A stretch of 64,000 nt of DNA. It comes from an uncultured delta proteobacterium. GTDB taxonomy: Bacteria > Desulfobacterota > Desulfobacteria > Desulfobacterales > JAFDCJ01. The notes under the pieces were generated by a model. The model was given only the letters and a program-made list of their open reading frames with translations. It made no database searches and was not told the DNA's origin. Shown here one piece after another: positions 1 to 64,000 of this stretch. A program made the translations under genes and the position numbers. The stretch covers positions 256,001 to 320,000 of the forward strand of contig CAVYNY010000010.1 in NCBI GenBank assembly GCA_963769935.1. The letters run 5' to 3'. The first letter of the stretch is position 1. Every line of letters begins with the position of its first letter.

Positions 1-131
1 GCGGCCGGGCCCTGAAGCAGGGCGGTAAAAATCACGCCCACCGAGCCGCAGGCAAATGCCACGGGCAGTCCCAGTCCCAACAGGAAGAACAAGGATCCGA
101 ACATCAATACGGTAATCCATTCAATACTCAT
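1..131 (-). CDS. dctM: TRAP transporter large permease (DctM family), N-terminus only; runs off the window edge
   Basis: Hand translation MSIEWITVLMFGSLFFLLGLGLPVAFACGSVG... shows the DctM N-terminal GLPVAF motif; the ATG overlaps the dctQ stop (ATGA). Confidence 0.85.
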   Translation of the reverse strand, partial: MSIEWITVLMFGSLFFLLGLGLPVAFACGSVGVIFTALLQGPA

Positions 132-676
132 GTCATTTCCCTCCCTGTTATCGCTACATGTAAATCCCGAATCCACCAGACGATACCCTGCAGTAACAGC
201 ATCAGAGCCCCGAACGGCATCATGAATTTAACCGGATAATAGGGAGGGGACCAGTCGGTCAGAGACAGTTCTCCCGGAACCGTTATGCCCAGGAAGGTTC
301 CGCCCCCATGCATGGTTTGAGAACTCCAGTAAAAGGTCCAGCAGGTCCAGAGCAGCACCCCGTTGAAAATAAAGAAAAAAATGCTGGTGAAAAGATCCAG
401 AAAGGCCCGTGTCCTTCTTGAACGGGTGGCATAGAAGACGTCCACCCTCACATGCGCGCGGTGATAGTGACAATAACCCGCTACAAACATGTACTGAATG
501 GCAAATAAAATGGTCATGGTTTCATGACCCCAGTTGGTCGGCAATCCGAAAACATAGCGCATCACAACTTCAAATGTGATCACTGAAACCGCCGCCAGTG
601 TTACCCCGACCATCATCTTGCCGATAAAGATGTTGGTTTTCTCGATGGCGATCATGAATTTTCTCAAACGTTTCAT
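128..676 (-). CDS. dctQ: TRAP transporter small permease (DctQ family)
   Basis: 182 aa, about 4 TM helices, EVVMRYVF and HVRVDVF motifs; lies between dctP and dctM. Confidence 0.9.
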   Translation of the reverse strand: MKRLRKFMIAIEKTNIFIGKMMVGVTLAAVSVITFEVVMRYVFGLPTNWGHETMTILFAIQYMFVAGYCHYHRAHVRVDVFYATRSRRTRAFLDLFTSIFFFIFNGVLLWTCWTFYWSSQTMHGGGTFLGITVPGELSLTDWSPPYYPVKFMMPFGALMLLLQGIVWWIRDLHVAITGREMT

Positions 677-777
677 GGAATATCCTCACACTGCCCGAAA
701 TTCCGATATCAAGTGCCTTAGGAATCCATTCCATTTCTGGATTCAGAACTGGAATATCTCCCCCCTATAAAAAGATA

Positions 778-803
778 GGGAAGGGATGCGAGCACCCCTT
801 CCC
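778..803 (-). terminator. Stem-loop downstream of dctP (terminator or mRNA-stabilising hairpin)
   Basis: GGGAAGGG...CCCTTCCC inverted repeat followed on the minus strand by a T-rich tract. Confidence 0.5.
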
Positions 804-816
804 GTTAAAATTCGAA

Positions 817-1968
817 TTAAAATTCCAGTTTTTTACCGTCGTAATCGACCATATCCGCATCTGTAATATAGTCCATCTTGACGGATTTCATGTATGCCAG
901 CTGGGACTTGAAGGCCTTCATCGCCCGCGGCGACTTCTTGGCCCACTTGACCCACATCGCCGGCGCAAACCGCCGGAACTTGGCAATGTCTTCTTCGGTC
1001 AGGCGGATGACCTCCACGCCCTGTTCTTTCTGAAACTTTTCAAAGGCCACGATATCGGCCGCCTGAATCGCCGTGTATTGGTCCCTGGAATGTTCGACCA
1101 TGGCCGCTTCCAGCAGCGCCTGCAGATGCGGCGGAATTTTCTTCCAGGAATTCATATTGATGGCAATTCCCATCAGGTCGACGGGCTGATGCAGGCACGG
1201 CGTCGACGGCGGACCCATGATGATGTACTTGGCGATTTCGCCGAATCCCAGGTTGTAGTTGATGGCGGCCCCCACGTAGTCGGCACCGTCGATAACGCCT
1301 TTTTCCAGGGCCGGGTAGACCTCGCCGCCCGGCAGCAGTACCGTGGCCACACCGGCGGCCCGGTAAATATCGGCGATGATACCGCCCGGGTAGCGGATCT
1401 TTTTGCCCTTGAAATCCTCAAAGTGCCGGATCGGCACCTTGGAGTGGATCAGGTTGTCGTCGTGCTGGATGGGGCCGATCCAGTACATGTTTTGTTCGCC
1501 ATAGGCCTCGCGGGCAAGTTCTTTGCCGCCCAGCACGGTATACCAGGTATCCCATTGATCCGGCCGGTCCATCCCAAAGGGATAGGACGACAGAAAGGTT
1601 GCCACCGGAATCTTGCCCGGCCAGTAAACCTCGAAGCAGTGCATGGAGTCGAAAACACCGGCCTTGACGGCATCAAACATCTCGAACGTGCCCACGATGG
1701 CGCCGGCCGGAAACCCCTCGACTACCAGTTTGCCCTCGGTCATATTGCCGACATTGGCACAAAACTCCTTGAATTTCGTAAAACCCAGGGTCCCGGCATC
1801 CCAGGCCGTCTGCATCTTGATGGTAATGGTTTCGGCAGCCGAAAGACGCATCACGGCCGGAAAACCGATCGAGCCTGCGGCAGCGCCGGCCACGGCGGCT
1901 GTCTTCAGGAATTTCCGGCGGGACAGTTTCTGGTTCTTTGTCTTGTCTTGCTTTACTTTTTCTGACAT
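817..1968 (-). CDS. dctP: TRAP substrate-binding protein (DctP/TakP-like) with Tat signal peptide
   Basis: SRRKFLK twin-arginine motif; FKGKKIR, EVYPALEKGVIDGAD motifs. Confidence 0.9.
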   Translation of the reverse strand: MSEKVKQDKTKNQKLSRRKFLKTAAVAGAAAGSIGFPAVMRLSAAETITIKMQTAWDAGTLGFTKFKEFCANVGNMTEGKLVVEGFPAGAIVGTFEMFDAVKAGVFDSMHCFEVYWPGKIPVATFLSSYPFGMDRPDQWDTWYTVLGGKELAREAYGEQNMYWIGPIQHDDNLIHSKVPIRHFEDFKGKKIRYPGGIIADIYRAAGVATVLLPGGEVYPALEKGVIDGADYVGAAINYNLGFGEIAKYIIMGPPSTPCLHQPVDLMGIAINMNSWKKIPPHLQALLEAAMVEHSRDQYTAIQAADIVAFEKFQKEQGVEVIRLTEEDIAKFRRFAPAMWVKWAKKSPRAMKAFKSQLAYMKSVKMDYITDADMVDYDGKKLEF

Positions 1969-2117
1969 TAGCTACCTCCTTGGCACAATAGGGTTTAGAG
2001 AATTTTTCGGACCTTAGCAATGCTCGCAACCGTGGTCCTTTCCACTATAAAACGCGATCGCCTGCGATTGATCTATGCCCTGAATCCAAACAGGAAGATG
2101 ACGCATTTAGACCAATA

Positions 2118-2132
2118 TTCCACAATATGGAA
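2118..2132. promoter_or_regulatory. Putative IclR-family operator TTCCACAATATGGAA
   Basis: Near-palindrome upstream of dctP; its exact reverse complement recurs at 2390-2404. Confidence 0.6.
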
Positions 2133-2389
2133 CACGATTCTACATTTTCGTCCGCACGTGTAGCAGATGAAACATTTCTGTGTCAAGCAAAATTTATTTT
2201 TTCCGTTATTCCTTTTAAGGTAGAAGCCCGCAGCTACAGCATCTGTTCAAACAATGGTGGATCCAAACAGGGATATCCATCCTTGAACACTGCTGCCGTC
2301 AACCGTCCGGCTGCCGGACTGCCATTTAACGAAAGTTGCTTGACAGCGCTTTGAGGATGCGGTAGGTAGCTCCATATTATAAAAACGAA

Positions 2390-2404
2390 TTCCATATTGT
2401 GGAA
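2390..2404. promoter_or_regulatory. Putative IclR-family operator TTCCATATTGTGGAA (autoregulatory site)
   Basis: 5 nt upstream of the iclR ATG; reverse complement of 2118-2132. Confidence 0.6.
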
Positions 2405-2409
2405 CATCC

Positions 2410-3168
2410 ATGAAATCACTTTTGAAGGCAATCGATACCATTGAGGCCGTTGGGCGGGCAGGGAGCGTGGGAATTCGTGAGCTCTCGTCAATGACCGGCT
2501 TTCCTCCGTCGACCATCCATCGAATCGTCGCTACCCTGATGGCAAAGCATTACTTGCGCCAGGATCCTTTTACCAAACGCTATTCACTTTCATTCCGGTT
2601 TTTAGAACTCGGTTCCCAGGTCCAAAAACAGTTTCATCTGGTCTCCATCGCACGGCCTCATTTGGAGGGGCTTATGGCTGATGCGAAGGAAAGCGTCAAT
2701 CTCGCTGTTCAGGACGGAGACGGCGTCGTATACCTGGATTGCGTGCAAAGCAACTATTCCATGCTTCAGCTATTCACCAAACCGGGGGCCCGGGTGCCGC
2801 TATATGCCACAGCGGTAGGTAAAATGTTTCTCAGCCAGATGACGGAATCCGACCTCAATGGGTATCTGGATCGGACCCGCCTCACCCTCAATACCCCGTA
2901 TACTCGCATTGAACCCGGTGAAATCATCGAAGATCTGAAACAGATCCGGCTCCAGGGATATTCGGTAGACGATGAGGAAATGGAAGAAGGCGTGCGGTGT
3001 GTGGCGGCGCTCATCTACGACCACACCAAAAAACCCGCCGCAGCCATTTCAATTTCCGGCGCTTCCATGCGGGTTGCCCCCGCCCGGATATCGTATTTTG
3101 GAGAGTTAACCAAATCCTGCGCTGCTGCCATATCCAGCGAACTGGGATTTAATCACAGCATCAAATGA
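2410..3168 (+). CDS. IclR-family transcriptional regulator
   Basis: N-terminal wHTH (STIHRIVATL) and C-terminal signature GYSVDDEEMEEGVRCVAA...AAISISG. Confidence 0.93.
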   Translation: MKSLLKAIDTIEAVGRAGSVGIRELSSMTGFPPSTIHRIVATLMAKHYLRQDPFTKRYSLSFRFLELGSQVQKQFHLVSIARPHLEGLMADAKESVNLAVQDGDGVVYLDCVQSNYSMLQLFTKPGARVPLYATAVGKMFLSQMTESDLNGYLDRTRLTLNTPYTRIEPGEIIEDLKQIRLQGYSVDDEEMEEGVRCVAALIYDHTKKPAAAISISGASMRVAPARISYFGELTKSCAAAISSELGFNHSIK

Positions 3169-3436
3169 CCCGCCTCTAAAAATTGTTTATTAAGATGATT
3201 CCTGTTTACCGGTTGACTTTTGGGCCGCGATAATTTAGTTTGCTGACCCGTCTCATATTATATTGATGTTTTTAAAAGGAGCAAGAGAAAAAGGTTAATG
3301 CCCTCCCCTGCAGCGCCCTTAAAGGAATATCCTCTGAAATCAGGCATGCAAATCAAAAAGCGATGCCTTATGTTGTTGGGCGTCTAGGACGCTAAGCCAT
3401 TAATATCAAACCAAATAGATCTCTTTAAGTTGACAA

Positions 3437-4549
3437 ATGGCGGACCCGGCCGATAAAAATTCCATGCATAATGATTACAAAGCGCCGCAGTTGTGGGGTT
3501 GGCCCACCTATTTGAGCATTTTTATCGCGGTTGTAATTCTGGTATTCGCTGCAACCATGGTGAATCTCAAAGAAATCTGGCACGAAATCGAAAATTGCGA
3601 CAAGCGCTTAGTCCTGTGCGGGGCCCTGGCGCATTACGCGACCTATTTGATGCGCGGCATGCGCTGGCGGTGCTGCCTGACCCATTTGCCGGTGAAAGCC
3701 GGGACTGCTAAATTCGGCCTGCTCGTATTTTTTTATAATTTTGTGGACAATCTGGTACCTGCCAAACTGGGCGATGTATACGCCGCGCACCTGGCCCGCA
3801 TCAACTTCAAAATCCGGCGATCGGCAGCTTTAGGTTCGATCGTATTTTTGCGCATGATTGATGCATGGATCATTCTATTGCTGGCGACAATGGCATCCTG
3901 GGCACTGTTTGCCGACCGGCTTCCCGGCGCAGTCCTCTGGAGCCTGATCGGCGGTGCAATTATAGCCGTGGGGGCGACGTCCATCATGCTGGTGTTTTTC
4001 TTATTCAAAAAGAAACTTCCCGCCTGGCTACCCGAAAAAATTCAGCAGATGATTCAATCCTTTCACACCGGTATGTGGCCCAGACCCAAACAATTATTCC
4101 CGATCGCCGTTCTAACACTAATTATCTGGGCGCTGGAGACGGTCTGGATTCTCTCGCTGGCTCTGGCTTTTGACCTGCACATCGGTGCGGTTGAAGCTGT
4201 TTTTCTGACGATGATACCGCTGCTGGCCTCGGGCTTTCCGTTCACGCCCTCCGGGGCCGGTGTCGTGGAAATCACCCTTTTCAGCTGTTTGCGGGTGATG
4301 GGAATATCATCACCGGTTGCCGGCTCGTTGACAGTCGTCAATCGATTCATAGACTACTGGCTTCACATTGCACTGGGAGTGGTGATTTGGGCCGTCAGGC
4401 GTGTAATTGGCCTGCGAACCTGGCGCGACGTCCCCCTTACGGATTTGAAAAAAAACGGTTCGACTGAAATTCCTTTAACCTTGAATCCCGCCTGCAGCGG
4501 GAAACCCTGCCTCCGGCCGGATGGCCGACGGCCCGGAGGGAACCTTTGA
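3437..4549 (+). CDS. Lysylphosphatidylglycerol synthase TM domain / flippase-like membrane protein (UPF0104)
   Basis: RGMRW, NLVPAKLGD and PFTPSGAGVVE motifs; multiple TM helices. Confidence 0.8.
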   Translation: MADPADKNSMHNDYKAPQLWGWPTYLSIFIAVVILVFAATMVNLKEIWHEIENCDKRLVLCGALAHYATYLMRGMRWRCCLTHLPVKAGTAKFGLLVFFYNFVDNLVPAKLGDVYAAHLARINFKIRRSAALGSIVFLRMIDAWIILLLATMASWALFADRLPGAVLWSLIGGAIIAVGATSIMLVFFLFKKKLPAWLPEKIQQMIQSFHTGMWPRPKQLFPIAVLTLIIWALETVWILSLALAFDLHIGAVEAVFLTMIPLLASGFPFTPSGAGVVEITLFSCLRVMGISSPVAGSLTVVNRFIDYWLHIALGVVIWAVRRVIGLRTWRDVPLTDLKKNGSTEIPLTLNPACSGKPCLRPDGRRPGGNL

Positions 4550-4574
4550 ACCCTAAAACACGAGGAAACATCGC

Positions 4575-5837
4575 ATGGCACTCATCGGATCGATACCCCG
4601 CAGGTGCGTGAATCTTCCGCCGGGAAGCTTAAAGACCCTGGCAAGTTGTGTAATCGGTCAAAAAGTGCAACACGGTTCGGCAATTGAGGAATTCTCCCGG
4701 AAGTTCGCCGATTGGCTCGGGGCATCCCACGTATTCGGTACATCTTCGGGCCGCTCGGCGTTTCAGCTTGCCCTGGAAGCATTAGGGATAGAAAAGGGTG
4801 CCGAAATCATTTTCCCGGTTTTCACTTTTCCGGTAATGCCCCTGGTGGCAAAGCTGCTCGGTTATCGGCCGGTATTTTGCGAAGTTGATCCCAAAACCTA
4901 CAATTCCGGTCCCGAACACATTGCCCCCAAAATTACCGACAGAACGGGTGCCGTCCTGGCCACGCATCTTTTCGGTCAGCCCTGTCCCATCGGTCAGATA
5001 GCGGATCTGACCCGTCAGCGCAATATTCGCCTCTTGGAGGACTGCGCCCATGCCTGCGGAGTCAGGGTCGCCGGCAGGCAGGTCGGCACTTTCGGCGACA
5101 TAGGCGTTTTCAGTTTTGCCGAAGGTAAAAATATGCCCTGCCTCGGCGGAGGAGCAATAGCAACCTCCGATGATGAGATAGCTGCCAGAGCCGCACAAAT
5201 ATTGAATGAGACTCCCCTGCCGGCCAAAGATGCGATTACAAGAAAGGCTTTCTCGGTCTGGCTCAAATGGCTTTTGACGCGCCCAATTGTCTTCGGTCTT
5301 ACGGCATACCCGGCTTTGCGGTTGAAGCTGATAATGGGGCAGCCGCTGATGGATTCCGCGGTCGGTGATGAGCTGCTCGAAGAGTTTGAAAACTCCAACC
5401 CGCAGATCAGACCTTTGTCTAATCTGCAGGCCGCCATCGGATTGCTCCAGCTCAATCATATCGATGCGTTTAATGAAGGCGCCCGTCGCAACGCCGCAAT
5501 CCTGACAAAAATGCTGCATGACGTGCCGGGTATTGAAGCGCCGGCTGTGGTCGAGGGGGACCATATTTACGTCTACTATCCCCTGACGGTGGATCCGTCA
5601 AAACGCGATGATCTGCGACACCATCTATTAAAACATGGATTCGATACCAAAACCTCCGATATGTCGGATTGTACGGCCCTTGCGCCTTTCAAGAAAACCG
5701 CAGCAACCGGCAATGATCAAGGTCCGCCGAAAGAAGCTTCCATTCTGGAAATCTGTGTGTATCCGGTAATCCCGGAATCCGAAATGCGCCGGTTGGGCAA
5801 CACCGTCCGAGGCTGGGCGGGGTTGACGGCAAAATAG
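4575..5837 (+). CDS. DegT/DnrJ/EryC1/StrS-family PLP aminotransferase
   Basis: SSGRSA, THLFG, EDCAHACG and SFAEGKN (PLP lysine) motifs. Confidence 0.88.
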   Translation: MALIGSIPRRCVNLPPGSLKTLASCVIGQKVQHGSAIEEFSRKFADWLGASHVFGTSSGRSAFQLALEALGIEKGAEIIFPVFTFPVMPLVAKLLGYRPVFCEVDPKTYNSGPEHIAPKITDRTGAVLATHLFGQPCPIGQIADLTRQRNIRLLEDCAHACGVRVAGRQVGTFGDIGVFSFAEGKNMPCLGGGAIATSDDEIAARAAQILNETPLPAKDAITRKAFSVWLKWLLTRPIVFGLTAYPALRLKLIMGQPLMDSAVGDELLEEFENSNPQIRPLSNLQAAIGLLQLNHIDAFNEGARRNAAILTKMLHDVPGIEAPAVVEGDHIYVYYPLTVDPSKRDDLRHHLLKHGFDTKTSDMSDCTALAPFKKTAATGNDQGPPKEASILEICVYPVIPESEMRRLGNTVRGWAGLTAK

Positions 5838-5898
5838 TCAGCGTCAGATCCCCCCGGACACCCGTGGCATATTTACCGACGACGTGTTAAATGGACTT

Positions 5899-5935
5899 GA
5901 TTGAATATTTTCGATTGAATATTGAATATTTAAGG
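5899..5935. repeat. 37-bp dispersed AT-rich repeat (TTGAATA units); inverted copy at 27679-27715
   Basis: Reverse complement matches 27679-27715 with 3 mismatches. Confidence 0.75.
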
Positions 5936-5988
5936 TATTCTTTCTATTATAAAAATCGATCTAAAATGGTGAAAGAAACTATAATCTC

Positions 5989-6672
5989 ATGACAATTCTA
6001 GATAACATCCAAATTCAGTTAGACCTTGAGGCAGTTCGTAGGAGGCTTCATCTGAAGCGGGATAACGACTTGAAAGTTCTTCAGGACCTGGTAGCTATTG
6101 CGCAGCCCCTGGTTGAGCCCAAAGTGCTCTATAAAGTCTGCTTTATTGAAGAAAAGCGCGAGCAGGGCGTCATTATTGAGAGTCTGTACTTTAGCAGCAA
6201 GGTATTACGTAAAAACCTGGATAAAATAGAACGCGTTTTTCCGTTTGTGATTACCATCGGAAGCAGATTCAGTGAGCAACTTGAAGCCTGCAGCGATTTA
6301 CTGGAAAAATTTTATCTTGATACGATCGGCAATGTCGCTTTGAACCAGGTGCGGCTGGAGTTAAAAAATCATCTAAAATCTGATTATGCTATTGAAAAAA
6401 CCGCTTTCATGGCCCCCGGCTCCCTGCCGGACTGGCCGATAAACGAGCAAATGCCTCTCTTTAAACTTCTCGGGGATGTGGAGGCGTCCGTCGGAGTCAA
6501 ATTAACGGAAAGCCTCTTGATGCTTCCGGCCAAGTCCGTATCCGGAATATATTTCCCCACCGAAACGTCTTTTTTCAGCTGTCAACTGTGCCCGCGCGAA
6601 CGCTGCGATTCACGCAAAGCAGGATACAACGAGAAACTGGCCCAAGAATACGGAATTAAAAAGTTAGGATAA
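5989..6672 (+). CDS. Vitamin B12-dependent methionine synthase activation-domain-like protein
   Basis: APGSLPDWPINEQ, LMLPAKSVSG and C-terminal CQLCPRERC motifs. Confidence 0.75.
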   Translation: MTILDNIQIQLDLEAVRRRLHLKRDNDLKVLQDLVAIAQPLVEPKVLYKVCFIEEKREQGVIIESLYFSSKVLRKNLDKIERVFPFVITIGSRFSEQLEACSDLLEKFYLDTIGNVALNQVRLELKNHLKSDYAIEKTAFMAPGSLPDWPINEQMPLFKLLGDVEASVGVKLTESLLMLPAKSVSGIYFPTETSFFSCQLCPRERCDSRKAGYNEKLAQEYGIKKLG

Positions 6673-6705
6673 CCCTAGTTTGAAACTACATTTAGTTTCT
6701 TCCAC

Positions 6706-6755
6706 GATCAGACTGGACGCTCGCGGCCAGAGGCGGCGCTTATATGAAACTTCAT
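6706..6755. repeat. Dispersed repeat GATCAGACTGGACGCTCGCGGCCAGAGGCGGCGCT (second copy at 63097)
   Basis: 35 nt identical to 63097-63131; similarity continues through TATGAAAC. Confidence 0.9.
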
Positions 6756-6885
6756 CAGTTTCTTTTTTGATCCGACCGACCATTTGGCCGGCGGCTGGGC
6801 CGAACTGTGAACCCTGCTTGTGGGGTCGACTTGGGGAGCCGGAGCCCGAAGGACGGAACCCCACGGAGCCCAAGCCTCTGAACTC

Positions 6886-8133
6886 ATGATAAATAACTTG
6901 TCCAACCGCTGGCTGATTTTTGCGCTGGCCGCATCCCTTTTTCTTCTCTCTCAATTTTATCGGGTCTCCAATGCCGTTATCGCCCCCAGGTTGATTGCGG
7001 ATCTGTCCCTGGACACAGAGGCGATCGGTTTGATGTCGGCCTCCTTTTTCTACGCCTTTGCGCTCACTCAAGTACCCATCAGTCTGTTGCTTGATAAACT
7101 CGGACCCCGAAGCATGATGACCGTTCTCTCGGCGATAGGCGTGTTCGGCGCGGTTATCTTTTCCTGGGCGGATTCATTGGCGATGGGGGTGGCGGGACGT
7201 GTTCTGCTTGGGGTGGGCATGGCCTGCAATCTAATGGGATCATACAAACTTTTAACTATGTGGTTCAGCCCGCGGGCCTTTGGCTCCGTGGCGGGAATCT
7301 TGGCGGCGGTTGGAACCCTGGGGAATATGGTGGCCGCAACGCCCCTGGTGTTAATGGTCGAACAAATGGGCTGGCGTCCGAGCTTCCAACTGATTGCGAT
7401 AATCAACCTATTGCTGACAATATCCTTTTATATCATCGTGCGGGACCGACCCCGGCATCGTGCTTCCGATTCAGAATCTGCCGCCGCATCCATGAATATT
7501 AAGCAGGCCTGTGACAATTTGAAAAGCCTCTTCAAACAAAAAGAATATTGGATCATCTCATTTGCAACCTTTGCCCGCTATGGAATCTTTGCAGCTTTCC
7601 AGGCCCTGTGGGCCGGGCCTTATCTGATGGAAGTCATCGGTCTTTCTGCTCTGGCTACCGGCAATCTCATTCTGCTTTTAAATGTGGGCATGATTTTAGG
7701 CTCACCGTTCTGGGGCGCATTGTCCGACCGGCTGTTTAAAACGCGCAAGTGGGTGATTGTTGCCGGCTGCCTCGGCACAGCCATGTCCGTTATTTTCCTG
7801 GCGGCAATATCGACCCAAACACCCTTCTCCGTGCTGGCCCTTCTTTTTTTCTGCTTCGGCTTTTTTAATGCCACCGGCTTATTAATGTATCCCCACATCA
7901 AAGAGCTGATGCCTTCAGAGATGTCGGGCGCCGCCATGACCGGCATTAACTTTTTTACCATGATCGGGCCGGCCGTTTTTTTACAGGGATTGGGAACGCT
8001 GATGCAGACGCTTTATCCGGAAGCTTCCCGGGGACCGAATGCTTTCAAGGCCGTGTTTGTAGTTTGTCTTTTTTTCCTGCTGATGGTGGCGCTATTATAT
8101 AGTTTTACAGGAGAAAAACGTTTGGAAGGTTGA
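6886..8133 (+). CDS. MFS transporter
   Basis: About 12 TM helices, LLDKLGPR and LSDRLFKTRK loop motifs; start taken at MINNLS. Confidence 0.88.
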   Translation: MINNLSNRWLIFALAASLFLLSQFYRVSNAVIAPRLIADLSLDTEAIGLMSASFFYAFALTQVPISLLLDKLGPRSMMTVLSAIGVFGAVIFSWADSLAMGVAGRVLLGVGMACNLMGSYKLLTMWFSPRAFGSVAGILAAVGTLGNMVAATPLVLMVEQMGWRPSFQLIAIINLLLTISFYIIVRDRPRHRASDSESAAASMNIKQACDNLKSLFKQKEYWIISFATFARYGIFAAFQALWAGPYLMEVIGLSALATGNLILLLNVGMILGSPFWGALSDRLFKTRKWVIVAGCLGTAMSVIFLAAISTQTPFSVLALLFFCFGFFNATGLLMYPHIKELMPSEMSGAAMTGINFFTMIGPAVFLQGLGTLMQTLYPEASRGPNAFKAVFVVCLFFLLMVALLYSFTGEKRLEG

Positions 8134-8412
8134 GATCGTTAAGTTCGTTGGGATCGTTGAGACCGTTGTAATTGATTTGGGTAGGAATCGCTTGACTTGG
8201 TGAAGTTGAGTCGCCCCGCCGTGTCGATTATGCTTAAAACTCCGTCAACTGCAGGAATGGGCTGCCCCAAAAACAATTCACCCGTTCGAATGCTTACATT
8301 AATAACTTATTAATATAAAATATAAAAAATAGTTTCCAAAACGTTTCGATTCCAACCCGCAACAGTTGATATTTTGAAAAATTTCAAAGTTAGAAGGTTG
8401 TTGTAACGGACA

Positions 8413-8688
8413 TTATACGAACTCAATAGTAAGATCGGGAAATTCATTTTGAAATTCAGTTTCGAGCTTTTTGAGAATAGATGCTGAAAGTACCATGGCG
8501 ATTCCCGCGCAGGCTGAACATCTTGGTTGACGGCTCACAAAATCCGTAAAGATATAGAGCAAATCATGATCCTCGCTATAACGGACTTTTTTAACCAGTC
8601 CGAGTTGCGCGACGGACAGGTCGCTTTCGGGGTCTTTTACCCGGTCTAGAACCGATTCTATTTTTTCTTGCATCATGCGGTTCATCAT
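8413..8688 (-). CDS. DUF59 / iron-sulfur cluster assembly domain protein
   Basis: LDRVKDPESDLSVAQLGLV motif plus CxxC. Confidence 0.7.
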   Translation of the reverse strand: MMNRMMQEKIESVLDRVKDPESDLSVAQLGLVKKVRYSEDHDLLYIFTDFVSRQPRCSACAGIAMVLSASILKKLETEFQNEFPDLTIEFV

Positions 8689-8731
8689 ATCTCGTTCCTT
8701 TTTGCTTTATCCTAATCGATATTATACCAAA

Positions 8732-8873
8732 GAAATAGATTCGCAATCTTTTTGGAATGCTGAACACCCATTGCCGATGCGGCACATATTTTAGCACTTC
8801 TGTGCATAACCATTCGCCGAATTCCACCACTCGCTTCGGATGGCAGGAGGGACAAAAAAATAAAATGCCGGCG
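8732..8873 (-). mobile_element. Remnant of an IS91-family (Y2) transposase zinc-binding domain
   Basis: Reads RRHF..CPSCHPKRVVEFGEWLCTEVLKYVPHRQWVFSIPKRLRIYF, typical of the IS91-like N-terminal region; no start and no catalytic domain. Confidence 0.75.
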
Positions 8874-9545
8874 GGTGAACAAGGGGCCTCACCGATTGTA
8901 GTTCTGTAAAACGGCTGATAAGAACAGCGATTCGTCCATCTATAGGTCTTGAGAAGTGCATGTCGTAAATAAGCCAGCGAGGACCTGATTGCGGCGGTTT
9001 GAGCAGGTTCCTCTGCCGGTCAGGCCCTTGCTGGGATCGACGATACTTAAGCCGAGGATGATACTCGGAATCAAAACCGTTTTCATTTTTGTATTCATGC
9101 TACACCTCAATCAAATTATTTTTTTATATATTGTGGCTATTTCTGTTTATAGCTCGCTATAAGAATAATCATACCGGCTCGATTTGTGTATGGGTGAAAG
9201 GTTGTATTTTTCTTCGAAATATGTAGTATGGGAGTCCCCATTGGAAGGCCCCCGTGGTATCATTATCGGGGATATACGATGGAATTATTTGCCATACAAT
9301 GGAATCGTGCCGTTATCACCGGTGAATACAAAATATGCGTTTCAGGCTTTCCGCGCAAATAATGAATCCTTTGACGACATAACTGCTTTCGATTATCGGA
9401 TAACCATCGTTGTTTTCCGTTTAAGCCTTTTGCAAGTCGGCGATTTTCTTTAAATCCGGGCAGGGTCGCGGACAGGCGGCGGGGTTGGAATGCGTGTCCC
9501 GATCTCTGCGGCCGTTGCGACCTTGTTGCGGAGAAGGCTATTAGC

Positions 9546-10775
9546 TTGAAAAAACTCAGCTCAGCGAGTATCGGTTTAAACCGCACTGTTGCGGCATTGT
9601 CGGTGGCGCGCCTGGCGGATGCGTTGGGCAACAGCCTGCTTTTCGTCGTGATTCCCCTCTATGTTGCGAAGTTGCCGGCCCCGTGGTTCCCATGGTCGGA
9701 TGAGATGCGGGCCGGATTTCTCATCTCCCTGTATGGATTCGTGAATGCCTTGATTCAGCCGGTCGCAGGGGCGCTCAGCGACCGGCTGAACAAGCGCAAA
9801 CCCTTCATCCTGGCCGGCTTGGTTCTGATGGGTCTCGGCACGCTGCTTTTCGTTTTGGCCGGTCGATTTGCAGATCTGGTGGTGCTGCGCGCGATCCAGG
9901 GCTTCGGCGTTGCCCTGACGATTCCCGCCTCGATGGCGCTGATGGCTACTGCAAGTAACCGCAAGACCCGCGGCGGCTCGATGGGGATCTACAGCACTTC
10001 GCGCATGGCGGGCTTTGCCACCGGCCCTTTGATCGGCGGGTTTCTCTACGATCGGTTCGGCTTTGATCCGGCTTTCTACATTGGGGCCGCATTGATCGCC
10101 GTGGCCTTGATCCTGGTGCAGCTGATGGTGAGAGACATCCCCCAACAAGACGCAGGCCGGCCGGTCCGCCGCTTCCAAGTGTTGGACCGTCGGCTTTTGA
10201 GTGCCGGGATTCTTGGAGCAGCTCTTTCCACTTTTATGATGGCTGCAGCGTTTGCGATGATGACCCCTCTGGAAGCCCGGTTCAACGCGCGGCTGCATGA
10301 AACGGCCCTGGATTTCGGTATTGCTTTCAGCGCACTGCTGGTCAGCAGACTCGTGCTCCAGATTCCGATCGGCCGGCTCTCCGATCGTTTTGGGCGCAAA
10401 CCTTTTATTATTGGCGGGCTGCTGCTGATGGGGGTTTCGACTGCCGTGCTGGGCGAAGCCAGGAGCAGCCTTGAACTCATCTGGCTGCGGGTGATTCAGG
10501 GAGCCGGGGCGGCCGGAATCGCAGCCCCGGCATTTGCGCTGGCAGCAGATCTGACCTACCGGGGAGGTGAGGCTCGGCAGATGAGCGTTATCACGATGGG
10601 ATTCGGGCTCGGTATCGCCACGGGGCCATTCCTGGCGGGTCTGCTGGCCGGAGCGAATTTCGACCTGCCCTTTGTTTTGGTCGGAGCCTTGCTGGTGATC
10701 AGTGCCTGGGTTATCTACCGCAAGGTTCCGGAGACGGTCGGGCAAAAATCCGATATCACGGCAAAGCCGAATTGA
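9546..10775 (+). CDS. MFS transporter (DHA1/TetA-like)
   Basis: GALSDRLNKRK and GRLSDRFGRK motif A repeats; about 12 TM helices. Confidence 0.88.
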   Translation: MKKLSSASIGLNRTVAALSVARLADALGNSLLFVVIPLYVAKLPAPWFPWSDEMRAGFLISLYGFVNALIQPVAGALSDRLNKRKPFILAGLVLMGLGTLLFVLAGRFADLVVLRAIQGFGVALTIPASMALMATASNRKTRGGSMGIYSTSRMAGFATGPLIGGFLYDRFGFDPAFYIGAALIAVALILVQLMVRDIPQQDAGRPVRRFQVLDRRLLSAGILGAALSTFMMAAAFAMMTPLEARFNARLHETALDFGIAFSALLVSRLVLQIPIGRLSDRFGRKPFIIGGLLLMGVSTAVLGEARSSLELIWLRVIQGAGAAGIAAPAFALAADLTYRGGEARQMSVITMGFGLGIATGPFLAGLLAGANFDLPFVLVGALLVISAWVIYRKVPETVGQKSDITAKPN

Positions 10776-10925
10776 GGCAGCTTTCGAGATCGCCCGCAGC
10801 CTGGTTTGGGCAAACTAAAAAAGCCGCTGGAAAAAATCTGCAGATAGACGGGTGACAGGAGATCTGCACAGATGTTGAGAACCTGAGGATGTTCCCGGGT
10901 TCCAGTTTGTCTTAAGGATGTCGCG

Positions 10926-11822
10926 ATGATAAATCCCAGCGAGACGCAGGGGCAGGTGCGGCTGGATGTGACCCTGGCGGGGCCGCTTTTCATGCTGTCG
11001 GCCGCACTGTTGTTTACGTTGTTCAATGTTATCATCAAGCTGTTGAACCCGCAGTTCAGGGTCTGGGACATCGGATTTTACAGGTTTTGCGGCGGCGCGT
11101 TGGTGTTGCTGGCTGTTTTCGGGCGCCGCCGAAATCCATTCCGGGGTCACAACATTCCCCTGCTCGTCATACGGGGGTGCACCGGGTCGGTGGCATTCGT
11201 GCTGGTGGTGACGGCGATCCGGCTGCTGCCCGTATCCACGGCGCTGGTCATCTTTTATTCCTTCCCGATCTTTTCTGCCCTTTTTTCCTTTCTGATCTAT
11301 GGCGAGCGCGTTGGAGCGTCGGAGATCGCCTGTATCGTCGCGGTCGTGATCGGCATCGGAATTCTCTTTGATTTACAGCTCGCAGAAGGCCTGTTCGGCC
11401 AGATTGTCGCGCTGGCGGGGGGCGTGTTTGCCGGGCTTACTGTGACCTTGATTCGCTCGCTGCGTGAGAAAAACGGCCCGGTCATCATCTACCTCTATTT
11501 TTGCACGATCGGCACTCTGGTGACGTTGCCCAAGTTCCTGCAGCATCCGGTTGTACCGTCGACCCCGGTGGAATGGGTGATGGTTTTGGGAATCATCCTT
11601 ATTTCAGTGGCTGCTCAGCTGTTGATGAACCAGGGCTATTTTTACTGCCGGGGATGGGAAGGCGGGGTATTCATGTCCAGCGAAGCCGTCTTCACCGCGA
11701 TCGTCGGCATCGTCTTTCTGGGCGACCCTGCCACGTGGCGTTTCTGGATCGGTGGACTCATCATCCTGTTCAGCAGCGTTGCGTTGAATCGGCTCAGGGC
11801 CAGCCGCAACAGTCAAGGATAA
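10926..11822 (+). CDS. DMT/EamA-family transporter
   Basis: About 10 TM helices in two EamA repeats (LIYGERVG, FLGDPAT). Confidence 0.88.
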   Translation: MINPSETQGQVRLDVTLAGPLFMLSAALLFTLFNVIIKLLNPQFRVWDIGFYRFCGGALVLLAVFGRRRNPFRGHNIPLLVIRGCTGSVAFVLVVTAIRLLPVSTALVIFYSFPIFSALFSFLIYGERVGASEIACIVAVVIGIGILFDLQLAEGLFGQIVALAGGVFAGLTVTLIRSLREKNGPVIIYLYFCTIGTLVTLPKFLQHPVVPSTPVEWVMVLGIILISVAAQLLMNQGYFYCRGWEGGVFMSSEAVFTAIVGIVFLGDPATWRFWIGGLIILFSSVALNRLRASRNSQG

Positions 11823-11878
11823 ATTACCCTGAAGCAGCGGGGTGAAACCATCGTCGATTTAGGGTTCACGAACAAAAA

Positions 11879-12982
11879 TTACAAGTCGCTGATTCTCAGC
11901 ACGGGCTTGATGGTTTCGCCCTGCCTCGCATCGGCGATGGCCCGGTTGATGTCGCTGAAGCGATAGAACTTCACAAGACGGTCAAAGGGAAACTGGCCGG
12001 CCTGGAAAAGTTCGATCAGCTTTGGGATAAAGCGCTGCGGCACAGCGTCGCCCTGAATGATGTGAACGGTTTTGCGTCCCTGTGCAAGAGCGTCCGTGCC
12101 GCGGCCGCCGGCCAGAAGCGCTGCGGTGCCATGCGAATTCAACACCTCGATGGTGAGCCGGTCCATTTTCGGGCTGCCGGTATTTTCCACCACGTAGTCG
12201 ACGCCGCTGCCGGTGATAGCGGTAATGCGGGCGGCGACGTCATTATGGCGGTTGTCGATTGCATGCGTGGCGCCCAACGTCAATGCCAGCTCAAGCCGTT
12301 TGGGTTTAAGGTCGACAGCGATGATCGGGCCGGCGCAGACGATGCGGGCCGCCATGACCGCCGCCAGGCCGACCGCTCCCGCACCGAAGATGGCGATACT
12401 TGCGCCGCGCGGGACCTTCAGTGAATTCATGACCGTACCGGCTCCCGTCTGCAGGCCGCAGCCAAGCGGGGCCAGGACTTCCAGCGGCAGTTCCCTGGAT
12501 ACCTTGACGAGGTTGCGTTCGGTCGCCAGGGTGCGGGTGGCAAACGAAGACTGGCCGAAGAAGTGCCCGCGTACGTTGCTGCGCTGCAGCGCATTGCTGC
12601 CGTCCAAGCGCATGAAACCGAAATTGGCCTCGTAAAAGTACTCACAGTCCGCCGGGCGTCCGTTCCGGCATTCACGGCAGCCTCCGCAAGATTGGTAGGA
12701 GAGCACGACATGATCGCCACGCCGGACGCTCTTCACCCTCTTGCCGACCCGCTCCACCACCCCCGCACCTTCATGTCCCAGCACCACCGCGCCGTCGGTC
12801 CGGTCCCAGTGGTCGCAGAAGTCTATATCGGTGCGGCAGATTCCCGTGGCGACAAGGCGCACCAGCACTTCGTCGTCCCGGGGACCCTCCAGATACAAAG
12901 ATTCGATCTTCAAGGGGCCGCCCTTGTTGCGCAAAACAGCCGCCAGAATTTTGTGTGCCTGCATGTTGGAAGGAGTATTCAA
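11879..12982 (-). CDS. Zn-dependent NAD(P) alcohol dehydrogenase (aryl-alcohol dehydrogenase-like)
   Basis: GICRTD, GHEGAG, structural Zn CxxCxxC...C, GHFFGQSSFA and GAGAVG motifs. Confidence 0.9.
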   Translation of the reverse strand: MNTPSNMQAHKILAAVLRNKGGPLKIESLYLEGPRDDEVLVRLVATGICRTDIDFCDHWDRTDGAVVLGHEGAGVVERVGKRVKSVRRGDHVVLSYQSCGGCRECRNGRPADCEYFYEANFGFMRLDGSNALQRSNVRGHFFGQSSFATRTLATERNLVKVSRELPLEVLAPLGCGLQTGAGTVMNSLKVPRGASIAIFGAGAVGLAAVMAARIVCAGPIIAVDLKPKRLELALTLGATHAIDNRHNDVAARITAITGSGVDYVVENTGSPKMDRLTIEVLNSHGTAALLAGGRGTDALAQGRKTVHIIQGDAVPQRFIPKLIELFQAGQFPFDRLVKFYRFSDINRAIADARQGETIKPVLRISDL

Positions 12983-13426
12983 CGCTGCACCCCCCGGGCT
13001 CTGATCACCGGCCGTCCTTCAAAAGGAAATTCGCATTTAATTCGGTCACATAAGGCCGCCAAAAGCTGAAGCGGCGCCGATGACGTTCGTCCCGGACAGC
13101 TACCAACTGTTCAAAATGATCCTCGCCGCATCGGCAATAGGCACTTGCTTTGGGATTGCGCGCTTGATAAAAATCAAAATTAATTATTATGACACTAAGT
13201 GGATCCCAGCTATTCGGATCGCTGCCACGCTTTAGGCTGCCGACAAGTATAGCCTAATTCCTCTTGCCAAGGGAGGAGCTAGAGTGACGCAGATACAGCC
13301 TGATTCCGTGCTTTACTTATTCCGCCTGGGGAGCTAAATTTTAAGCCGTTGAACCGAGGTGTCTTGTAAATCGCTTCTGATTTTCTTGCAACCAATTTCA
13401 GGCAGCAAAGACGGAGAACCGCCGTA

Positions 13427-14860
13427 ATGGAAAAGAGTCATATCCTTGTTATCGATGATGAACCTGTAATTTGCCAAGGCTGTCGTCTGACGCTTTCAGA
13501 GCAGGGTCTTGTGGTGGAAACCTGCCGCAGAGGCAAAGATGCCCTTGAAATGCTGCTTGGGGGAGACTACGATCTGGCTCTGCTGGACATGAAGCTCCCG
13601 GATATGGACGGAATGGAGATTTTACGGAACCTCAAAAACGAAAGACCCGAAGTATATGTAATTGTCATGACCGGCTATTCCAGCGTCAGAAATGCCGTGG
13701 AAGCTATGAAATTGGGGGCTTTTGACTATCTCTCCAAGCCGTTTTCGGATGAAGAACTGCTGATCGCTGTGGAAAGGGCCATGGAGAACAAACGCCTGAA
13801 AGAAGAAAATCTTGCCCTCCGCCATCAGCTCAGCGAGCGGTATGATTTTGGCAATATAATCGGCGAAGACCCCAAAATAATTGAAGTATTTGATCAAATA
13901 CGAAAGGTCGCCCCCACCGACAGCACGGTGTTGCTGAGTGGTGATAGCGGCACGGGCAAAGAGCTTTTCGCTCGCGCTATTCACGCCCACAGCAAAAGGG
14001 CTGCACGACAATTCATAGCGGTGGATTGCAGTACGTTCTCGGCATCTTTGTTGGAAAGTGAGCTGTTCGGGCATGTTAAAGGCGCTTTTACCGGTGCGGT
14101 TAAAGATAAAGCCGGCATCTTCGAAGTGGCCGACCACGGCTCCCTTTTTCTGGACGAGGTGGCCAACTTGGACGTGGATATTCAGGCCAAACTACTGCGA
14201 TCCATGGAAACCCAGGAATTCAAACCAGTGGGCGCCAGTCACCTGAAAAGATCGGATATGCGCATCATTGCCGCCACCAACCGGGATTTGAAAACCATGG
14301 TGGATGAGGGCAATTTCCGGGAAGATCTCTTTTACCGCTTAAACGTATTTCCCATCTTAATCCCCCCGCTCAGAGAGAGAAGGGATGATATTCCGAGGTT
14401 GCTTTACCATTTCTTGAAGCTATACTGTCGCCAGACCGGCAAGCGAATCGACGGTTTTTCTGACGATGCCCTCAGAATGCTGATAAACTATGATTGGCCG
14501 GGAAATGTTCGTGAACTCAAAAATGTGGTCGAACGGCTGGTTATCCTCGCCGATGAACAAATTCTGGATCACCAAAGCTTGTCCGACCATTGGGGGATAA
14601 AGCGTAATCACCTCCCGGACGTCGTCCCAAAAACGTTGACAGCGCTCAAAGCAGTGAAGCAGCACCTGCTGGAAAACCAATTCGGTCAAATCGAAAAGGC
14701 TTTCGTTCAAGAGGCCCTTTCCGCTGAAAACGGCAATATCAGCCAAGCAGCCAAGCGAGTGGGCATGCAGCGATCAAATTTTTCCGCGCTCGTGAAAAAG
14801 CATGGCTTGTCTGCAAATCCCGCCAAAATGGCTTCGAAGGAGGGGCAGCATCTGAAATAA
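13427..14860 (+). CDS. Sigma54-dependent response regulator (NtrC/AtoC family)
   Basis: Receiver domain, GDSGTGKE Walker A, GAFTGA, WPGNVREL and Fis-type HTH. Confidence 0.95.
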   Translation: MEKSHILVIDDEPVICQGCRLTLSEQGLVVETCRRGKDALEMLLGGDYDLALLDMKLPDMDGMEILRNLKNERPEVYVIVMTGYSSVRNAVEAMKLGAFDYLSKPFSDEELLIAVERAMENKRLKEENLALRHQLSERYDFGNIIGEDPKIIEVFDQIRKVAPTDSTVLLSGDSGTGKELFARAIHAHSKRAARQFIAVDCSTFSASLLESELFGHVKGAFTGAVKDKAGIFEVADHGSLFLDEVANLDVDIQAKLLRSMETQEFKPVGASHLKRSDMRIIAATNRDLKTMVDEGNFREDLFYRLNVFPILIPPLRERRDDIPRLLYHFLKLYCRQTGKRIDGFSDDALRMLINYDWPGNVRELKNVVERLVILADEQILDHQSLSDHWGIKRNHLPDVVPKTLTALKAVKQHLLENQFGQIEKAFVQEALSAENGNISQAAKRVGMQRSNFSALVKKHGLSANPAKMASKEGQHLK

Positions 14861-15093
14861 CGATTGCCTGTGCCGGGTTCCGTATAGAAGCCCATATGTG
14901 CGTATAACAGTTTATACAAACTTAACGTTTTTAGATTATTACAAAAAATATCAATCCGGCCATTCTGCTCATATAAAGAAATATACGCTGCCTCAATTCA
15001 AGGGCCAAGTGGATTGTCGCCTGCTGGCATACAACATCCCGATATAAAACACAATCCGATCTATATGATTTTCTTGCGGGTTTGCCTTGTTTT

Positions 15094-15109
15094 TGGCACA
15101 GCCTTTGCT
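15094..15109 (+). promoter_or_regulatory. Sigma54 (-24/-12) promoter
   Basis: TGGCAC-AGCCT-TTGCT matches the TGGCAC-N5-TTGC consensus, 85 nt upstream of the 15195 ATG and just downstream of an NtrC-type activator gene. Confidence 0.8.
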
Positions 15110-15194
15110 CAGTAAAATATCGAATGTCGAGCAAAGTTCGGGAAAAATCAGGCTTGGAATTTTATCTGAAACATTAGTGAGAGGAGGTATTTAC

Positions 15195-15884
15195 ATGACA
15201 CGCCTACATGAAAATGCAGCAGTCGATTATGCTCCGCCCCCCCATATTTTAGTGATGGAAGATGATCAGAGTGTGGCCAAGGGGCTGGAGATGGTTTTGA
15301 GCGAGGAAGGCTATTTTGTAAATCTTGCAGATACGGGCGAGCTTGCCCTGGAAGCTTTTAAGCAAAAACGCTTTGATCTACTGGTGGCGGACTTGCGGCT
15401 GCCGGGTATCGGCGGGATGGAAGTCATCAAACAGGTCAAAGAAGCAACACCCGAAACCCAGATCATCGTGATTACAGGATATGGCACCACTGCCACAGCT
15501 GTGGAAGCCATGAGGCTCGGAGTTCATGATTTTCTGCCCAAACCCTTTACCGAAGATCAAATTAAGGCGGCCATCGGTGAAGCGCTTCAGAAGCAGGCGG
15601 AAAAACCTGCTGAAGCCGTTGTCAATAGGGCTGAAACAGAAGAACAAAAACTCATCCAGAAGCGGGAGATCCTTGCGGTATTAGGCCGGACTGCCGAAGA
15701 CATGGATTTCTGGACCGATTTGATGGAAAACGGATCTTCAGCCCTGACGGGCTATCAGCTTTCCAGCGAAGCCCAAGCGGCCATCGTATCCGGCGACTTG
15801 AGATGGATTAATGAAAATGTGGGAGAGCTTACCCAGAAACAACTGATGTTCATCTATAAGCGCCTGGAGCGGGAGGCCTGGTAA
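15195..15884 (+). CDS. Response regulator: receiver domain plus uncharacterised C-terminal helical domain
   Basis: GAGGAGG RBS; VMEDD, DLRLPG, ITGY and LPKPF receiver motifs. Confidence 0.85.
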   Translation: MTRLHENAAVDYAPPPHILVMEDDQSVAKGLEMVLSEEGYFVNLADTGELALEAFKQKRFDLLVADLRLPGIGGMEVIKQVKEATPETQIIVITGYGTTATAVEAMRLGVHDFLPKPFTEDQIKAAIGEALQKQAEKPAEAVVNRAETEEQKLIQKREILAVLGRTAEDMDFWTDLMENGSSALTGYQLSSEAQAAIVSGDLRWINENVGELTQKQLMFIYKRLEREAW

Positions 15885-16171
15885 TACCACTCGGACTTTC
15901 CGTACGGACAGTTGAATCACCGGCGAGTCCTCGAAAGAAGTCGAAAGCCCGGCTTGCGAAGCAGCGCCGGGCCTCCTGGTGCTCGGGTCGATCAGAGCCT
16001 GACGGCTGGCCTTGAGCAAACAGGAATTTATCTTGCGGCGGCAGATGGGATAACACAATTAAAGCAGTTTAGGATGATGTTGACGGCAGAAACCGTTTTT
16101 TCTAACTTTATTTATTTTGGGTGCAAGTCACACCTTGCAATACGTGGTGGGGTTTGCGCGGTAGGTACCCC

Positions 16172-17410
16172 ATGACTTCCTCGACGGAATTTGAAAATTA
16201 TTTCCACGTCTTCAGAGATATCATTCGAGCCATGCACTCCAGCAGCAGCCTGAAGGACGTGCTGAATGTGGTCGTGACCAAATCCGCTGATGTTCTGAAT
16301 GCGAAAGGCACGTTACTCAGAATTCGCAACAAAGAAACCAACCAGTTCGAAGTCAGGGCCGCCTACGGGCTGGGCGAACACTATCTGTTCAAGGGCCCGG
16401 TCACCACGGAAAAGTTGCTGTCGAACCCAAGCCAACTGCACAAGGTGCAGATCATCACGGACATCTGGCAAGCTCCCCGGGTTGAGTACCCGCAGCAAGC
16501 GTGGGATGAAGGTGTCCGCATGATGGTTGATGTACCGCTGGCCATCAAAGATGAGATGGTAGGTCTGATTCGCATCTACCTCACACAGCCGCGCGAGTTT
16601 TCCAGGGATGAGTTGGATTTTCTCGTCACGGTCGCCGAGCAATGCGCCTGTGTCATTGAACGGGTCCAGCTGATGGAAAACCGGCAGGCTCAGTTCACTC
16701 ATCTGGCAGGCCAGATGGAAAAACTGTCCGCGCTGGGCCGCATGGCCGCGGGAATCGCCCACGAAATCAACAACCCGCTGACCGGAATCCTGCTTTACAG
16801 TTCAAACATGAGCAAGAAGGTTCCCCCAGGCGGATATCTGGAAGAAGGCCTGAAGATCATCATGCGGGAAACCCAGCGCTGCAAAACCATTATCCAGGGA
16901 TTGCTCGAATTTGCGCGCCATAGAGAACCGCAGAAGGTCTTGGCCGATATCAACGATATTATGGAAAACGCCCTCAGCATCGTGAGCAATGAGTTTCACC
17001 TGCGGCATGTGCAACTTGAAAAACAGCTGGCCGAAAACATGGCCAAAACGATGCTGGATAAAACCCAAATCGAACAGGTATTTGTCAACTTACTGCTCAA
17101 TGCATTGCAGGCGGTCACAGAAAACGGTCGGATCACCGTCCGAAGTGCCATGGACCGGGGGCAAGAAAGAATCGAGGTCGAAGTTGCCGATAATGGCTGT
17201 GGCATTACCGTGGAGGATATCAAGAAAATTTTCGATCCGTTCTACTCTACAAGGAACGACGGAACCGGGCTGGGCTTGTCGGTCAGCTACGGGATCATTA
17301 AGAGTCATGAGGGTGACATCCAAGTGTACAGTGAACCGCGCCGGGATACAAGTTTTAAGGTTGTGCTTCCTATCCTGGTTGAAGAATCCGAGAAAAAAGG
17401 GGGCGCATGA
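16172..17410 (+). CDS. GAF-domain sensor histidine kinase (cytoplasmic)
   Basis: N-terminal GAF-like region; AHEINNPL H-box; N, DNGCG and GTGLGL boxes. Confidence 0.93.
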   Translation: MTSSTEFENYFHVFRDIIRAMHSSSSLKDVLNVVVTKSADVLNAKGTLLRIRNKETNQFEVRAAYGLGEHYLFKGPVTTEKLLSNPSQLHKVQIITDIWQAPRVEYPQQAWDEGVRMMVDVPLAIKDEMVGLIRIYLTQPREFSRDELDFLVTVAEQCACVIERVQLMENRQAQFTHLAGQMEKLSALGRMAAGIAHEINNPLTGILLYSSNMSKKVPPGGYLEEGLKIIMRETQRCKTIIQGLLEFARHREPQKVLADINDIMENALSIVSNEFHLRHVQLEKQLAENMAKTMLDKTQIEQVFVNLLLNALQAVTENGRITVRSAMDRGQERIEVEVADNGCGITVEDIKKIFDPFYSTRNDGTGLGLSVSYGIIKSHEGDIQVYSEPRRDTSFKVVLPILVEESEKKGGA

Positions 17411-17775
17411 AACCGCTCAGAATACTGATCATCGACGATGAAAGCGTCATCTGTGATGCCTGCCGGCTGGTTCTATCGGAAAAAGGATATGGGGTCGATC
17501 ATTGCCTGACCGGCAAAGCCGGTTTGTTGGCCATCGAAAGGGGCAGATATGACGTGATCCTGCTGGATATGAAGCTGCCCGACATAGACGGCACGGAGAT
17601 TCTGAAGGCTGTTAAAGAGAAAGCGCTTGGACCGTGTATGGTTGTCATGACAGGCTATGCCACCATGTCGAATGCGGTGAAAGCCATGAAACTGGGGGCG
17701 GTCGATTATCTGGCCAAGCCGTTTAGCGATGATGAACTGATCGAAGCCGTCGAAAAATGCCGTGCCAACCGTTGA
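17407..17775 (+). CDS. Single-domain response regulator
   Basis: IIDDE, DMKLPD, MTGY and LAKPF motifs. Confidence 0.92.
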   Translation: MKPLRILIIDDESVICDACRLVLSEKGYGVDHCLTGKAGLLAIERGRYDVILLDMKLPDIDGTEILKAVKEKALGPCMVVMTGYATMSNAVKAMKLGAVDYLAKPFSDDELIEAVEKCRANR

Positions 17776-17850
17776 GCTCGGGAAGAAATAGGCGGCAGAA
17801 CACTTATTGTGGTCCTATTGCTGAAAATTGAATGAGTAGGGAGTTGTGTA

Positions 17851-20800
17851 ATGGAAAACAGGCAATTGAATACGGCAGTGCAGGGCGCCGTCATGGTCGT
17901 CGGCGGAGGGATTGCCGGCATGCAGGCGGCTCTGGACGTCGCAAATTCAGGCTACTATGTATATCTGGTGGAAAAATCTCCGGCCATCGGGGGGGCAATG
18001 GCCCAGCTGGATAAAACCTTCCCCACCAATGATTGTTCGATGTGAATCATCTCTCCCAAACTGGTCGAGGTCGGCCGGCACATCAACATCGAGTTGCTCA
18101 CCCTGTCGGAAGTGACGTCAATTGCGGGAGAAGAAGGCAATTTTGCGGTCACCGTTTTGCAGCAGCCACGCTACGTGGATCTGGAAAAATGCATTGCTTG
18201 CGGCCTTTGCGCCCAAAAATGCCCGAAAAAAGTTGATGACAAATACAATGAAAACTTGATTAAACGCAAAGCAATTTACGTTCCCTATCCCCAGGCGGTG
18301 CCCCTGAAATACGCCATTGACGCCGAAAACTGCATTTATCTTACCAAAGGGAAATGTGGCGCCTGTCAAAAGCTCTGCCCGGCGGGGGCTATCAATTTTA
18401 ACGACACCCAAAAGGAGATCAGGCTGCAGGTGGGCTCTGTCATCCTGGCGCCGGGATTTACCGCATTTGATCCGGCTCGCTTTGACTACTATTCCTATCT
18501 AAGCTCGCCGGATGTGGTAACCTCCCTCGAATTTGAACGGATTCTTTCGGCTACCGGGCCCTATTCCGGCCATCTGTTGCGCCCTTCCGGCATGCGTGGC
18601 CGGAGTCCGGCGGAACACCAGCCGCAAAAAATCGCCTGGCTGCAATGTGTGGGCTCCCGCGACCTCAACCGCTGTGACAACGGGTATTGTTCTGCGGTCT
18701 GCTGCATGTATGCCGTCAAGCAGGCTGTTATGGCAAAAGATCACAGCCGCACCGGCTTGGATTGCGCGATCTTTTACATGGACATGCGCACCCAGGGCAA
18801 GGATTTTGACCGCTACTACGAAAATGCCCAAAAAAGGGGCGTGCGCTTTATACCTGCCCGGATACACACCGTCCTGCCAATAGCGGGAAGCAACGACCTT
18901 CTGCTGCGCTATGTGGACGATAACGGCCGGCCGCAGGAAGAGGCCTTCGACATGGTGGTTCTTTCAACCGGCCTTGAAATCAGCCGGGATGCCATCGAAC
19001 TTTCGAATACCCTGGGTATAGAGCTGGACAAGTATCATTTTACCCGCTCGGACAGCTTTCATCCGGTGGCCACCTCAAGGCCGGGGATCTATGCCTGCGG
19101 GGCATTTACCGGGCCCAAAGACATCCCCCAATCGGTGATGGAAGCCAGTGCCGCGGCCTGCGCGGCCACCGAAAGCCTGGCTGCAGTCCGCAACACCCAA
19201 ACAAAAGCGGTTACAATACCGACGCAGCGCGACGTGAGCCGTGAGGTGCCCCGCATTGGGGTGTTCGTATGCAACTGCGGCATCAATATCGGCGGAATCG
19301 TCCGGGTACCGGAAGTCGCTGAATATGCCGGGACCCTGCCCGGTGTGGTGTACGTGGAAGAAAACCTTTTTACCTGTTCCCAGGACACCCAGGACAAAAT
19401 GACGGAAGTGATCCGCGAAAAGGCTCTAAACCGGGTGGTCGTGGCCGCCTGCACCCCCAGAACGCATGAAGGCTTGTTCCAGGAAACGCTGATTAATGCA
19501 GGGTTAAACAAGTATCTGATCGAAATGGCCAACATTCGCAACCAGGATTCATGGGTTCACTCCGATAATCCGGATGCGGCCACGAAAAAAGCCAAGGATC
19601 TTGTGCGCATGGCCGTGGCCAAGACCCTGTTTTCCAGCCCCCTGCAGGAGACCGCTCTGCCGGTGAGCCGGTCTGCGCTGGTGGTCGGTGCCGGTGTGGC
19701 CGGCATGACGGCCGCGTTGTCGCTGGCCCGGCAGGGATATCCGGTACATCTGGTGGAAAAATCCGACTTTTTAGGCGGCAACGCCCGCAACCTTCATAAA
19801 ACCTATCAGGATGAAGATATCGCGAGCTTTTTAGCGGATTTGATTCGACAAGTTGAAGCTGAACCACGCCTCAGCGTGCACCTGGGGACAACTATCAGCG
19901 CGGTTGAGGGGTTTGTCGGAAATTTTAGGATTGGGCTTTCAAACGGGTCTTCCCAGGAGACACTGAACTGCGGGGTTGCGATTCTGGCCATTGGCGCCGA
20001 AGAGTCCAAGCCGAAAGAATACTTGTACGGCGAGCATGCCGCCGTTGTCACTCACCTGGAAATGGATGAAATGCTCAGAAATGATGATCTGAGGATCCAG
20101 CGCGGCGGCGATGTGGTTTTCATCCAGTGTGTCGGCTCCAGAAACGAAGAACATCCCTATTGCTCGAAGGTGTGCTGTACCCACGCCATCAAGAGTGCTC
20201 TGGAACTGAAAAAGCGAAATCCTGAAATCAACGCTTACATTCTGTATCGCGATATCAGGACCTACGGAGAAAGAGAGGACCTCTACCGGGAAGCAAGAAG
20301 CCGGGGGATTCTTTTTTTCCGTTACCGGCCTGATGAAAGGCCGGAGGTCGCTGCGAGCGGCGACCGCGTGGCCGTCAGGTTTAACGATCCCATCCTCGGA
20401 CGCCGGCTGAGCGTCGATGCGGACATTCTTTGTCTGGCGGCGGCCATTGTGCCCCATGAAGATCTTGGTCTTGCCCGGTCTTTCAAGGTCCCCGTTGATG
20501 CCGATGGCTGGCTGCTGGAAGCCCACCAGAAGCTCAGGCCGGTAGAGTTCGCAACCGAGGGGGTTTTTCTGTGCGGAATGGGACACTATCCCAAACCGAT
20601 CGAAGAGAGCATCGCCCAGGCCCGGGCGGCCGCAGCCAAGGCGCTGACGATCCTGGCCTGCGAAAATATCATGGTCGGCGGGATTGTCGCTCACATCGAG
20701 CCCGGATTGTGCTCCGGGTGCCTGGGATGCATCAATGTTTGTCCCTATGCGGCCATCACGTTCAATGCTGAAAAAAGAATTGCCGAAGTTAATCAGGCCC

Positions 20801-20913
20801 TGTGCAAAGGATGTGGGGCCTGCGCGGCGGCATGCCCGTCGGAAGCGCCGGTTCTGGCCGGATTCAGCAACAGGCAGATTTATGCCCAGATCAAGAGTGC
20901 AATGAGCGCGTAA
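17851..20913 (+). CDS. hdrA: Large heterodisulfide reductase subunit A-like flavoprotein (two FAD modules), selenoprotein; UGA at 18043-18045
   Basis: ORFs 17851-18045 and 18094-20913 share a frame; [21 protein letters not shown] puts UGA at the conserved CxxC position; two GxGxxG motifs, two CVGSR...YCSxVCC motifs and ferredoxin motifs; 1020 aa if read through. Confidence 0.92.
18061..18078 (+). promoter_or_regulatory. SECIS-like hairpin of hdrA
   Basis: CTGGTCG-AGGT-CGGCCGG stem-loop beginning 15 nt after the UGA. Confidence 0.6.
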
Positions 20914-21075
20914 GCCTGCTGGTGCCGGTTGTTTGAAATTATTTGAGTGTTTTTGGGGCCCCAATTGGCAATGTTGAAAAAACGGGAAGGGAAACAGCCC
21001 CGTTGCCGGCCGGACCCACCTCAAACTTTAGTTCCCGGAAAGGCTTTCCGGCTTTATCCGGGGTCAGGAGAAGAT

Positions 21076-21561
21076 GTGAATCAAGAACAGTTCGAACCGA
21101 AAATTCTGGCTTTTATATGTAACTGGTGTGCATACGGCGCCGCGGATCTGGCCGGCGTCAGCCGCCTGCAGTATCCCCCCAATGTGCGCGCGATTCGGGT
21201 CATGTGCTCGGCCACTGTATCGCCGCATCATATTTTAAGGGCGCTGCAGGATGGCGCCGACGGTGTTTTGGTCGGCGGGTGACACATCGGCGACTGCCAT
21301 TACCTGTATGGTAATCACATGACGATTAAACGAATCACGTTTGTGCAGGAACTGCTGCGCTTTATGGGTCTTGAGGCGCGTCTCCACCTGGCATGGATAT
21401 CTTCAGCCGAAGCCCAGAAATTCGTCCAGGTGGTCACCGATTTTACGGCAAAAATCAGAGCGCTCGGACCGAATCCCCTGAAAGGGTATAGCGGATTCGT
21501 AAAAGCGGCCGGGTTGGAACCTGCTGCCGGTTTTGCAGAAAGCCATCCCGCCCGGCAGTAG
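21076..21561 (+). CDS. mvhD: MvhD/FlpD-family [2Fe-2S] hydrogenase subunit, selenoprotein; UGA at 21280-21282
   Basis: AGGAG RBS and GTG start; [46 protein letters not shown]; both halves in frame. Confidence 0.92.
21299..21315 (+). promoter_or_regulatory. SECIS-like hairpin of mvhD
   Basis: ATTACC-TGTAT-GGTAAT stem-loop about 16 nt after the UGA. Confidence 0.55.
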
Positions 21562-21610
21562 AATCCAAGCGGCCGAATACCGGTGCGTCGACTTGGTAGT
21601 GGAGAAGGAT

Positions 21611-22429
21611 ATGCATACTGAAATAAAACGCTGGCTTGAAAACGGAATCGTGGACGTTTTTCTGGGTTACAAAATGGTGATGAAACACCCCTTGCCGTAT
21701 TGTTTTGTCAAAGAAAAAATTGAGGAGGTGGATGAGCTGATCGTCGGGCCGGCCCGTTATTCCCTCGAAAAGATCGCCACGCATATTGCCGCCGCAAAGC
21801 CCGACATTAAGATCGGAATGCTGGCCCGCGACTGCAACCAGCGGGCATTAAACGTTTTGGCTATCTGGAATCAACTCAACCCGGAGCATATCAAAACCGT
21901 CAACGTGAATTGCTGCCCGTCCAATCTCAAAAAACATGGGGATTGCTCTTACCTGGACTCGGAAACGCCGGGATCCTACAAACAGAAGGTGGGAGTGGAC
22001 AATACCCTTGGCCCGCCGGACGTTGAGCGATTCAGTCAAGAGGAGCGGCTATCCAGGTGGATGTATGAATTTCAGAAATGCATCAAGTGTTACGGATGCC
22101 GGAATGTCTGCCCGGTCTGTTTCTGTAAAGAGTGCAGTCTGGAACACCGGGATTTGATCGCAACCGGTGCGCTGCCGCCGGAAGTGCCGGTCTTCCATCT
22201 GATCCGGGCCGTGCACATGGCCGGCCGGTGCATCGACTGCGGGCTGTGTGAGGATGCCTGTCCGGTGGATATCCCGCTGCGGCTGCTCTACCGCAAGGTC
22301 AATGAAATCGTCGTCAATGTTTTTAATTATGAAACCGGATCCGGTCCCGGCCAGTCGCCTTTCAGCATTTTGGGTGATACGGTAACCTTGGAACCGAAAC
22401 CGATCGAACTCGCAAAAACGGAAAGCTAA
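21611..22429 (+). CDS. 4Fe-4S dicluster protein, FdhB/FrhB-related
   Basis: CIKCYGCRNVCPVCFCKEC and HMAGRCIDCGLCEDACP motifs; GGAG RBS. Confidence 0.8.
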   Translation: MHTEIKRWLENGIVDVFLGYKMVMKHPLPYCFVKEKIEEVDELIVGPARYSLEKIATHIAAAKPDIKIGMLARDCNQRALNVLAIWNQLNPEHIKTVNVNCCPSNLKKHGDCSYLDSETPGSYKQKVGVDNTLGPPDVERFSQEERLSRWMYEFQKCIKCYGCRNVCPVCFCKECSLEHRDLIATGALPPEVPVFHLIRAVHMAGRCIDCGLCEDACPVDIPLRLLYRKVNEIVVNVFNYETGSGPGQSPFSILGDTVTLEPKPIELAKTES

Positions 22430-22443
22430 ACAAGGAGTAAGCA

Positions 22444-24489
22444 ATGCAGTGCAAGTTAGTGCCCTCGATCTGTTCATACTGCGGAACCGGTTGCGGAATC
22501 CTCTTTGAAGTGATTGATGGCAAAATCAACAGCACCCTGCCGATGAAAACCCATCCGGTCAATGAGGGCAAGCTGTGCATCAAAGGCTGGAACCTGCATG
22601 AGCATGTGAACAGCTTCATGCGCCTGAAGCAACCGCTGGTTAAGACGTTTGGCAGATTCATCAAGGCCGAATGGGACGAAGCCATTCAGATAACGGCGGA
22701 GCGTTTCCGCGAAATCATCGAAAAGTACGGCCCGGATGCCGTCGGCGTGCTGGTATCGGCCAAAATAACCAATGAAGAAAATTATCTGGCTCAAAAATTT
22801 GCCAGAGCTGTGATCGGCACCAACAACGTCGATCACTGCGCCCGTCTCTGACACTCTTCGACGGTGGCCGGTCTGGCCGCCGCTTTCGGCAGCGGTGCCA
22901 TGACGAATTCCATTGCGGATATCGAAGAGGCCGGCTGCATATTTGTAATCGGGTCCAATACCACGGCCTGCCACCCGCTGATCGCCCGGCGTATCTTCCG
23001 GGCCAAGGAAAAAGGTGCCAAACTGATCGTGGCGGATCCGAGAAACATCCAGCTTTCCCGCTTTGCGGATGTGGCGGTCAATCATCGGCTGGGCAGCGAT
23101 GTGGCCCTGCTGAACGGCATGATGCACATTATCATCAAAAACGGCTGGCATGCCAAAGACTACATTGCGCAGCGGACCGAGGACTACGGCGCTCTGGAAA
23201 AGGCCGTCAGCGAATACACCCCGGACAGGGTCGCCGGCCTGACCGGGGTTGACCGCAAGCACCTGGAACGCATGGCCGAACTCTACGCTACGCATCCGCC
23301 GGCCAGCCTTTTGTATGCCATGGGCATTACCCAGCACACCACGGGTGTAGATAATGTCAAGTCCTGCTGCAATCTGGCGATGCTGTGCGGCAATGTAGGG
23401 GTTCGCGGTGGCGGCGTGAATCCATTGAGAGGCCAGAACAATGTTCAAGGGGCCTGTGACATGGGAGGATTGCCCAACGTGCTGACCGGCTATCAGCCCG
23501 TGGCTGACCCGGGCGTCCGCAAAAAATTTTCCGAGGCATGGGGGAAACCGCTTCCCGAGCGCCCCGGTCTAACCATAACGGACATGATCCCCGCCATGCT
23601 GGAAGGAAAACTCAAGGCTTTGTATGTGATCGGGGAGAATCCCAAACTGAGCGACCCGGACTGGAACCACCTGAATCATGCCCTTAAAAAACTTGATTTT
23701 CTGGTTGTTCAGGAGCTGTTTTTATCGGAAACCGCCCAGGTGGCCGATGTGGTGTTGGCGGCCGCATCGGTGGCTGAAAAAGAAGGCACGTTTACCAATA
23801 CGGAACGCCGCTGTATGAGGATTCACAAGGCAATTGAGCCCATCGGCAACACTCTGGCTGACTGGGAAATCATCTGCCGGCTTTCAAACGCCATGGGCTA
23901 CGGGATGAATTACGAAACCCCTGAAGAAATATTCAACGAAATGGTATCCCTGACCCCCAAAAGCTATGCCGGCATGACGTACGAGCGGTTGGGCTTAGAC
24001 GGTCTGCAGTGGCCGTGTCCGGACGGCGATCACCCGGGAACTCCCTACTTGCACAAAGATCAATTTACCCGGGGCAAGGGCAAATTTCACGCCATCGAAT
24101 ATCAGGATCCAGCGGAAATGCCTGATGAAAATTACCCTTATTTTCTGACCACCGGCCGAATGTTTGCCCATTTTCACACCGGCACAATGACCAGAATTTC
24201 GCCGCATCTGGATGTCGAGCAGACAACCGGCTATGTTTCCATCAACCCGAAGGACGCCGAGGCCTTGGTAGTCAAAGAGGGAGATGTGCTGGTTCTTTCG
24301 TCGCGCAGAGGCCGGTTGGAAGCTCCGGCAAAAATAAGCCCTGCGGTAGAACCCGGCACCCTTTTTCTGCCCATCCACTTTGGCGAAAACCCGACCAATG
24401 TGCTGACGAGCGCCGAGGCGGTTGACCCCCTGGCCAAAATCCCGGAATTTAAGGTGAGCGCTGTTAAAGTTGAAAAATTGTCGGTCTAG
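22444..24489 (+). CDS. fdhF: Cytoplasmic formate dehydrogenase alpha subunit (Mo/W-bisPGD), selenoprotein; UGA at 22849-22851
   Basis: CSYCGTGC...LC Fe-S motif, DHCARL-UGA-HSSTV active-site motif, LRGQNNVQG; no Tat signal; 681 aa if read through. Confidence 0.95.
22862..22882 (+). promoter_or_regulatory. SECIS hairpin of fdhF
   Basis: CGGTGGCC-GGTCT-GGCCGCCG; the GGUCU loop and about 11-nt spacing resemble the E. coli fdhF SECIS. Confidence 0.75.
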
Positions 24490-24674
24490 GCGAGACGGCC
24501 GGCATTGATGGCTCTCCATTGGCGGGTCGGGCAACCGTGCCCCAGTGAGCTTGCCCGAGTGTTTCTTGAGGATAACATTGAATAAATAAGCTCTGATAAA
24601 AAAGGTTGGTATAATAGCGCAACAGGATAAAAAACGAAGGCATGATCCAAGATATTTGAAGGTTATGCAGTTCT

Positions 24675-25415
24675 CTACCCTTGATCCCCGGCCCAATGGT
24701 AAAGAAAATCAACTATATCCTCAATATACTTATTACCGGCGGCGGCTGTTGCCGGCCGTGGGTCCCCCAGGACACCGTTTTCATCCAGATTTTGAATGCC
24801 GTCGAAGACCCGGGACATGATCTCCGATAACTCCCCGACAAATCCCGCGACCGCCTGATCCATTTTTACCTGCTCCGGCCGCAAAGCCAGCAGAAGCGAC
24901 GTTTCCCACTCGCCCGAATGGGCGCCGGATTGAGCGGCATTTACGCCAAAATTCCCTGAGCTTTCAAAGGCTGCTTTCACAAACCCTTCCAAATCCGTAA
25001 AGGCCAGTACCTTTACATTATCAACCGGTTTCAATTTCGCCAATGTCTCCGCCAGAGGCTTGAAATTTCCCCCGTGGGTCGGCAAGAGCACAATGCGCCG
25101 GAAACCATGGCGGGACAGGCTTTTTACCACATCGATCACCACCCGCTGAAATGTCTCCCGGCTCAAAGATATGGTTCCGGGAAAGGACAAATGATGCTCG
25201 GAGCAGCCGAAGCGCACCGTTGGTGCCAGAAATGCCTCCAGCCGCTCGGCCAATCCCCAGCCGATTTCATCGCCCAACACGGCATCCGTACCCAGGGGCA
25301 AATGCCTGCCGTGCTGCTCGGTGGAGCCAAGCGGCACGACCACCGTGTCCCTTCCATTTTCGATCTCTGCTTTTACTTCGGCCCAGGTCATTCGATCAAG
25401 ATGCAATGCCGTCAT
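24675..25415 (-). CDS. Creatininase/MftE-family amidohydrolase
   Basis: GSTEQHGRHLPLGTD, HGGN and HSGEWETS metal-binding motifs. Confidence 0.9.
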   Translation of the reverse strand: MTALHLDRMTWAEVKAEIENGRDTVVVPLGSTEQHGRHLPLGTDAVLGDEIGWGLAERLEAFLAPTVRFGCSEHHLSFPGTISLSRETFQRVVIDVVKSLSRHGFRRIVLLPTHGGNFKPLAETLAKLKPVDNVKVLAFTDLEGFVKAAFESSGNFGVNAAQSGAHSGEWETSLLLALRPEQVKMDQAVAGFVGELSEIMSRVFDGIQNLDENGVLGDPRPATAAAGNKYIEDIVDFLYHWAGDQG

Positions 25416-25517
25416 TGGAGGTCTCCCCGCAGGTTAAAATTCGATAGATCTTTCGTGCTTTCGTGATAAATTTCTTTTTTGCTTCCGGCTCTTCCAAATT
25501 ATGTTTTAGAAGTCAGA

Positions 25518-27569
25518 TCAGGCTTCAGCTGCCCTGCGGGTACGATTGATCCGGGGATCATGAAATTTTTGCCTCAGGACCACCACCACAAACGCGGCCC
25601 AACCGAGCAGGTCCGCCCACAGGTCGGTCCAGAACAATCCGGCCGCCGCCACCGCAAACAAGGCCGTTTCCAGCCAGGTCGCCGGCCGTATGAAATAGCG
25701 CTCCAACGCCGAGGTAAAGGCCACCAGTCCCACCGTGGTGGTAAGCATGGTATAGATGACCTCCCAGTGGAGCAGTTCATAGTTGGGGCCCATCCCGAGC
25801 AGCGGACGGTAGGCCATGATAATGGGAATGACATACAGTCCTTTGGCCAGTTTCCAGGAAGTAAACGCGGTTCGCATGGGATTGGCGCCGGCCACGCCGG
25901 CTGCGGCAAAACTCGCCAGGCTTACCGGCGGCGTGACGTTGGCATCCTGGGAATACCAGAACACGATCATATGGGATACCAGCAGGGGCACGCCCATATC
26001 CAGCAAGGCCGGGCCGGCCAGGGTTGCCAGCACGATGTAGCTGGCCGTTACCGGCAGCCCCATGCCCAGGACCAGCGACGCAGCGCCGATCAGCAGTATC
26101 GCCAGGGCCTCGATGCCGAAACTGAGATCCAAAACCAGGCTGGAAAACTTGAGGCCCATGCCGGTCAGTGTGACCATGCCGACAATGATGCCGGCGGCCG
26201 CACAGGCCACCGAGACCATAATCGCGTTGCGGGCGCCCTTCTCCAACGAGCCCATTATCTGTTTGAATTCATTGCGGCCGAAATCATACAGGCTCCTGCG
26301 GGCCGGATCGCCGTTCGGTAGTTGATTGGCGGACACCGCCCAACGCACGGCATTGGCAATCAGACTGGCGGCAAATGTGCTCAAAACAGCCACAAAACCC
26401 GCCATCATGGGCGAATAGTTGGCCATCAGAACATAAATCAGAATGGCCAGAGGAATGATAAAGTGCAGTCCTTTACGCAAAACAATGGGGATTTTGGGCA
26501 GATTTTCCTTGGGCTGTCCTCTCAGGTTTTGTTTCTGGGCCTCGAAGTGCACGAAAAACAGCACGGTCAGGTAGTACATGATCGCCGGGACCAGGGCCAC
26601 CTTGATGATGGTCAGATAGCTGGTGTTGGTGAATTCCGCCATCAAAAAGGCCCCGGCACCCATAATCGGCGGCATGAGCTGGCCGCCGGTAGAGGCGGCC
26701 GCCTCGATCGCACCGGCCACATGGGGACGGTAGCCGACGCGCTTCATCATGGGAATGGTGAAGGTACCGGTGGCCACCACATTGCCGACGGCGGAACCGG
26801 AAACCGAGCCCATGAAACCCGAGGCCACCACAGCGGTTTTGGCCGGTCCGCCTGAAAAACGGCCGGTCAGGGCGTACGCCAGATCGATGAAAAAGTTGCC
26901 GCCGCCGGTTGCTTCCAGCACGGCTCCGAAAAGCACGAATACATAGACAAAAGTGGCGGCCACGCCGATGGGCAGGCCGAAAATGCCCTCGGTGGTCAGC
27001 CACAGGGTGGTGGCAATCCGCTCGATGCTGTAACCTTTGTGAATGATCAGTTCGGGCATGTAGGGACCGTATAAGGCATAGGCAATCGCCGCTATGCAAA
27101 TGCCGGTCATGAAGAGCCCGATCACCCTGCGGCAGGCCTCCAGCACGAGAATCGTGCCGATGATACTGATTACCAAATCGCTGGGCAGCCAGTCTCCCTG
27201 CCGCTCAAAAATCGCATCGAGATTATAGCAGATGTAGATGACACAGACGGCGGACAGCAACACCAGGGCCCAGTCCAGAATCAACCAGAAGTTGAATTTA
27301 TCCTTGCGCACCCCTTTAAACGGCGGTTTTAGTAGAAAGGTCAGCGACAGGATCGCACCCAGATGAATGGAGCGTTGCACCAGGGCCGTCAAGGCGGCAA
27401 TCCCGGCAGTGTACAGCTGATACAGGCTTAAACTAATGGAGAGCACCATTACGATTGCGGCTGTCGCCTGCACCAAAGACAGATTGCGATCGGCGGGTGG
27501 GCGGCTCCCGGCCGCTATTCCACTTGCAGGTTGGTTGAATTTTGCGTTTGAAGTTTCCCCTGGCATCAA
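25518..27569 (-). CDS. TAXI-type TRAP fused 4TM/12TM permease
   Basis: GGPAKTAVVAS, SGSAVGNVV, STGGQLMPPIMG and VTPPV motifs. Confidence 0.92.
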   Translation of the reverse strand: MMPGETSNAKFNQPASGIAAGSRPPADRNLSLVQATAAIVMVLSISLSLYQLYTAGIAALTALVQRSIHLGAILSLTFLLKPPFKGVRKDKFNFWLILDWALVLLSAVCVIYICYNLDAIFERQGDWLPSDLVISIIGTILVLEACRRVIGLFMTGICIAAIAYALYGPYMPELIIHKGYSIERIATTLWLTTEGIFGLPIGVAATFVYVFVLFGAVLEATGGGNFFIDLAYALTGRFSGGPAKTAVVASGFMGSVSGSAVGNVVATGTFTIPMMKRVGYRPHVAGAIEAAASTGGQLMPPIMGAGAFLMAEFTNTSYLTIIKVALVPAIMYYLTVLFFVHFEAQKQNLRGQPKENLPKIPIVLRKGLHFIIPLAILIYVLMANYSPMMAGFVAVLSTFAASLIANAVRWAVSANQLPNGDPARRSLYDFGRNEFKQIMGSLEKGARNAIMVSVACAAAGIIVGMVTLTGMGLKFSSLVLDLSFGIEALAILLIGAASLVLGMGLPVTASYIVLATLAGPALLDMGVPLLVSHMIVFWYSQDANVTPPVSLASFAAAGVAGANPMRTAFTSWKLAKGLYVIPIIMAYRPLLGMGPNYELLHWEVIYTMLTTTVGLVAFTSALERYFIRPATWLETALFAVAAAGLFWTDLWADLLGWAAFVVVVLRQKFHDPRINRTRRAAEA

Positions 27570-27678
27570 TCAATTTCTAACCCGGACAAGCCGGAATTGA
27601 AAATTTAATATTGCATATTGAATATTTGTTGATGTCGCTCCACTCCGTCCTTATTAATATGGCCCCGCCGGAGGCGGG

Positions 27679-27715
27679 CCTTAAATATTCAATTTTCAGT
27701 CGAAAAAATTCAATC
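27679..27715. repeat. Inverted copy of the 5899-5935 AT-rich repeat, next to a GC hairpin GGCCCCGCCGGAGGCGGGCC
   Basis: Direct sequence comparison. Confidence 0.7.
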
Positions 27716-27722
27716 ATTTAAA

Positions 27723-28265
27723 CTATGGGCCTAGTACCGGCGTAGCCGGATGCGGAAAAAAACGGCGCCACCAACTGTAGAGCAGACTTACCGGTCGTGC
27801 CGAAAAACGCACGGCCTGATGCGGAGCCACAGCCGACAGGTTCGTGGCGGTTCCCCGCCAGATGATGGTGTGGTCCACCCCGGGGCTGCCGATTCGCAGG
27901 ACAAAGTTTCCGGTCGGCATATGCATGTTCTCGATGGCCTCATAGGGTCCCCGCTGAACCATATGTCCTACGCCCGGCATGCGCCCCATCCCGGCACCAA
28001 ATTTCAGATATCGCTCTTCTTCAATATAAATGCGCCCCGTTTCATCCAGGCTGTGCTCTTCCCAGATGGGGGCGTTTTCAACCGAGTGGTAATAGTGCAG
28101 GGTAAAGCGCTCGCCCGGCTCCAGGGGTAAGACCAGCAGCGGCGGTCCGCCTTTTACCGGAACAACCCGCAGTTCCAGTCCGCCGCGGGCAAGCAAACCC
28201 GCCGCAATAAAAATTAAACCGACGCCGACTGCCCACAATAAGGGCCGCCGGCTGAAATTCGTCAA
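27723..28265 (-). CDS. DUF1850 domain protein (TAXI-associated)
   Basis: FTLHYYHSVE...FGAG motif; position between TAXI binding protein and permease. Confidence 0.8.
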   Translation of the reverse strand: MTNFSRRPLLWAVGVGLIFIAAGLLARGGLELRVVPVKGGPPLLVLPLEPGERFTLHYYHSVENAPIWEEHSLDETGRIYIEEERYLKFGAGMGRMPGVGHMVQRGPYEAIENMHMPTGNFVLRIGSPGVDHTIIWRGTATNLSAVAPHQAVRFSARPVSLLYSWWRRFFPHPATPVLGP

Positions 28266-28275
28266 GACATCTCTC

Positions 28276-29260
28276 CTATGGCATCAGCGCGGCCGGCACG
28301 GAAATACCTTTTTCTTTCAAATACTTGACTGTCCCCGGATGCAACGGAATGGGTGAGTATTTTACCGCGTTTTCCGGTGTCGTGTAGGAAGCCGAAGGAT
28401 GAATTTTAAGCAAATAGTCCTGATGATCGTAAAGGGCTTTCACCAGATTGTATACCAGGTCCGTATCCAGCGACTTCTGACAAATCATCACGTTCCAAAC
28501 ACCGATGGTCGGAACCGGTTTGTCGACTCCCCGGTAAACGCCGCCGGCCAGATCGACAGCCGAATATTCCTGATTGGCGGCCAGAATCCTTTTTTGCTGC
28601 TCGGGCGTAATGGCAATAATCTGGATATCATGGGTAGTTGCCAAGATCCAGAATGGAGCTGGTGCCGGGTCCCACCGACCAGAATCCCACATCGATTGTG
28701 CCGTCCCGCAATGCGTTGGCCGTTTCGGTAAATGACAGCCGGCTGTCGCTGTAAGAATCCAATGGAATCCCAAGGGCTTTGAACACCGTCTCGGACATAA
28801 AATTGGTTCCGCTGCCGGGGCTGCCCGAGCTGATTTTTTTTCCTTTGATCTGTTCAATGTCGGTGATTCCGCTTTTTTTCAGCACGACCACCTGCAGCAG
28901 GTTGGGATACATGACGGCCATCGACAGGATATTGTATTTCTTGCCCTGAAACTTGGACAGTCCGCTGAAACCGGCCACCGCCACATCCCCCATGACCTCA
29001 CCGACCACGGTTTCCCCCTTGTCGGCCAGTTTAACATTCTCCACGCTCGCGCCGGTGACCTCGGCCACCGCCTTAACGCCTTTGACGTACTTGGTCCAGA
29101 TCTCAGCCACGCCGCCGCCGTAGGGGTAGTAAATGCCGCCCGTGCCGCCCGTGCCGATGGAAATAAATTGCGTCTTGGCCGACGCGGGCCCCGCCAATAT
29201 GAGAACGGAGCACAATATCACAACGCCGGTCAGGAAAATTTTAAGATTCAATTTTTTCAT
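28276..29260 (-). CDS. TAXI-family TRAP solute-binding protein, split by a +1 frameshift near 28640
   Basis: IGTGGTGGIYY, TGASVEN, GSGT...SSILDL continues as ATTHDIQII...IPLHPG in another frame. Confidence 0.85.
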
Positions 29261-29310
29261 GGTAGCACCCTCCTTTTTGTCTTAGAGATAAATGACGCGA
29301 TCGGAGCAGC

Positions 29311-29748
29311 TTACTCACTGCTGATAATTTTAACCACCACCAGGATTTTCTTCGATTCTTTATCGGTCCCGATAAACGGCAGTTTAACGGTCTGGGACTT
29401 GCCGGGCTCTAATACCGGTGGTTTGCCCTTGGTCGGCACCAATGATCCAAAGGCCTTGTCCATGTCTTCCAAGAAAATATTAAGCCGATACCGCAGTGGT
29501 GTGGCGGTAGTATTTTCCAGACCGACCGTAAATATGAGCGCCGGCTGCCCGCCCTCTTGACCTACCGCGCAGTCGAACTGGGTTATTTTCGCTTCTTTGA
29601 CCACTTCCCAAGTGATCTTGGCGTCACAATTGGATTTCTCCGGTGCACCTTTTCCGGTTCCGGCGCACCCTGCCAATAAAAACGCCCCTGCCAGACTCAA
29701 AACAAGGACTGCCATCATGGATGCCCTTTTCAATCGCTTCATCCGCAT
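29311..29748 (-). CDS. Hypothetical lipoprotein
   Basis: AGGAGG RBS; signal peptide with LLAGC lipobox. Confidence 0.7.
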   Translation of the reverse strand: MRMKRLKRASMMAVLVLSLAGAFLLAGCAGTGKGAPEKSNCDAKITWEVVKEAKITQFDCAVGQEGGQPALIFTVGLENTTATPLRYRLNIFLEDMDKAFGSLVPTKGKPPVLEPGKSQTVKLPFIGTDKESKKILVVVKIISSE

Positions 29749-30074
29749 ACCTCCTTTTTTGATGTTTAAAACACATTGCAGCGTTAACAGGTTCTTTCCT
29801 GACCCCACGCTTTCGAACCGAAAGCAGATTTCAACATTCAGAGTCAGCTGTCTTCGATAGATGTCTAACCGTTCAGCCTCCCCTCTGAATTTCCTGAAGG
29901 GTATCCTGATATGATCATTTACCGCTTGAAAAAGAACCGCCGGTTATTGCATACAATTTAGCTGGGGATGAAAGTCCAATAGCAGGGTATTGTTTTAGAA
30001 GTCAAGGGATAGATGAGACGTCCATTCAGCGCAGCCGTATTGGTAACATGGCAGGAGCCATCGGGAAGAGAGGC

Positions 30075-30463
30075 AGCGCGTTGCGTTTCGGGTTGTCGGT
30101 TGGGGATGGCCGGTTGTCGGTTGCGAGGTTCCAGTGATGCGATTTGAGTTACGAAGCAATGTGTTACAGGTTAATAGTTCCGATAAAAGAGTTAAGGTTT
30201 GTCGACCTTAGAAAAATAAGGTGTTTACCGATAGCCATACGATTAACACGAAACGCGGAACCGGCTTCAAAAAATGCTTCAACCCCCTCTCAGCCGAAAC
30301 CCGTATCCCATACCTCGCACCTCGCAACCCGCTCCTCGCAACGCGCAACCCGCAACTAGCATCTAAAATCATTCCGATTCCAATTGTTTCTGTTTTCTCC
30401 TTCTGACACCTGACACCAGACACCTGAAAACAAAGTTCTGCCTTCTGTCTCCTGTTCTCTGTC
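30075..30463. repeat. Stacked short tandem-repeat arrays (GGTTGTC/CGCAACC, CTGACAC, TTCTGYC families)
   Basis: 7-nt periodic units visible, e.g. cgcaacccgctcctcgcaacgcgcaacccgcaac and ctgacacctgacaccagacacctgaaa. Confidence 0.7.
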
Positions 30464-31453
30464 TCAATCCCCCATCGCCGCCGCCGGCCACATGTAGTAG
30501 AAACCGGTGTGAACCTGGTTGAGGGATTCAAGAAATTGCAGGGAAATGACTGACAGATCGCCCCCGCCGTAGCGGGTGGAAGTGTTGTAAATATTGTCAT
30601 CCGGATATTCGGTGCGGCGGTAAACCACCACTTTTGCATCTTCGGGGAGATTCGCCAGCTTTTTAGCCGCGGCAAGCGCCTGGTCCAGATAGCCGACCCC
30701 ATCCACCATCCCCAGCTCAAGGGCGTCATTGGCCAGATACACGCGGGCCGTTGAAATTTCAGCCATTGCGGCCGGATCAAGTTTGCGATGTTTGGCAACC
30801 AAATCAATAAATCGTTTTCCCAGACGATCGGTCATGGCCTGCAGCATCTTGTTTTCTTCCGGAGTGGTCCGGCGGAAAGGAGCCCCCATGTCTTTATTGA
30901 TGCCGGATTTATTCACCTCAACGCCCACGCCGACTTTCTGCATCAGATCGATCACCTTGGGTCGTATGAAAATGACACCCACCGACCCGGTTAACGTCGT
31001 GGGATGGGCCATGATATAATCCGCCGGCAGAGAAATATAGTAGCCACCTGAAGCCGCGACATCCATCATGGCGGCAACTACCTTTGCTCCCGTACGTTTC
31101 TTGAAGGCAATGATTTCGTTATAAAGAATATCACTGGCTGTCACGGAACCACCCGGTGAATCAATTTTTAACAGCACCGCTTTAACGTTTTTATCCTTTT
31201 CCGCCAGCTGGAGCTGAGATACAACTTCCTGCACCAGACTTGGTTTGGTGCGAAAAAACTCCTCGTGGGGGGCATCTGAGATGATGCCTCTTATTGGAAT
31301 GATCAGAACCTTTTGTTCCGTTTTACCCTCTAGCTTGAATTCTTTGAGAGGATCCGCCTGGCTTGGGAAAAGTCTGATTTTGGGGGTTGCGCAACCGCTA
31401 AAGACAAGGGCAATTACCATAAGCAGAAATAACATTGTTTTTCGCATATTCAT
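30464..31453 (-). CDS. sppA: Signal peptide peptidase SppA (S49), lipoprotein
   Basis: IDSPGGSV, AASGGYYI and TGSVGV motifs; FSGC lipobox. Confidence 0.9.
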   Translation of the reverse strand: MNMRKTMLFLLMVIALVFSGCATPKIRLFPSQADPLKEFKLEGKTEQKVLIIPIRGIISDAPHEEFFRTKPSLVQEVVSQLQLAEKDKNVKAVLLKIDSPGGSVTASDILYNEIIAFKKRTGAKVVAAMMDVAASGGYYISLPADYIMAHPTTLTGSVGVIFIRPKVIDLMQKVGVGVEVNKSGINKDMGAPFRRTTPEENKMLQAMTDRLGKRFIDLVAKHRKLDPAAMAEISTARVYLANDALELGMVDGVGYLDQALAAAKKLANLPEDAKVVVYRRTEYPDDNIYNTSTRYGGGDLSVISLQFLESLNQVHTGFYYMWPAAAMGD

Positions 31454-31459
31454 CCACCT

Positions 31460-31545
31460 TGGCCTTTTTTTGTTGATTTGTTTATTGGATTTATTGAGTT
31501 GGTTGATTTGGTTGAGCTGGTTGATTTGGTTGAGCTGAGCTAACA
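31460..31545. repeat. 9-nt tandem repeat array (TTGATTTGG/TTGAGCTGG)
   Basis: Periodic units upstream of sppA; they produce the spurious NQINQL N-terminal extension in the ORF track. Confidence 0.8.
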
Positions 31546-31901
31546 GTTTAGCAAGCAATATAATGAAGGCATTATGAAGTGTCAAGAAACGGCAATGATC
31601 CGTCTTCAGTCTTGCTCAACGGCATCAACAACTCCAGACCCGGGTTTGCAGAACGAATCGCTGTAATTGAGGCGAATGTTTTGGTCATTGAATATTGAGA
31701 TTTGGGATTTACCTGCCCTGTTAAATCTTCTTGTAAGGATTTGCGAAGTGGTTCAATAATATAATCTTCATTCCGAAAAAGGTCATGCCAATTATCCAAT
31801 TATTTAACGGGGTAAATAATTTGGTGCTTGCGATTTGGGTTTTTAATGTCATATAAGAACTACTTCTCCCGGAGTCTATCAAGATCATATACACACAGCA
31901 A

Positions 31902-32924
31902 TCAGGGTCCTATCACAACGGATCGGAGAATATCAGGACGGTTGGTGATGATGCCGTCCACACCCATCTCCATTAGACGGACCATATCACGGCGAGAATC
32001 GACGGTCCACACGTACACCTTCAGCCCAAGCTGATGGGCTTCTTCCAGCAGCGCAGCGGTGAGGTAGGTGTAGCAAGGCGCCCAATATCTGCCGCCGGCA
32101 GCCTTGACGGCCCGCGGAATCGAACCGCCGAAATCATCGATGTCGAGACCGGCCATCCAGGGCGAGGGACCGGGTTGGCCGGGTTTGACATTGTTCAACT
32201 GCTTGCCGACATGGGTTAAATATACAGTCGGGATGGCAGGCGCGATTTTCTGCACATAGGCCAGGGCTCGCCAGTCAAACGACAGTACCCGGGTCCGTGC
32301 TGCCGCCCCTTGCTCCACTAAAATCCGCACCACCGCTTCGGCGACCGTCTCCGGGGCCGGGGTAAGCGCCGTCTGTTCCGGATCGGTTTTAATTTCAATC
32401 CATAGTCCGGTAGACGGTTTACAAGCGTCCTTGACCTGCGCAACAACTTCATCCAGGGTAGGAATACGTTCACCGTTCGCCGGCCGCTGCTCCGGATAGC
32501 GGCGCGCATAACTGGTATTGGGTTTCAAGCGGCCGACATCGTAGGTTTTAAGCGTCTCTAATGACATCCGGTTTATTGCGGGACCGGAATTCTCCAACCA
32601 ATTGCCGTCTCCTGAACGCGCAACTGCCGGATTCAAGGTGAAACCATGATGCACGACAAGGATGCTGTCTGCGGTTAAAAGTACATCCAATTCGACCGCG
32701 TCCACGCCGATTTCGCAAGCCTTTTTAAAAGCGGCCAATGTGTTTTCCGGCGCAAGACCGGCCGCACCGCGATGCCCGACGATAAGAGGCTTTTCAGCCG
32801 GTGGGGCGGCACCTGATGGCCGGCTGATGTTTCCAACGGCAAAGCAGGCAGAGCCGGTCGGAAAAGCAGCGATGGCCAATAGAATAATGAATAGTGGATG
32901 TAAAAGATTGGCTTTTTGTTTCAT
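31902..32924 (-). CDS. Glycerophosphodiester phosphodiesterase, probably exported
   Basis: GHRG...PENTL, ELD, IEIK, SFD and VWTVD...GVDGIITN motifs; N-terminal hydrophobic segment; start uncertain. Confidence 0.9.
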   Translation of the reverse strand: MKQKANLLHPLFIILLAIAAFPTGSACFAVGNISRPSGAAPPAEKPLIVGHRGAAGLAPENTLAAFKKACEIGVDAVELDVLLTADSILVVHHGFTLNPAVARSGDGNWLENSGPAINRMSLETLKTYDVGRLKPNTSYARRYPEQRPANGERIPTLDEVVAQVKDACKPSTGLWIEIKTDPEQTALTPAPETVAEAVVRILVEQGAAARTRVLSFDWRALAYVQKIAPAIPTVYLTHVGKQLNNVKPGQPGPSPWMAGLDIDDFGGSIPRAVKAAGGRYWAPCYTYLTAALLEEAHQLGLKVYVWTVDSRRDMVRLMEMGVDGIITNRPDILRSVVIGP

Positions 32925-33283
32925 TGAGGCTGACAACCTTTTATGAGATTGATTCATAACAGGATGGAAATTATAGGCACCCTATCCCATATTGAGTTTA
33001 AAATAAATTATTATAATGATTTTCTTGACTATTGGGTCCATAATCTGCTTATTATTCACTACTACCAACGCTGCAAATTGATGATGGTGATCGACCATTT
33101 TCGATGTGCATTCTTTGTTTGCTGAATTGAAATTTAACAATATTCTTATTGCATTCTAATTTTCCTTGTTCACCTTACTTTCGTAATTTACCGGCAGCTT
33201 GTGCGCCTTTAATTTGAGATTCAGGTTGATTTTGAAACCTGATTTAAATCACCAACCGTAATCGAAGAAAGGAGGAATGAATA

Positions 33284-34603
33284 ATGAAACTTCCGAAATG
33301 GTCCCTCGCAGTTGTACTCGCCGTACTGGTAATTTTTCCTGTCAGTGTTCTGGCCGAACCAATAACCATCAACTGGTGGCATGCCCACGGCGGCCGACTG
33401 GGGGAATTAGTCAACGGCATTGCTGAAGGCTTTAACAAGTCCCAGAATAAGTATAATCTGGTGGCCACCTACAAGGGTAACTATGCCGACACAATGACCG
33501 CCGGTATCGCGGCCTTCCGCTCAAAAAACCCGCCGCACATCCTGCAGGTTTTTGAGGTCGGGACGGCAACCATGATGGCGGCCAAAGGCGCCATTAAGCC
33601 GGTTTACGAGGTTATGGCGGAATCGGGACTGCCGTTCGATCCCAATGCCTATCTGCCGACCGTCACCAGCTATTATACAACGGCCGACGGCAAAATGTTG
33701 TCCATGCCCTTCAATAGCTCAACGCCTATTTTGTGGTATAACGTAGAAGCTTTTAAGAAAGCCGGCCTCGATCCGGACAAGCCGCCTGCAACCTGGCCCG
33801 AAGTTGGTGAATACTCAAAGAAATTAGTCGCGGCCGGTTACGGGGGCGGCTTTTCAACCGCCTGGATCTCCTGGATCCAGATTGAAAATTTCAGCGCCTG
33901 GCACAATGTTCCCGTGGGGACCAAAGAAAACGGTTTTGGCGGCCTGGACACTGAATTCGTTTACAATAGCCCGCTGCACGTCAGGCACATTCAACAATTG
34001 GCTGACTGGCAGAAAGATAAGATCTTCGTTTATGGTGGTCGCACAAACCTGGGAGATACCAAATTTGAAACCGGTGAGGTTGCGATGCACACTGAATCGT
34101 CAGCAGGCTATGCCAGGTTTAAGGCGAACTGTAAGTTTGAATTCCGCACCGGCATGCTGCCCTACTGGCCCGATGTGCCGGGTGCACCTCAAAACACCAT
34201 CATCGGCGGCGCCAGTCTGTGGGTGCTGCAGGGACATCCTGCCGAGGAGTATAAAGGGGTTGCAGCCTTTTTCAACTACCTCTCGTCCCCCGAGGTCCAG
34301 TCTGATTGGCATAAGGCCACCGGCTATCTGCCCATCACCAAAGCCGCTTACGAGCTGACGAAAGAGCAGGGTTTTTATAAGGAGAATCCGGGGATGGAAA
34401 CCGCCCTGAAACAAATGCTCCTGAATAAACCGACCGCTAACTCCAAAGGACTGCGATTCGGCAACTTTTTGCAGGTGCGCGACGTCAATTACAACGAACT
34501 CGAAGCGATCTTCGCCGGCAAGAAAACAGCTCAAGAAGGGCTGAACGACGCAGTTGCGGCGGGCAACAAGCTGCTGCGCAAGTTCGAAGACGCCAACAAA
34601 TAG
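33284..34603 (+). CDS. ugpB: sn-glycerol-3-phosphate ABC transporter substrate-binding protein
   Basis: YKGNY, QVFEVGTATMM, PFNSSTP and IIGGASLW motifs; first gene of a ugp operon. Confidence 0.95.
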   Translation: MKLPKWSLAVVLAVLVIFPVSVLAEPITINWWHAHGGRLGELVNGIAEGFNKSQNKYNLVATYKGNYADTMTAGIAAFRSKNPPHILQVFEVGTATMMAAKGAIKPVYEVMAESGLPFDPNAYLPTVTSYYTTADGKMLSMPFNSSTPILWYNVEAFKKAGLDPDKPPATWPEVGEYSKKLVAAGYGGGFSTAWISWIQIENFSAWHNVPVGTKENGFGGLDTEFVYNSPLHVRHIQQLADWQKDKIFVYGGRTNLGDTKFETGEVAMHTESSAGYARFKANCKFEFRTGMLPYWPDVPGAPQNTIIGGASLWVLQGHPAEEYKGVAAFFNYLSSPEVQSDWHKATGYLPITKAAYELTKEQGFYKENPGMETALKQMLLNKPTANSKGLRFGNFLQVRDVNYNELEAIFAGKKTAQEGLNDAVAAGNKLLRKFEDANK

Positions 34604-34612
34604 ACTCGTCAA

Positions 34613-34643
34613 ACCGGGCCCACTCAAATGGGCCCGGCCTTTT
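34613..34643 (+). terminator. Hairpin after ugpB
   Basis: CCGGGCCCA-CTCAAA-TGGGCCCGG followed by CTTTT. Confidence 0.65.
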
Positions 34644-34844
34644 GGACTTCCGGACCTGTTTTGACACCGGTTGCGGTAACACCACTTGGAAGTTCCGTGC
34701 GGGGGGGGGATAAACCCCCTGCCCAGGCCCCTACCCAAGTGGTTGAGCAATAGTTGAGCAATATCCCGTTGGGGCGGGTTTTATGCCCGCCCGGATTTGA
34801 TGTTGGTTCCTGGAAATCGCTCGAATTAGGGGATCATAATTTAG

Positions 34845-35726
34845 ATGGCAAAGCGGGTCGTCTTCAAACATAAATTTTTACCCTACCTTCTGGTAACACC
34901 CCAGATCATCATCACCATCGTCTTTTTTATCTGGCCGGCTTCCCAGGCGCTCTATCAGTCATTCCTGCGGGAAGATGCTTTTGGTCTTTCATCGGAATTT
35001 GTGGGTCTGGCAAACTTCGTCTACATCTTTACCGATGACATATATCTGAATTCCATTTATGTGACCGCTATTTTCAGCTTCTCGGTGGCGGCCATTGCCA
35101 TGTCGACGTCATTGGTGTTGGCGGTGATGGCCGACCGGGCCGTCCGCGCCGCAACCACCTATAAAACCTTCATTATCTGGCCTTATGCAGTTGCGCCGGT
35201 GGTGGCCGCGGTTCTGTGGTATTTTCTGTTCAACCCGACGGTAGGTATGATCGCTTTTTTCCTGAAAGCCATCGGCATCGAATGGAATTATACGCTTAAC
35301 GGCGGGCAAGCGATGCTGCTGGTGATCATGGCAGCCGCCTGGCGGGAAATCTCCTACAATTTTTTATTTTTCCTGGCGGGACTTCAGGCCATACCCAAAT
35401 CGTTCATAGAAGCCGCAGCCATTGACGGTGCCTCCCCGGCCAGGCGATTCTGGACCATCGTCTTTCCTTTGCTGTCACCCACGGTATTCTTTTTAATCGT
35501 CATGAACATTGTTTATGCCTTTTTCGATACATTTGGTGTCATTCATGCCATCACCGGCGGGGGACCGAACGGCGCCACCAACATCATGGTATACAAAGTA
35601 TATCATGACGGCTTTCTGAGTCTGGATCAAGGCGGCTCGGCCGCTCAATCGGTTATACTGATGATTGTTGTTATTTCCCTGACCGTGATTCAGTTTCGTT
35701 ACATCGAAAGAAAAGTGCACTACTAA
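34845..35726 (+). CDS. ugpA: G3P ABC permease
   Basis: [11 protein letters not shown] and [11 protein letters not shown] loop; C-terminal ERKVHY. Confidence 0.95.
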
Positions 35727-35780
35727 TTTATCCGCCCTGAAAAATTTTGGTTTCAAGTGATGTGAACACAGGAGTCACCG

Positions 35781-36623
35781 ATGGTAGAACATCGCCCATG
35801 GCTGACATTTCTAACCCATGCTGTCCTGATCGGCGGGTGTTTGATTATTGCATTTCCCATTTACATCACCTTTGTCGCCTCCACCCACAGCATAGATGAA
35901 ATCACATCAGCGTTTCCGCTGCTGCCGGGAGGCCACCTAATCGAAAATTATACCCGGGCGCTGTCGGTCGGTTCGCGGGATGTAGGGGCCACCGTCGGCA
36001 CCATGATGTTAAACAGCCTGATCATGGCCCTGGGTATCACCTTCGGCAAAATATTTATTTCTCTACTGGCCGCCTTTGCCATCGTCTATTTTAAATTTCG
36101 CTTTCGCATGCTCTTTTTCTGGATGATTTTTATCACCCTGATGCTGCCGGTGGAGGTGCGAATTTTGCCCACCTATAAGGTCGCGGCCGATTTACACCTT
36201 CTGGACACATATTCGGGACTGATCTTTCCCTTGATCGCTTCGGCTACGGCCACATTTTTATTTCGCCAGTTTTTTATGACCATCCCCGATGAGCTTTGCG
36301 AGGCCCATCGCATCGACGGCGGGGGACCGATACGTTTCTTTTTTGAGATCCTGCTGCCCATGTCCCGCACCTCGATTGCCGCCCTTTTTGTGATCCTGTT
36401 TATTTACGGGTGGAATCAGTATCTCTGGCCGCTGCTGATCACCAATGACGAACGCTACTATACGCTTTTGATCGGCATCAAACGCATGCTGGATGCGGGC
36501 GAAGGCCAGGCGGAATGGAACATTATCATGGCATCCTCCATGCTGGCCATGCTTCCGCCGGTGCTGGTGGTGATCTTTATGCAGAAACAGTTTGTAAAAG
36601 GAATGATTGAAACGGAAAAGTAG
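35781..36623 (+). CDS. ugpE: G3P ABC permease
   Basis: MVEHRP N-terminus; MLPVEVRI and ATATFLFRQFF motifs. Confidence 0.95.
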   Translation: MVEHRPWLTFLTHAVLIGGCLIIAFPIYITFVASTHSIDEITSAFPLLPGGHLIENYTRALSVGSRDVGATVGTMMLNSLIMALGITFGKIFISLLAAFAIVYFKFRFRMLFFWMIFITLMLPVEVRILPTYKVAADLHLLDTYSGLIFPLIASATATFLFRQFFMTIPDELCEAHRIDGGGPIRFFFEILLPMSRTSIAALFVILFIYGWNQYLWPLLITNDERYYTLLIGIKRMLDAGEGQAEWNIIMASSMLAMLPPVLVVIFMQKQFVKGMIETEK

Positions 36624-36692
36624 AGCGTTTTACAAAGCGATATCTAAAATTTGTTGTCGATGTCGATTAAGTGATTGTATTTTATGGATATG

Positions 36693-36810
36693 AATGCACT
36701 AAAATTTATAAATGACTAAAATGAGCTAAAATTGCGGAATTCTATTGTTTAAAACAGACAGAATACCTTAACTTTAGGCATTTTAGACATTTTAGGCAAT
36801 TTAGGCATTT
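36693..36810. repeat. Inverted pair of TTTAGGCA(T) tandem arrays between ugpE and ugpC
   Basis: Left arm (atgcactaaa, atgactaaa, atgagctaaa) is inverted relative to right arm (tttaggcat, tttagacat, tttaggcaa, tttaggcat); same unit at 43038-43077. Confidence 0.75.
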
Positions 36811-36878
36811 CTATCATATTAAACTCTCAAACCGGAGCGTTCTGAAGAACCATCTAACCGGGTCGCAAAGGTACTGCC

Positions 36879-37961
36879 ATGGCAGATGTCAGTTTAAAAA
36901 ATGTGTACAAGTCGTTTGGCAAAACAGAGGTCATTCATGGGATCAGCTGTGATATCCAGGACGGTGAGTTCATTGTTATTTTAGGCCCCTCAGGGTGCGG
37001 CAAGTCCACCGTGCTGCGCATGATCGCCGGCCTGGAGGTGATTACCGACGGTGAGATCTCCATCGCCGGCAAGGTGGTCAATCAATTGGAGCCGGCCGAC
37101 CGCGACATTGCCATGGTATTTCAAAATTACGCCCTTTACCCTCATATGACCGTTTACAGAAACATGGCCTACGGATTGAGAATTCGCCGCATGCCCAAGG
37201 CTGAAATCGACCAAAGAGTGCGTAATGCCGCTAGAATTCTGGAACTCACCGAATTTTTGGCCCGCAAACCCCGGCAGCTTTCAGGCGGACAGCGCCAGCG
37301 GGTCGCCATGGGCCGATGCATCGTGCGCGAACCCAAGGTATTTTTGTTTGACGAACCCCTCAGCAACCTGGATGCCAAACTGCGGGTTCAGATGCGCCTT
37401 GAAATCAGAAAACTGCATGAAGATCTCAAGATCACCAGCGTCTATGTCACCCACGATCAGGTGGAAGCCATGACCCTCGGCGACCGCCTGATAGTCATGG
37501 ACGATGGCTATGCAGCTCAAATTGGATCCCCGTTGGAAGTTTATGAAAGACCGGCGACTCGCTTTGTGGCCGGGTTCATCGGATCACCGGCCATGAATTT
37601 CCTTAAGGTTCGGTTGAGCCCCGACGGCCGATCGGTTAAAATCCCCGGCGATGTCAGCCTGCCGCTTGCCAACGGCAGCCTCCCCGCCCAGGGCGGAAAA
37701 GAAGTTGTTTTGGGAATTCGGCCGGAGCATTTTAAACTTGCTGAGGAAAAAAAGGGCGATCTGCATCTTCGCGTGGATCATGTGGAGCTCCTGGGTGCCG
37801 ATACCCTGGTTCACGGTCATTGCGGAGAGGACAAGACCTCATTAACCGTACGACTGGCCGATGTCCAGCATTTCAAAAAGCATACCATTTTACCCCTCGC
37901 GATTCCTCCCCCCAAACTGCATGTGTTTGATAGAGAAAGCGGCAGGCGCATCGGAAAGTAA
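36879..37961 (+). CDS. ugpC: G3P ABC transporter ATP-binding protein
   Basis: [16 protein letters not shown] and [12 protein letters not shown] motifs. Confidence 0.95.
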
Positions 37962-38263
37962 ATTGAGTTGCAAAAACAGCTGAATACGAGCCGCCGAACA
38001 CCGGCTGAGTAGCGCCGGTGCCGGAAAGATTTTTTAGCTTGCCGAATTTGCTCCGTTGATTTAATCGGCCTGAATGCTTAGAATTCGTGATTGAAAGCGG
38101 ATACCTGTCTGGCGCTTCAGCTTTGTAAAACAGCAACACCGGCTTTGAATGCATCACAATGGCCCGATGGATATTGAAAAGTACGCTCGATGTTAGCTGG
38201 ACAGATGAATCAGGACCGGAGAGTATCCCACGGATTTATAAAACTGAAAGGAAATCTGCCGGC

Positions 38264-39034
38264 ATGCGCAAACTGAAATCAAACAGCAATTTCACTCCTC
38301 CCTGGATTATCGGGCATCGGGGGTATCCCGCTAAATATCCCGAAAATACGCTGGCCTCCTTTCAAGGCGCGCTAGCGGCCGGCGTTAAGATGGTCGAACT
38401 GGATGTAATGCTCAGCCGCGACCGCAAATTGGTGGTCATCCACGATGAGAGCCTGGAACGCACGACCAATGGAAAGGGAGCCGTGGCCGACCATACCCTG
38501 GCGGAGCTCAGACGCCTGGACGCGGGAAGCTGGTTCGATACGTCGTTTGCGGGCCAGCGGCTGCCCGAATTAGGCGAAGTGCTGGACCTGGTCGACGGCC
38601 GGGCCTATGCGAACATAGAAATAAAGTCAAGCGCCTATGAACCCAACCATCCGCCGGATGCCGTCGAAAAGCAAGTCGTCGCATTGTTGCGGCAAAAGCA
38701 GATGCTGGACACGGCCCTGGTGTCCAGTTTTGATGTTAATATTCTGGAGCAGCTTGCAGCCATGAAAGCAGCTCCGGCGATTGCGTTTATTTCCGAGGAG
38801 CCGGCCGGAAAAAATACGCTTGAAATGTGCACCCGGCTCAATGCGTTTTCCTGGCACCCGGATTGTAAAATTCTCACCCCGGCACAGGTTGAGATGATGC
38901 ACGCAAGTGCCATTAAAGTATTTCCCTGGAATGTAGACGAATTGGAAGACTATATTGCCATGCGGGACATGAAGGTGGAAGGCGTCATCATCAATGACCC
39001 GATGATGGTCGCCCAGTGGGCGGTGCATGAATAA
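38264..39034 (+). CDS. ugpQ: Cytoplasmic glycerophosphodiester phosphodiesterase (UgpQ-like)
   Basis: GHRG...PENTL, VELDV, HDESLERTT and NIEIK motifs; follows ugpC. Confidence 0.85.
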   Translation: MRKLKSNSNFTPPWIIGHRGYPAKYPENTLASFQGALAAGVKMVELDVMLSRDRKLVVIHDESLERTTNGKGAVADHTLAELRRLDAGSWFDTSFAGQRLPELGEVLDLVDGRAYANIEIKSSAYEPNHPPDAVEKQVVALLRQKQMLDTALVSSFDVNILEQLAAMKAAPAIAFISEEPAGKNTLEMCTRLNAFSWHPDCKILTPAQVEMMHASAIKVFPWNVDELEDYIAMRDMKVEGVIINDPMMVAQWAVHE

Positions 39035-39207
39035 AAGGTCATAACCGCCATCTTCAACGCTGTTGGCTGCCAATGCGTCGCACCTGCTGATGAATGCATT
39101 AACCTTTATTCGTATGCGGACTGCCATTTATGCCTGCTTCATTTAATCCGGCAAATGATCTGTTTGGACGAAATCCCGCCTAATTTTTTATAAAAGGAGC
39201 CCTCCCG

Positions 39208-40581
39208 ATGAAAACCATCATCGAACCGTTCAAGATTAAAAGTGTGGAGCCGCTGCGCTTTACCAGCCGCGCAGAAAGAGAAGGCATTCTAAAAAAGGCC
39301 GGATACAACCTGTTCAACATCCATGCCGATGATGTGCTGATCGATCTGCTCACCGACAGCGGAACTTCAGCCATGAGCGCCCGGCAGTGGGGCGGCATGA
39401 TAGAAGGGGATGAAGCCTATGCCGGTTCGAAAAGCTTCTATCTGCTGGAACAAAAAGTCAAGGACCTCACCGGATTCCGGCATCTTATTCCCACGCACCA
39501 GGGCCGGGCGGCTGAAAAAATCCTTTTTAATCTTATGGGCGGTGAAGGCAAAATAATTCCCAACAATACCCACTTTGACACCACCCGCGCCAACATCGAA
39601 GTCAGCGGGGCGGAGGCCGTTGATCTCTTGCCGCCGGAAGCGACCGAACCTCAAGTGATAGGAGATTTTAAGGGCAATATGGACCTGCCGGCGTTGGAGG
39701 CGTTGATCCGCCAAAACGGTCCGAAGCGGATTCCATTGGTTATGCTGACGGTAACCAACAACTCCAATGCCGGTCAGCCGGTTTCCATGGAAAATATTCG
39801 TAAAACCGCCGAGGTGAGCCATCGTTTCGGCATCCCGTTTTTTCTGGATGCCTGCCGGTTCGCCGAAAATGCCTATTTCATAAAATTGCGCGAACCCGGC
39901 TACGAGAAGAAATCGGTGCGTAAAATCGCGCAGGAGATGTTTTCCTATGCCGACGGCTGCACCATGAGCGGCAAAAAGGACGGACTGGTCAACATGGGAG
40001 GCTTTCTCGCCGTCAATGACGATGAGCTTGCCCAGCAGGCCAGAAACATCCTGGTGGTGACCGAGGGCTTTCCTACTTACGGCGGCATGGCCGGTCACGA
40101 TCTGCAGGCCTTTGCCCTGGGTCTGGATGAAGTGCTCGAAGAAGACTACCTGAATTACCGCATACGCTCGGTGTCTTATCTGGGTGAAAAAATCGATGCT
40201 CTGGGAGCTCCCGTTTTTAAGCCACCCGGAGGCCACGCCATTTATTTGGATGCCGGCGCCTTTCTGCCCCACATCCCCGCCCATGAATTTCCGGGCCAGG
40301 CGCTGGCCTGCGAGCTGTATCTTTGCGGCGGCATCCGGTCATGTGAAATCGGCAGCGTCATGTTCGGCACAACAGATCCGACCAGCGGTGTCTTCAAGCC
40401 TGCCAGATTGGAAATGGTGCGACTGGCCATTCCCCGGAGGGTTTACACCCAGAGCCACATTGATTACGTAGTGGAGTGTGTCGGAAGTGTCTTCAGGCAA
40501 CGGGAAAAAATCAAGGGAATGCGCATTGTCTATGAGCCGCCGGTGTTGAGGCATTTCACGGCGGTCTTCACATCTGTTTGA
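39208..40581 (+). CDS. tnaA: Tryptophanase (beta-eliminating lyase)
   Basis: EPFKIK, DLLTDSGT, HQGRAAE and SGKKD motifs; EIGS and LRHFTA match tryptophanase rather than tyrosine phenol-lyase. Confidence 0.82.
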   Translation: MKTIIEPFKIKSVEPLRFTSRAEREGILKKAGYNLFNIHADDVLIDLLTDSGTSAMSARQWGGMIEGDEAYAGSKSFYLLEQKVKDLTGFRHLIPTHQGRAAEKILFNLMGGEGKIIPNNTHFDTTRANIEVSGAEAVDLLPPEATEPQVIGDFKGNMDLPALEALIRQNGPKRIPLVMLTVTNNSNAGQPVSMENIRKTAEVSHRFGIPFFLDACRFAENAYFIKLREPGYEKKSVRKIAQEMFSYADGCTMSGKKDGLVNMGGFLAVNDDELAQQARNILVVTEGFPTYGGMAGHDLQAFALGLDEVLEEDYLNYRIRSVSYLGEKIDALGAPVFKPPGGHAIYLDAGAFLPHIPAHEFPGQALACELYLCGGIRSCEIGSVMFGTTDPTSGVFKPARLEMVRLAIPRRVYTQSHIDYVVECVGSVFRQREKIKGMRIVYEPPVLRHFTAVFTSV

Positions 40582-41335
40582 ACAGATGCGCATACGAGCG
40601 GCTGACTGTCAGCGTTTCCGGCAGGTCTTTAAGCGTAATGATCAGTCGACCGGCAAACGAACGGCTGACCTCGGCAATTTGTCCTACGTTGATAATCGTT
40701 CCCCGGTGAACGCGCCAGAATTGGTCCGGATTAATCTCCCCGGTTAATTGCTGAATACTTTTTTTAATAAGGGATTCACCCGCACGGGTCTTGACAACGG
40801 TGTATTTGTCTTCAGCCTTAAAGTAGCATACTTCATCTATTGAGATCAGGCGTATCTCATCTCCGTGTCTCACCTTGAGCCATTTAAGATAACCGGGGGC
40901 TGTTTTATTTTGCAGCGCCGCCAGTAAACGTTCCATGGTCAAAGCGTAGTCGGGCGGCGGCAGGGCGGCGGCGGCAATTTGCTTTTTTAATCTTTGAACG
41001 GTTTTTTCGAGTCTTTCAATCGTGACCGGCTTCAAAATATAGTCGACGGCTTCATTTTCGAAAGCTTCCACGGCGTATTGATCAAATGCGGTAATGAAAA
41101 CCACCCGGCAGTCCGTGCTGATTCTCTGCGCCACTTCGATTCCGGAAAATCCCGGCATCTTGATATCCAGAAAGGCAATGGCGGGCCGGCACGTTTCAAT
41201 CAAATTCAAAGCCTCGAGCCCGTTTTCCGCCTCACCGCATAGGATGAGTTCCGGCCAGAGTTCAGCGAGCTTCGTTTTTAAATAAAGTCTGAGCTGCTCT
41301 TCATCGTCGGCAATTATGGCTTTAGGATTTGCCAT
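40568..41335 (-). CDS. LytTR-family response regulator
   Basis: Receiver (ADDE, FLDIKMP, TAFDQYA) plus LytTR domain (FWRVHRG, VSRSY). Confidence 0.93.
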   Translation of the reverse strand: MANPKAIIADDEEQLRLYLKTKLAELWPELILCGEAENGLEALNLIETCRPAIAFLDIKMPGFSGIEVAQRISTDCRVVFITAFDQYAVEAFENEAVDYILKPVTIERLEKTVQRLKKQIAAAALPPPDYALTMERLLAALQNKTAPGYLKWLKVRHGDEIRLISIDEVCYFKAEDKYTVVKTRAGESLIKKSIQQLTGEINPDQFWRVHRGTIINVGQIAEVSRSFAGRLIITLKDLPETLTVSRSYAHLFKQM

Positions 41336-42386
41336 GCGGCACCTCAATGATGGCTTTCAGGCCGTGCGGCTGATTTTCTTCTAAAATTAAACGGCCGCTG
41401 TTGCCATACATAGATTGCAAACGTTCCCGAATGTTGGACAGGCCCATGCCGGAGTCTCTTTCTTGTAGGAAACCACTTCCGGTATCTACTACCTCCAATC
41501 GAAGAACGCCGTCTTTTTCTATTCCGTTGATTCGGATTTCTCCGCCGTCAACTCTGGGTTCCAGACCGTGTTTGATGGCGTTTTCCACCAGAGGCTGGAT
41601 CAACATGGGAGGAAAGGAAATTGCTTCCAGATGTTTGGGCAGGTCGATTTTATACTTTAACCGGTCGCCCATCCGAACTTTAAAAATGCTCAGATAGGCC
41701 TGGATCATTTCCATTTCCTGCCCAAGGGTTGCTTGATCATTCCTTATTTTGGAAAGGGATGCCCGCAAATAGTGAATGAAATCGACCAGCATGGATTTGC
41801 CCCTCTCCGGATTGGTATCCAGCAGGCTCAATACGTTGGAAAGGGTATTGAATAGAAAGTGGGGCTCAACCTGGGCCTGAAGAAGTTTGAGGTTTGCTTC
41901 CGCCGCTTTTTTCTCGCTGGTGAGCCTTTTTATTTTTTCTTCCTGAATCCGTGTCTGTGATTCCGCAATTTGCTCCCGGGAACTGAAGAAATAAGCAATA
42001 ATAGATCCGAACAGTACGCCGAGAAACAGCAATTGAAAGAGTCCGTGTTTTTCAAACAGTTCCGATGAACTCAGCCCTGAAATCGCCAGACCTGAATATG
42101 ATCCGATCATCGATCCAACCACCAAAGCCACCCCTACCAGAATCGCCTGGAAAACCGGTTTCGTTTTCTGAATGAAATTATGAATAAGCAAGACACAGGA
42201 GCAGCTTGACAGACCGATGCACTGAGAAATAATAAAGCTTATTATGAATTCGTCTGTGAATTTTATCGCGTACAAAAAAATTGCGATAATGGTGTCAAAG
42301 ACAAATGTGAAAAAAAGAGTTTTAAGGGCTGACCGGAAAGTAATGCCTTCTGATGTGAGTTTCATGACGGTCACAGCGGCTGACAT
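41322..42386 (-). CDS. LytS/YehU-like membrane sensor histidine kinase
   Basis: LQAQVEPHFLFNTL, QPLVENAIKHG and GMGLSNIRERL motifs. Confidence 0.93.
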   Translation of the reverse strand: MSAAVTVMKLTSEGITFRSALKTLFFTFVFDTIIAIFLYAIKFTDEFIISFIISQCIGLSSCSCVLLIHNFIQKTKPVFQAILVGVALVVGSMIGSYSGLAISGLSSSELFEKHGLFQLLFLGVLFGSIIAYFFSSREQIAESQTRIQEEKIKRLTSEKKAAEANLKLLQAQVEPHFLFNTLSNVLSLLDTNPERGKSMLVDFIHYLRASLSKIRNDQATLGQEMEMIQAYLSIFKVRMGDRLKYKIDLPKHLEAISFPPMLIQPLVENAIKHGLEPRVDGGEIRINGIEKDGVLRLEVVDTGSGFLQERDSGMGLSNIRERLQSMYGNSGRLILEENQPHGLKAIIEVPHGKS

Positions 42387-42465
42387 GAGCCTTATTCTTA
42401 TTAAAACCTAATTTTTAATTCTGAATTTGTACTCTGATTCTCCTGAAAAAACAAATAAATAAATC

Positions 42466-42933
42466 TTAAAGGCAATGACGAAACCGCTTGCGATCACTCA
42501 CCGTGAAAGCGGCTTTATGATGCCTGGATCTTATTGCCTTTTCAAATCTTTTGCCATGGGGGAAAAAGATAGCCTTGAAATGAAAGGCCAACCCAATTCC
42601 CCAGCCAAGCACTGCCCACTGAAACCACCACGGCCCTGAAGTGAAAATATTAATCAGCAGCAAAACTGCAGTAATAATCAAGTAGCTCCACAGATGCGAG
42701 TAGAATGCCATTTTGCGTTGTTTCAACCGTGCTTGGCGGATTTTCTCCTTTTTAAATTCCTGCTGCTCCTGCTCGATTGCAGTCTCGAGGATTTTGGGAT
42801 CAATGCCGATTTCACGTGCGGTTGCGATCAAATCCTGATGGCTGATCGTATCTTCATTTTTTATTTTCAGCGCCCGCCGAATGATGCGGCTAACCTCTTC
42901 CTGATTGTATTGTTGTGATGAGTATTCGTTCAT
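42466..42933 (-). CDS. 2TM-domain membrane protein
   Basis: FYSHLWSY...INI...WWFQWAVLGWGIGLAFH motif. Confidence 0.75.
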   Translation of the reverse strand: MNEYSSQQYNQEEVSRIIRRALKIKNEDTISHQDLIATAREIGIDPKILETAIEQEQQEFKKEKIRQARLKQRKMAFYSHLWSYLIITAVLLLINIFTSGPWWFQWAVLGWGIGLAFHFKAIFFPHGKRFEKAIRSRHHKAAFTVSDRKRFRHCL

Positions 42934-42962
42934 GCTGAGTATACTCCATTATTTACGGTTAT

Positions 42963-43077
42963 TGCTTGAAAGCTGGGAAGCTCGAAGGCCTGAAAGTTTG
43001 AAGGCTTGAAAATTTTTTGAGCCTCTTGGCATTCATTAAATTTAGGCATTTTAGGCACTTTTCAATTTTAGGCATTT
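42963..43077. repeat. 8-nt array (GCTTGAAA-like) followed by a TTTAGGCA array
   Basis: Periodic units visible between genes. Confidence 0.7.
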
Positions 43078-43084
43078 GACTTAT

Positions 43085-44719
43085 CTACCCTCCCCAGTCT
43101 TCCATCATCGCCTGAAAGGCGCCCTGTCCGGCCCGGAAGACGCCGCCGTAACCCCCGCCTGGATTGCCCCAGGCACTGGCGAGATAAAGGCCCTTGAGCG
43201 GGGTTCTGGTTTTGATCCGATTCATAAAGGCGTTGTCCATGGATTGTTCATACCCGTAAATGGCACCTTCCGTGTTGCCGGTATAATACCAGTTGGTCAG
43301 AGGCGTGGCCGCCTCCTGCACTTCTATCATAGAGGATAATCCGGGAATCAGCTCTTTTTCAGCGCGGCGGATAAGGGTCTGCGCCCAGCGCGCTTTTTCC
43401 TGGTTATAAGCATTCTTATTTCCGGCGCGATAATCCGATTCAAACTTGCGCCAGGGTTCATAGCCGCTCAGAAAAATCAACTGTAAGGTGGAGGTGCCGG
43501 TTTTGGAGTAGCCTTTAAAAATTTTATCGTAAGCAGCAACGCCAAACGCGCCTGTTTCTATTTCGCCTTTCAGGTGGGACTCAAATTCTTCCTCCGCGGT
43601 TTGGCCGGAGGATATAAACGTACTAAAAGCCTTTGTGTTTTCCGTGATATCCCGATTTAATCCAAGCCAAACAATAAACGAAGCCATGCTGGGTTTGTAT
43701 GTAGCTAACTTCTGCACAAAATCACTCGGCATTACATTTTGAGGCAGCATTTCCCGAAATGTCGCCGGGCCGCTCGCATTGCTCACCACGGCACACGCAG
43801 CAAGCCGTTGGCCGCCGGCCAATTCAACCCCCTGGACGCAACCGTCCTTAACCAGAATTTTGCCGGCCGGCGTGTTATACATAATTTTGCCGCCGTTATC
43901 TTCGATGACTTCGGCAATGGCATTGCTCAAATCCTGGGATCTCTGTTTGATATAATAAGATCCATTCTTAAGGTAGCCGCCAGTGGCGTTGGCATAGTAA
44001 AACCCCGAAAGCCTGGAAGGCGGCAGCCCGTAATAGCCCCAAAGGGCGGATAATACATTTTGCAATTCAGGATTCTTGACATAGTCATTGATGAGATCTG
44101 CCAGGGTCTTGTTGCGCACGTTCCACATCTTGCGATACTGCAGCGGAAACAACAGCTTAAAAAACCTGCCATTGTTGCGGGTCAGCGTCTCGACCTCCTC
44201 GGAGATGTCGAGCATTTCCGCCACAAAACCGCGAATTCCCTCGGCTTCGTCCGGAAAATGGCCGGATAGTGCCTGAATATACGCTTCCGGATTTTTTTGA
44301 GGAACCGTAATATCCAATGTCGGCGTTTTCAGCCGGTAAACTTCCGGAAGTTCGACCAGCTTAATTTTGTCCAGGACATCGATATCCTGTAAAATTCCGG
44401 CGGCCCCGTTGTTATGGATGGAAGTTCCGTGCAGCGATACTTCGAAGGTGAATTTCCCCGCCGCGCGGTCAAAAGAGGTTGCATAGCCGCCGGGAATGCT
44501 TTGCTGCTCCACGACTGTGACCGGTATGCCCTGCTTGGCCAGATAGGCCCCGCAGACCAGGCCGCCCAGTCCGGCTCCGATCACAACGGTGGGATATTCG
44601 CTTTTGGGTCCCATTTTGGCGGCATACGCCGATATGCTTTTCCAATCCAGCGCCACGGCAGCCGCGGCCATGGCTGAAATCGTCAAAAACGATCGTCTTG
44701 AGATGGGTTTGTTAAACAT
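43085..44719 (-). CDS. FAD-dependent oxidoreductase (phytoene desaturase/retinol saturase-like) with Tat signal
   Basis: SRRSFL Tat motif; IGAGLGG, PGGY, ATPLT...GAIYG and LYLASAW..PGGG motifs. Confidence 0.85.
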   Translation of the reverse strand: MFNKPISRRSFLTISAMAAAAVALDWKSISAYAAKMGPKSEYPTVVIGAGLGGLVCGAYLAKQGIPVTVVEQQSIPGGYATSFDRAAGKFTFEVSLHGTSIHNNGAAGILQDIDVLDKIKLVELPEVYRLKTPTLDITVPQKNPEAYIQALSGHFPDEAEGIRGFVAEMLDISEEVETLTRNNGRFFKLLFPLQYRKMWNVRNKTLADLINDYVKNPELQNVLSALWGYYGLPPSRLSGFYYANATGGYLKNGSYYIKQRSQDLSNAIAEVIEDNGGKIMYNTPAGKILVKDGCVQGVELAGGQRLAACAVVSNASGPATFREMLPQNVMPSDFVQKLATYKPSMASFIVWLGLNRDITENTKAFSTFISSGQTAEEEFESHLKGEIETGAFGVAAYDKIFKGYSKTGTSTLQLIFLSGYEPWRKFESDYRAGNKNAYNQEKARWAQTLIRRAEKELIPGLSSMIEVQEAATPLTNWYYTGNTEGAIYGYEQSMDNAFMNRIKTRTPLKGLYLASAWGNPGGGYGGVFRAGQGAFQAMMEDWGG

Positions 44720-44994
44720 GGTAATCCTCCTCTCTAACAACAAACAACATACAACTGACAACATGCATGGAGCGGTAGGTTGCGGGTTGTTTGTTGTCTG
44801 TTGGGAAAAAGATCATGATTGAACCTTCGCGCGATTAATCCGCGCATTTCCATTTTGGAGTTAGTTTACCTGAAGCCAAAGGCCATTGCCATCAAAAGGC
44901 GATAAAATGCACAAATAGGCAGCTGAAATGCAAATATAACGGATAAACGGGGGGTGCAACTTGTTATTGGTTACTGGTTATTTGTTATTGGAGG

Positions 44995-45018
44995 GTGGAA
45001 GCGGTTTTCAACCGCGAT
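44995..45018. repeat. REP-like palindrome GTGGAAGCGGTTTTCAACCGCGAT
   Basis: One mismatch to the reverse complement of 47582-47605. Confidence 0.75.
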
Positions 45019-45186
45019 CTTTTTAGATAAAATTTTCTTGCCGGATTTTCTTCAAAGCCTAAGCGAGAAAGCCCTTTCCTTTCTTCCCCTGGCGAAGATC
45101 CGCCTATGGAGTGAGCGGGAGGGACCGACCCGCCCGCAAAGCTCTCGCTTGCGAGGCGGGCGGGGGAAGGGGGTTAAAATGTGGAC

Positions 45187-46119
45187 TCATTCCACTAATC
45201 TGGTTTTTGCGGATAGCCGCGTTTTCTCGATTTCCAACGCCGCCAGAATGGTTTTAAAATTGATGTCGACGATATCTTTAAGATTCCGCGCATAGCCGCC
45301 GGCCATGGTGACCGCCGCCGGAAGTCCTGCTTCATAACAATGGCGCAATACAAGACGATCGCGCTGCGCCAGGCCTTCCTTAGTCAATGCCAGGCGGCCG
45401 AACCGGTCTTCTTGGTATGGGTCCGCCCCGGCCAGATAAATCACGAGATCGGCGCTAAAATTATCCAGCGACCTGATAATCCCTTTGTCGAGGGCTGCGA
45501 GATAGGCGGCATCATCGGCTCCGTCTTCCAGCTCGACATCCAGATCACTTTTTTCTTTTTGATAGGGAAAGTTGTTTTTGCCATGGATGGAAAAGGTGAA
45601 GATGGTGGCATCGTCTTTGAGAATGGCGGCCGTGCCGTTGCCCTGATGAACATCGCAGTCGATAATCAATACCTGCCGGACAAGACCTTCCGCCTGCATG
45701 GCTCGGACGGCAATCGCCGTATCATTCAACCAGCAGTATCCCTGGCCGTGATCCCGGAATGCATGGTGGGTGCCGCCCCCGAGATTGACGGCCACCCCTT
45801 CCTCCAGGGCCGCCCGGCAGGCCGCGATGGTGCCGCCGACCGAATAGCGTGTCCGCTTTACAATCTCCGCAGACCACGGCAGGCCGACCCGCCGGATCTC
45901 TTTATCCGATAATTCACCGTTTAACAGGCGTCGAACATAATTCGGATCATGGGCGCGGAGAATAGCTTCATCGGATGCCGGTTCGGGAACCCGCAATTCT
46001 ATCGACTGATCACACAGCTCCTCTATAATCCGCATCCTCAGCAAAAAATATTTGTCTTTCGGAAAGCTGTGATTTTCCGGCAGCGGAATGGGAAAGGTAT
46101 CGGTGTAAAAAATTTTCAT
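45187..46119 (-). CDS. Histone deacetylase-family protein
   Basis: GGTHHA, DCDVHQGNGT, AGAD and AGGY motifs. Confidence 0.93.
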   Translation of the reverse strand: MKIFYTDTFPIPLPENHSFPKDKYFLLRMRIIEELCDQSIELRVPEPASDEAILRAHDPNYVRRLLNGELSDKEIRRVGLPWSAEIVKRTRYSVGGTIAACRAALEEGVAVNLGGGTHHAFRDHGQGYCWLNDTAIAVRAMQAEGLVRQVLIIDCDVHQGNGTAAILKDDATIFTFSIHGKNNFPYQKEKSDLDVELEDGADDAAYLAALDKGIIRSLDNFSADLVIYLAGADPYQEDRFGRLALTKEGLAQRDRLVLRHCYEAGLPAAVTMAGGYARNLKDIVDINFKTILAALEIEKTRLSAKTRLVE

Positions 46120-46472
46120 TCATCCCTGCCGGTTTCAAGGCAGAATCAAATATTTTGATCGTCGCCAACTTTGGATCAAATATCGGATGCAAATCACATT
46201 AGAAAAATATAATGAATTCTAATACCTTATTGCACGTAAGCCGTGCAATATCAATCGAATAGAAAAAGACCGCATGATATTTTCATAATTCCAAAAAAAT
46301 CCAGCTTGAAAATTATTTAAAATTTCTCAATACCCTATCTGAATTGATTATTTTATGTTTTTAAACTACAATAAGCCCAAAATTCTAAATTATTCCAATA
46401 TTTGCTTTGCGTTCGGAAATGCAGTTGATCGACTTTTTCGATTTGCCATGGAGAAGGGAAGAACTTTTTGAA

Positions 46473-46793
46473 ATGATGTCCAAAGAGGACCATAAAATTC
46501 TTAAAGAGTTTGCCGGTCGCGTTCATGAGCGGTTTTCGGATGCGCGTGTCTGGGCCTTTGGTTCACGTGCGAGAGGAGAAGCGACATGGGAGTCCGACTT
46601 TGATATCCTAATTGTATTAAGCGAAGTCGATCAGAAGATAGACCGCTGGATACGCGAAATCGCCTGGGAAGTCGGTTTCAATAACGATCGGGTTATTACA
46701 ACGATTTTGCTTGATCAACTTCAATTCGAACATGGTCCCATGTCAGAGAGCACCATTGTTGAAAATATTCTGCGAGAGGGAATCAGCGCATGA
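46473..46793 (+). CDS. Minimal nucleotidyltransferase (MNT) antitoxin
   Basis: FGSRARGEATWESDFDILIV (GS...DxD) motif. Confidence 0.88.
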   Translation: MMSKEDHKILKEFAGRVHERFSDARVWAFGSRARGEATWESDFDILIVLSEVDQKIDRWIREIAWEVGFNNDRVITTILLDQLQFEHGPMSESTIVENILREGISA

Positions 46794-47188
46794 TGAACGA
46801 AAACATCCAAGCCCTGGTAACCTACCGACTTGAACAAGCCGATGAATCCCTGGAGGCAGCAAGGACGTTATTTGTCAAAAAGCTGATCAGACCCTCTATA
46901 AATCGGGCATACTACGCCATGTTCTATGCAGTGCTGGCGCTTCTTGCGCAGGGAAAGAAAGAAACCTCGAAACATAGCGGCGCAATAGCGCTTTTTGACC
47001 GGGATTTTGTTAAGCAAGGTATTTTTAAAAAGGATTATTCCCGATGGCTGCACGATGCCTTCGATTTACGACAACGCTCTGATTATGCTGCAGAATATCA
47101 CGCTTCCCCGGAAGATGCCGAGATAACTATGAAAAATGCCGAAACGTTTGTGGATTCGGTTAAAAAAGTTCTGTCAAAGGAACTGTAA
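46790..47188 (+). CDS. HEPN-domain protein (UPF0332-like), partner of MNT
   Basis: NRAYYAMFY, SKHSG and LRQRSDY motifs; ATGA overlap with MNT. Confidence 0.88.
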   Translation: MMNENIQALVTYRLEQADESLEAARTLFVKKLIRPSINRAYYAMFYAVLALLAQGKKETSKHSGAIALFDRDFVKQGIFKKDYSRWLHDAFDLRQRSDYAAEYHASPEDAEITMKNAETFVDSVKKVLSKEL

Positions 47189-47532
47189 GTATCGTAATCT
47201 TTTCCGGTTGCATGCTCACAGAAAACTTCACAATAGCAATTTTTAAGGTCGTTTCTAATCAGCCAGTGAACCGCCGCCTTTTCCTGCCGATTATGCGCCC
47301 TCTGGATAGCCGCCCCAAAAAAAATCTTCATTCGAATTCGTTTCTCCTTTTATTTCGTAACCTTCTACTGAGCGAAAAGCTCTTCTTATGTTTACATTGT
47401 CGCGACACTGTCGCGAAAATTTATTTTCATGAATTTAGCAACTATTGACCTCTATAGATCATATATGTACACTAAACCTCTTATGGAAATTCATTTGACC
47501 TAAGGTTATTTTTAGATTGACGTTACTGGCTC

Positions 47533-47605
47533 GTGGGAATGGTTTTTAACCACGATTTTAGATGCTTGCCCGACCGGGTCAATCGCGGTTGAAAACCGCT
47601 CCCAC
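47533..47605. repeat. Inverted REP doublet (REPIN-like)
   Basis: GTGGGAATGGTTTTTAACCACGAT ... ATCGCGGTTGAAAACCGCTCCCAC. Confidence 0.75.
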
Positions 47606-47684
47606 AATCTCTTTAACCAGTTTTCAGATTCCATCATAATGTGATTCTCCCTTTTCTAAAGGGAAGTTAGAACGGAACATATTT

Positions 47685-48151
47685 ATGGCACCCGGTATAA
47701 CCGTTAAAACAATCCGCGCTAAAAGCGTACTCAACAAATCGAAGATCTTTGATTACTGCATCAATCCCTATCCTTCAGGAGTTTGAGCATATTGAAGCCG
47801 GATTTTCCATCACCACCGACGACGAGGCAGTTGCCAGACAATTTGAACCGGGCGCTCCCCCGATAAAGCAGCGGATTGAGGCCTTGAAAAAGATCCGATC
47901 GGCAGGGAATCGAAACGTTTGCGTTCATAGGCCCTATCCTCCCCGGAAATCCCCAAAACCTGATCCGATATCTTGAAGACGCAGCGGACCGCGTGCCAAT
48001 CGATCGGATGAATTATGTAAACACCATTAAGTCGATTTACCGCAAACTTGGTTTTCATCAAGAGATAGAAGATCGCTATTTTGACGAAACCAGAGACCGG
48101 TTGATCTTAGAGTTGAATAGACGGAACATGAAATACGAGGCTTTTTTCTAA
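47685..48151 (+). pseudogene. Radical SAM protein (spore photoproduct lyase-like family) with internal deletion and frameshift
   Basis: MAPGITVKTIRAKSVLNKSKIFDYCINPY is joined directly to ILQEFEHIEAGFSITTDD...FEPGAPP...FIGPILP; the CxxxCxxC motif is absent. Confidence 0.72.
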
Positions 48152-48234
48152 TTTGTGATTGAACGAAAACACGCCCAACGCCGATGTTGGGTTTCGCCCT
48201 TAGGAATCCGTATCGCCGCAAGAGCTTGATTTTC

Positions 48235-48291
48235 GTAGGTTGGGTTGAGGGACGAATCCCAACACTTTCGATCGGACTCAACCCAACCTAC
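48235..48291. repeat. GTAG-type REP doublet
   Basis: GTAGGTTGGGTTGAG ... CTCAACCCAACCTAC, perfect 15-bp inverted repeat. Confidence 0.8.
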
Positions 48292-48447
48292 CCGAAATTC
48301 GGACTTTTCGTTCAGGCACTAATTAATCTGCTCTGGAAAATGGCACATCATGAATCGAAGACTGTTATTTAAACTGCAGAAAAGATGAAGATGGCACAAT
48401 ACTTTAATTTGCAGCCATCCACAAAAGCACGTGGATAGGAGGTCACG

Positions 48448-49461
48448 ATGGCCGGGAAAAAAGACAAGACCAAGATTTCCAAAAGACGACAGAAAGCAAA
48501 ACAGCAAAAGGCGAAGAAGCGCAAATTGCGGCTGATCAAAGGCGGCGCAGGAGAGACCTCCCGGCCGTCAGTTATCGAAAGGCCCGGGATGCCCTATTTG
48601 GGGGCTCCCGAGGGGTTTCGATCCATTTCATTTTCGCAGGCCATTATGGAATACGGTGGGCCCGTGTTGGAGCAACTTAAAAACGAAAAAGACATGAATG
48701 CAGCCCTTCAACTCTCCGGTTTGTTCTGGAACTATACGATTAGCGTTCGAGACGGGAAAGGTCGATCGCAAGATCGAAAAGGAGATCGTTAAAGAGGTCA
48801 AATCCGCTTTTGGGTTTGAACATAGAAGAAACTCAAACGTTGATAAAAAAAATGGTCGCAAGGTACCATTACCTGTTTCCAGAAGACATCCAGCCCAAAC
48901 CGCCCTCACCCTTTATGTTCATCCGCAAAGAAGTGCGCCATCTTATCCGGCCGTTTGATTACGCCAAATTGAACATTTCCGAACGGCTCATACCGCCGGA
49001 TGCTGATGACCAGGATGCCATCGACAAACTGAAAAAGCTCGATACCCTGGTGTTGGATCAGGCCGATTACAAACAGTTTGAATCGTTATTGACCGAGGTC
49101 AAGGACAGTTGCGAGGAGCGGTTTCGGCAGTGGCTGATTGCCAAGGGTTTGGATGAGCGCGCAGACGAGCTTGCCGATTGTCCCTATATCTTCTTTGATT
49201 TCGTATACGGCTACATGCATGATGATGTGATTGTTCTAAAAACAGTTGCCGATCAATACTGGTTGGAATTTTTTGAGGATTTCCTCATCCGTAAAATGAT
49301 GGTCTCCCCGCCGGAATATGTTCAATGGCCGCCGGCCCTGAAGCTCTTCTATCGATTTCTCCATGAAAAGGGCTATCTCAATAATCCGGACAAAATCATC
49401 GACCGAATCGACAAGATCGAGCCTCATTTCATCGAGGCCCTGAAGACATCAATTTTCCTAG
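48448..49461 (+). CDS. Hypothetical protein, apparently one gene broken by single-base frameshifts
   Basis: AGGAGG RBS; frames join as ...VRDG/KVDRKIEKEIVKEVKSAF/GLNIEETQ...; end approximate. Confidence 0.55.
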
Positions 49462-49552
49462 GAATTTTCATGAATCTTGGGACAGCTCAGTATTTTTTTC
49501 ATCCGACGGGCTCTGCTAAGGTTTGCTACTTTCAAATAAGGACCCCGGAACT

Positions 49553-50697
49553 ATGAGCGAATACCAGTATTATGAATTCAAAGCGGTCGATAAACCGTTA
49601 ACCGAAAAAGACATGCAGGCGCTCAGAGATCTGTCGACACGGGCGCGGATCACTCCCACCAGTTTTGTCAACGAGTATAGTTGGGGCGATTTAAAAGGCG
49701 ATCCATTAAAACTGGTGGAAAAATATTTTGATGCCTTTTTATATTTAGCCAATTGGGGAACCCACCGGTTCATGCTCAAGGTGCCGCGCCATTTGGTCGA
49801 TGTCGATCAGGTCATTAAATATTGTCCCGGTGAAAGTGCGGTTATCCATGAAAAAGGGGATCAATTGATTTTCGATTTCACTTCGGCTACTGAAGATTAT
49901 GATTGGGAAGAAGGCCAAGGGTGGTTGTCATCGCTAATATCATTGCGGGCGGATATCGTCAATGGCGACCACCGCGCTCTGTATATGGCCTGGCTCTTTT
50001 GTGTCCAGATGCACGAGCTGAAGGATGACGAGCCGGAACCGCCGGTTCCGCCGAGTCTGGCTGATCTCAACGCACCACTGCAGAGTTTTGTTGACTTTAT
50101 GCGAATCGATCAGGACCTGATTGCTGCAGCAACTGAAAACAGCAGTTCTGACTCCGGCCGGACCGATTCCGGTTTCTTGAAAACCTGGATCCATAATCTG
50201 CCGGTGGTTGAAAAAGATGACTTTCTGTTTCGTTTAGTTGATGCGCCCAGCCCTCATCTCGGGGCGGAATTAAAGCAAAGATTTCTGCGCACAATTTCGA
50301 GGGCAGCCAATTCAACAACAAAAAAATCACCGCGCAGCGTTCAGGAACTGCTCGCAAGGGCAGAAATAATCACTGAAGAGAGAGAACGCCGGGCAGCTGA
50401 ACAAAATGCCAAAGAGCTGGCAAGAAAAAAAGAGAAAAAGCGATTGCCCGAGAGAAATATTTAAAGAGTCTGGTCGGGCGCGAAGACAGCACCTGGGAAA
50501 AAGTGGCCGCCCTCATCGACTCAAAACAGCCGGCCAAATACGATGAAGCGGTAAAATTGCTGGTTGACCTGCGGGATCTCAATAAAACCGCCGGAAAAGA
50601 AAGTGCCTTTAATGCGAAGCTTCAAAAAATCCGCGAAAAGCACCATCGAAAACCGAGTTTTCTGGATCGGCTGAAAAAGGCAGGACTGAGAGATTGA
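49553..50697 (+). CDS. Conserved hypothetical protein (MSEYQYYEF family), frameshift near 50430
   Basis: MSEYQYYEF...LSTRARITPTSFVNEY...YFDAFLYLANWG; C-terminal YDEAVKLLVDLRDL...H.RK.SFL.RL lies in another frame after an A-run. Confidence 0.7.
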
Positions 50698-51012
50698 TTA
50701 TATAAATGGGATAGAATGAAAGAGGCGATACTGGCGACCTAAATAAACGAGCGTTTCCCCGCTGATGTATTTTTTCGGTGCCGGCAGCGGGTGATACCTT
50801 TCGAGTGCATCGAGTTTGCCCGTAATCCAGGCCGCTTTTTTAATCACCGCAGTCTCAATTTGCTCTTCGTTGGCGGTGGCGGGTGCAAACACATCGACTG
50901 TAAGTTCCGGCGAAACGACAATGCGCATCCTTCGGCGATCCTGGCGATGAAGTTTGTAGGCGATCTCGCGGGTACCGAATGCAATTGCCTTTATGGATTT
51001 GTCAGTTCTCAT
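50698..51012 (-). pseudogene. Truncated M48/YgjP (DUF45) metallopeptidase
   Basis: RRRMRIVV...KKAAWI...YISGETLVYLGRQYRL, then abrupt end; no HEXXH; usual position after hsdR. Confidence 0.7.
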
Positions 51013-54000
51013 TAGCGATGGCCACCTCTATGCAGCGATCGATAATGGCGTCATGGTCATCCAGCGTCAGCTCCAGGCCGCGCTTTTTCTCAATGTCAAA
51101 CAGGATATCATCAATTTCACCGCGCATTCTATTAATGGCGTCCGGGTTGGTTCGCCAGTCACGGATCTTGTGCCTGGCGATTCGGTCAACCATTTCAATC
51201 GCAATCTCGGCCCCGGTGTTTTCGCTATATGTGCCGTATGCTGCAATCCGTTCGCGAACCTGACCGAAATAGCGTCTTGCCATGTCATTTCCCACAAGTC
51301 CGGCAGGGACATCGTCATCGGTGTGGGTAACGACTTTGGTGGAGATCTCCTTGATTTTCCCGAGGGCCTCCAGAGCGTTCAACCGTCCTTGATGATAGGT
51401 CTCAATAACCTCTTCAAGAAGCCTGGAAAATTTTTGGTAAAAGGCCGGATCCTTGCCCATTTCCTGCTCAATAACGTGGCGGGTGGCAGACGCGATCATA
51501 TCGGCTTTGGCACCCTGACTCTTGCCATTCTCTTCAATTAACTGCAGGCGGTCACTTTCATTTAACAGGTTGATGGGCTCACAAAGCTGTTCCACTTCAC
51601 CGCCGCCCACATGCGTATCGATCAGCTTTTTGATTTTTGGCTCATATTCGGAAAAATCGACGACTTCCTGGTAGCGGAGCGTGACCGCCGCCCTGAGATT
51701 CTGGAAGAACTTGAGATCCTTTTTATACCTTTCAATTGTTTCCCTTTTGGTCGATCCCAAAAAGTTACTCGATGACAATGCCAATGCCAACGTACGTGCA
51801 AACAGACTGAACCGTTCATAAAACCGATTTCGCAGATCGGCATCCCGTAAATGGATTTCGTAAGCTTCAGGATCTTTGGAGCCCCTCAATTGAGTGAAGA
51901 GCTCCCAAAGGTTAGAGTGCATCTGGGGCAAACTTGCGGCCTGATCCGAAATATAGGTCACCGTCTGCTCAAGATCGATACGGTCATAATCCGCCAGTTG
52001 ACTGTAGAAATCAATGGCTTCATCCAGGCTTTCGATCACGCCGCTGTAATCTAGAATCAGGCCGTATTCTTTGCCCTCGTGCAGACGATTGACGCGGGCG
52101 ATGGCCTGCAGCAGCGTATGTTCTTTCAGTTTGCGAGCCAGATACAAAACCGTGTTGCACGGAGCATCAAAACCGGTCAGAAGTTTATCGACAACGATAA
52201 TGATCTCCGGGGTTTCTCCGTGTTTGAAGGCATTGATTAACTGCTTGTTGTATTTCTGCTCGGACCCATAGCGATCCATCATCGACTGCCAGAAATCTTT
52301 CTCCGTTTGTGACGGCCCGGTACCGGCGCTTTCGCCTTCCTGGCTGGGAAGGTGCGGAAATCAAGACCTCGGTGGAAACCAGACTGATACTCGTCCATAA
52401 ATTGCTTATAGGCAATCGCCGTATTTTTGTCCGGCGTCACCAGTTGGCCCTTTAGGCCTGTGTTCTGATAAAACATACTGTAATGAAGACCCACATCCCA
52501 GGCGATCATGCGCACTTTTTGGATCGCTTTATTGAGTTGACGCTCGGTGGAAAACTTCCTTTTCAGGTCGGCTTTCTGATCAACGGTCAAGGCCGATGGT
52601 CATTTTTTCGAACCAGCCGTCAATGGACTTTTTGTCAACTTCCTGCGGCACATGTCGGGCCTCATACAGCAGCGGCACCACGGCCCCGTCTTTAACTGCC
52701 CGTGCGATGGTATAGGCCGGCTGAAAAAGATCGCCGAACTGGGCAAAAGTATTCTTCTTTGCCGATTTGGCCAGGGGCGTGCCGGTAAAGGCAATAAAAC
52801 AGGCGCCTTTCAGGGCCAGTCGCATGCGGGCGTGCTGCTCGCTGTATTGGCTGCGATGCCCCTCATCCACGAGAACGAATGTGTTGCGATCTGCCTGCAA
52901 GCTTTTTATTTGATGTGGCCACCGCGAACTTATGAATAAGGGTCGTGATGATTTGGATTCGTTGATCCTGCAGCAATTCGACGAGATGCTTGCCGGTATT
53001 GGCCTGTTCCGGCTCCAGGCTGCAGGCGCGAAAAGTGCCGCAGATCTGATCGTCCAGATCGATCCGGTCGGTTACCAGAATGACTTTTGGGTTGGCAATT
53101 TCCGGATGCAGGGCCAAAGATTTTGCCAGCATGACCATGGTTAGCGATTTGCCGCTGCCCTGGGTATGCCAGACAACACCGCCGGGCCGGGGTCCGTCTG
53201 AATGCTCGCTTAGAACACGGTCTATGATGGAATGGACTGTAAAATACTGCTGATAGCGTGCAATCTTTTTCGTGCCGTTGTCAAACAGGATAAATTTATA
53301 GGAAAGCTCCAGCAGACGTTGGGGCCGGCACAGGGCATACAGGGCACGGTCCTGTTCGTAAATTTCGCGCCCCTGATCGAGGATCCTGCGGTATTCGTTT
53401 TTTACATCTGCAAATGGTCCGGACATCAACCGTTCCGTATCCGTAACGCTTAAAGGCATTTCCAGCATGCTGCGGATCGCCGCATCAATGCGGTCTTCCT
53501 GCCAGGCAGCCCAGAACTGCCGCCGCGTGCCGGTAGTGCCGTAGCGGGCCTTGTCCCGCGCCAGCGCCAGCAAAAGCTGGCTGTATAAAAATAGCTGGGG
53601 GATGCCGTCCCGGTCCTGGTAATCGGATAGCTGGTCAATGGCAAGATCAATCGGCTTCTTTTTAACCTGGGTATAGGCAGACCGTTTGCACTCAATCACC
53701 ACCAGCGGGATGCCGTTTACAAACAGGACAATATCCGGGATGTAATGCTTGTCATACCCGACCCGCTCGACCTTGAACTCCGCCGTGCAATGATAGGAAT
53801 TGTTTGCCGGATTTTTCCAATCGATATAGTCGATGGTAAAACTCTTGGTATCGCCTTCCACGGTCTGAGGCACACTGGTACCTAGACAGAGCAGATCATA
53901 GAGTTGTTCGTTCTCGTGCAGCGCACCGGTGGCCCGGAAATTTTTGATTGCCTGCAGCGCGTTCTGGATGGCATTTTCAGTAAAAGGGTGGACGGCCCCT

Positions 54001-54221
54001 TTGAACAGGTAGCGGCAATGATTCCGGATGTGGTCGATCAGGATCGGCTCTAAAACAACGGCGCCCAACCGTCCGTTGCGCAGCTTGACGGTCTCCTCCG
54101 GGGCCAGGTACTGCCAGCCCATCTGCATCAACAGGTGCAAAGCCGGCAGCTGGGACTGAACCTTTTCCAGGTAGCTGGGCAGATCGTACTCGGATGCGCC
54201 GAATGGGGTTTGGTTTTCCAT
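51002..54221 (-). CDS. hsdR: Type I restriction endonuclease R subunit, split into four or more frames
   Basis: PDIVLFVNGIPLVVIECK, WHTQGSGKS, VTDR, DEGHRSQY, FTGTP, LLTGFDAP and LLQAIARVNR motifs spread over consecutive ORFs. Confidence 0.9.
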
Positions 54222-54238
54222 GGAGTACTCCTCTTACG

Positions 54239-54266
54239 AACCACGAAATACAGGAAATATACGAAA
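54239..54266. repeat. CACGAA-family tandem array (single arm)
   Basis: aaccacgaaatacaggaaatatacgaaa. Confidence 0.65.
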
Positions 54267-54290
54267 GATAAATGTTATAAAGAAAAACGG

Positions 54291-54932
54291 TTATTTCCTT
54301 GCTTTTGAAAGTTCCTTCAGTACTGCCTGTCCAGTTTTGGTAAGTCTATACTTCTGTAGGCTGCTTTTCGGTTTGTCTGGACGCGTCATTTCTAAAAATT
54401 CGGCCATTATAGCCGGCAGAAGGTATGTTTTGCGGAAATGTTCAGCGTCTTTCAAATTGAGCATTTCCTGAAGTTCCTTACGGGAATGCTCGCCGGTTAT
54501 TACTTTTAAAAGCTTTTCGACTTCCGGGGTGACTTCCGGGGTGACTTCCTCAATCGCCCTCTGATTCATGGAATCTACGAAGGCATGATGGACAGGAAAT
54601 TCAACTAGAAAAAAGGTTCGATCATCATCGGTATAAAATATCGGCTCAGGAGATTCGTTTTTCTTAATCTCCCGTAAAATTTTCGGGATGCCGGTTCCGC
54701 GGCCCTCGGTCATTTCAAGTTCTTTTAAAAATTCGCCCACCCGCCGGTTGCGATAACGGCGTGAAAGAAAACGAAATTTCCGCATATCTTGATCGCGGAT
54801 GGAACGGTCCGGGCCGGGAAAGCTGCAGATTGTCAGGGAATCCTGCAATATGCGCACTTCAACGGGTTCCCGTATTTCATAGGATCGGTGGTACACCGCA
54901 TTGCACAACGCCTCCTCTATAGCGGCAAGAGG
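54291..54932 (-). pseudogene. C-terminal part of an ATP-binding protein (HATPase-like / RecG-C-like domain plus HTH); N-terminus missing
   Basis: PLAAIEEALCNAVYHRSY, RYRNRRVGEFLKEL..TEGRGTGIP, EVTPEVTPEV and RKTYLLPA...PDKPKS..QKYRLT motifs. Confidence 0.72.
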
Positions 54933-55730
54933 AGTCCTTACGTTCGATTTCCGATGCGGGTATGATGCCTTGTTTCCCTGTGATTGCCAATAGTGGCAGA
55001 TGATTGAAACATGTCTCCTTTCTTTCGTTAAACAGTTCTCCCATAGAATATTCTTTCCAATCCTCATTGAATCCCGGTAATCTTTTTTTGCCTGTGAGCA
55101 GTTGCTGCATGAGGGCTTTCTTCAGGCGTTTTTTGGCATCGATGAGCTTGTGTGTCTGCTCGATGGCGGTGTCCCAGGTGCAAAGTATTTCGGCGATTTT
55201 TTTTGTTCTTGTAATGGAGGAAGAGGAATCTGAAGAGAACCGAATCGACTTACACCCAGATGAGCTATTGATGTTGTCTGAGAAGCAATTCGGGCGAAAA
55301 CACCTGTTTTTTGGAAGAAGGTAAAAAGGATCAATGCAAAATCAGGTAAAATCGATCCATTAGAACGAAATCTGATAAGTGTGTTTTGAAAGCAGCAATC
55401 CTTTGGCACTTCGCGATAGAGAGCATGACGTCCTACTAATTCGAGACTCTGTCCTTCATTTAATAATATGTCGCTTAACCGAAGACGATACCTATTATAT
55501 TCAGCTTCTGTAAATTTCATTTCTAAAACATCGGATGCATCAATATATCCCTCAAAAATATTGGCCACTCGAAGATAAGGTCGGAGATCACCTTTTGTAA
55601 AATGCGGTGAACGTTGACGACCAGCTTGAACCTGTCCGATATCTTTGATTCGAGGCGTCTCCCATTCCTTAGGCAACCACCTGAATTTATTTGTTTTTAA
55701 CCCAGATCTACTTTTATACCGGTCTGTCAC
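54930..55730 (-). pseudogene. hsdS: Type I R-M specificity subunit; frameshift near 55200 and second TRD truncated
   Basis: LPKEWE, IPLPPLQEQKK(IAEIL) and KALMQQLLTGKKRLPGF conserved regions; TRD2 stops at RKDSS. Confidence 0.82.
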
Positions 55731-55746
55731 ACTTTCACCTTTGTTT

Positions 55747-55814
55747 AACCAGGATTTACACGAGAGACACGAACTTACAATAATACTTTTTGCCTTTTAA
55801 CGTGGTGCGTGATT
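55747..55814. repeat. CACGAA-family inverted array (degenerate) between hsdS and rhuM
   Basis: aaccaggatttacacgagagacacgaa ... cgtggtgcgtgatt. Confidence 0.55.
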
Positions 55815-56848
55815 TACTTTTTCCGCGGTTTTCGTTTCTCTTCTATCTTTTTAGCTTCCTCAATGGCCTCCCTAAAATGAACCTCGACCAATGAGTGTTC
55901 TTCAAGCATTTGCTTACGGTATATCGTATATTCGGTGTGGGCGATTTTCATCGCCTCATCACGGCTGATTTTGCCAGCGTGAGTCAGGATATCCCGATCG
56001 CTGATCTTCAGGAAATCGTCCAGCTTGGTGATCCAATCGCGCATGTACATCGGTTTACGATTGAGAGCCTGCAATTCGGCAAAATCCAGATACATGGTTA
56101 CGATCCGGTTTAATGTGTCCAGCTCATCATGGTTCAAATAGTTCTTAGCGATCTCGGTATCTTCCCTGGATGGTTTGGCTCCAGTCCAGGATGTCAGGCC
56201 CATATTCGGCTGGCCGGCATCCGCTCGGGCGGCAACAATTTCCGCGGCCGTATGGCCGTGGGTAGCCCAATGCATCTTATTCTGAACTATGGAAAAAAAC
56301 TCCCGTGAAAAATCAGTAGCGGGATCATAGTCGATGCTGGTGGCATAGATATCCAGGACCTTGCGCCAGAAAACCTTTTCCGAGGCGCGGATGTCCCGTA
56401 TGCGGGCGAGCAGCTCGTCAAAATAATTCCCACCGCCCGCCTGTTTTAGCCGCTCATCATCCAGCGTAAAGCCTTTGACAATATACTCGCGCAAACGTTT
56501 TGTAGCCCAAATACGGAATTGGGTGCCGCGATGGGATTTTACTCTGTATCCAACTGAAATAATCACATCCAAATTATAGAAAGTAATTGCACGAGTAACC
56601 TGCCTGGCGCCTTCGGTTTGAACAATCCGGAAATTCCGGATAGTTGACTTATGTTCGAGTTCACCTTCAGAATAAATAGTCTTGATATGTTCGTTGATCG
56701 TACGTACATCTTTTTGGAAAAGCTCCGCCATAAGTTTCTGGCTCAGCCATACGGTTTCATCCTCTAACCTCACATCGATACGGGTTGTGCCATCTTCGGT
56801 TTGATAAATAAGGAATTCAGAGTGTTTCTCCAGCGTGTTATTGTCCAT
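55814..56848 (-). CDS. Virulence RhuM-family protein
   Basis: ETVWLSQKLMAELF, YNLDVIISVGYRVKS..GTQFRIWA, IRDIRASEK and AKNYL motifs. Confidence 0.9.
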   Translation of the reverse strand: MDNNTLEKHSEFLIYQTEDGTTRIDVRLEDETVWLSQKLMAELFQKDVRTINEHIKTIYSEGELEHKSTIRNFRIVQTEGARQVTRAITFYNLDVIISVGYRVKSHRGTQFRIWATKRLREYIVKGFTLDDERLKQAGGGNYFDELLARIRDIRASEKVFWRKVLDIYATSIDYDPATDFSREFFSIVQNKMHWATHGHTAAEIVAARADAGQPNMGLTSWTGAKPSREDTEIAKNYLNHDELDTLNRIVTMYLDFAELQALNRKPMYMRDWITKLDDFLKISDRDILTHAGKISRDEAMKIAHTEYTIYRKQMLEEHSLVEVHFREAIEEAKKIEEKRKPRKK

Positions 56849-56865
56849 ATATCAATCTTTCAATT

Positions 56866-56944
56866 AACCACGAAACCACACGAAAGGAACGGACAGAACT
56901 AAAAATATTATTTTATTTTAGTGTATTTCGTGTATTTCGTGGTT
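56866..56944. repeat. CACGAA-family inverted tandem array between rhuM and hsdM
   Basis: aaccacgaaaccacacgaaa ... tttagtgtatttcgtgtatttcgtggtt. Confidence 0.8.
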
Positions 56945-58443
56945 CAGAAGCCCAGTTCCTTCAGATACGCATTCATCTTGGCCTGCGTCTCGGCCAGTTC
57001 GGCCTCAAGCTGCTCGATTTCCTTTTGGGTAGCGGCAATATCGATTTCCGGCTCCGGTTCAAACGTGTCCACATAGCGCGGGATATTCAGATTGAATTCA
57101 TTTTTTGCTATTTCTCTAAAAGAAGCAGGGTAAGCGTACTTTTCGACCTCCTGCCTTTTGCGATAGGTCGTTACGATCTTTTCGGTATCCTGCGGCCGCA
57201 GCCTGTTCTGATTGGTGCGCTGCTCGAATTCACGGCTGGCATCGATAAAAAGTATGTCTTTGCCGGGATTGCGGGATTTGTCGAAAATCATCAGGGCGGC
57301 CGGAATTCCGGTACCGAAAAACAAATTGGCAGGAATACCGATCACGGCGTCCAAAAGGTTTTCCCGGATTACGGCTTCTCGAATTTTACCTTCCTGGCCG
57401 CCGCGAAAAAGCACCCCGTGGGGGACGACAACCCCGACCCGACCCGTGCCCTCAACCGCCGTGGCCAGCATGTGGCTGATAAAGGCCCAGTCGCCCTTGC
57501 TCTTGGGTGGGATACCGCGCTGGAAACGGGCGTACCGATCTTCGGCAGCCATTTCCTGTCCCCACTTGTCAAGGGAAAAGGGCGGATTGGCAATCACGAT
57601 ATCGAATTTCATCAGGGCATCGTCTTCAATTAATTGCGGGTGCCGGATGGTGTCTTCCCATTCAATGCGGGCGGAGTCCACCTCGTGCAAAAACATGTTC
57701 ATTTTACACAGGGCCCAGGTGCTGCCGTTCATTTCCTGGCCGTAAAGGGCAAAATCATTTGTTCCAACCTGCTTGCCGGCCCGGATTAGAAGCGAGCCCG
57801 AGCCGCAGGCCGGATCGCAGATGCGGTCTCCTTTTTGCGGTGCCACCAACCGGGCCAGGGTCTCGGAGACCTCCGCCGGGGTATAAAACTCTCCGGCTTT
57901 TTTGCCGGCACTGGCAGCAAATTTTTCGATCAGATATTCATAGACATCCCCGATAATGTCCATATCGCCATTGTTGTCCGGTTTCAAATCCAGGGCCGCA
58001 AAATCTTCCAGCAGATTTTTGAGGCGATTGTTGCGCTGGCGCGTCTGGCCCAGGTTGGCTTCGCTGTTGAAATCGATGTTGCGAAACACGTTGTGCAGCT
58101 TGGTCTTGTTGGCATCTTCAATACCTTCGAGAACCGTGTTGATCGTCTGCCCGATATCGCTGTCGTTTCGGTGAGCATAAAGATGGTCAAAAGATGCATT
58201 TTCGCCGACGATAAATCGCTCACGTGCCATGGCTCGCTCGACTCGCAGTTTGTCCCCGCCGTATTTTTTATCATAGTCGGCCAGTTTGTGTTTTCTGATA
58301 TCACTGAGATATTTCACGAACAGCATGGTCAGGATATAGTCTTTATACATGGCAGGATCGATGACCCCGCGGAAAGTATCGCAGGCCCGCCAGACCGCAT
58401 TGAAAATCTCAGACTTTCTCTGTTGTTGATTCATTTCTATCAT
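56944..58443 (-). CDS. hsdM: Type I R-M methyltransferase subunit
   Basis: GEFYTP, DPACGSGSLL, NPPF (m6A), PHGVLFRG and NLNIPRYVD motifs. Confidence 0.96.
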   Translation of the reverse strand: MIEMNQQQRKSEIFNAVWRACDTFRGVIDPAMYKDYILTMLFVKYLSDIRKHKLADYDKKYGGDKLRVERAMARERFIVGENASFDHLYAHRNDSDIGQTINTVLEGIEDANKTKLHNVFRNIDFNSEANLGQTRQRNNRLKNLLEDFAALDLKPDNNGDMDIIGDVYEYLIEKFAASAGKKAGEFYTPAEVSETLARLVAPQKGDRICDPACGSGSLLIRAGKQVGTNDFALYGQEMNGSTWALCKMNMFLHEVDSARIEWEDTIRHPQLIEDDALMKFDIVIANPPFSLDKWGQEMAAEDRYARFQRGIPPKSKGDWAFISHMLATAVEGTGRVGVVVPHGVLFRGGQEGKIREAVIRENLLDAVIGIPANLFFGTGIPAALMIFDKSRNPGKDILFIDASREFEQRTNQNRLRPQDTEKIVTTYRKRQEVEKYAYPASFREIAKNEFNLNIPRYVDTFEPEPEIDIAATQKEIEQLEAELAETQAKMNAYLKELGF

Positions 58444-58449
58444 CCTCTT

Positions 58450-59028
58450 TTATCTGCTTTCCTGAATTGATTTGAGACAAATTTCAGTCATCAGGTATTT
58501 TCGCTTTTCAGCCAGCTTTTCATACAAGTCCTGCTCTTTCATCATCAGGGCAGTTAAATCTGCAACCCGCATTTGAACCTGAACCGGAGGGAGTGGAATA
58601 TCGATACTTTCCAGGACCGTCCGCCTGACTACCGGCATGTGAACCGCCCGGCCGCTCAATCGTTTCAAGTATTTCTCAACCGGTGACTGGTTGAGATACC
58701 ACCACAAATATTCGGGCAAAGCCTCAGACTTCGATACCCGAACAATAAAAAAACAGGCAGCGGCCAAAACGCTATCCGGTACCTTGTTAATTAATAATGA
58801 ATAGTTCCGAACACCCCGGGCCATAAATAAAATGTCACCAGGCTCTAGAAACCAGTCTTTTCCGGACAACTTTGGATCGAACCGAACCAAAGCATCTGTG
58901 CGATAGGAAAGTTTATCCGCATCAACATCCTTTGCCTGCATCAGGAGACAAGGTCCAGTGTCAATGGGTTCGATCTTCCCGCGATTGATATATCCGCTTT
59001 GGATTTTTGCAATCTTTTTGAGTTTCAT
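58450..59028 (-). CDS. Small single-TRD HsdS-like protein
   Basis: MKLKKIAKIQSG, LEPGDILFMARG, PEYLWWYLN and IPLPPVQVQ motifs. Confidence 0.78.
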   Translation of the reverse strand: MKLKKIAKIQSGYINRGKIEPIDTGPCLLMQAKDVDADKLSYRTDALVRFDPKLSGKDWFLEPGDILFMARGVRNYSLLINKVPDSVLAAACFFIVRVSKSEALPEYLWWYLNQSPVEKYLKRLSGRAVHMPVVRRTVLESIDIPLPPVQVQMRVADLTALMMKEQDLYEKLAEKRKYLMTEICLKSIQESR

Positions 59029-59091
59029 ATTAATTTTTGCTATCACAGTATACATAAAACTGCAATAATATTTTAAAAATACCATAGAATT

Positions 59092-59170
59092 TTTTGCAAT
59101 ATATTAAAATCTGCAAAATTTTTCTTGACATATGAATGATTATAATTGCAATATAAAATATCTTGCAATT
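59092..59170. promoter_or_regulatory. Two palindromic operator-like sites, TTGCAA-N11-(T/C)TGCAA, in the divergent promoter region
   Basis: TTTTGCAA-N11-CTGCAAAA (59092-59118) and AATTGCAA-N11-TTGCAATT (59144-59170), with TTGACA between them. Confidence 0.55.
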
Positions 59171-59198
59171 AATATTTCAGAAAAGGCAAAAGATTATC

Positions 59199-59954
59199 AT
59201 GCAGAATATCAACCTCCCTACCAACATCGTTGCCGACGACCGCGAACGCAAAAGCGACGTAATTGAATCCCTCTTGGAAATCGAGAATGTTAAAGTGGAT
59301 ATTAAGCGACTTTCTATCGGCGATTATCAGATTAACAATCGCGTGATTGTAGAAAGAAAGACATTAAAGGATTTTGCAATATCGATAATTGACGGAAGGC
59401 TTTTTAAGCAAATGATTTACCTGGCAAATTCCAAGGCTGAAGGTGTATTGATTCTGGAGGGTACGACCGGCGATACTGTCGATATCGGAATGACAAGGGA
59501 AGCCATGCAGGGAGCGCTGATTACAGTTTCCTTGATAATGGGTATACCGGTCCTGCGATCCGGGAACCCTGCTGAAACGGCTAAATTAATTATCTTTATC
59601 GCCCGCCAGATAGATTCGATGGCCAGCGGCGGGGTGCAGCGGCACGGCTATCAGCCTAAAGGATTGCGCTACAGACAACGTTATATTTTGCAGGGATTGC
59701 CTAAAGTCGGTCGTGAGAGGGCAGATCGACTTCTGGATCGTTTTGGCAGTGTTGAGGCCGTCATTTCTGCCGGCATTGACGATTTGCAAACCGTAGACGG
59801 TATCGGAAAAAACATTGCCGAAAAGATCAAATGGGCGGTAAGCGAACGTGTGCCCCCAAGTTCTAACAAGTCATTTGAATCTGAGCCGAGTTCAGTAGAA
59901 ACAGTATCAATAGGAGGCGCAACCCATTATTGCCGATACTTCACAGGAGCATAA
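59199..59954 (+). CDS. ERCC4/XPF-domain nuclease with helix-hairpin-helix domain
   Basis: DDRE, GDY, VERKT..DF..SIIDGRL and LEG motifs; HhH motifs GLPKVG and VDGIG. Confidence 0.88.
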   Translation: MQNINLPTNIVADDRERKSDVIESLLEIENVKVDIKRLSIGDYQINNRVIVERKTLKDFAISIIDGRLFKQMIYLANSKAEGVLILEGTTGDTVDIGMTREAMQGALITVSLIMGIPVLRSGNPAETAKLIIFIARQIDSMASGGVQRHGYQPKGLRYRQRYILQGLPKVGRERADRLLDRFGSVEAVISAGIDDLQTVDGIGKNIAEKIKWAVSERVPPSSNKSFESEPSSVETVSIGGATHYCRYFTGA

Positions 59955-59956
59955 TT

Positions 59957-60778
59957 ATGAATCAATCTGACGGTTTCATCGATCCTCACGGTGGGTTTCG
60001 AGAACTCAAGTCGTATCAAATGTCGGAAATTGTCTATGACGCCACCGCGGCGTTCTGCGACCGCTGGATCAGCCGCCGCTCCCGCACCCATGATCAAATG
60101 GTGCAGGCCGCCCGCAGCGGCAAGCAGAATATTGCCGAGGGCAGCATGGCCTCCGGCACATCCAAAAAGACTGAAGATGCCTCAATGTTGCAAAAGCCGG
60201 AGGGCTTCAGAGTCAAGGCGCCAAGGGTGAAGCTGTAGTTGTCTACCGCAATCCCTTGACAACGCAGAATCTGAAGTCCTCCTGGTTTCCCGCAGGGTAA
60301 ACAACATGGCAAAATCGACACTATCCATTGAATTTACTGGTCGGAAATTATGCAGGAAATGGTTCCTATGAATCAAGTCGGTTTTAATAACAAGACATTA
60401 ACTATTCTTTGCCATGTTGTTTATGCAACTTTGGGGCTGAAACTGGTCGGAGTGGCGCGCGCCAGTCTGGAAGAACTGCTGCTCGACTACCAGGATTTTC
60501 TGCGGCAGCGCAACCTGCCCATCTGGGGGAAAAACCACCCGCAAGCGCAAAAGATCAGAAGACTCGCCTTTCTGAAAAATAGGTCCTATACGACCTATAG
60601 GACCTATATTGAAGGCTCCTCCCCCGAAGTTGCCGCCAATGTGATGCTCTGTCTGATTCATCAGACCAACTTTTTACTGGATCAACAATTGCGGCAATTG
60701 GAAAAAAAATTTCTTGAAGAAGGCGGTTTCACCGAAAAACTTTATCTCACAAGGGTGAGGGCGAGACGCCGATTCTGA
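59957..60778 (+). pseudogene. Four-helix-bundle (23S rRNA IVS-like, suffix-domain) protein gene interrupted by a 261-bp insertion
   Basis: HGGFRELKSY...DQMVQAARSGKQNIAEGS.ASGTSKKTE | LKLVGVARASLEELLLDYQDFLRQR...FLEEGGFTE; the halves are in the same frame. Confidence 0.88.
60176..60436. mobile_element. 261-bp structured non-coding insertion (MITE-like)
   Basis: Removing it restores the host reading frame; terminal and internal inverted repeats present. Confidence 0.78.
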
Positions 60779-60848
60779 AAAATTACCCGGCCGCTTGCAA
60801 ATCTGGGATCAATCCTTTAATTGTGAGAAAAGTTTAGGAGGTCACGCC

Positions 60849-62780
60849 ATGTTAAAACAGCAGCTGCAGAAACATTTCGGGTTCAATACATTTTTAAAAG
60901 GCCAGGAAGCCGTCATCGACAAGGTGCTGGAGCGTCAGTCCGCGGCCGCCATCTTTCCTACCGGCGCCGGCAAGTCCCTATGCTACCAGCTGCCGGCGAT
61001 GCTGCTGCCCGGCATGACGCTGGTGGTGTCGCCCCTGCTGTCTTTGATGAAAGACCAGCTGGACTTTTTGCTGTCCAACAACATCCCGGCCGCGCGCCTG
61101 GATTCGACCCTTGGAAAAAGCGAATACAATGCAATTCTCGACCGCGCCAAAAGCGGCCAATTAAAGATCCTGATGATTGCGGTTGAAAGATTTAAAAATG
61201 AACGGTTTCGTTCCCATCTGGAAAAGATGAATGTCTCCCTGTTGGTCGTGGACGAAGCGCACTGCATCTCCGAGTGGGGGCATAATTTTCGGCCCGAATA
61301 TCTGAAGCTGCCGGATTACCAGAAAGAATTCAATATAGCCCAGACACTGCTGCTGACAGCCACTGCCACCGAGCAGGTTAGAGATGACATGTGCGCTAAA
61401 TTCGATCTACCTAAAGAAAATGTGTTTGTGACCGGATTTTATCGCAACAATCTTTTTCTGCAGGTTACGCCGACGGCCGCATCTGAAAAAAAGGACCGCC
61501 TGCTGCAAAGAATCCGTGAAGCTCCCCAGGACCCGACCATTGTCTATGTCACCCTGCAAAAAACGGCTGAAGACGTCGCAGAATTCCTAGGCGCCAATAA
61601 AATCAACGCGCATCCGTATCATGCCGGCATGGAGACGGAAAAACGGGAGGAGATCCAAAACAAGTTCATGGATGGGACCCTGGCCTGCATCACGGCAACC
61701 ATCGCCTTCGGGATGGGAATCGACAAAAAGGACATCCGCCGAATCATTCACTACGATCTTCCCAAATCCATTGAAAACTACAGCCAGGAAATCGGGCGCT
61801 CCGGGCGGGATGGCAAGCCTGCATTATGCGAGGTACTGGCCAACCGGGACAACATCCATGTTTTGGAGAATTTTATTTACGGCGATACGCCGGAGAAGCC
61901 CTCGATCCGCCAATTGCTGCAGACTATCAAAGAAAACAAGGGCTTTGTCTGGGAAATAAAAGCGACAGCGCTTTCAAACGACCTGAATATCAGAATCCTG
62001 CCGCTCAAAACCCTGCTGGTCTATCTGGCGCTGGAAAAAGTGATTCGACCCAAGCTGACCTATTTTGAGGAATATTCGTTCAAATTCAACACGGAGCCCA
62101 CCACGATCATCAACAGTTTCGAAGGAGAGCGCAAGCAGTATGTGGCCGCAATCATGGATCATTGCCACACCCGGAAAATATGGACCACGGCCGATATCCC
62201 GGCCATCCTGAACAGTTACAAGACTGACCGGCAGCGGATTATCGCGGCCCTGGAATACTTTGATGAGCAAGGCTGGATCGAACTACAATCCAAACAGGCC
62301 GTCGAAGTATACGATATTCTGACCCAGGCGTTTGATCTCGATGACATGGCCGAAAAAATGTATGCGTTGTTTAGAAGAAAGGAACGCGTTGAGATTCAAC
62401 GAATCCATAACATGGTTGGTTTTTTTGAAGGCGACGTCTGTATCAGCAGGCAACTGGCCCGATATTTTGGAGAACATCTTGAACAAGACCGCTGCGGGCA
62501 TTGTTCATTCTGTCAAAGCGGAAAAGCGGTTCTGCCAAACATCACCGAATTAAAACCGCTTTCAAATTTTAAATTCAACGAAATCACAAAGGAATTTATT
62601 CAAGCTGTCGGAGATCAGTTCAGCGCGGTAAATTTAGCCAAGTTTCTTTGCGGCATTTATACGCCTTTATTCTCGAAACTGAAGCTAAAGAAACTGCCGC
62701 ACTTCGGCATCCTTGAACGTTATCCTTTTTTGGACGTTAAGAATTGGATCGTGGATAAAACAGGAGCAAGACCTGCGTGA
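60849..62780 (+). CDS. recQ: RecQ-family ATP-dependent DNA helicase
   Basis: PTGAGKSLCYQ, VDEAHCISEWGHNFRP, ATIAFGMGIDK, QEIGRSGRDG and Zn-binding CGHCSFC motifs. Confidence 0.93.
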   Translation: MLKQQLQKHFGFNTFLKGQEAVIDKVLERQSAAAIFPTGAGKSLCYQLPAMLLPGMTLVVSPLLSLMKDQLDFLLSNNIPAARLDSTLGKSEYNAILDRAKSGQLKILMIAVERFKNERFRSHLEKMNVSLLVVDEAHCISEWGHNFRPEYLKLPDYQKEFNIAQTLLLTATATEQVRDDMCAKFDLPKENVFVTGFYRNNLFLQVTPTAASEKKDRLLQRIREAPQDPTIVYVTLQKTAEDVAEFLGANKINAHPYHAGMETEKREEIQNKFMDGTLACITATIAFGMGIDKKDIRRIIHYDLPKSIENYSQEIGRSGRDGKPALCEVLANRDNIHVLENFIYGDTPEKPSIRQLLQTIKENKGFVWEIKATALSNDLNIRILPLKTLLVYLALEKVIRPKLTYFEEYSFKFNTEPTTIINSFEGERKQYVAAIMDHCHTRKIWTTADIPAILNSYKTDRQRIIAALEYFDEQGWIELQSKQAVEVYDILTQAFDLDDMAEKMYALFRRKERVEIQRIHNMVGFFEGDVCISRQLARYFGEHLEQDRCGHCSFCQSGKAVLPNITELKPLSNFKFNEITKEFIQAVGDQFSAVNLAKFLCGIYTPLFSKLKLKKLPHFGILERYPFLDVKNWIVDKTGARPA

Positions 62781-62932
62781 AGTTAACCGATAAAATATGG
62801 CTGAATCGATCAATCTGAAGTTGTCTCCGGGTTGCAGCCCATTTTTAACTGCCCTCTCTTTGCCCGCAACCTTATCGTGTGAAACTTCAAATAGATGAAG
62901 GTATGTGGAATGGATTCGATTTTAATTTTTAT

Positions 62933-63033
62933 TTAGACAGGGTTATCAGGATAATCAGGAATTTTTTCGCCTGCGGCGAGGGGCCTTTCGGCCGAAGGCC
63001 GCATTATCCTAACGATCCTGTTGATCCTGTCCA
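62933..63033. repeat. Inverted 9-nt arrays (ACAGG/ATCAGG vs ATCCTGT) enclosing GC hairpins
   Basis: gacagggttatcaggataatcagga ... atcctaacgatcctgttgatcctgtcc. Confidence 0.7.
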
Positions 63034-63096
63034 ATTATTTTCTTTAAAATAAGAATCCATTCCTCTTTTTCTTTCAAATTATAAAGTTTTTTATCT

Positions 63097-63146
63097 GATC
63101 AGACTGGACGCTCGCGGCCAGAGGCGGCGCTCGTATGAAACCTCAT
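63097..63146. repeat. Second copy of the 6706 dispersed repeat
   Basis: 35-nt identity with 6706-6740. Confidence 0.9.
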
Positions 63147-63209
63147 TTTTTTCTTTACAAAAGACTCGATTTCCCGGCATTGTAAATCAAGGGAGCGAGT
63201 TGATATCAA

Positions 63210-63596
63210 ATGGAATTTACTGAATTCAGCCAAAGAGTCCGGAAGATACTGGATGTTGATCTGCCGGCGAGGGCATCCATTTTAAAAGAAGGCCGTTTTG
63301 TTGCCGATGGCATCAAAATCGGTCGAACTGCATTTATGGCTGAAATGGGTGTTGATTCCGAGCTGGAATATAAAAAGCAATGCATCAAAGACAACCAAAT
63401 CATGTTTCACGCCCACAAGCTAAAGATCCCGGTTGTCATGGGGGGAATCCTCAACCAGAAAGTCGAGGATCAGCCCTTGCCGGTCGATGTGTCCGCTGAT
63501 CTGAAAAAGCTTGATTTTTATCCTTGCCCTCGATTGGAAGGCCGGTTCAGGATGCTGCTCGAATCAGGGGTGATTTCGCAGGATTTCAACAAATAA
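63210..63596 (+). pseudogene. Probable internally deleted cobalamin-binding-domain protein
   Basis: N-terminal ...SELEYKKQC...IMFHAH runs in frame into KLKIPVVMGGILNQK..., which resembles the last strand of a B12-binding Rossmann domain. Confidence 0.5.
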
Positions 63597-63633
63597 GAAT
63601 TTTGGTAGGATTTTAGTCTTTCTAAAATTAGTT

Positions 63634-63737
63634 AGCCACGAATGGACACGAATCAACACGAATTAAGTCAGTAGGCGAAATAAGGACAACTCGCAAATGA
63701 AAATTAGTTTCGTGTAAATTCGTGGTAATTCGTGGCT
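63634..63737. repeat. CACGAA-family inverted tandem array (10-nt period)
   Basis: agccacgaatggacacgaatcaacacgaat ... tttcgtgtaaattcgtggtaattcgtggct. Confidence 0.85.
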
Positions 63738-63811
63738 TCTTTCAAGCAGCTAAACTGTTACGAATTTTGTTGTTTTAAAACCCACAAGTCATCGCTATGG
63801 AGGGAATGCAA

Positions 63812-64000
63812 ATGAGTCTCAAAGATCGACATATCGCATTTATCGGCGGCGGCGCACATCACTGAAATCATCGTCGCCAACTTGGCAGAGACTGGTATCG
63901 TTGTCCCGCGACATTTAATTGTCAGCGATCCGATTAAAGAAAAATTGAAAACCCTGCAAAGCAAGTACGGCATTTCAACCGCGGCAGACAACATGGAGGC
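63812..64000 (+). CDS. proC: Pyrroline-5-carboxylate reductase-like protein, N-terminus; +1 frameshift near 63854; runs off the window
   Basis: MSLKDRHIAFIGGG/HITEIIVANL...LIVSDP...KYGISTAADN, a ProC-like Rossmann N-terminus. Confidence 0.65.

Follow-up and report, generated by a model that had tools for sequence, protein, structure and literature searches.

The gene order hdrA/hdrL-mvhD-fdhB-fdhA has been described for loci V and VI of Desulfobacterium autotrophicum HRM2, and the available text of that paper lists selenocysteine (Sec) forms of HdrA/HdrL, MvhD and the cytoplasmic FdhA in the genome (Strittmatter et al. 2009, PMC2702500). This arrangement, Sec forms included, has been in print since 2009, and it recurs in dozens of Desulfobacterota genomes. 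Homologous FdhA, FdhB, MvhD and HdrA proteins occur in the FdhAB-MvhD(VhuD)-HdrABC complexes of methanogens (9T1S of M. maripaludis; 7BKB; available part of PMC13518236). A fused HdrA with two FADs is represented by BamE, for which the accessible part of the report describes a bifurcating FAD in the first TrxR domain (TrxR1), a second FAD that does not bifurcate and the pair Cys59-Cys62 (bioRxiv 10.64898/2026.04.10.717634). Further bacterial Hdr-linked cytoplasmic formate dehydrogenase clusters are HdrBCA-MvhD-FdhBA of Desulfobacula toluolica Tol2 and marine Chloroflexi, with a Sec-containing FdhA and an FdhB holding only Fe-S clusters (PMC5736913), and HdrL-MvhD-FdhAB of Desulfurivibrio dismutans (PMC12142623), both as presented in the accessible sections of these papers.

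In the window, i.e., the whole 64 kb stretch of DNA analyzed here, we recognized a cluster of four co-directional genes on the + strand (17851..24489). In particular, hdrA (17851..20913, 1020 amino acids [aa]) is followed by mvhD/vhuD (21076..21561, 161 aa, GTG start), coding for the [2Fe-2S] adaptor (PF02662, E 1.3e-51), by a third gene with an uninterrupted frame (21611..22429, 272 aa), coding for a shortened FdhB-like Fe-S protein, and by fdhA (22444..24489, 681 aa), coding for a cytoplasmic Mo/W-bisPGD formate dehydrogenase of the FdhF type (TIGR01591, 832 bits against a cut-off of 666). The identities HdrA, MvhD, FdhB-like and FdhA proposed in the initial annotation were correct, and the four genes travel together across related loci.

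The locus has the order hdr-mvhD-fdhB-fdhA of the Desulfobacterales together with a cytoplasmic FdhA, and its gene set and order are like those of HRM2 loci V and VI, a likeness taken from the published description, as the HRM2 proteins are not among our aligned loci. Different from HdrL, which carries an NADH-binding insert, the HdrA of this locus aligns over its whole 1020 aa to two plain HdrA halves, and the GltD-like NAD(P)H-binding insert (HdrL, or type III) is absent, being present only in relatives such as locus L021. The methanogen complexes share with it the Sec-bearing columns of HdrA and FdhA and E356/K409 at FAD1; unlike them, this operon lacks HdrB and HdrC, and its HdrA is a fused, permuted pseudo-dimer. 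With BamE-BamF of class II benzoyl-CoA reductase, as far as the accessible description allows BamE to be compared, it has in common the fused two-FAD HdrA, a CxxC pair at about residue 60 and an adaptor of the MvhD type that bears Sec, whereas the input is FdhA-FdhB instead of BamGHI, the CxxC pair itself contains Sec, and neither BamD (high-potential branch) nor BamBC (low-potential branch) is found in cis. Finally, the D. toluolica, Chloroflexi and D. dismutans clusters carry hdrBC or NAD(P)-binding domains, according to the available portions of the two reports, while the compact form described here has neither in cis.

In-frame UGA codons at selenocysteine columns

Three of the four frames contain a single TGA, at 18043..18045 in hdrA (U65, context NDCSM-U-IISP), at 21280..21282 in mvhD (U69, LVGG-U-HIGDCH) and at 22849..22851 in fdhA (U136, the predicted metal ligand, CARL-U-HSS), all on the + strand. 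As the initial annotation had indicated, each is in frame and falls at a Sec/Cys column of the solved HdrA, MvhD and FdhA structures. The HdrA column corresponds to Cys197 of 5ODC and to X (Sec) of 9SFI; Sec (X) occupies these columns in the HdrA (9SFI_A) and FdhA (9T1S_L) of M. maripaludis, and Cys occupies them in the other solved HdrA, MvhD and FdhA chains. Three of the four cluster genes are split by gene callers for which UGA is a stop, and under table 11 these genes do break at the TGA codons, as had been predicted for standard annotation.

Among the related loci with the site covered, TGA is retained in 58/59 (hdrA), 70/72 (mvhD) and 71/71 (fdhA), the exceptions all carrying Cys codons, and all three TGAs are kept together in 55/78. 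These loci are the best-scoring 80 of at least 475 relatives, so the set leans to close kin; 78 were aligned, and L085 and L086, without alignment, were dropped from the codon counts. Identity cut-offs of 45-65% were used in the codon, residue-conservation and silent-site counts. The previous statement that Sec is needed at three positions was too strong, since one orthologous locus (L076) has Cys in MvhD. Furthermore, contigs from public sequencing runs cross every TGA with 0 differences (X3 at 18043, X1 at 21280, X1 and X3 at 22849), with neither TGT nor TGC in its place; as these runs may share the origin of the assembly, the contigs speak against a base error and not for independent biology. 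Contigs of one RNA run (X6), 96-99% alike, cover parts of all four genes, although a contig from an RNA library does not show transcription.

A bacterial SECIS element lies just 3' of the UGA and has a G at the start of its loop. A SECIS-like hairpin was found behind all three UGAs on the + strand, at 18061..18078 in hdrA (7-bp stem, AGGU loop), at 21299..21315 in mvhD (6-bp stem, UGUAU loop) and at 22863..22881 in fdhA (7-bp stem, GGUCU loop). Because the hairpin rule has a background of about 40%, being satisfied also at 30/72 Cys codons and at 46/120 codons taken at random, we preferred the constraint on silent sites as evidence, measured, for codons +5..+12 downstream of the UGA, as the share of the dominant codon where the residue is conserved (overlapping windows, kin genomes). 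This share reaches 0.89 in hdrA against 0.58 elsewhere (0/398 other windows as high), 0.93 in mvhD against 0.57 (0/64) and 0.74 in fdhA against 0.59 (1/323).

The Sec machinery that the initial annotation had expected (selA, selB, selC and selD) is present: the genome carries selB, two selD genes, both with an in-frame TGA of their own, and tRNA-Sec, while selA is frameshifted in the assembly by three single extra bases. If the TGAs were real stops or sequencing errors, the genes would be pseudogenes, or Sec insertion would not work through a broken selA, and the frameshifted selA and the other indel breaks of the assembly could be taken in this sense. However, the extra bases of selA are missing from the contigs of runs X1-X4, both EF-Tu genes show breaks of this kind in the assembly, in-frame TGAs also occur in both selD genes, and the cluster's TGAs are found again in dozens of genomes, with the silent sites after them under constraint. 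We rejected this explanation, whose probability we regard as negligible, on account of the unchanged TGAs in the run contigs, their recurrence in relatives, the absence of the extra selA bases from other assemblies and the silent-site constraint. The three UGAs are likely decoded as selenocysteine.

Predicted cofactor sites of HdrA, the shortened FdhB and FdhA

HdrA is a fused two-FAD protein of type II, BamE-like, with two TrxR domains, each with a CVGSR..CSxVCC cluster, and a permuted N-terminal domain. By homology, TrxR1 would hold C62-x-x-U65, an inserted 2x[4Fe-4S] ferredoxin (C114-C176) and a cluster bound by C266/C280/C284/C285, with E229 and K290; a cluster domain of the N-terminal type would follow (C474/476/509/534). 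TrxR2 has no CxxC, and its putative cluster (C760/771/775/776) is accompanied by D739 and K781, while a further 2x[4Fe-4S] is predicted at the C terminus (C954-C995).

E356 and K409 have been proposed as marks of bifurcating HdrA (PMC12054007). Their counterparts E229 (E356 of 5ODC) and K290 (K409) are invariant, together with the four Cys of the TrxR1 cluster, in 61/61 related HdrA, and so is C62 in 59/59 related sequences; with U65, these residues reproduce the methanogen-type flavin set E356, K409 and CxxC/U197. In TrxR2, the K781 position is Lys in only 32/64 relatives, and the counterpart of E356 is Asp or Gln in 64/64. As judged from the alignments, the invariant residues associated with bifurcation are found only at FAD1. 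The retention of the clusters carries little weight in this respect, because the TrxR2 cluster is equally invariant (64/64) though its BamE counterpart is described as non-branching.

Compared with methanogen FdhB, the third gene product lacks about 110 aa. It contains 11 invariant Cys and H202 in its C-terminal part and 4 near-invariant Cys in its N-terminal part, and it is predicted to carry three to four [4Fe-4S] clusters. The analogy with methanogens drawn in the initial annotation extends only in part to this subunit, as 0/98 members of its family match the FrhB/FdhB F420-FAD Pfam domains at E 0.05; moreover, cofE was not found in the 96.7% complete genome. The best fold match is 8RVU_E (Z 12.0, rmsd 3.5, 193 residues aligned), in a comparison that mostly tests residues 1-115, and the AlphaFold model is poor in the Fe-S part (mean pLDDT 68.5, most of residues 159-206 below 50). 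Given this FdhB-like fold, a residual FAD site is possible.

In FdhA, the CxxCxxxC..C cluster, K47, U136-H137 and R329 are conserved. No twin-arginine or signal peptide motif was seen in the protein, in agreement with the soluble formate dehydrogenase previously proposed. In the PDB, FdhA and the shortened FdhB have their best matches in chains of one Hdr-Vhu-Fdh complex (9T1S), the second-best match of FdhA being the CO2 reductase subunit FdhF (7QV7). The subunit pairs also resemble solved structures.

Partner genes and proposed electron path

The initial annotation had assigned the products to a bifurcating or confurcating complex. The Sec codons, the gene identities and the joint occurrence of the genes agree with this view, but they do not extend to bifurcation or confurcation by the four proteins alone, and the high-potential HdrBC branch of the methanogen complex is not encoded in the window. 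Indeed, we found no match to hdrB, hdrC, hdrD, hydB/C or flxA/B and no NAD module in the 64 kb, and hdrB/C/D are missing in 45/48 compact loci, with flanks of up to 8 kb from the third gene that are often cut. The lack of a match to the FlxA NADH dehydrogenase or to FlxB in the window distinguishes the cluster from FlxABCD-HdrABC; the queries, the genome's own FlxA/FlxB-like proteins (tentative labels), gave no match in the 75 loci either. In these 75 loci, to which the neighborhood and architecture counts refer (L082-L086 dropped), a gene like hdrB or hdrD occurs in cis in five (L021, L030, L033, L072 and L079), and in eight HdrA contains an inserted NADH-type HydC-HydB module, with no hdrB/C/D seen. 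In relatives, the same core is extended by hdrB/hdrD genes, by a GltD insert or by a HydBC NADH module. Elsewhere, the genome carries dsrA, acsB and 31 CCG-domain matches; the latter could serve in trans, and no single partner could be singled out among them.

As no hdrB/C/D match lies in the window, we assume a partner encoded in trans, and the HdrBCA-MvhD-FdhBA clusters, as described in the accessible part of PMC5736913, count in favor of one of the HdrBC type, as do the five loci with an hdrB- or hdrD-like gene in cis and the dsrA, acsB and CCG-domain matches of the genome. We give even chances to the reading that the UGAs encode Sec and that the products form one cytoplasmic complex, in which electrons from formate would reach FAD1 of HdrA and be split between ferredoxin and an HdrBC- or HdrD-type partner in trans. 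On the path predicted by homology to 9T1S/7BKB and BamEF, electrons would pass from formate to Mo/W-Sec136 and the [4Fe-4S] cluster of FdhA, and from there through the clusters of the shortened FdhB and the C-terminal ferredoxin of HdrA to [2Fe-2S]/Sec69 of MvhD, and finally to C62-x-x-U65 and FAD1 (E229, K290). Ferredoxin would then receive the low-potential electron through the C474 cluster and the inserted ferredoxin domain, and the high-potential electron would take the C266-C285 cluster to reach a CCG protein encoded in trans and then a DsrC-type heterodisulfide, FAD2 being probably structural.

It is rather unlikely, in our opinion, that the same four-subunit complex acts without bifurcation as a formate:ferredoxin (or CO2:ferredoxin) oxidoreductase, HdrA-MvhD being no more than a gated wire. 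The lack of a high-potential partner in cis, in the window as in the compact loci, would suit such a function, and the HydC-HydB module, of a bifurcating type according to the accessible literature, joins HdrA at the end with the inserted ferredoxin; its insertion without hdrB/C/D fits HdrA as a wire and counts against bifurcation. Nevertheless, no variation is seen in E229, K290 and C62-x-x-U65 at FAD1, in contrast to the corresponding Lys at FAD2, which drifts, and a two-flavin protein of 1020 aa would be a costly wire. Unlikely, too, is that the same hardware, with a trans partner, works by confurcation, with reduced ferredoxin and a higher-potential thiol donor (DsrC) reducing CO2 to formate for the Wood-Ljungdahl pathway's methyl branch or for syntrophic formate release. 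The acsB gene, the 7QV7 match of FdhA and the D. dismutans HdrL-MvhD-FdhAB, which lies among Wood-Ljungdahl genes and is proposed to reduce CO2 (accessible part of PMC12142623), point in this direction, but no Wood-Ljungdahl genes were seen among the conserved neighbors, and direction cannot come from sequence.

We consider it very improbable that both flavins are active in a self-contained complex, with FAD2 serving NAD(P) or a small disulfide as second acceptor. This copy does keep K781 and the acidic D739, and both domains of type II HdrA have been proposed to be able to bifurcate (PMC12054007); however, K781 is replaced in half of the relatives, the E356 counterpart is Asp or Gln in all of them, TrxR2 lacks the CxxC, and the BamE structure, in the accessible part of its report, argues for a structural second FAD (bioRxiv 10.64898/2026.04.10.717634).

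Returning to bifurcation with a partner in trans, it is possible to hypothesize, tentatively, that the compact HdrA-MvhD-FdhB-FdhA is a self-standing core for formate bifurcation in sulfate reducers, which has lost its fixed HdrBC arm and docks, in trans, with high-potential partners that can be exchanged. If so, this core of four subunits would offer the smallest system in which to ask how electron transfer to the flavin is gated by the Cys-Sec pair of HdrA and by the Sec of MvhD. Our literature search, which left subscription journals mostly uncovered, returned no purification, assay or mutant study of an HdrBC-free bacterial cluster. Since the locus has a cultured carrier, Desulfosarcina alkanivorans PL12 (L026), the second acceptor is testable.

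Upstream two-component genes

The only conserved neighbors of the cluster are two-component genes, counted in the 55 related loci having at least 1200 bases upstream. On the + strand, a sigma-54-dependent response regulator of the NtrC/AtoC family (13427..14860; upstream in 32/55) precedes a response regulator with a conserved C-terminal domain of about 80 aa and no known family (15195..15884; domain upstream in 40/55), for which the ESM Atlas gave no usable match. These are followed by a sensor histidine kinase (16172..17410; 36/55) and by a single-domain response regulator (17407..17775), with 75 nt between its end and hdrA.

Within the window, matches to the sigma-54 pattern are no more frequent than expected (21 against 24), and the sigma-70/terminator scan was at chance level. 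A sigma-54 (-24/-12) promoter-like site at 15094..15108 (+ strand) lies 101 nt ahead of the next gene, and such a site is found 70-160 nt before the same gene in 22/38 related loci. The NtrC/AtoC-family regulator is a likely activator of the cluster, and the adjacent two-component system likely drives expression of the cluster from a sigma-54 promoter.

Selenocysteine codons and their decoding machinery

The region from 17851 to 24489 comprises four genes in one direction on the forward strand, namely, hdrA (17851 to 20913), mvhD (21076 to 21561), a third gene coding for an Fe-S protein (gene 3, 21611 to 22429) and fdhA (22444 to 24489). The initial annotation had reported that hdrA, mvhD and fdhA are each broken by a single in-frame TGA (18043, 21280 and 22849, respectively), and this reading is correct at the sequence level. 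With TGA translated as selenocysteine (Sec), the products are HdrA (1020 amino acids, U65), MvhD (161, U69) and FdhA (681, U136), while the uninterrupted gene 3 encodes 272 residues. FdhA scores 832 bits against TIGR01591, above the cut-off of 666, MvhD matches PF02662, and HdrA matches HdrA models with scores under their whole-protein cut-offs.

The Cys or Sec expected at each UGA column was observed in solved homologue structures, with Sec (X) in Methanococcus maripaludis HdrA (9SFI_A) and FdhA (9T1S_L) and Cys in 5ODC, 7BKB and 7QV7; paralogues in the same genome have TGA or TGC/TGT at these sites. Among the related loci, fetched with gene 3 as the best 80 of at least 475 relatives, of which 78 were aligned, TGA occupies the HdrA site in 58 of 59 covered loci, the MvhD site in 70 of 72 and the FdhA site in 71 of 71, and all three occur together in 55 of the 78, contig ends interrupting most others. 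Furthermore, contigs from public sequencing runs, which may share the assembly's origin, span the three codons with zero differences from the assembly, and this speaks against a base error. A hairpin of 6 to 7 bp, whose loop carries G as its first or second base, lies 3' of each UGA, as anticipated for a bacterial SECIS element; the rule is weak on its own, since about 40% of control codons also pass, and weight is added by the silent-site constraint in codons +5 to +12 after the UGA, which far exceeds that elsewhere in hdrA (0.89 versus 0.58) and mvhD (0.93 versus 0.57) and is in modest excess in fdhA (0.74 versus 0.59). As judged from these comparisons, the three UGAs are Sec codons.

The genome contains an intact selB, a tRNA-Sec gene and two copies of selD, both containing a TGA of their own. 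The initial annotation had named missing Sec machinery as an argument against its reading, and selA does appear broken in the assembly, by three single extra bases. These breaks are assembly errors, because the two EF-Tu genes show breaks of the same kind and the contigs of four public runs (X1 to X4) lack the extra bases. Seemingly frameshifted genes for a TRAP/TAXI binding protein (28399 to 29260, reverse strand) and a type I restriction subunit-like protein (50698 to 54221, reverse strand) probably reflect the same kind of indel error. In addition, the genome at G000:C11:285724-286876 carries a tRNA-Pyl(CUA) and a pylS C-terminal domain above cut-off, adjoined by an open reading frame that by eye is corrinoid protein-like; the genome is therefore likely to use Pyl as well as Sec.

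Cofactor domains and putative electron path

Alignment to the HdrA of 5ODC reveals a fused pseudo-dimer, in which residues 10 to 444 align to 5ODC residues 142 to 566 as a FAD domain with an inserted ferredoxin, and the second half is made up of an N-terminal cluster domain, another FAD domain that lacks the insert and a C-terminal ferredoxin. The protein corresponds to the "type II" HdrA in passages of PMC12054007, and its layout to that given for BamE in part of a preprint (bioRxiv 10.64898/2026.04.10.717634). Counted in the same alignment, the 5ODC bifurcation residues E356 and K409 have their equivalents in E229 and K290 of the first FAD domain and in D739 and K781 of the second. All 61 related HdrA proteins retain E229 and K290, and C62 is kept in 59 of 59, whereas K781 is Lys in only 32 of 64, and the second FAD domain has no CxxC. 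This asymmetry parallels BamE, whose first FAD is described in the same preprint passages as bifurcating and the second as structural.

The top sequence matches of gene 3 are FdhB chains, and its predicted model matches 8RVU_E (Z 12.0, rmsd 3.5, 193 aligned); sequence and model thus mark it as a shortened FdhB. The product is most likely an Fe-S wire, because a scan of 98 family members for the FrhB/FdhB Pfam domains drew no match, and a search of the genome for cofE returned nothing. FdhA retains the cluster Cys, K47, H137 and R329, and a search for a twin-arginine motif in it returned none.

In the likeliest reading, to which we give an even chance, formate would be oxidized at FdhA, and electrons would pass through FdhB, the C-terminal ferredoxin of HdrA and MvhD to the first FAD, where bifurcation would send one branch to ferredoxin and the other to an HdrBC/HdrD-type protein encoded in trans that serves DsrC; this wiring follows the BamE text and 9T1S, and the partner is assumed. 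The genome has dsrA, acsB and 31 matches to the CCG domain, and searches for hdrB, hdrC, hdrD, hydB/C and flxA/B gave no match within the 64-kb window. Such bifurcation is opposed by the lack of hdrB/C/D nearby in 45 of 48 loci with compact HdrA and, likewise, in the HydBC variant loci. Among the rival readings, a complex working as a non-bifurcating wire is improbable, operation of the same complex as a CO2-reducing confurcase is marginally less probable again, and a self-contained two-flavin enzyme is very unlikely.

Distribution, variants and published relatives

The operon is a typical copy of a published and widespread gene cluster. Passages of Strittmatter et al. 2009 (PMC2702500) place mvhD at every hdrA/hdrL locus except one and fdhA directly after fdhB at loci V and VI, and list Sec forms of HdrA, HdrL, MvhD and cytoplasmic FdhA in that Desulfobacterium autotrophicum genome. 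Other papers list, for Desulfococcus multivorans, the Sec forms of HdrA, MvhD and cytoplasmic FdhA (PMC5109826), treat these families as known selenoproteins and report multi-selenoprotein operons in Deltaproteobacteria (PMC13188914), and describe Hdr-MvhD-Fdh clusters in other bacteria (PMC5736913, PMC12142623) and an HdrABC/HdrL-MvhD-FeS cluster (PMC5947623).

Scored alone, gene 3 has a close orthologue in 28 of the 201 class genomes that were sampled, the present one included, and the named relatives are for the most part Desulfobacterales, among them D. alkanivorans PL12. HdrA is compact in 48 of 75 loci and split around HydC-HydB in 8, where the inserted ferredoxin is fused to an Fe-S domain; one locus (L021) has a GltD-like insert, another (L079) is classed as insert solely through a downstream hdrA, and 17 are cut or otherwise arranged. 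Genes resembling hdrB or hdrD lie in cis in 5 of the 75. In L013 (12507 to 16805) and L049 (7628 to 12260), another Sec-FdhA gene, with hydC-hydB behind it, is found just downstream of the operon. A formyltransferase-family gene (PF00551 and PF02911) on the opposite strand is present in 9 related loci, directly behind fdhA in L044 (11051 to 11968), and absent from the window; a link of the operon to formyl-THF is possible.

Three further Hdr regions occur in the genome. G000:C16:266028-276018 is a second Hdr module, in the order short Sec-hdrA fragment, hydC, hydB, Fe-S::hdrA fusion, Sec-mvhD and three flxC/B/A-like genes, with NADH-type modules at either end (the flx labels are our own reading). 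Labeled by eye, the Sec-HdrA clusters at G000:C9:267328-277875 and G000:C22:101927-109761 read hdrA-mvhD-hdrA-mvhD-hdrC-hdrB-like with a metF-like frame last, and AOR-like/Fe-S/CCG/hdrA/mvhD, resembling bamBCDEF.

Upstream regulators and probable promoter

Two-component genes are the only conserved neighbors of the operon, with a sigma-54 activator upstream in 32 of 55 loci, a response regulator with an 80-amino-acid extra domain in 38, a kinase in 36 and a small regulator in 34. A -24/-12 site lies at 15094 to 15108, ahead of the response regulator gene, and because 22 of 38 loci have a like site 70 to 160 nt before that gene, the transcript probably starts there. The C-terminal 80-amino-acid domain of the response regulator (15645 to 15884), which gave no family match and no Atlas match, is conserved in 40 of the 55 loci, ahead of hdrA. 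In L072 (3267 to 4202) and L073 (1737 to 2621), it is fused instead to a different partner domain, which we take to resemble the glycine-cleavage H protein.

Follow-up and report, generated by a model that had tools for sequence, protein, structure and literature searches.

A four-helix-bundle gene within the 64,000-nucleotide stretch of DNA analysed here (the window) is interrupted by a 257-bp MITE with IS1380-type ends, and both halves of the alleles that carry the insertion (filled alleles) are intact and under purifying selection. A MITE inside a gene is usually assumed to knock it out. Here one insertion appears to persist across alleles as different as separate species, with the halves under selection and exact loss recurrent. 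Judged from the sequences, the gene may well work as two separately translated pieces that reassemble and are occasionally healed by recombination, a reading that we favour while holding it tentatively (Table 1).

The insertion itself is genuine. Empty orthologues, sought in relatives, show exact SKK[T/F/I]E·LKL junctions (the dot marks the junction) with nothing inserted, bearing out the original prediction that removal of the block at 60176-60436 restores the gene; they are present in ten genomes of the genus and G086, and in 18 of 18 further genomes (in this set G014 lacks the N-half, and a weak match in G022 was left unread). Checked against the window sequence, every predicted motif lies at its given position: the closing stem at 60180-92/60424-36, arm 1 at 60199-211/60270-82 with an interior CAAGGG/CCCTTG and a GTAG-TTGT-CTAC tip at 60235-46, and arm 2 at 60298-313/60408-23. 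The block does comprise 87 codons with four in-frame stops and no transposase gene, and it is as foldable as had been claimed (RNA, -95.4 kcal/mol, z -6.3; DNA, z -6.7; both against shuffles). The CTGAA pentamers at its borders were rightly held not to be a target duplication, which consists instead of the 4-mers at the ends of the element: the right copy, CTGA, forms the first four bases of the C-half (from 60437), and the left four bases read GATG in the window and GATA in L235 and X15. The proposed 261-bp unit needs correction, in that the element proper spans 257 bp (60180-60436) and the bases at 60176-79 occupy the left target position. Its in-frame length is likewise true of the window but incidental, the insert of L235 being 259 bp long. 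Contigs from other sequencing runs bridge the left junction (X2 and X15) and the right junction (X1), and two metagenome contigs found by junction pattern carry the whole filled allele (L236, 261 bp; L235, 259 bp), so that a chimeric assembly is rejected. The window, L235 and L236 are the three filled DNA alleles that were fully read, and the remaining filled alleles are gene predictions.

Table 1 Features of the interrupted gene, its insertion and its neighbours (window coordinates)
Feature	Position	Strand	Basis
ERCC4/XPF-like nuclease gene, conserved upstream neighbour	59163..59954	+	Profile match, locus comparison
Four-helix-bundle gene, N-terminal part, 73 codons (helices 1-2 and first turn of helix 3)	59957..60175	+	TIGR02436 match, below cut-off on the half
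Four bases where the left target-site copy stands (GATG in the window)	60176..60179	+	Unlike the right copy; family geometry
N-piece tail, 20 MITE-derived codons, ending CTG TAG	60176..60238	+	Equal length in 16/16 aligned filled N-proteins
MITE, 257 bp, IS1380-type ends	60180..60436	+	Copy comparison, end match
Left terminal inverted repeat, outer 13 bp	60180..60192	+	12/13 bases shared with the right end of L093, an IS1380 element
Hairpin module, 105 bp (arm 1, CAAGGCG..AACGCAG core), inside the left inverted repeat	60193..60297	+	Absent from 150-152-bp copies
Left inverted repeat, inner 16 bp (5' strand of arm 2)	60298..60313	+	Motif check, fold comparison
Variable loop, A+T-rich, 34% GC	60314..60407	+	17-24% diverged between filled alleles versus 5-6% for the rest
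Putative C-piece leader, 26 MITE-derived codons, starting at an ATG in the C-piece frame (translation inferred)	60359..60436	+	Shared 1-nt deletion
Right terminal inverted repeat, 29 bp	60408..60436	+	15/17 match to the ends of six 1.54-kb IS1380 elements
Four-helix-bundle gene, C-terminal part, 113 codons (rest of helix 3, helix 4, suffix domain)	60437..60778	+	TIGR04258, above cut-off
RecQ-family helicase gene, conserved downstream neighbour	60795..62780	+	Profile match, locus comparison

By its profile matches the host protein belongs to the four-helix-bundle/23S rRNA IVP family (TIGR02436 with a TIGR04258 suffix); TIGR02436 scores below cut-off on the window N-half and above it on intact homologues. 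In this case the gene is the target of the element, not its cargo. The best Foldseek rows, PDB 2GSC and 2RLD, are weak (E 0.02-0.1), and a PDB sequence search with the host protein returned nothing useful. In the predicted model of an intact homologue (pLDDT 83; helices H19-37, H43-65 and H70-97), residue 73 is the last before the cut, which would fall four residues inside helix 3, close to the loop that links it to helix 2; the N-piece would then contain helices 1-2 and the C-piece helices 3-4. The gene lies in a cluster between an ERCC4 nuclease gene and a RecQ gene, both neighbours being present at 9 of 12 loci in the genus (window 59163-62780, L022-L033). In the window this cluster adjoins a type I restriction-modification region, named from translations. 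In the 80 bases preceding the junction (60096-60175), synonymous sites show unusually strong conservation, whether the allele is filled or empty, and a TAGGTCCTATA-type palindrome lies within the C-half coding sequence (window 60576-60610), a similar array occurring at C13:302750-302780 of the window's genome, G000. At L032 (G014:C885, reverse strand near 1609) the orthologue has lost its N-half through a deletion ending exactly at the junction, as an adjacent deletion by an element formerly at the junction would do.

The MITE has no long open reading frame and encodes no transposase. Its right-hand 29 bp and its left end make up a single long inverted repeat, 13 bp in its outer part and 29 bp when the inner module is set aside, whose left copy is interrupted by the 105-bp hairpin module; the stop codon terminating the N-piece lies within this module. 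Copies of 150-152 bp (L197 and L165) do without the module and retain the target duplication. The three-way junction originally drawn for the block can pair as described, but it consists mostly of the long terminal inverted repeats with the hairpin module in the left one. Covariation is slight (term -1.33; 7 of 62 pairs in 15 sequences), and the insert has no match in Rfam, the best score of 18.9 bits being nowhere near the gathering score. A group I or group II intron was rejected, given that no Rfam ribozyme core is present and family copies avoid genes. Several copies (L019, L195 and L244) contain a REP-like palindrome of ~35 bp inserted at one shared position in the loop.

As predicted, the element is non-autonomous and multi-copy: copies were found in 35 of 61 genomes searched and in 22 of 22 of the genus, with three full and several partial ones in G000. 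Hosts named by the collection scan are mostly uncultured Desulfobacterales; copies are absent from the plasmid, phage and viral collections searched, and a loop-specific pattern gave no match in metagenome contigs. Of the 88 distinct full-length copies, the window copy and those of L235 and L236 among them, 53 are flanked left and right by the same 4-mer, compared with a mean of 10.8 and a maximum of 20 in 2000 shuffles. The commonest duplicated 4-mers are TTTA, TTAA and TAAA, the family targeting TWWA sites at large. Perfect duplication is seen in 16 of 19 copies having a close relative, and older copies show ~21-23% mismatch per base. The family makes an ordinary 4-bp target duplication that decays with age, and the window pair GATG/CTGA is one of four cases among the 88 copies that match at none of the four positions. 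The claim that no duplication accompanies the insertion holds at the window copy alone, as unlike 4-mers. Carry-over of donor flanks as a general rule was rejected, since young copies are perfect in 16 of 19 cases and mismatches grow with age. A reading frame open for 60 codons to either side surrounds only 4 of 84 other copies, versus 59% of 500 random sites, and with the other copies avoiding genes in this way RNA-level removal has no support for the family as a whole. The suspicion that the family is undescribed appears justified, no description having been found in the literature, ISfinder not covered. Two distinct copies, L068 and L212, have right flanks that are 99% identical and different left flanks, a pattern due either to misassembly or to recombination of one copy with another.

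IS1380 elements have CC ends and produce 4-5-bp target duplications. A search with Pfam PF13701 was positive in 12 of 23 genomes of the genus, G000 not among them, and yielded six IS1380-family elements of 1538-1539 bp (1.54 kb) with ends like those of the MITE. The MITE right ends match these six at a mean best of 15.6/17 bases and a second IS1380 group at 11.6/17. The transposase of L093 scores 192.9 bits, versus the cut-off of 180 for the NCBIfam IS1380 model (NF033539). L093 is flanked by TAAA/TAAA; the other five, on short fragmented contigs, have unlike 4-mers. A transposase with the same ends, which the original prediction proposed to look for, is thus found in IS1380-family DDE elements of the same genus, with 15/17 bases in common. 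G000 holds an IS1380 remnant (C7:259214-259639) and no intact element, and among 119 right-end loci there was no autonomous element with the inner arms of the MITE, the loci lacking a left end being truncated copies. By analogy with MITEs generally, we infer that the element is mobilised in trans by an IS1380 transposase; such mobilisation is described in passages of PMC9330008, which also place ISEcp1 and ISPme1 in the IS1380 family (NF033539/PF13701).

The mover first proposed, a HUH/RAYT- or IS110-type enzyme that shifts the whole 261-bp unit without duplication, is contradicted by the 4-bp family duplication and the IS1380 end match, and in G000, the one genome examined for this, the 11 Y1/HUH and 4 IS110 genes show a single isolated TIR-like match within 2.5 kb, which gives no link to the element. 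Ends matching an IS1380-family insertion sequence together with an ordinary family duplication (53/88 perfect) are what the original prediction had itself set against such a mover. The window copy does stand without a duplication, and the inner 105-bp module occurs in two MITE families 5' of TAAAC, also without one; a HUH origin is possible for the module alone, but for the whole unit we consider it highly improbable.

No filled junction was found in the 22 other genomes of the genus, in 400 genomes of the order (right-end pattern; 11 other matches, all elsewhere) or among the best 18 class-level orthologues. Protein searches add 18 N-proteins with a MITE-derived tail and 16 C-proteins with a MITE-derived leader; the latter form at least ten clusters, recovered unchanged by a second query, and two of the filled N-proteins (P0011 and P0249) are frameshifted. 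The three filled DNA copies are mutual best matches among the 88 (87.5-90% versus at most 85%; tree support 0.72) and have a 1-nt deletion in common, and because of these two features we regard them as one lineage with a single origin at the site, likely one old insertion. The same lineage was not found at any other site among the 88 copies.

The filled alleles are nevertheless interleaved with empty ones. Their C-halves are as diverse as those of empty alleles (mean identity 0.82 versus 0.84, with a filled minimum of 0.74), readable C-half proteins numbering 311 empty versus 16 filled, and the filled alleles do not form one clade (AU p 2.7e-5, for 12 filled and 18 nearest empty proteins of our choosing). 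A quick tree with seven filled/empty changes, at least two of them forced, served as a guide only and is superseded by this 30-row test. Two filled/empty pairs, known as proteins only, are exact (P0242+P0255 = P0260; P0243+P0255 = P0146), and P0007 and P0252, on contigs of 68-109 kb, are empty and identical to the window N-half. Both of these have the same frameshift after NLP, which is genuine or else a long-read error. Most filled C-halves have no identical empty twin (6-15 differences), and the distance to the nearest empty protein has a median of 9 for filled and 7 for empty proteins. The residue two before the junction varies among T, I and F in filled as in empty alleles, and filled tails begin DA, DT, DP, EI, RT or RA. 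P0140 and P0262 resemble the window clade on both sides of a foreign junction patch, KKFE·LRLVS, which suggests healing by recombination. Slippage deletion was rejected, the junction having no microhomology and loss between the CTGAA pentamers causing a frameshift.

Both halves bear the marks of selection. Between the window and L236, dN/dS is 0.026 for the N-half and 0.097 for the C-half. The codons flanking the insert are those that recombination can refresh least: when the three filled DNA alleles are compared over the 20 codons on each side, 15 changes are synonymous and 1 is non-synonymous (P 7e-9), and within 7 codons of the insert the ratio is 8 to 1 (P 3e-4). The 65 conserved columns account for 4% of the pairwise differences among 14 filled C-proteins and 7% of those among 196 empty ones, versus 58% expected if the filled alleles were dead, and none of the nine differences between the filled sisters P0124 and P0127 falls in such a column. 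Filled alleles show no excess of change over empty ones (N, 0.53 versus 0.52, p 0.47; C, 0.86 versus 0.72, p 0.27). Within the element, the variable part of the leader diverges in step with the host C-half (Mantel rho 0.71, p 0.0002, in 14 of 16 sequences after two near-duplicates were dropped, kin among them not being independent), and its variable codons, with 4 synonymous and 13 non-synonymous changes, evolve neutrally. The arms are conserved at the DNA level, diverging by 5-6% versus 17-24% in the loop, where host dS is 0.24-0.85, and tail codons 5-20 show no synonymous change among the filled DNA alleles. A neutral pair of orthologous MITEs, which would have served to gauge the conservation of the arms, was looked for and not found.

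On the split-gene reading that we favour, the MITE would have entered the gene where helix 3 begins, through an IS1380 transposase acting in trans, and produced a 4-bp duplication; of its two copies the left would drift and the right would be fixed as coding sequence. Ribosomes would then make a 93-aa N-piece, stopping at the TAG in arm 1, and the 1-nt deletion would put the ATG of the unstructured loop in frame, giving a C-piece of ~139 aa with a 26-aa leader; helices 1-2 and 3-4 would pair up again, and recombination with the commoner empty alleles would swap the junction and produce exact healed alleles. These steps are reconstructed from what is observed, namely the anatomy, the duplication, the IS1380 ends, the shared site, the selected halves and the interleaved empty alleles. 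The modelled position of the cut beside a loop is favourable to such a division, as is the analogy with the phage genes that MobA and MobE divide, the pieces of which have element-derived extensions. The in-frame loop ATG is present in all three filled DNA alleles and a comparable ATG in 8/88 other copies. The leader is open in 16 of 16 filled C-proteins, a figure obtained by a protein search that favours open leaders, and in the two alleles that a DNA pattern brought up; among the matches listed in two protein searches (120 each), none had a closed leader or a late start. The open leader frame alone was rejected as evidence for a split gene, an open 26-codon frame being common in the family (55/88 copies).

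Several points tell against a split gene. Production of the C-piece is a prediction, its ribosome site is weak (AGGA one base before the ATG at 60359, too close for a canonical site), no + strand promoter match was found within the element, and the start varies, lying at an arm-2 ATG in 259-bp alleles, while P0131 has no Met at -26. Conservation of the arms at the DNA level is not explained by this reading, and the polyphyly of filled alleles together with the exact filled/empty pairs would need frequent switching.

Filled alleles could instead be dead, either because one MITE lineage is repeatedly re-inserted into empty alleles at this site or with flanks that recombination refreshes, the selection signal being borrowed from intact genes. 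The polyphyly of the filled set, the variation of the T/I/F residue, the similar nearest-empty distances and the great excess of empty alleles are all as such turnover would give. The codons touching the insert, however, are constrained, filled sister pairs such as P0124/P0127 differ almost only at variable columns, and the lineage is not found at other sites, the family otherwise targeting TWWA at large; we know of no targeting mechanism for such re-insertion, and judge dead filled alleles unlikely. A fairly unlikely alternative is a DNA-level switch, in which an IS1380 transposase in trans would excise the block and selection would act on the healed state: piggyBac-like 4-base staggered cuts would remove 4 bases and the MITE from the top strand, and religation would restore the gene. 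This geometry matches the block that must be lost for the frame to be restored (piggyBac chemistry as given in parts of PMC7351741), IS1380 serves as the piggyBac outgroup in PMC10813416, and the conserved ends and arm 1, the protein-identical filled/empty pairs and the empty P0007 and P0252, sharing the window N-half on long contigs, are in keeping with it. Yet the flanking 4-mers differ from each other and the left one is drifting, contrary to what clean excision would select for; a footprint allele with Asp at residue 74 is absent among 314 empty proteins, no filled tail begins with Leu as re-insertion would give, G000 has no intact IS1380, and no paper on precise excision of IS1380 was found in the literature.

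The block might also be skipped during expression, either bypassed by the ribosome or cut out as a folded unit with religation of the RNA, to give a full-length protein, which would account both for selection on the halves and for the conservation of the arms in DNA. A bypass would take off from the CUG that precedes the UAG in the hairpin at the tip of arm 1 (60233-38) and land on the CUG at 60437, a gap of 204 nt (202 in L235). The take-off codon, UAG and hairpin resemble those of T4 gene 60 as presented in part of bioRxiv 10.1101/2022.08.31.505936, and CTG directly follows the element as the next codon in 3/3 filled DNA alleles versus 3/10 empty alleles in the genus plus G086. Against this, the known gaps given in that part of the source are 27-55 nt, so that the present one is about four times longer; an earlier CUG stands at insert base 96 in all three alleles, and CTG-TAG at that place is a subfamily trait (16/88 copies). 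RNA removal is opposed by the want of any Rfam intron match and by the avoidance of genes by other family copies; moreover, the sole RNA-library contig with the left junction (X15) is unspliced, and a contig that skips the block (X16) differs at eight bases and is likely another strain's empty allele. Were either variant true, the fold would make this a self-removing domesticated MITE, driving a ribosome jump of ~200 bases (CUG-UAG to CUG) or an RNA excision; a transposon within a bacterial chromosomal gene would then leave the product whole, by the longest natural bypass or by a MITE-derived bacterial intron, an outcome that we consider unlikely.

Compared with known systems, the element resembles IS1380-mobilised MITEs in lacking a transposase, in TIRs matching autonomous elements of the same genus, in its short duplication and dispersed copies and in its internally deleted variants, and differs from them in the 105-bp hairpin module within the left repeat and in one copy being kept inside a selected gene. 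The split-gene reading has its closest parallel in phage genes, T4 gene 39/60 (MobA) and Aeh1 nrdA (MobE), whose pieces complement one another according to the part of bioRxiv 10.1101/2022.08.31.505936 concerned with them. On that partial account, a fixed site in a conserved gene, an element that supplies the tail of the N-piece and the leader of the second piece, and the coexistence of filled and empty alleles are common to both, whereas here the element is a gene-less MITE of DDE type in a bacterial chromosome, with no homing endonuclease; its leader amino acids are neutral and the function of the pieces is predicted only. Seamless piggyBac excision, as covered in parts of PMC7351741, has in common with the present case CC..GG ends, a T..A-rich 4-bp target and a geometry that removes the exact block, but there the flanking 4-mers must be identical for repair to be seamless, an identity lost at the present site, and the same chemistry for IS1380 is hypothetical. 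T4 gene 60 and the byps of yeast mitochondria likewise have a codon followed by UAG in the 5' arm of a hairpin, and a far codon that matches it, whereas the gap here is four times longer, an earlier matching codon is present and a 16-bp stem lies inside.

In the literature searched (few subscription papers, ISfinder not covered), we found no case of long MITE retention in a selected gene with repeated exact loss. The present family, an apparently undescribed IS1380-type MITE with a named partner transposase, is common in one Desulfobacterales group. Whichever mechanism operates, be it a split protein, an excision switch, re-insertion or recoding, the 822-bp locus is a small, clonable test case, and its natural cut point and filled/empty pairs that are otherwise identical would offer a handle on an unexplained four-helix-bundle family.

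Other repeats in G000 have parts in common with the MITE. A second MITE family with inverted repeats CCYTAATTGA.. has the same arm-1 module in the same place, 5' of TAAAC, with copies at C15:97508-97780 and C22:172449-172720 (right ends approximate), the former with a 5-bp duplication. The CAAGGCG..AACGCAG core recurs in two more families, the third being a palindromic one of high copy number (ends AGGGCTCACTC) and the fourth having GAAGTGGTTT, which occupy ~60 dispersed sites (for example C1:31637 and C3:101456). The genome has 78 matches to this core, which may form a module in its own right, either mobile or protein-binding. A 1781-bp cassette at C30:101094-102874 has IS1380-type ends and a perfect 4-bp duplication, contains no transposase and carries as cargo a 349-aa protein with a likely signal peptide. 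Finally, a 37-bp element composed of two IS1380-type ends lies at C7:158014-158050 and at ~30 other sites, with many solo ends besides.
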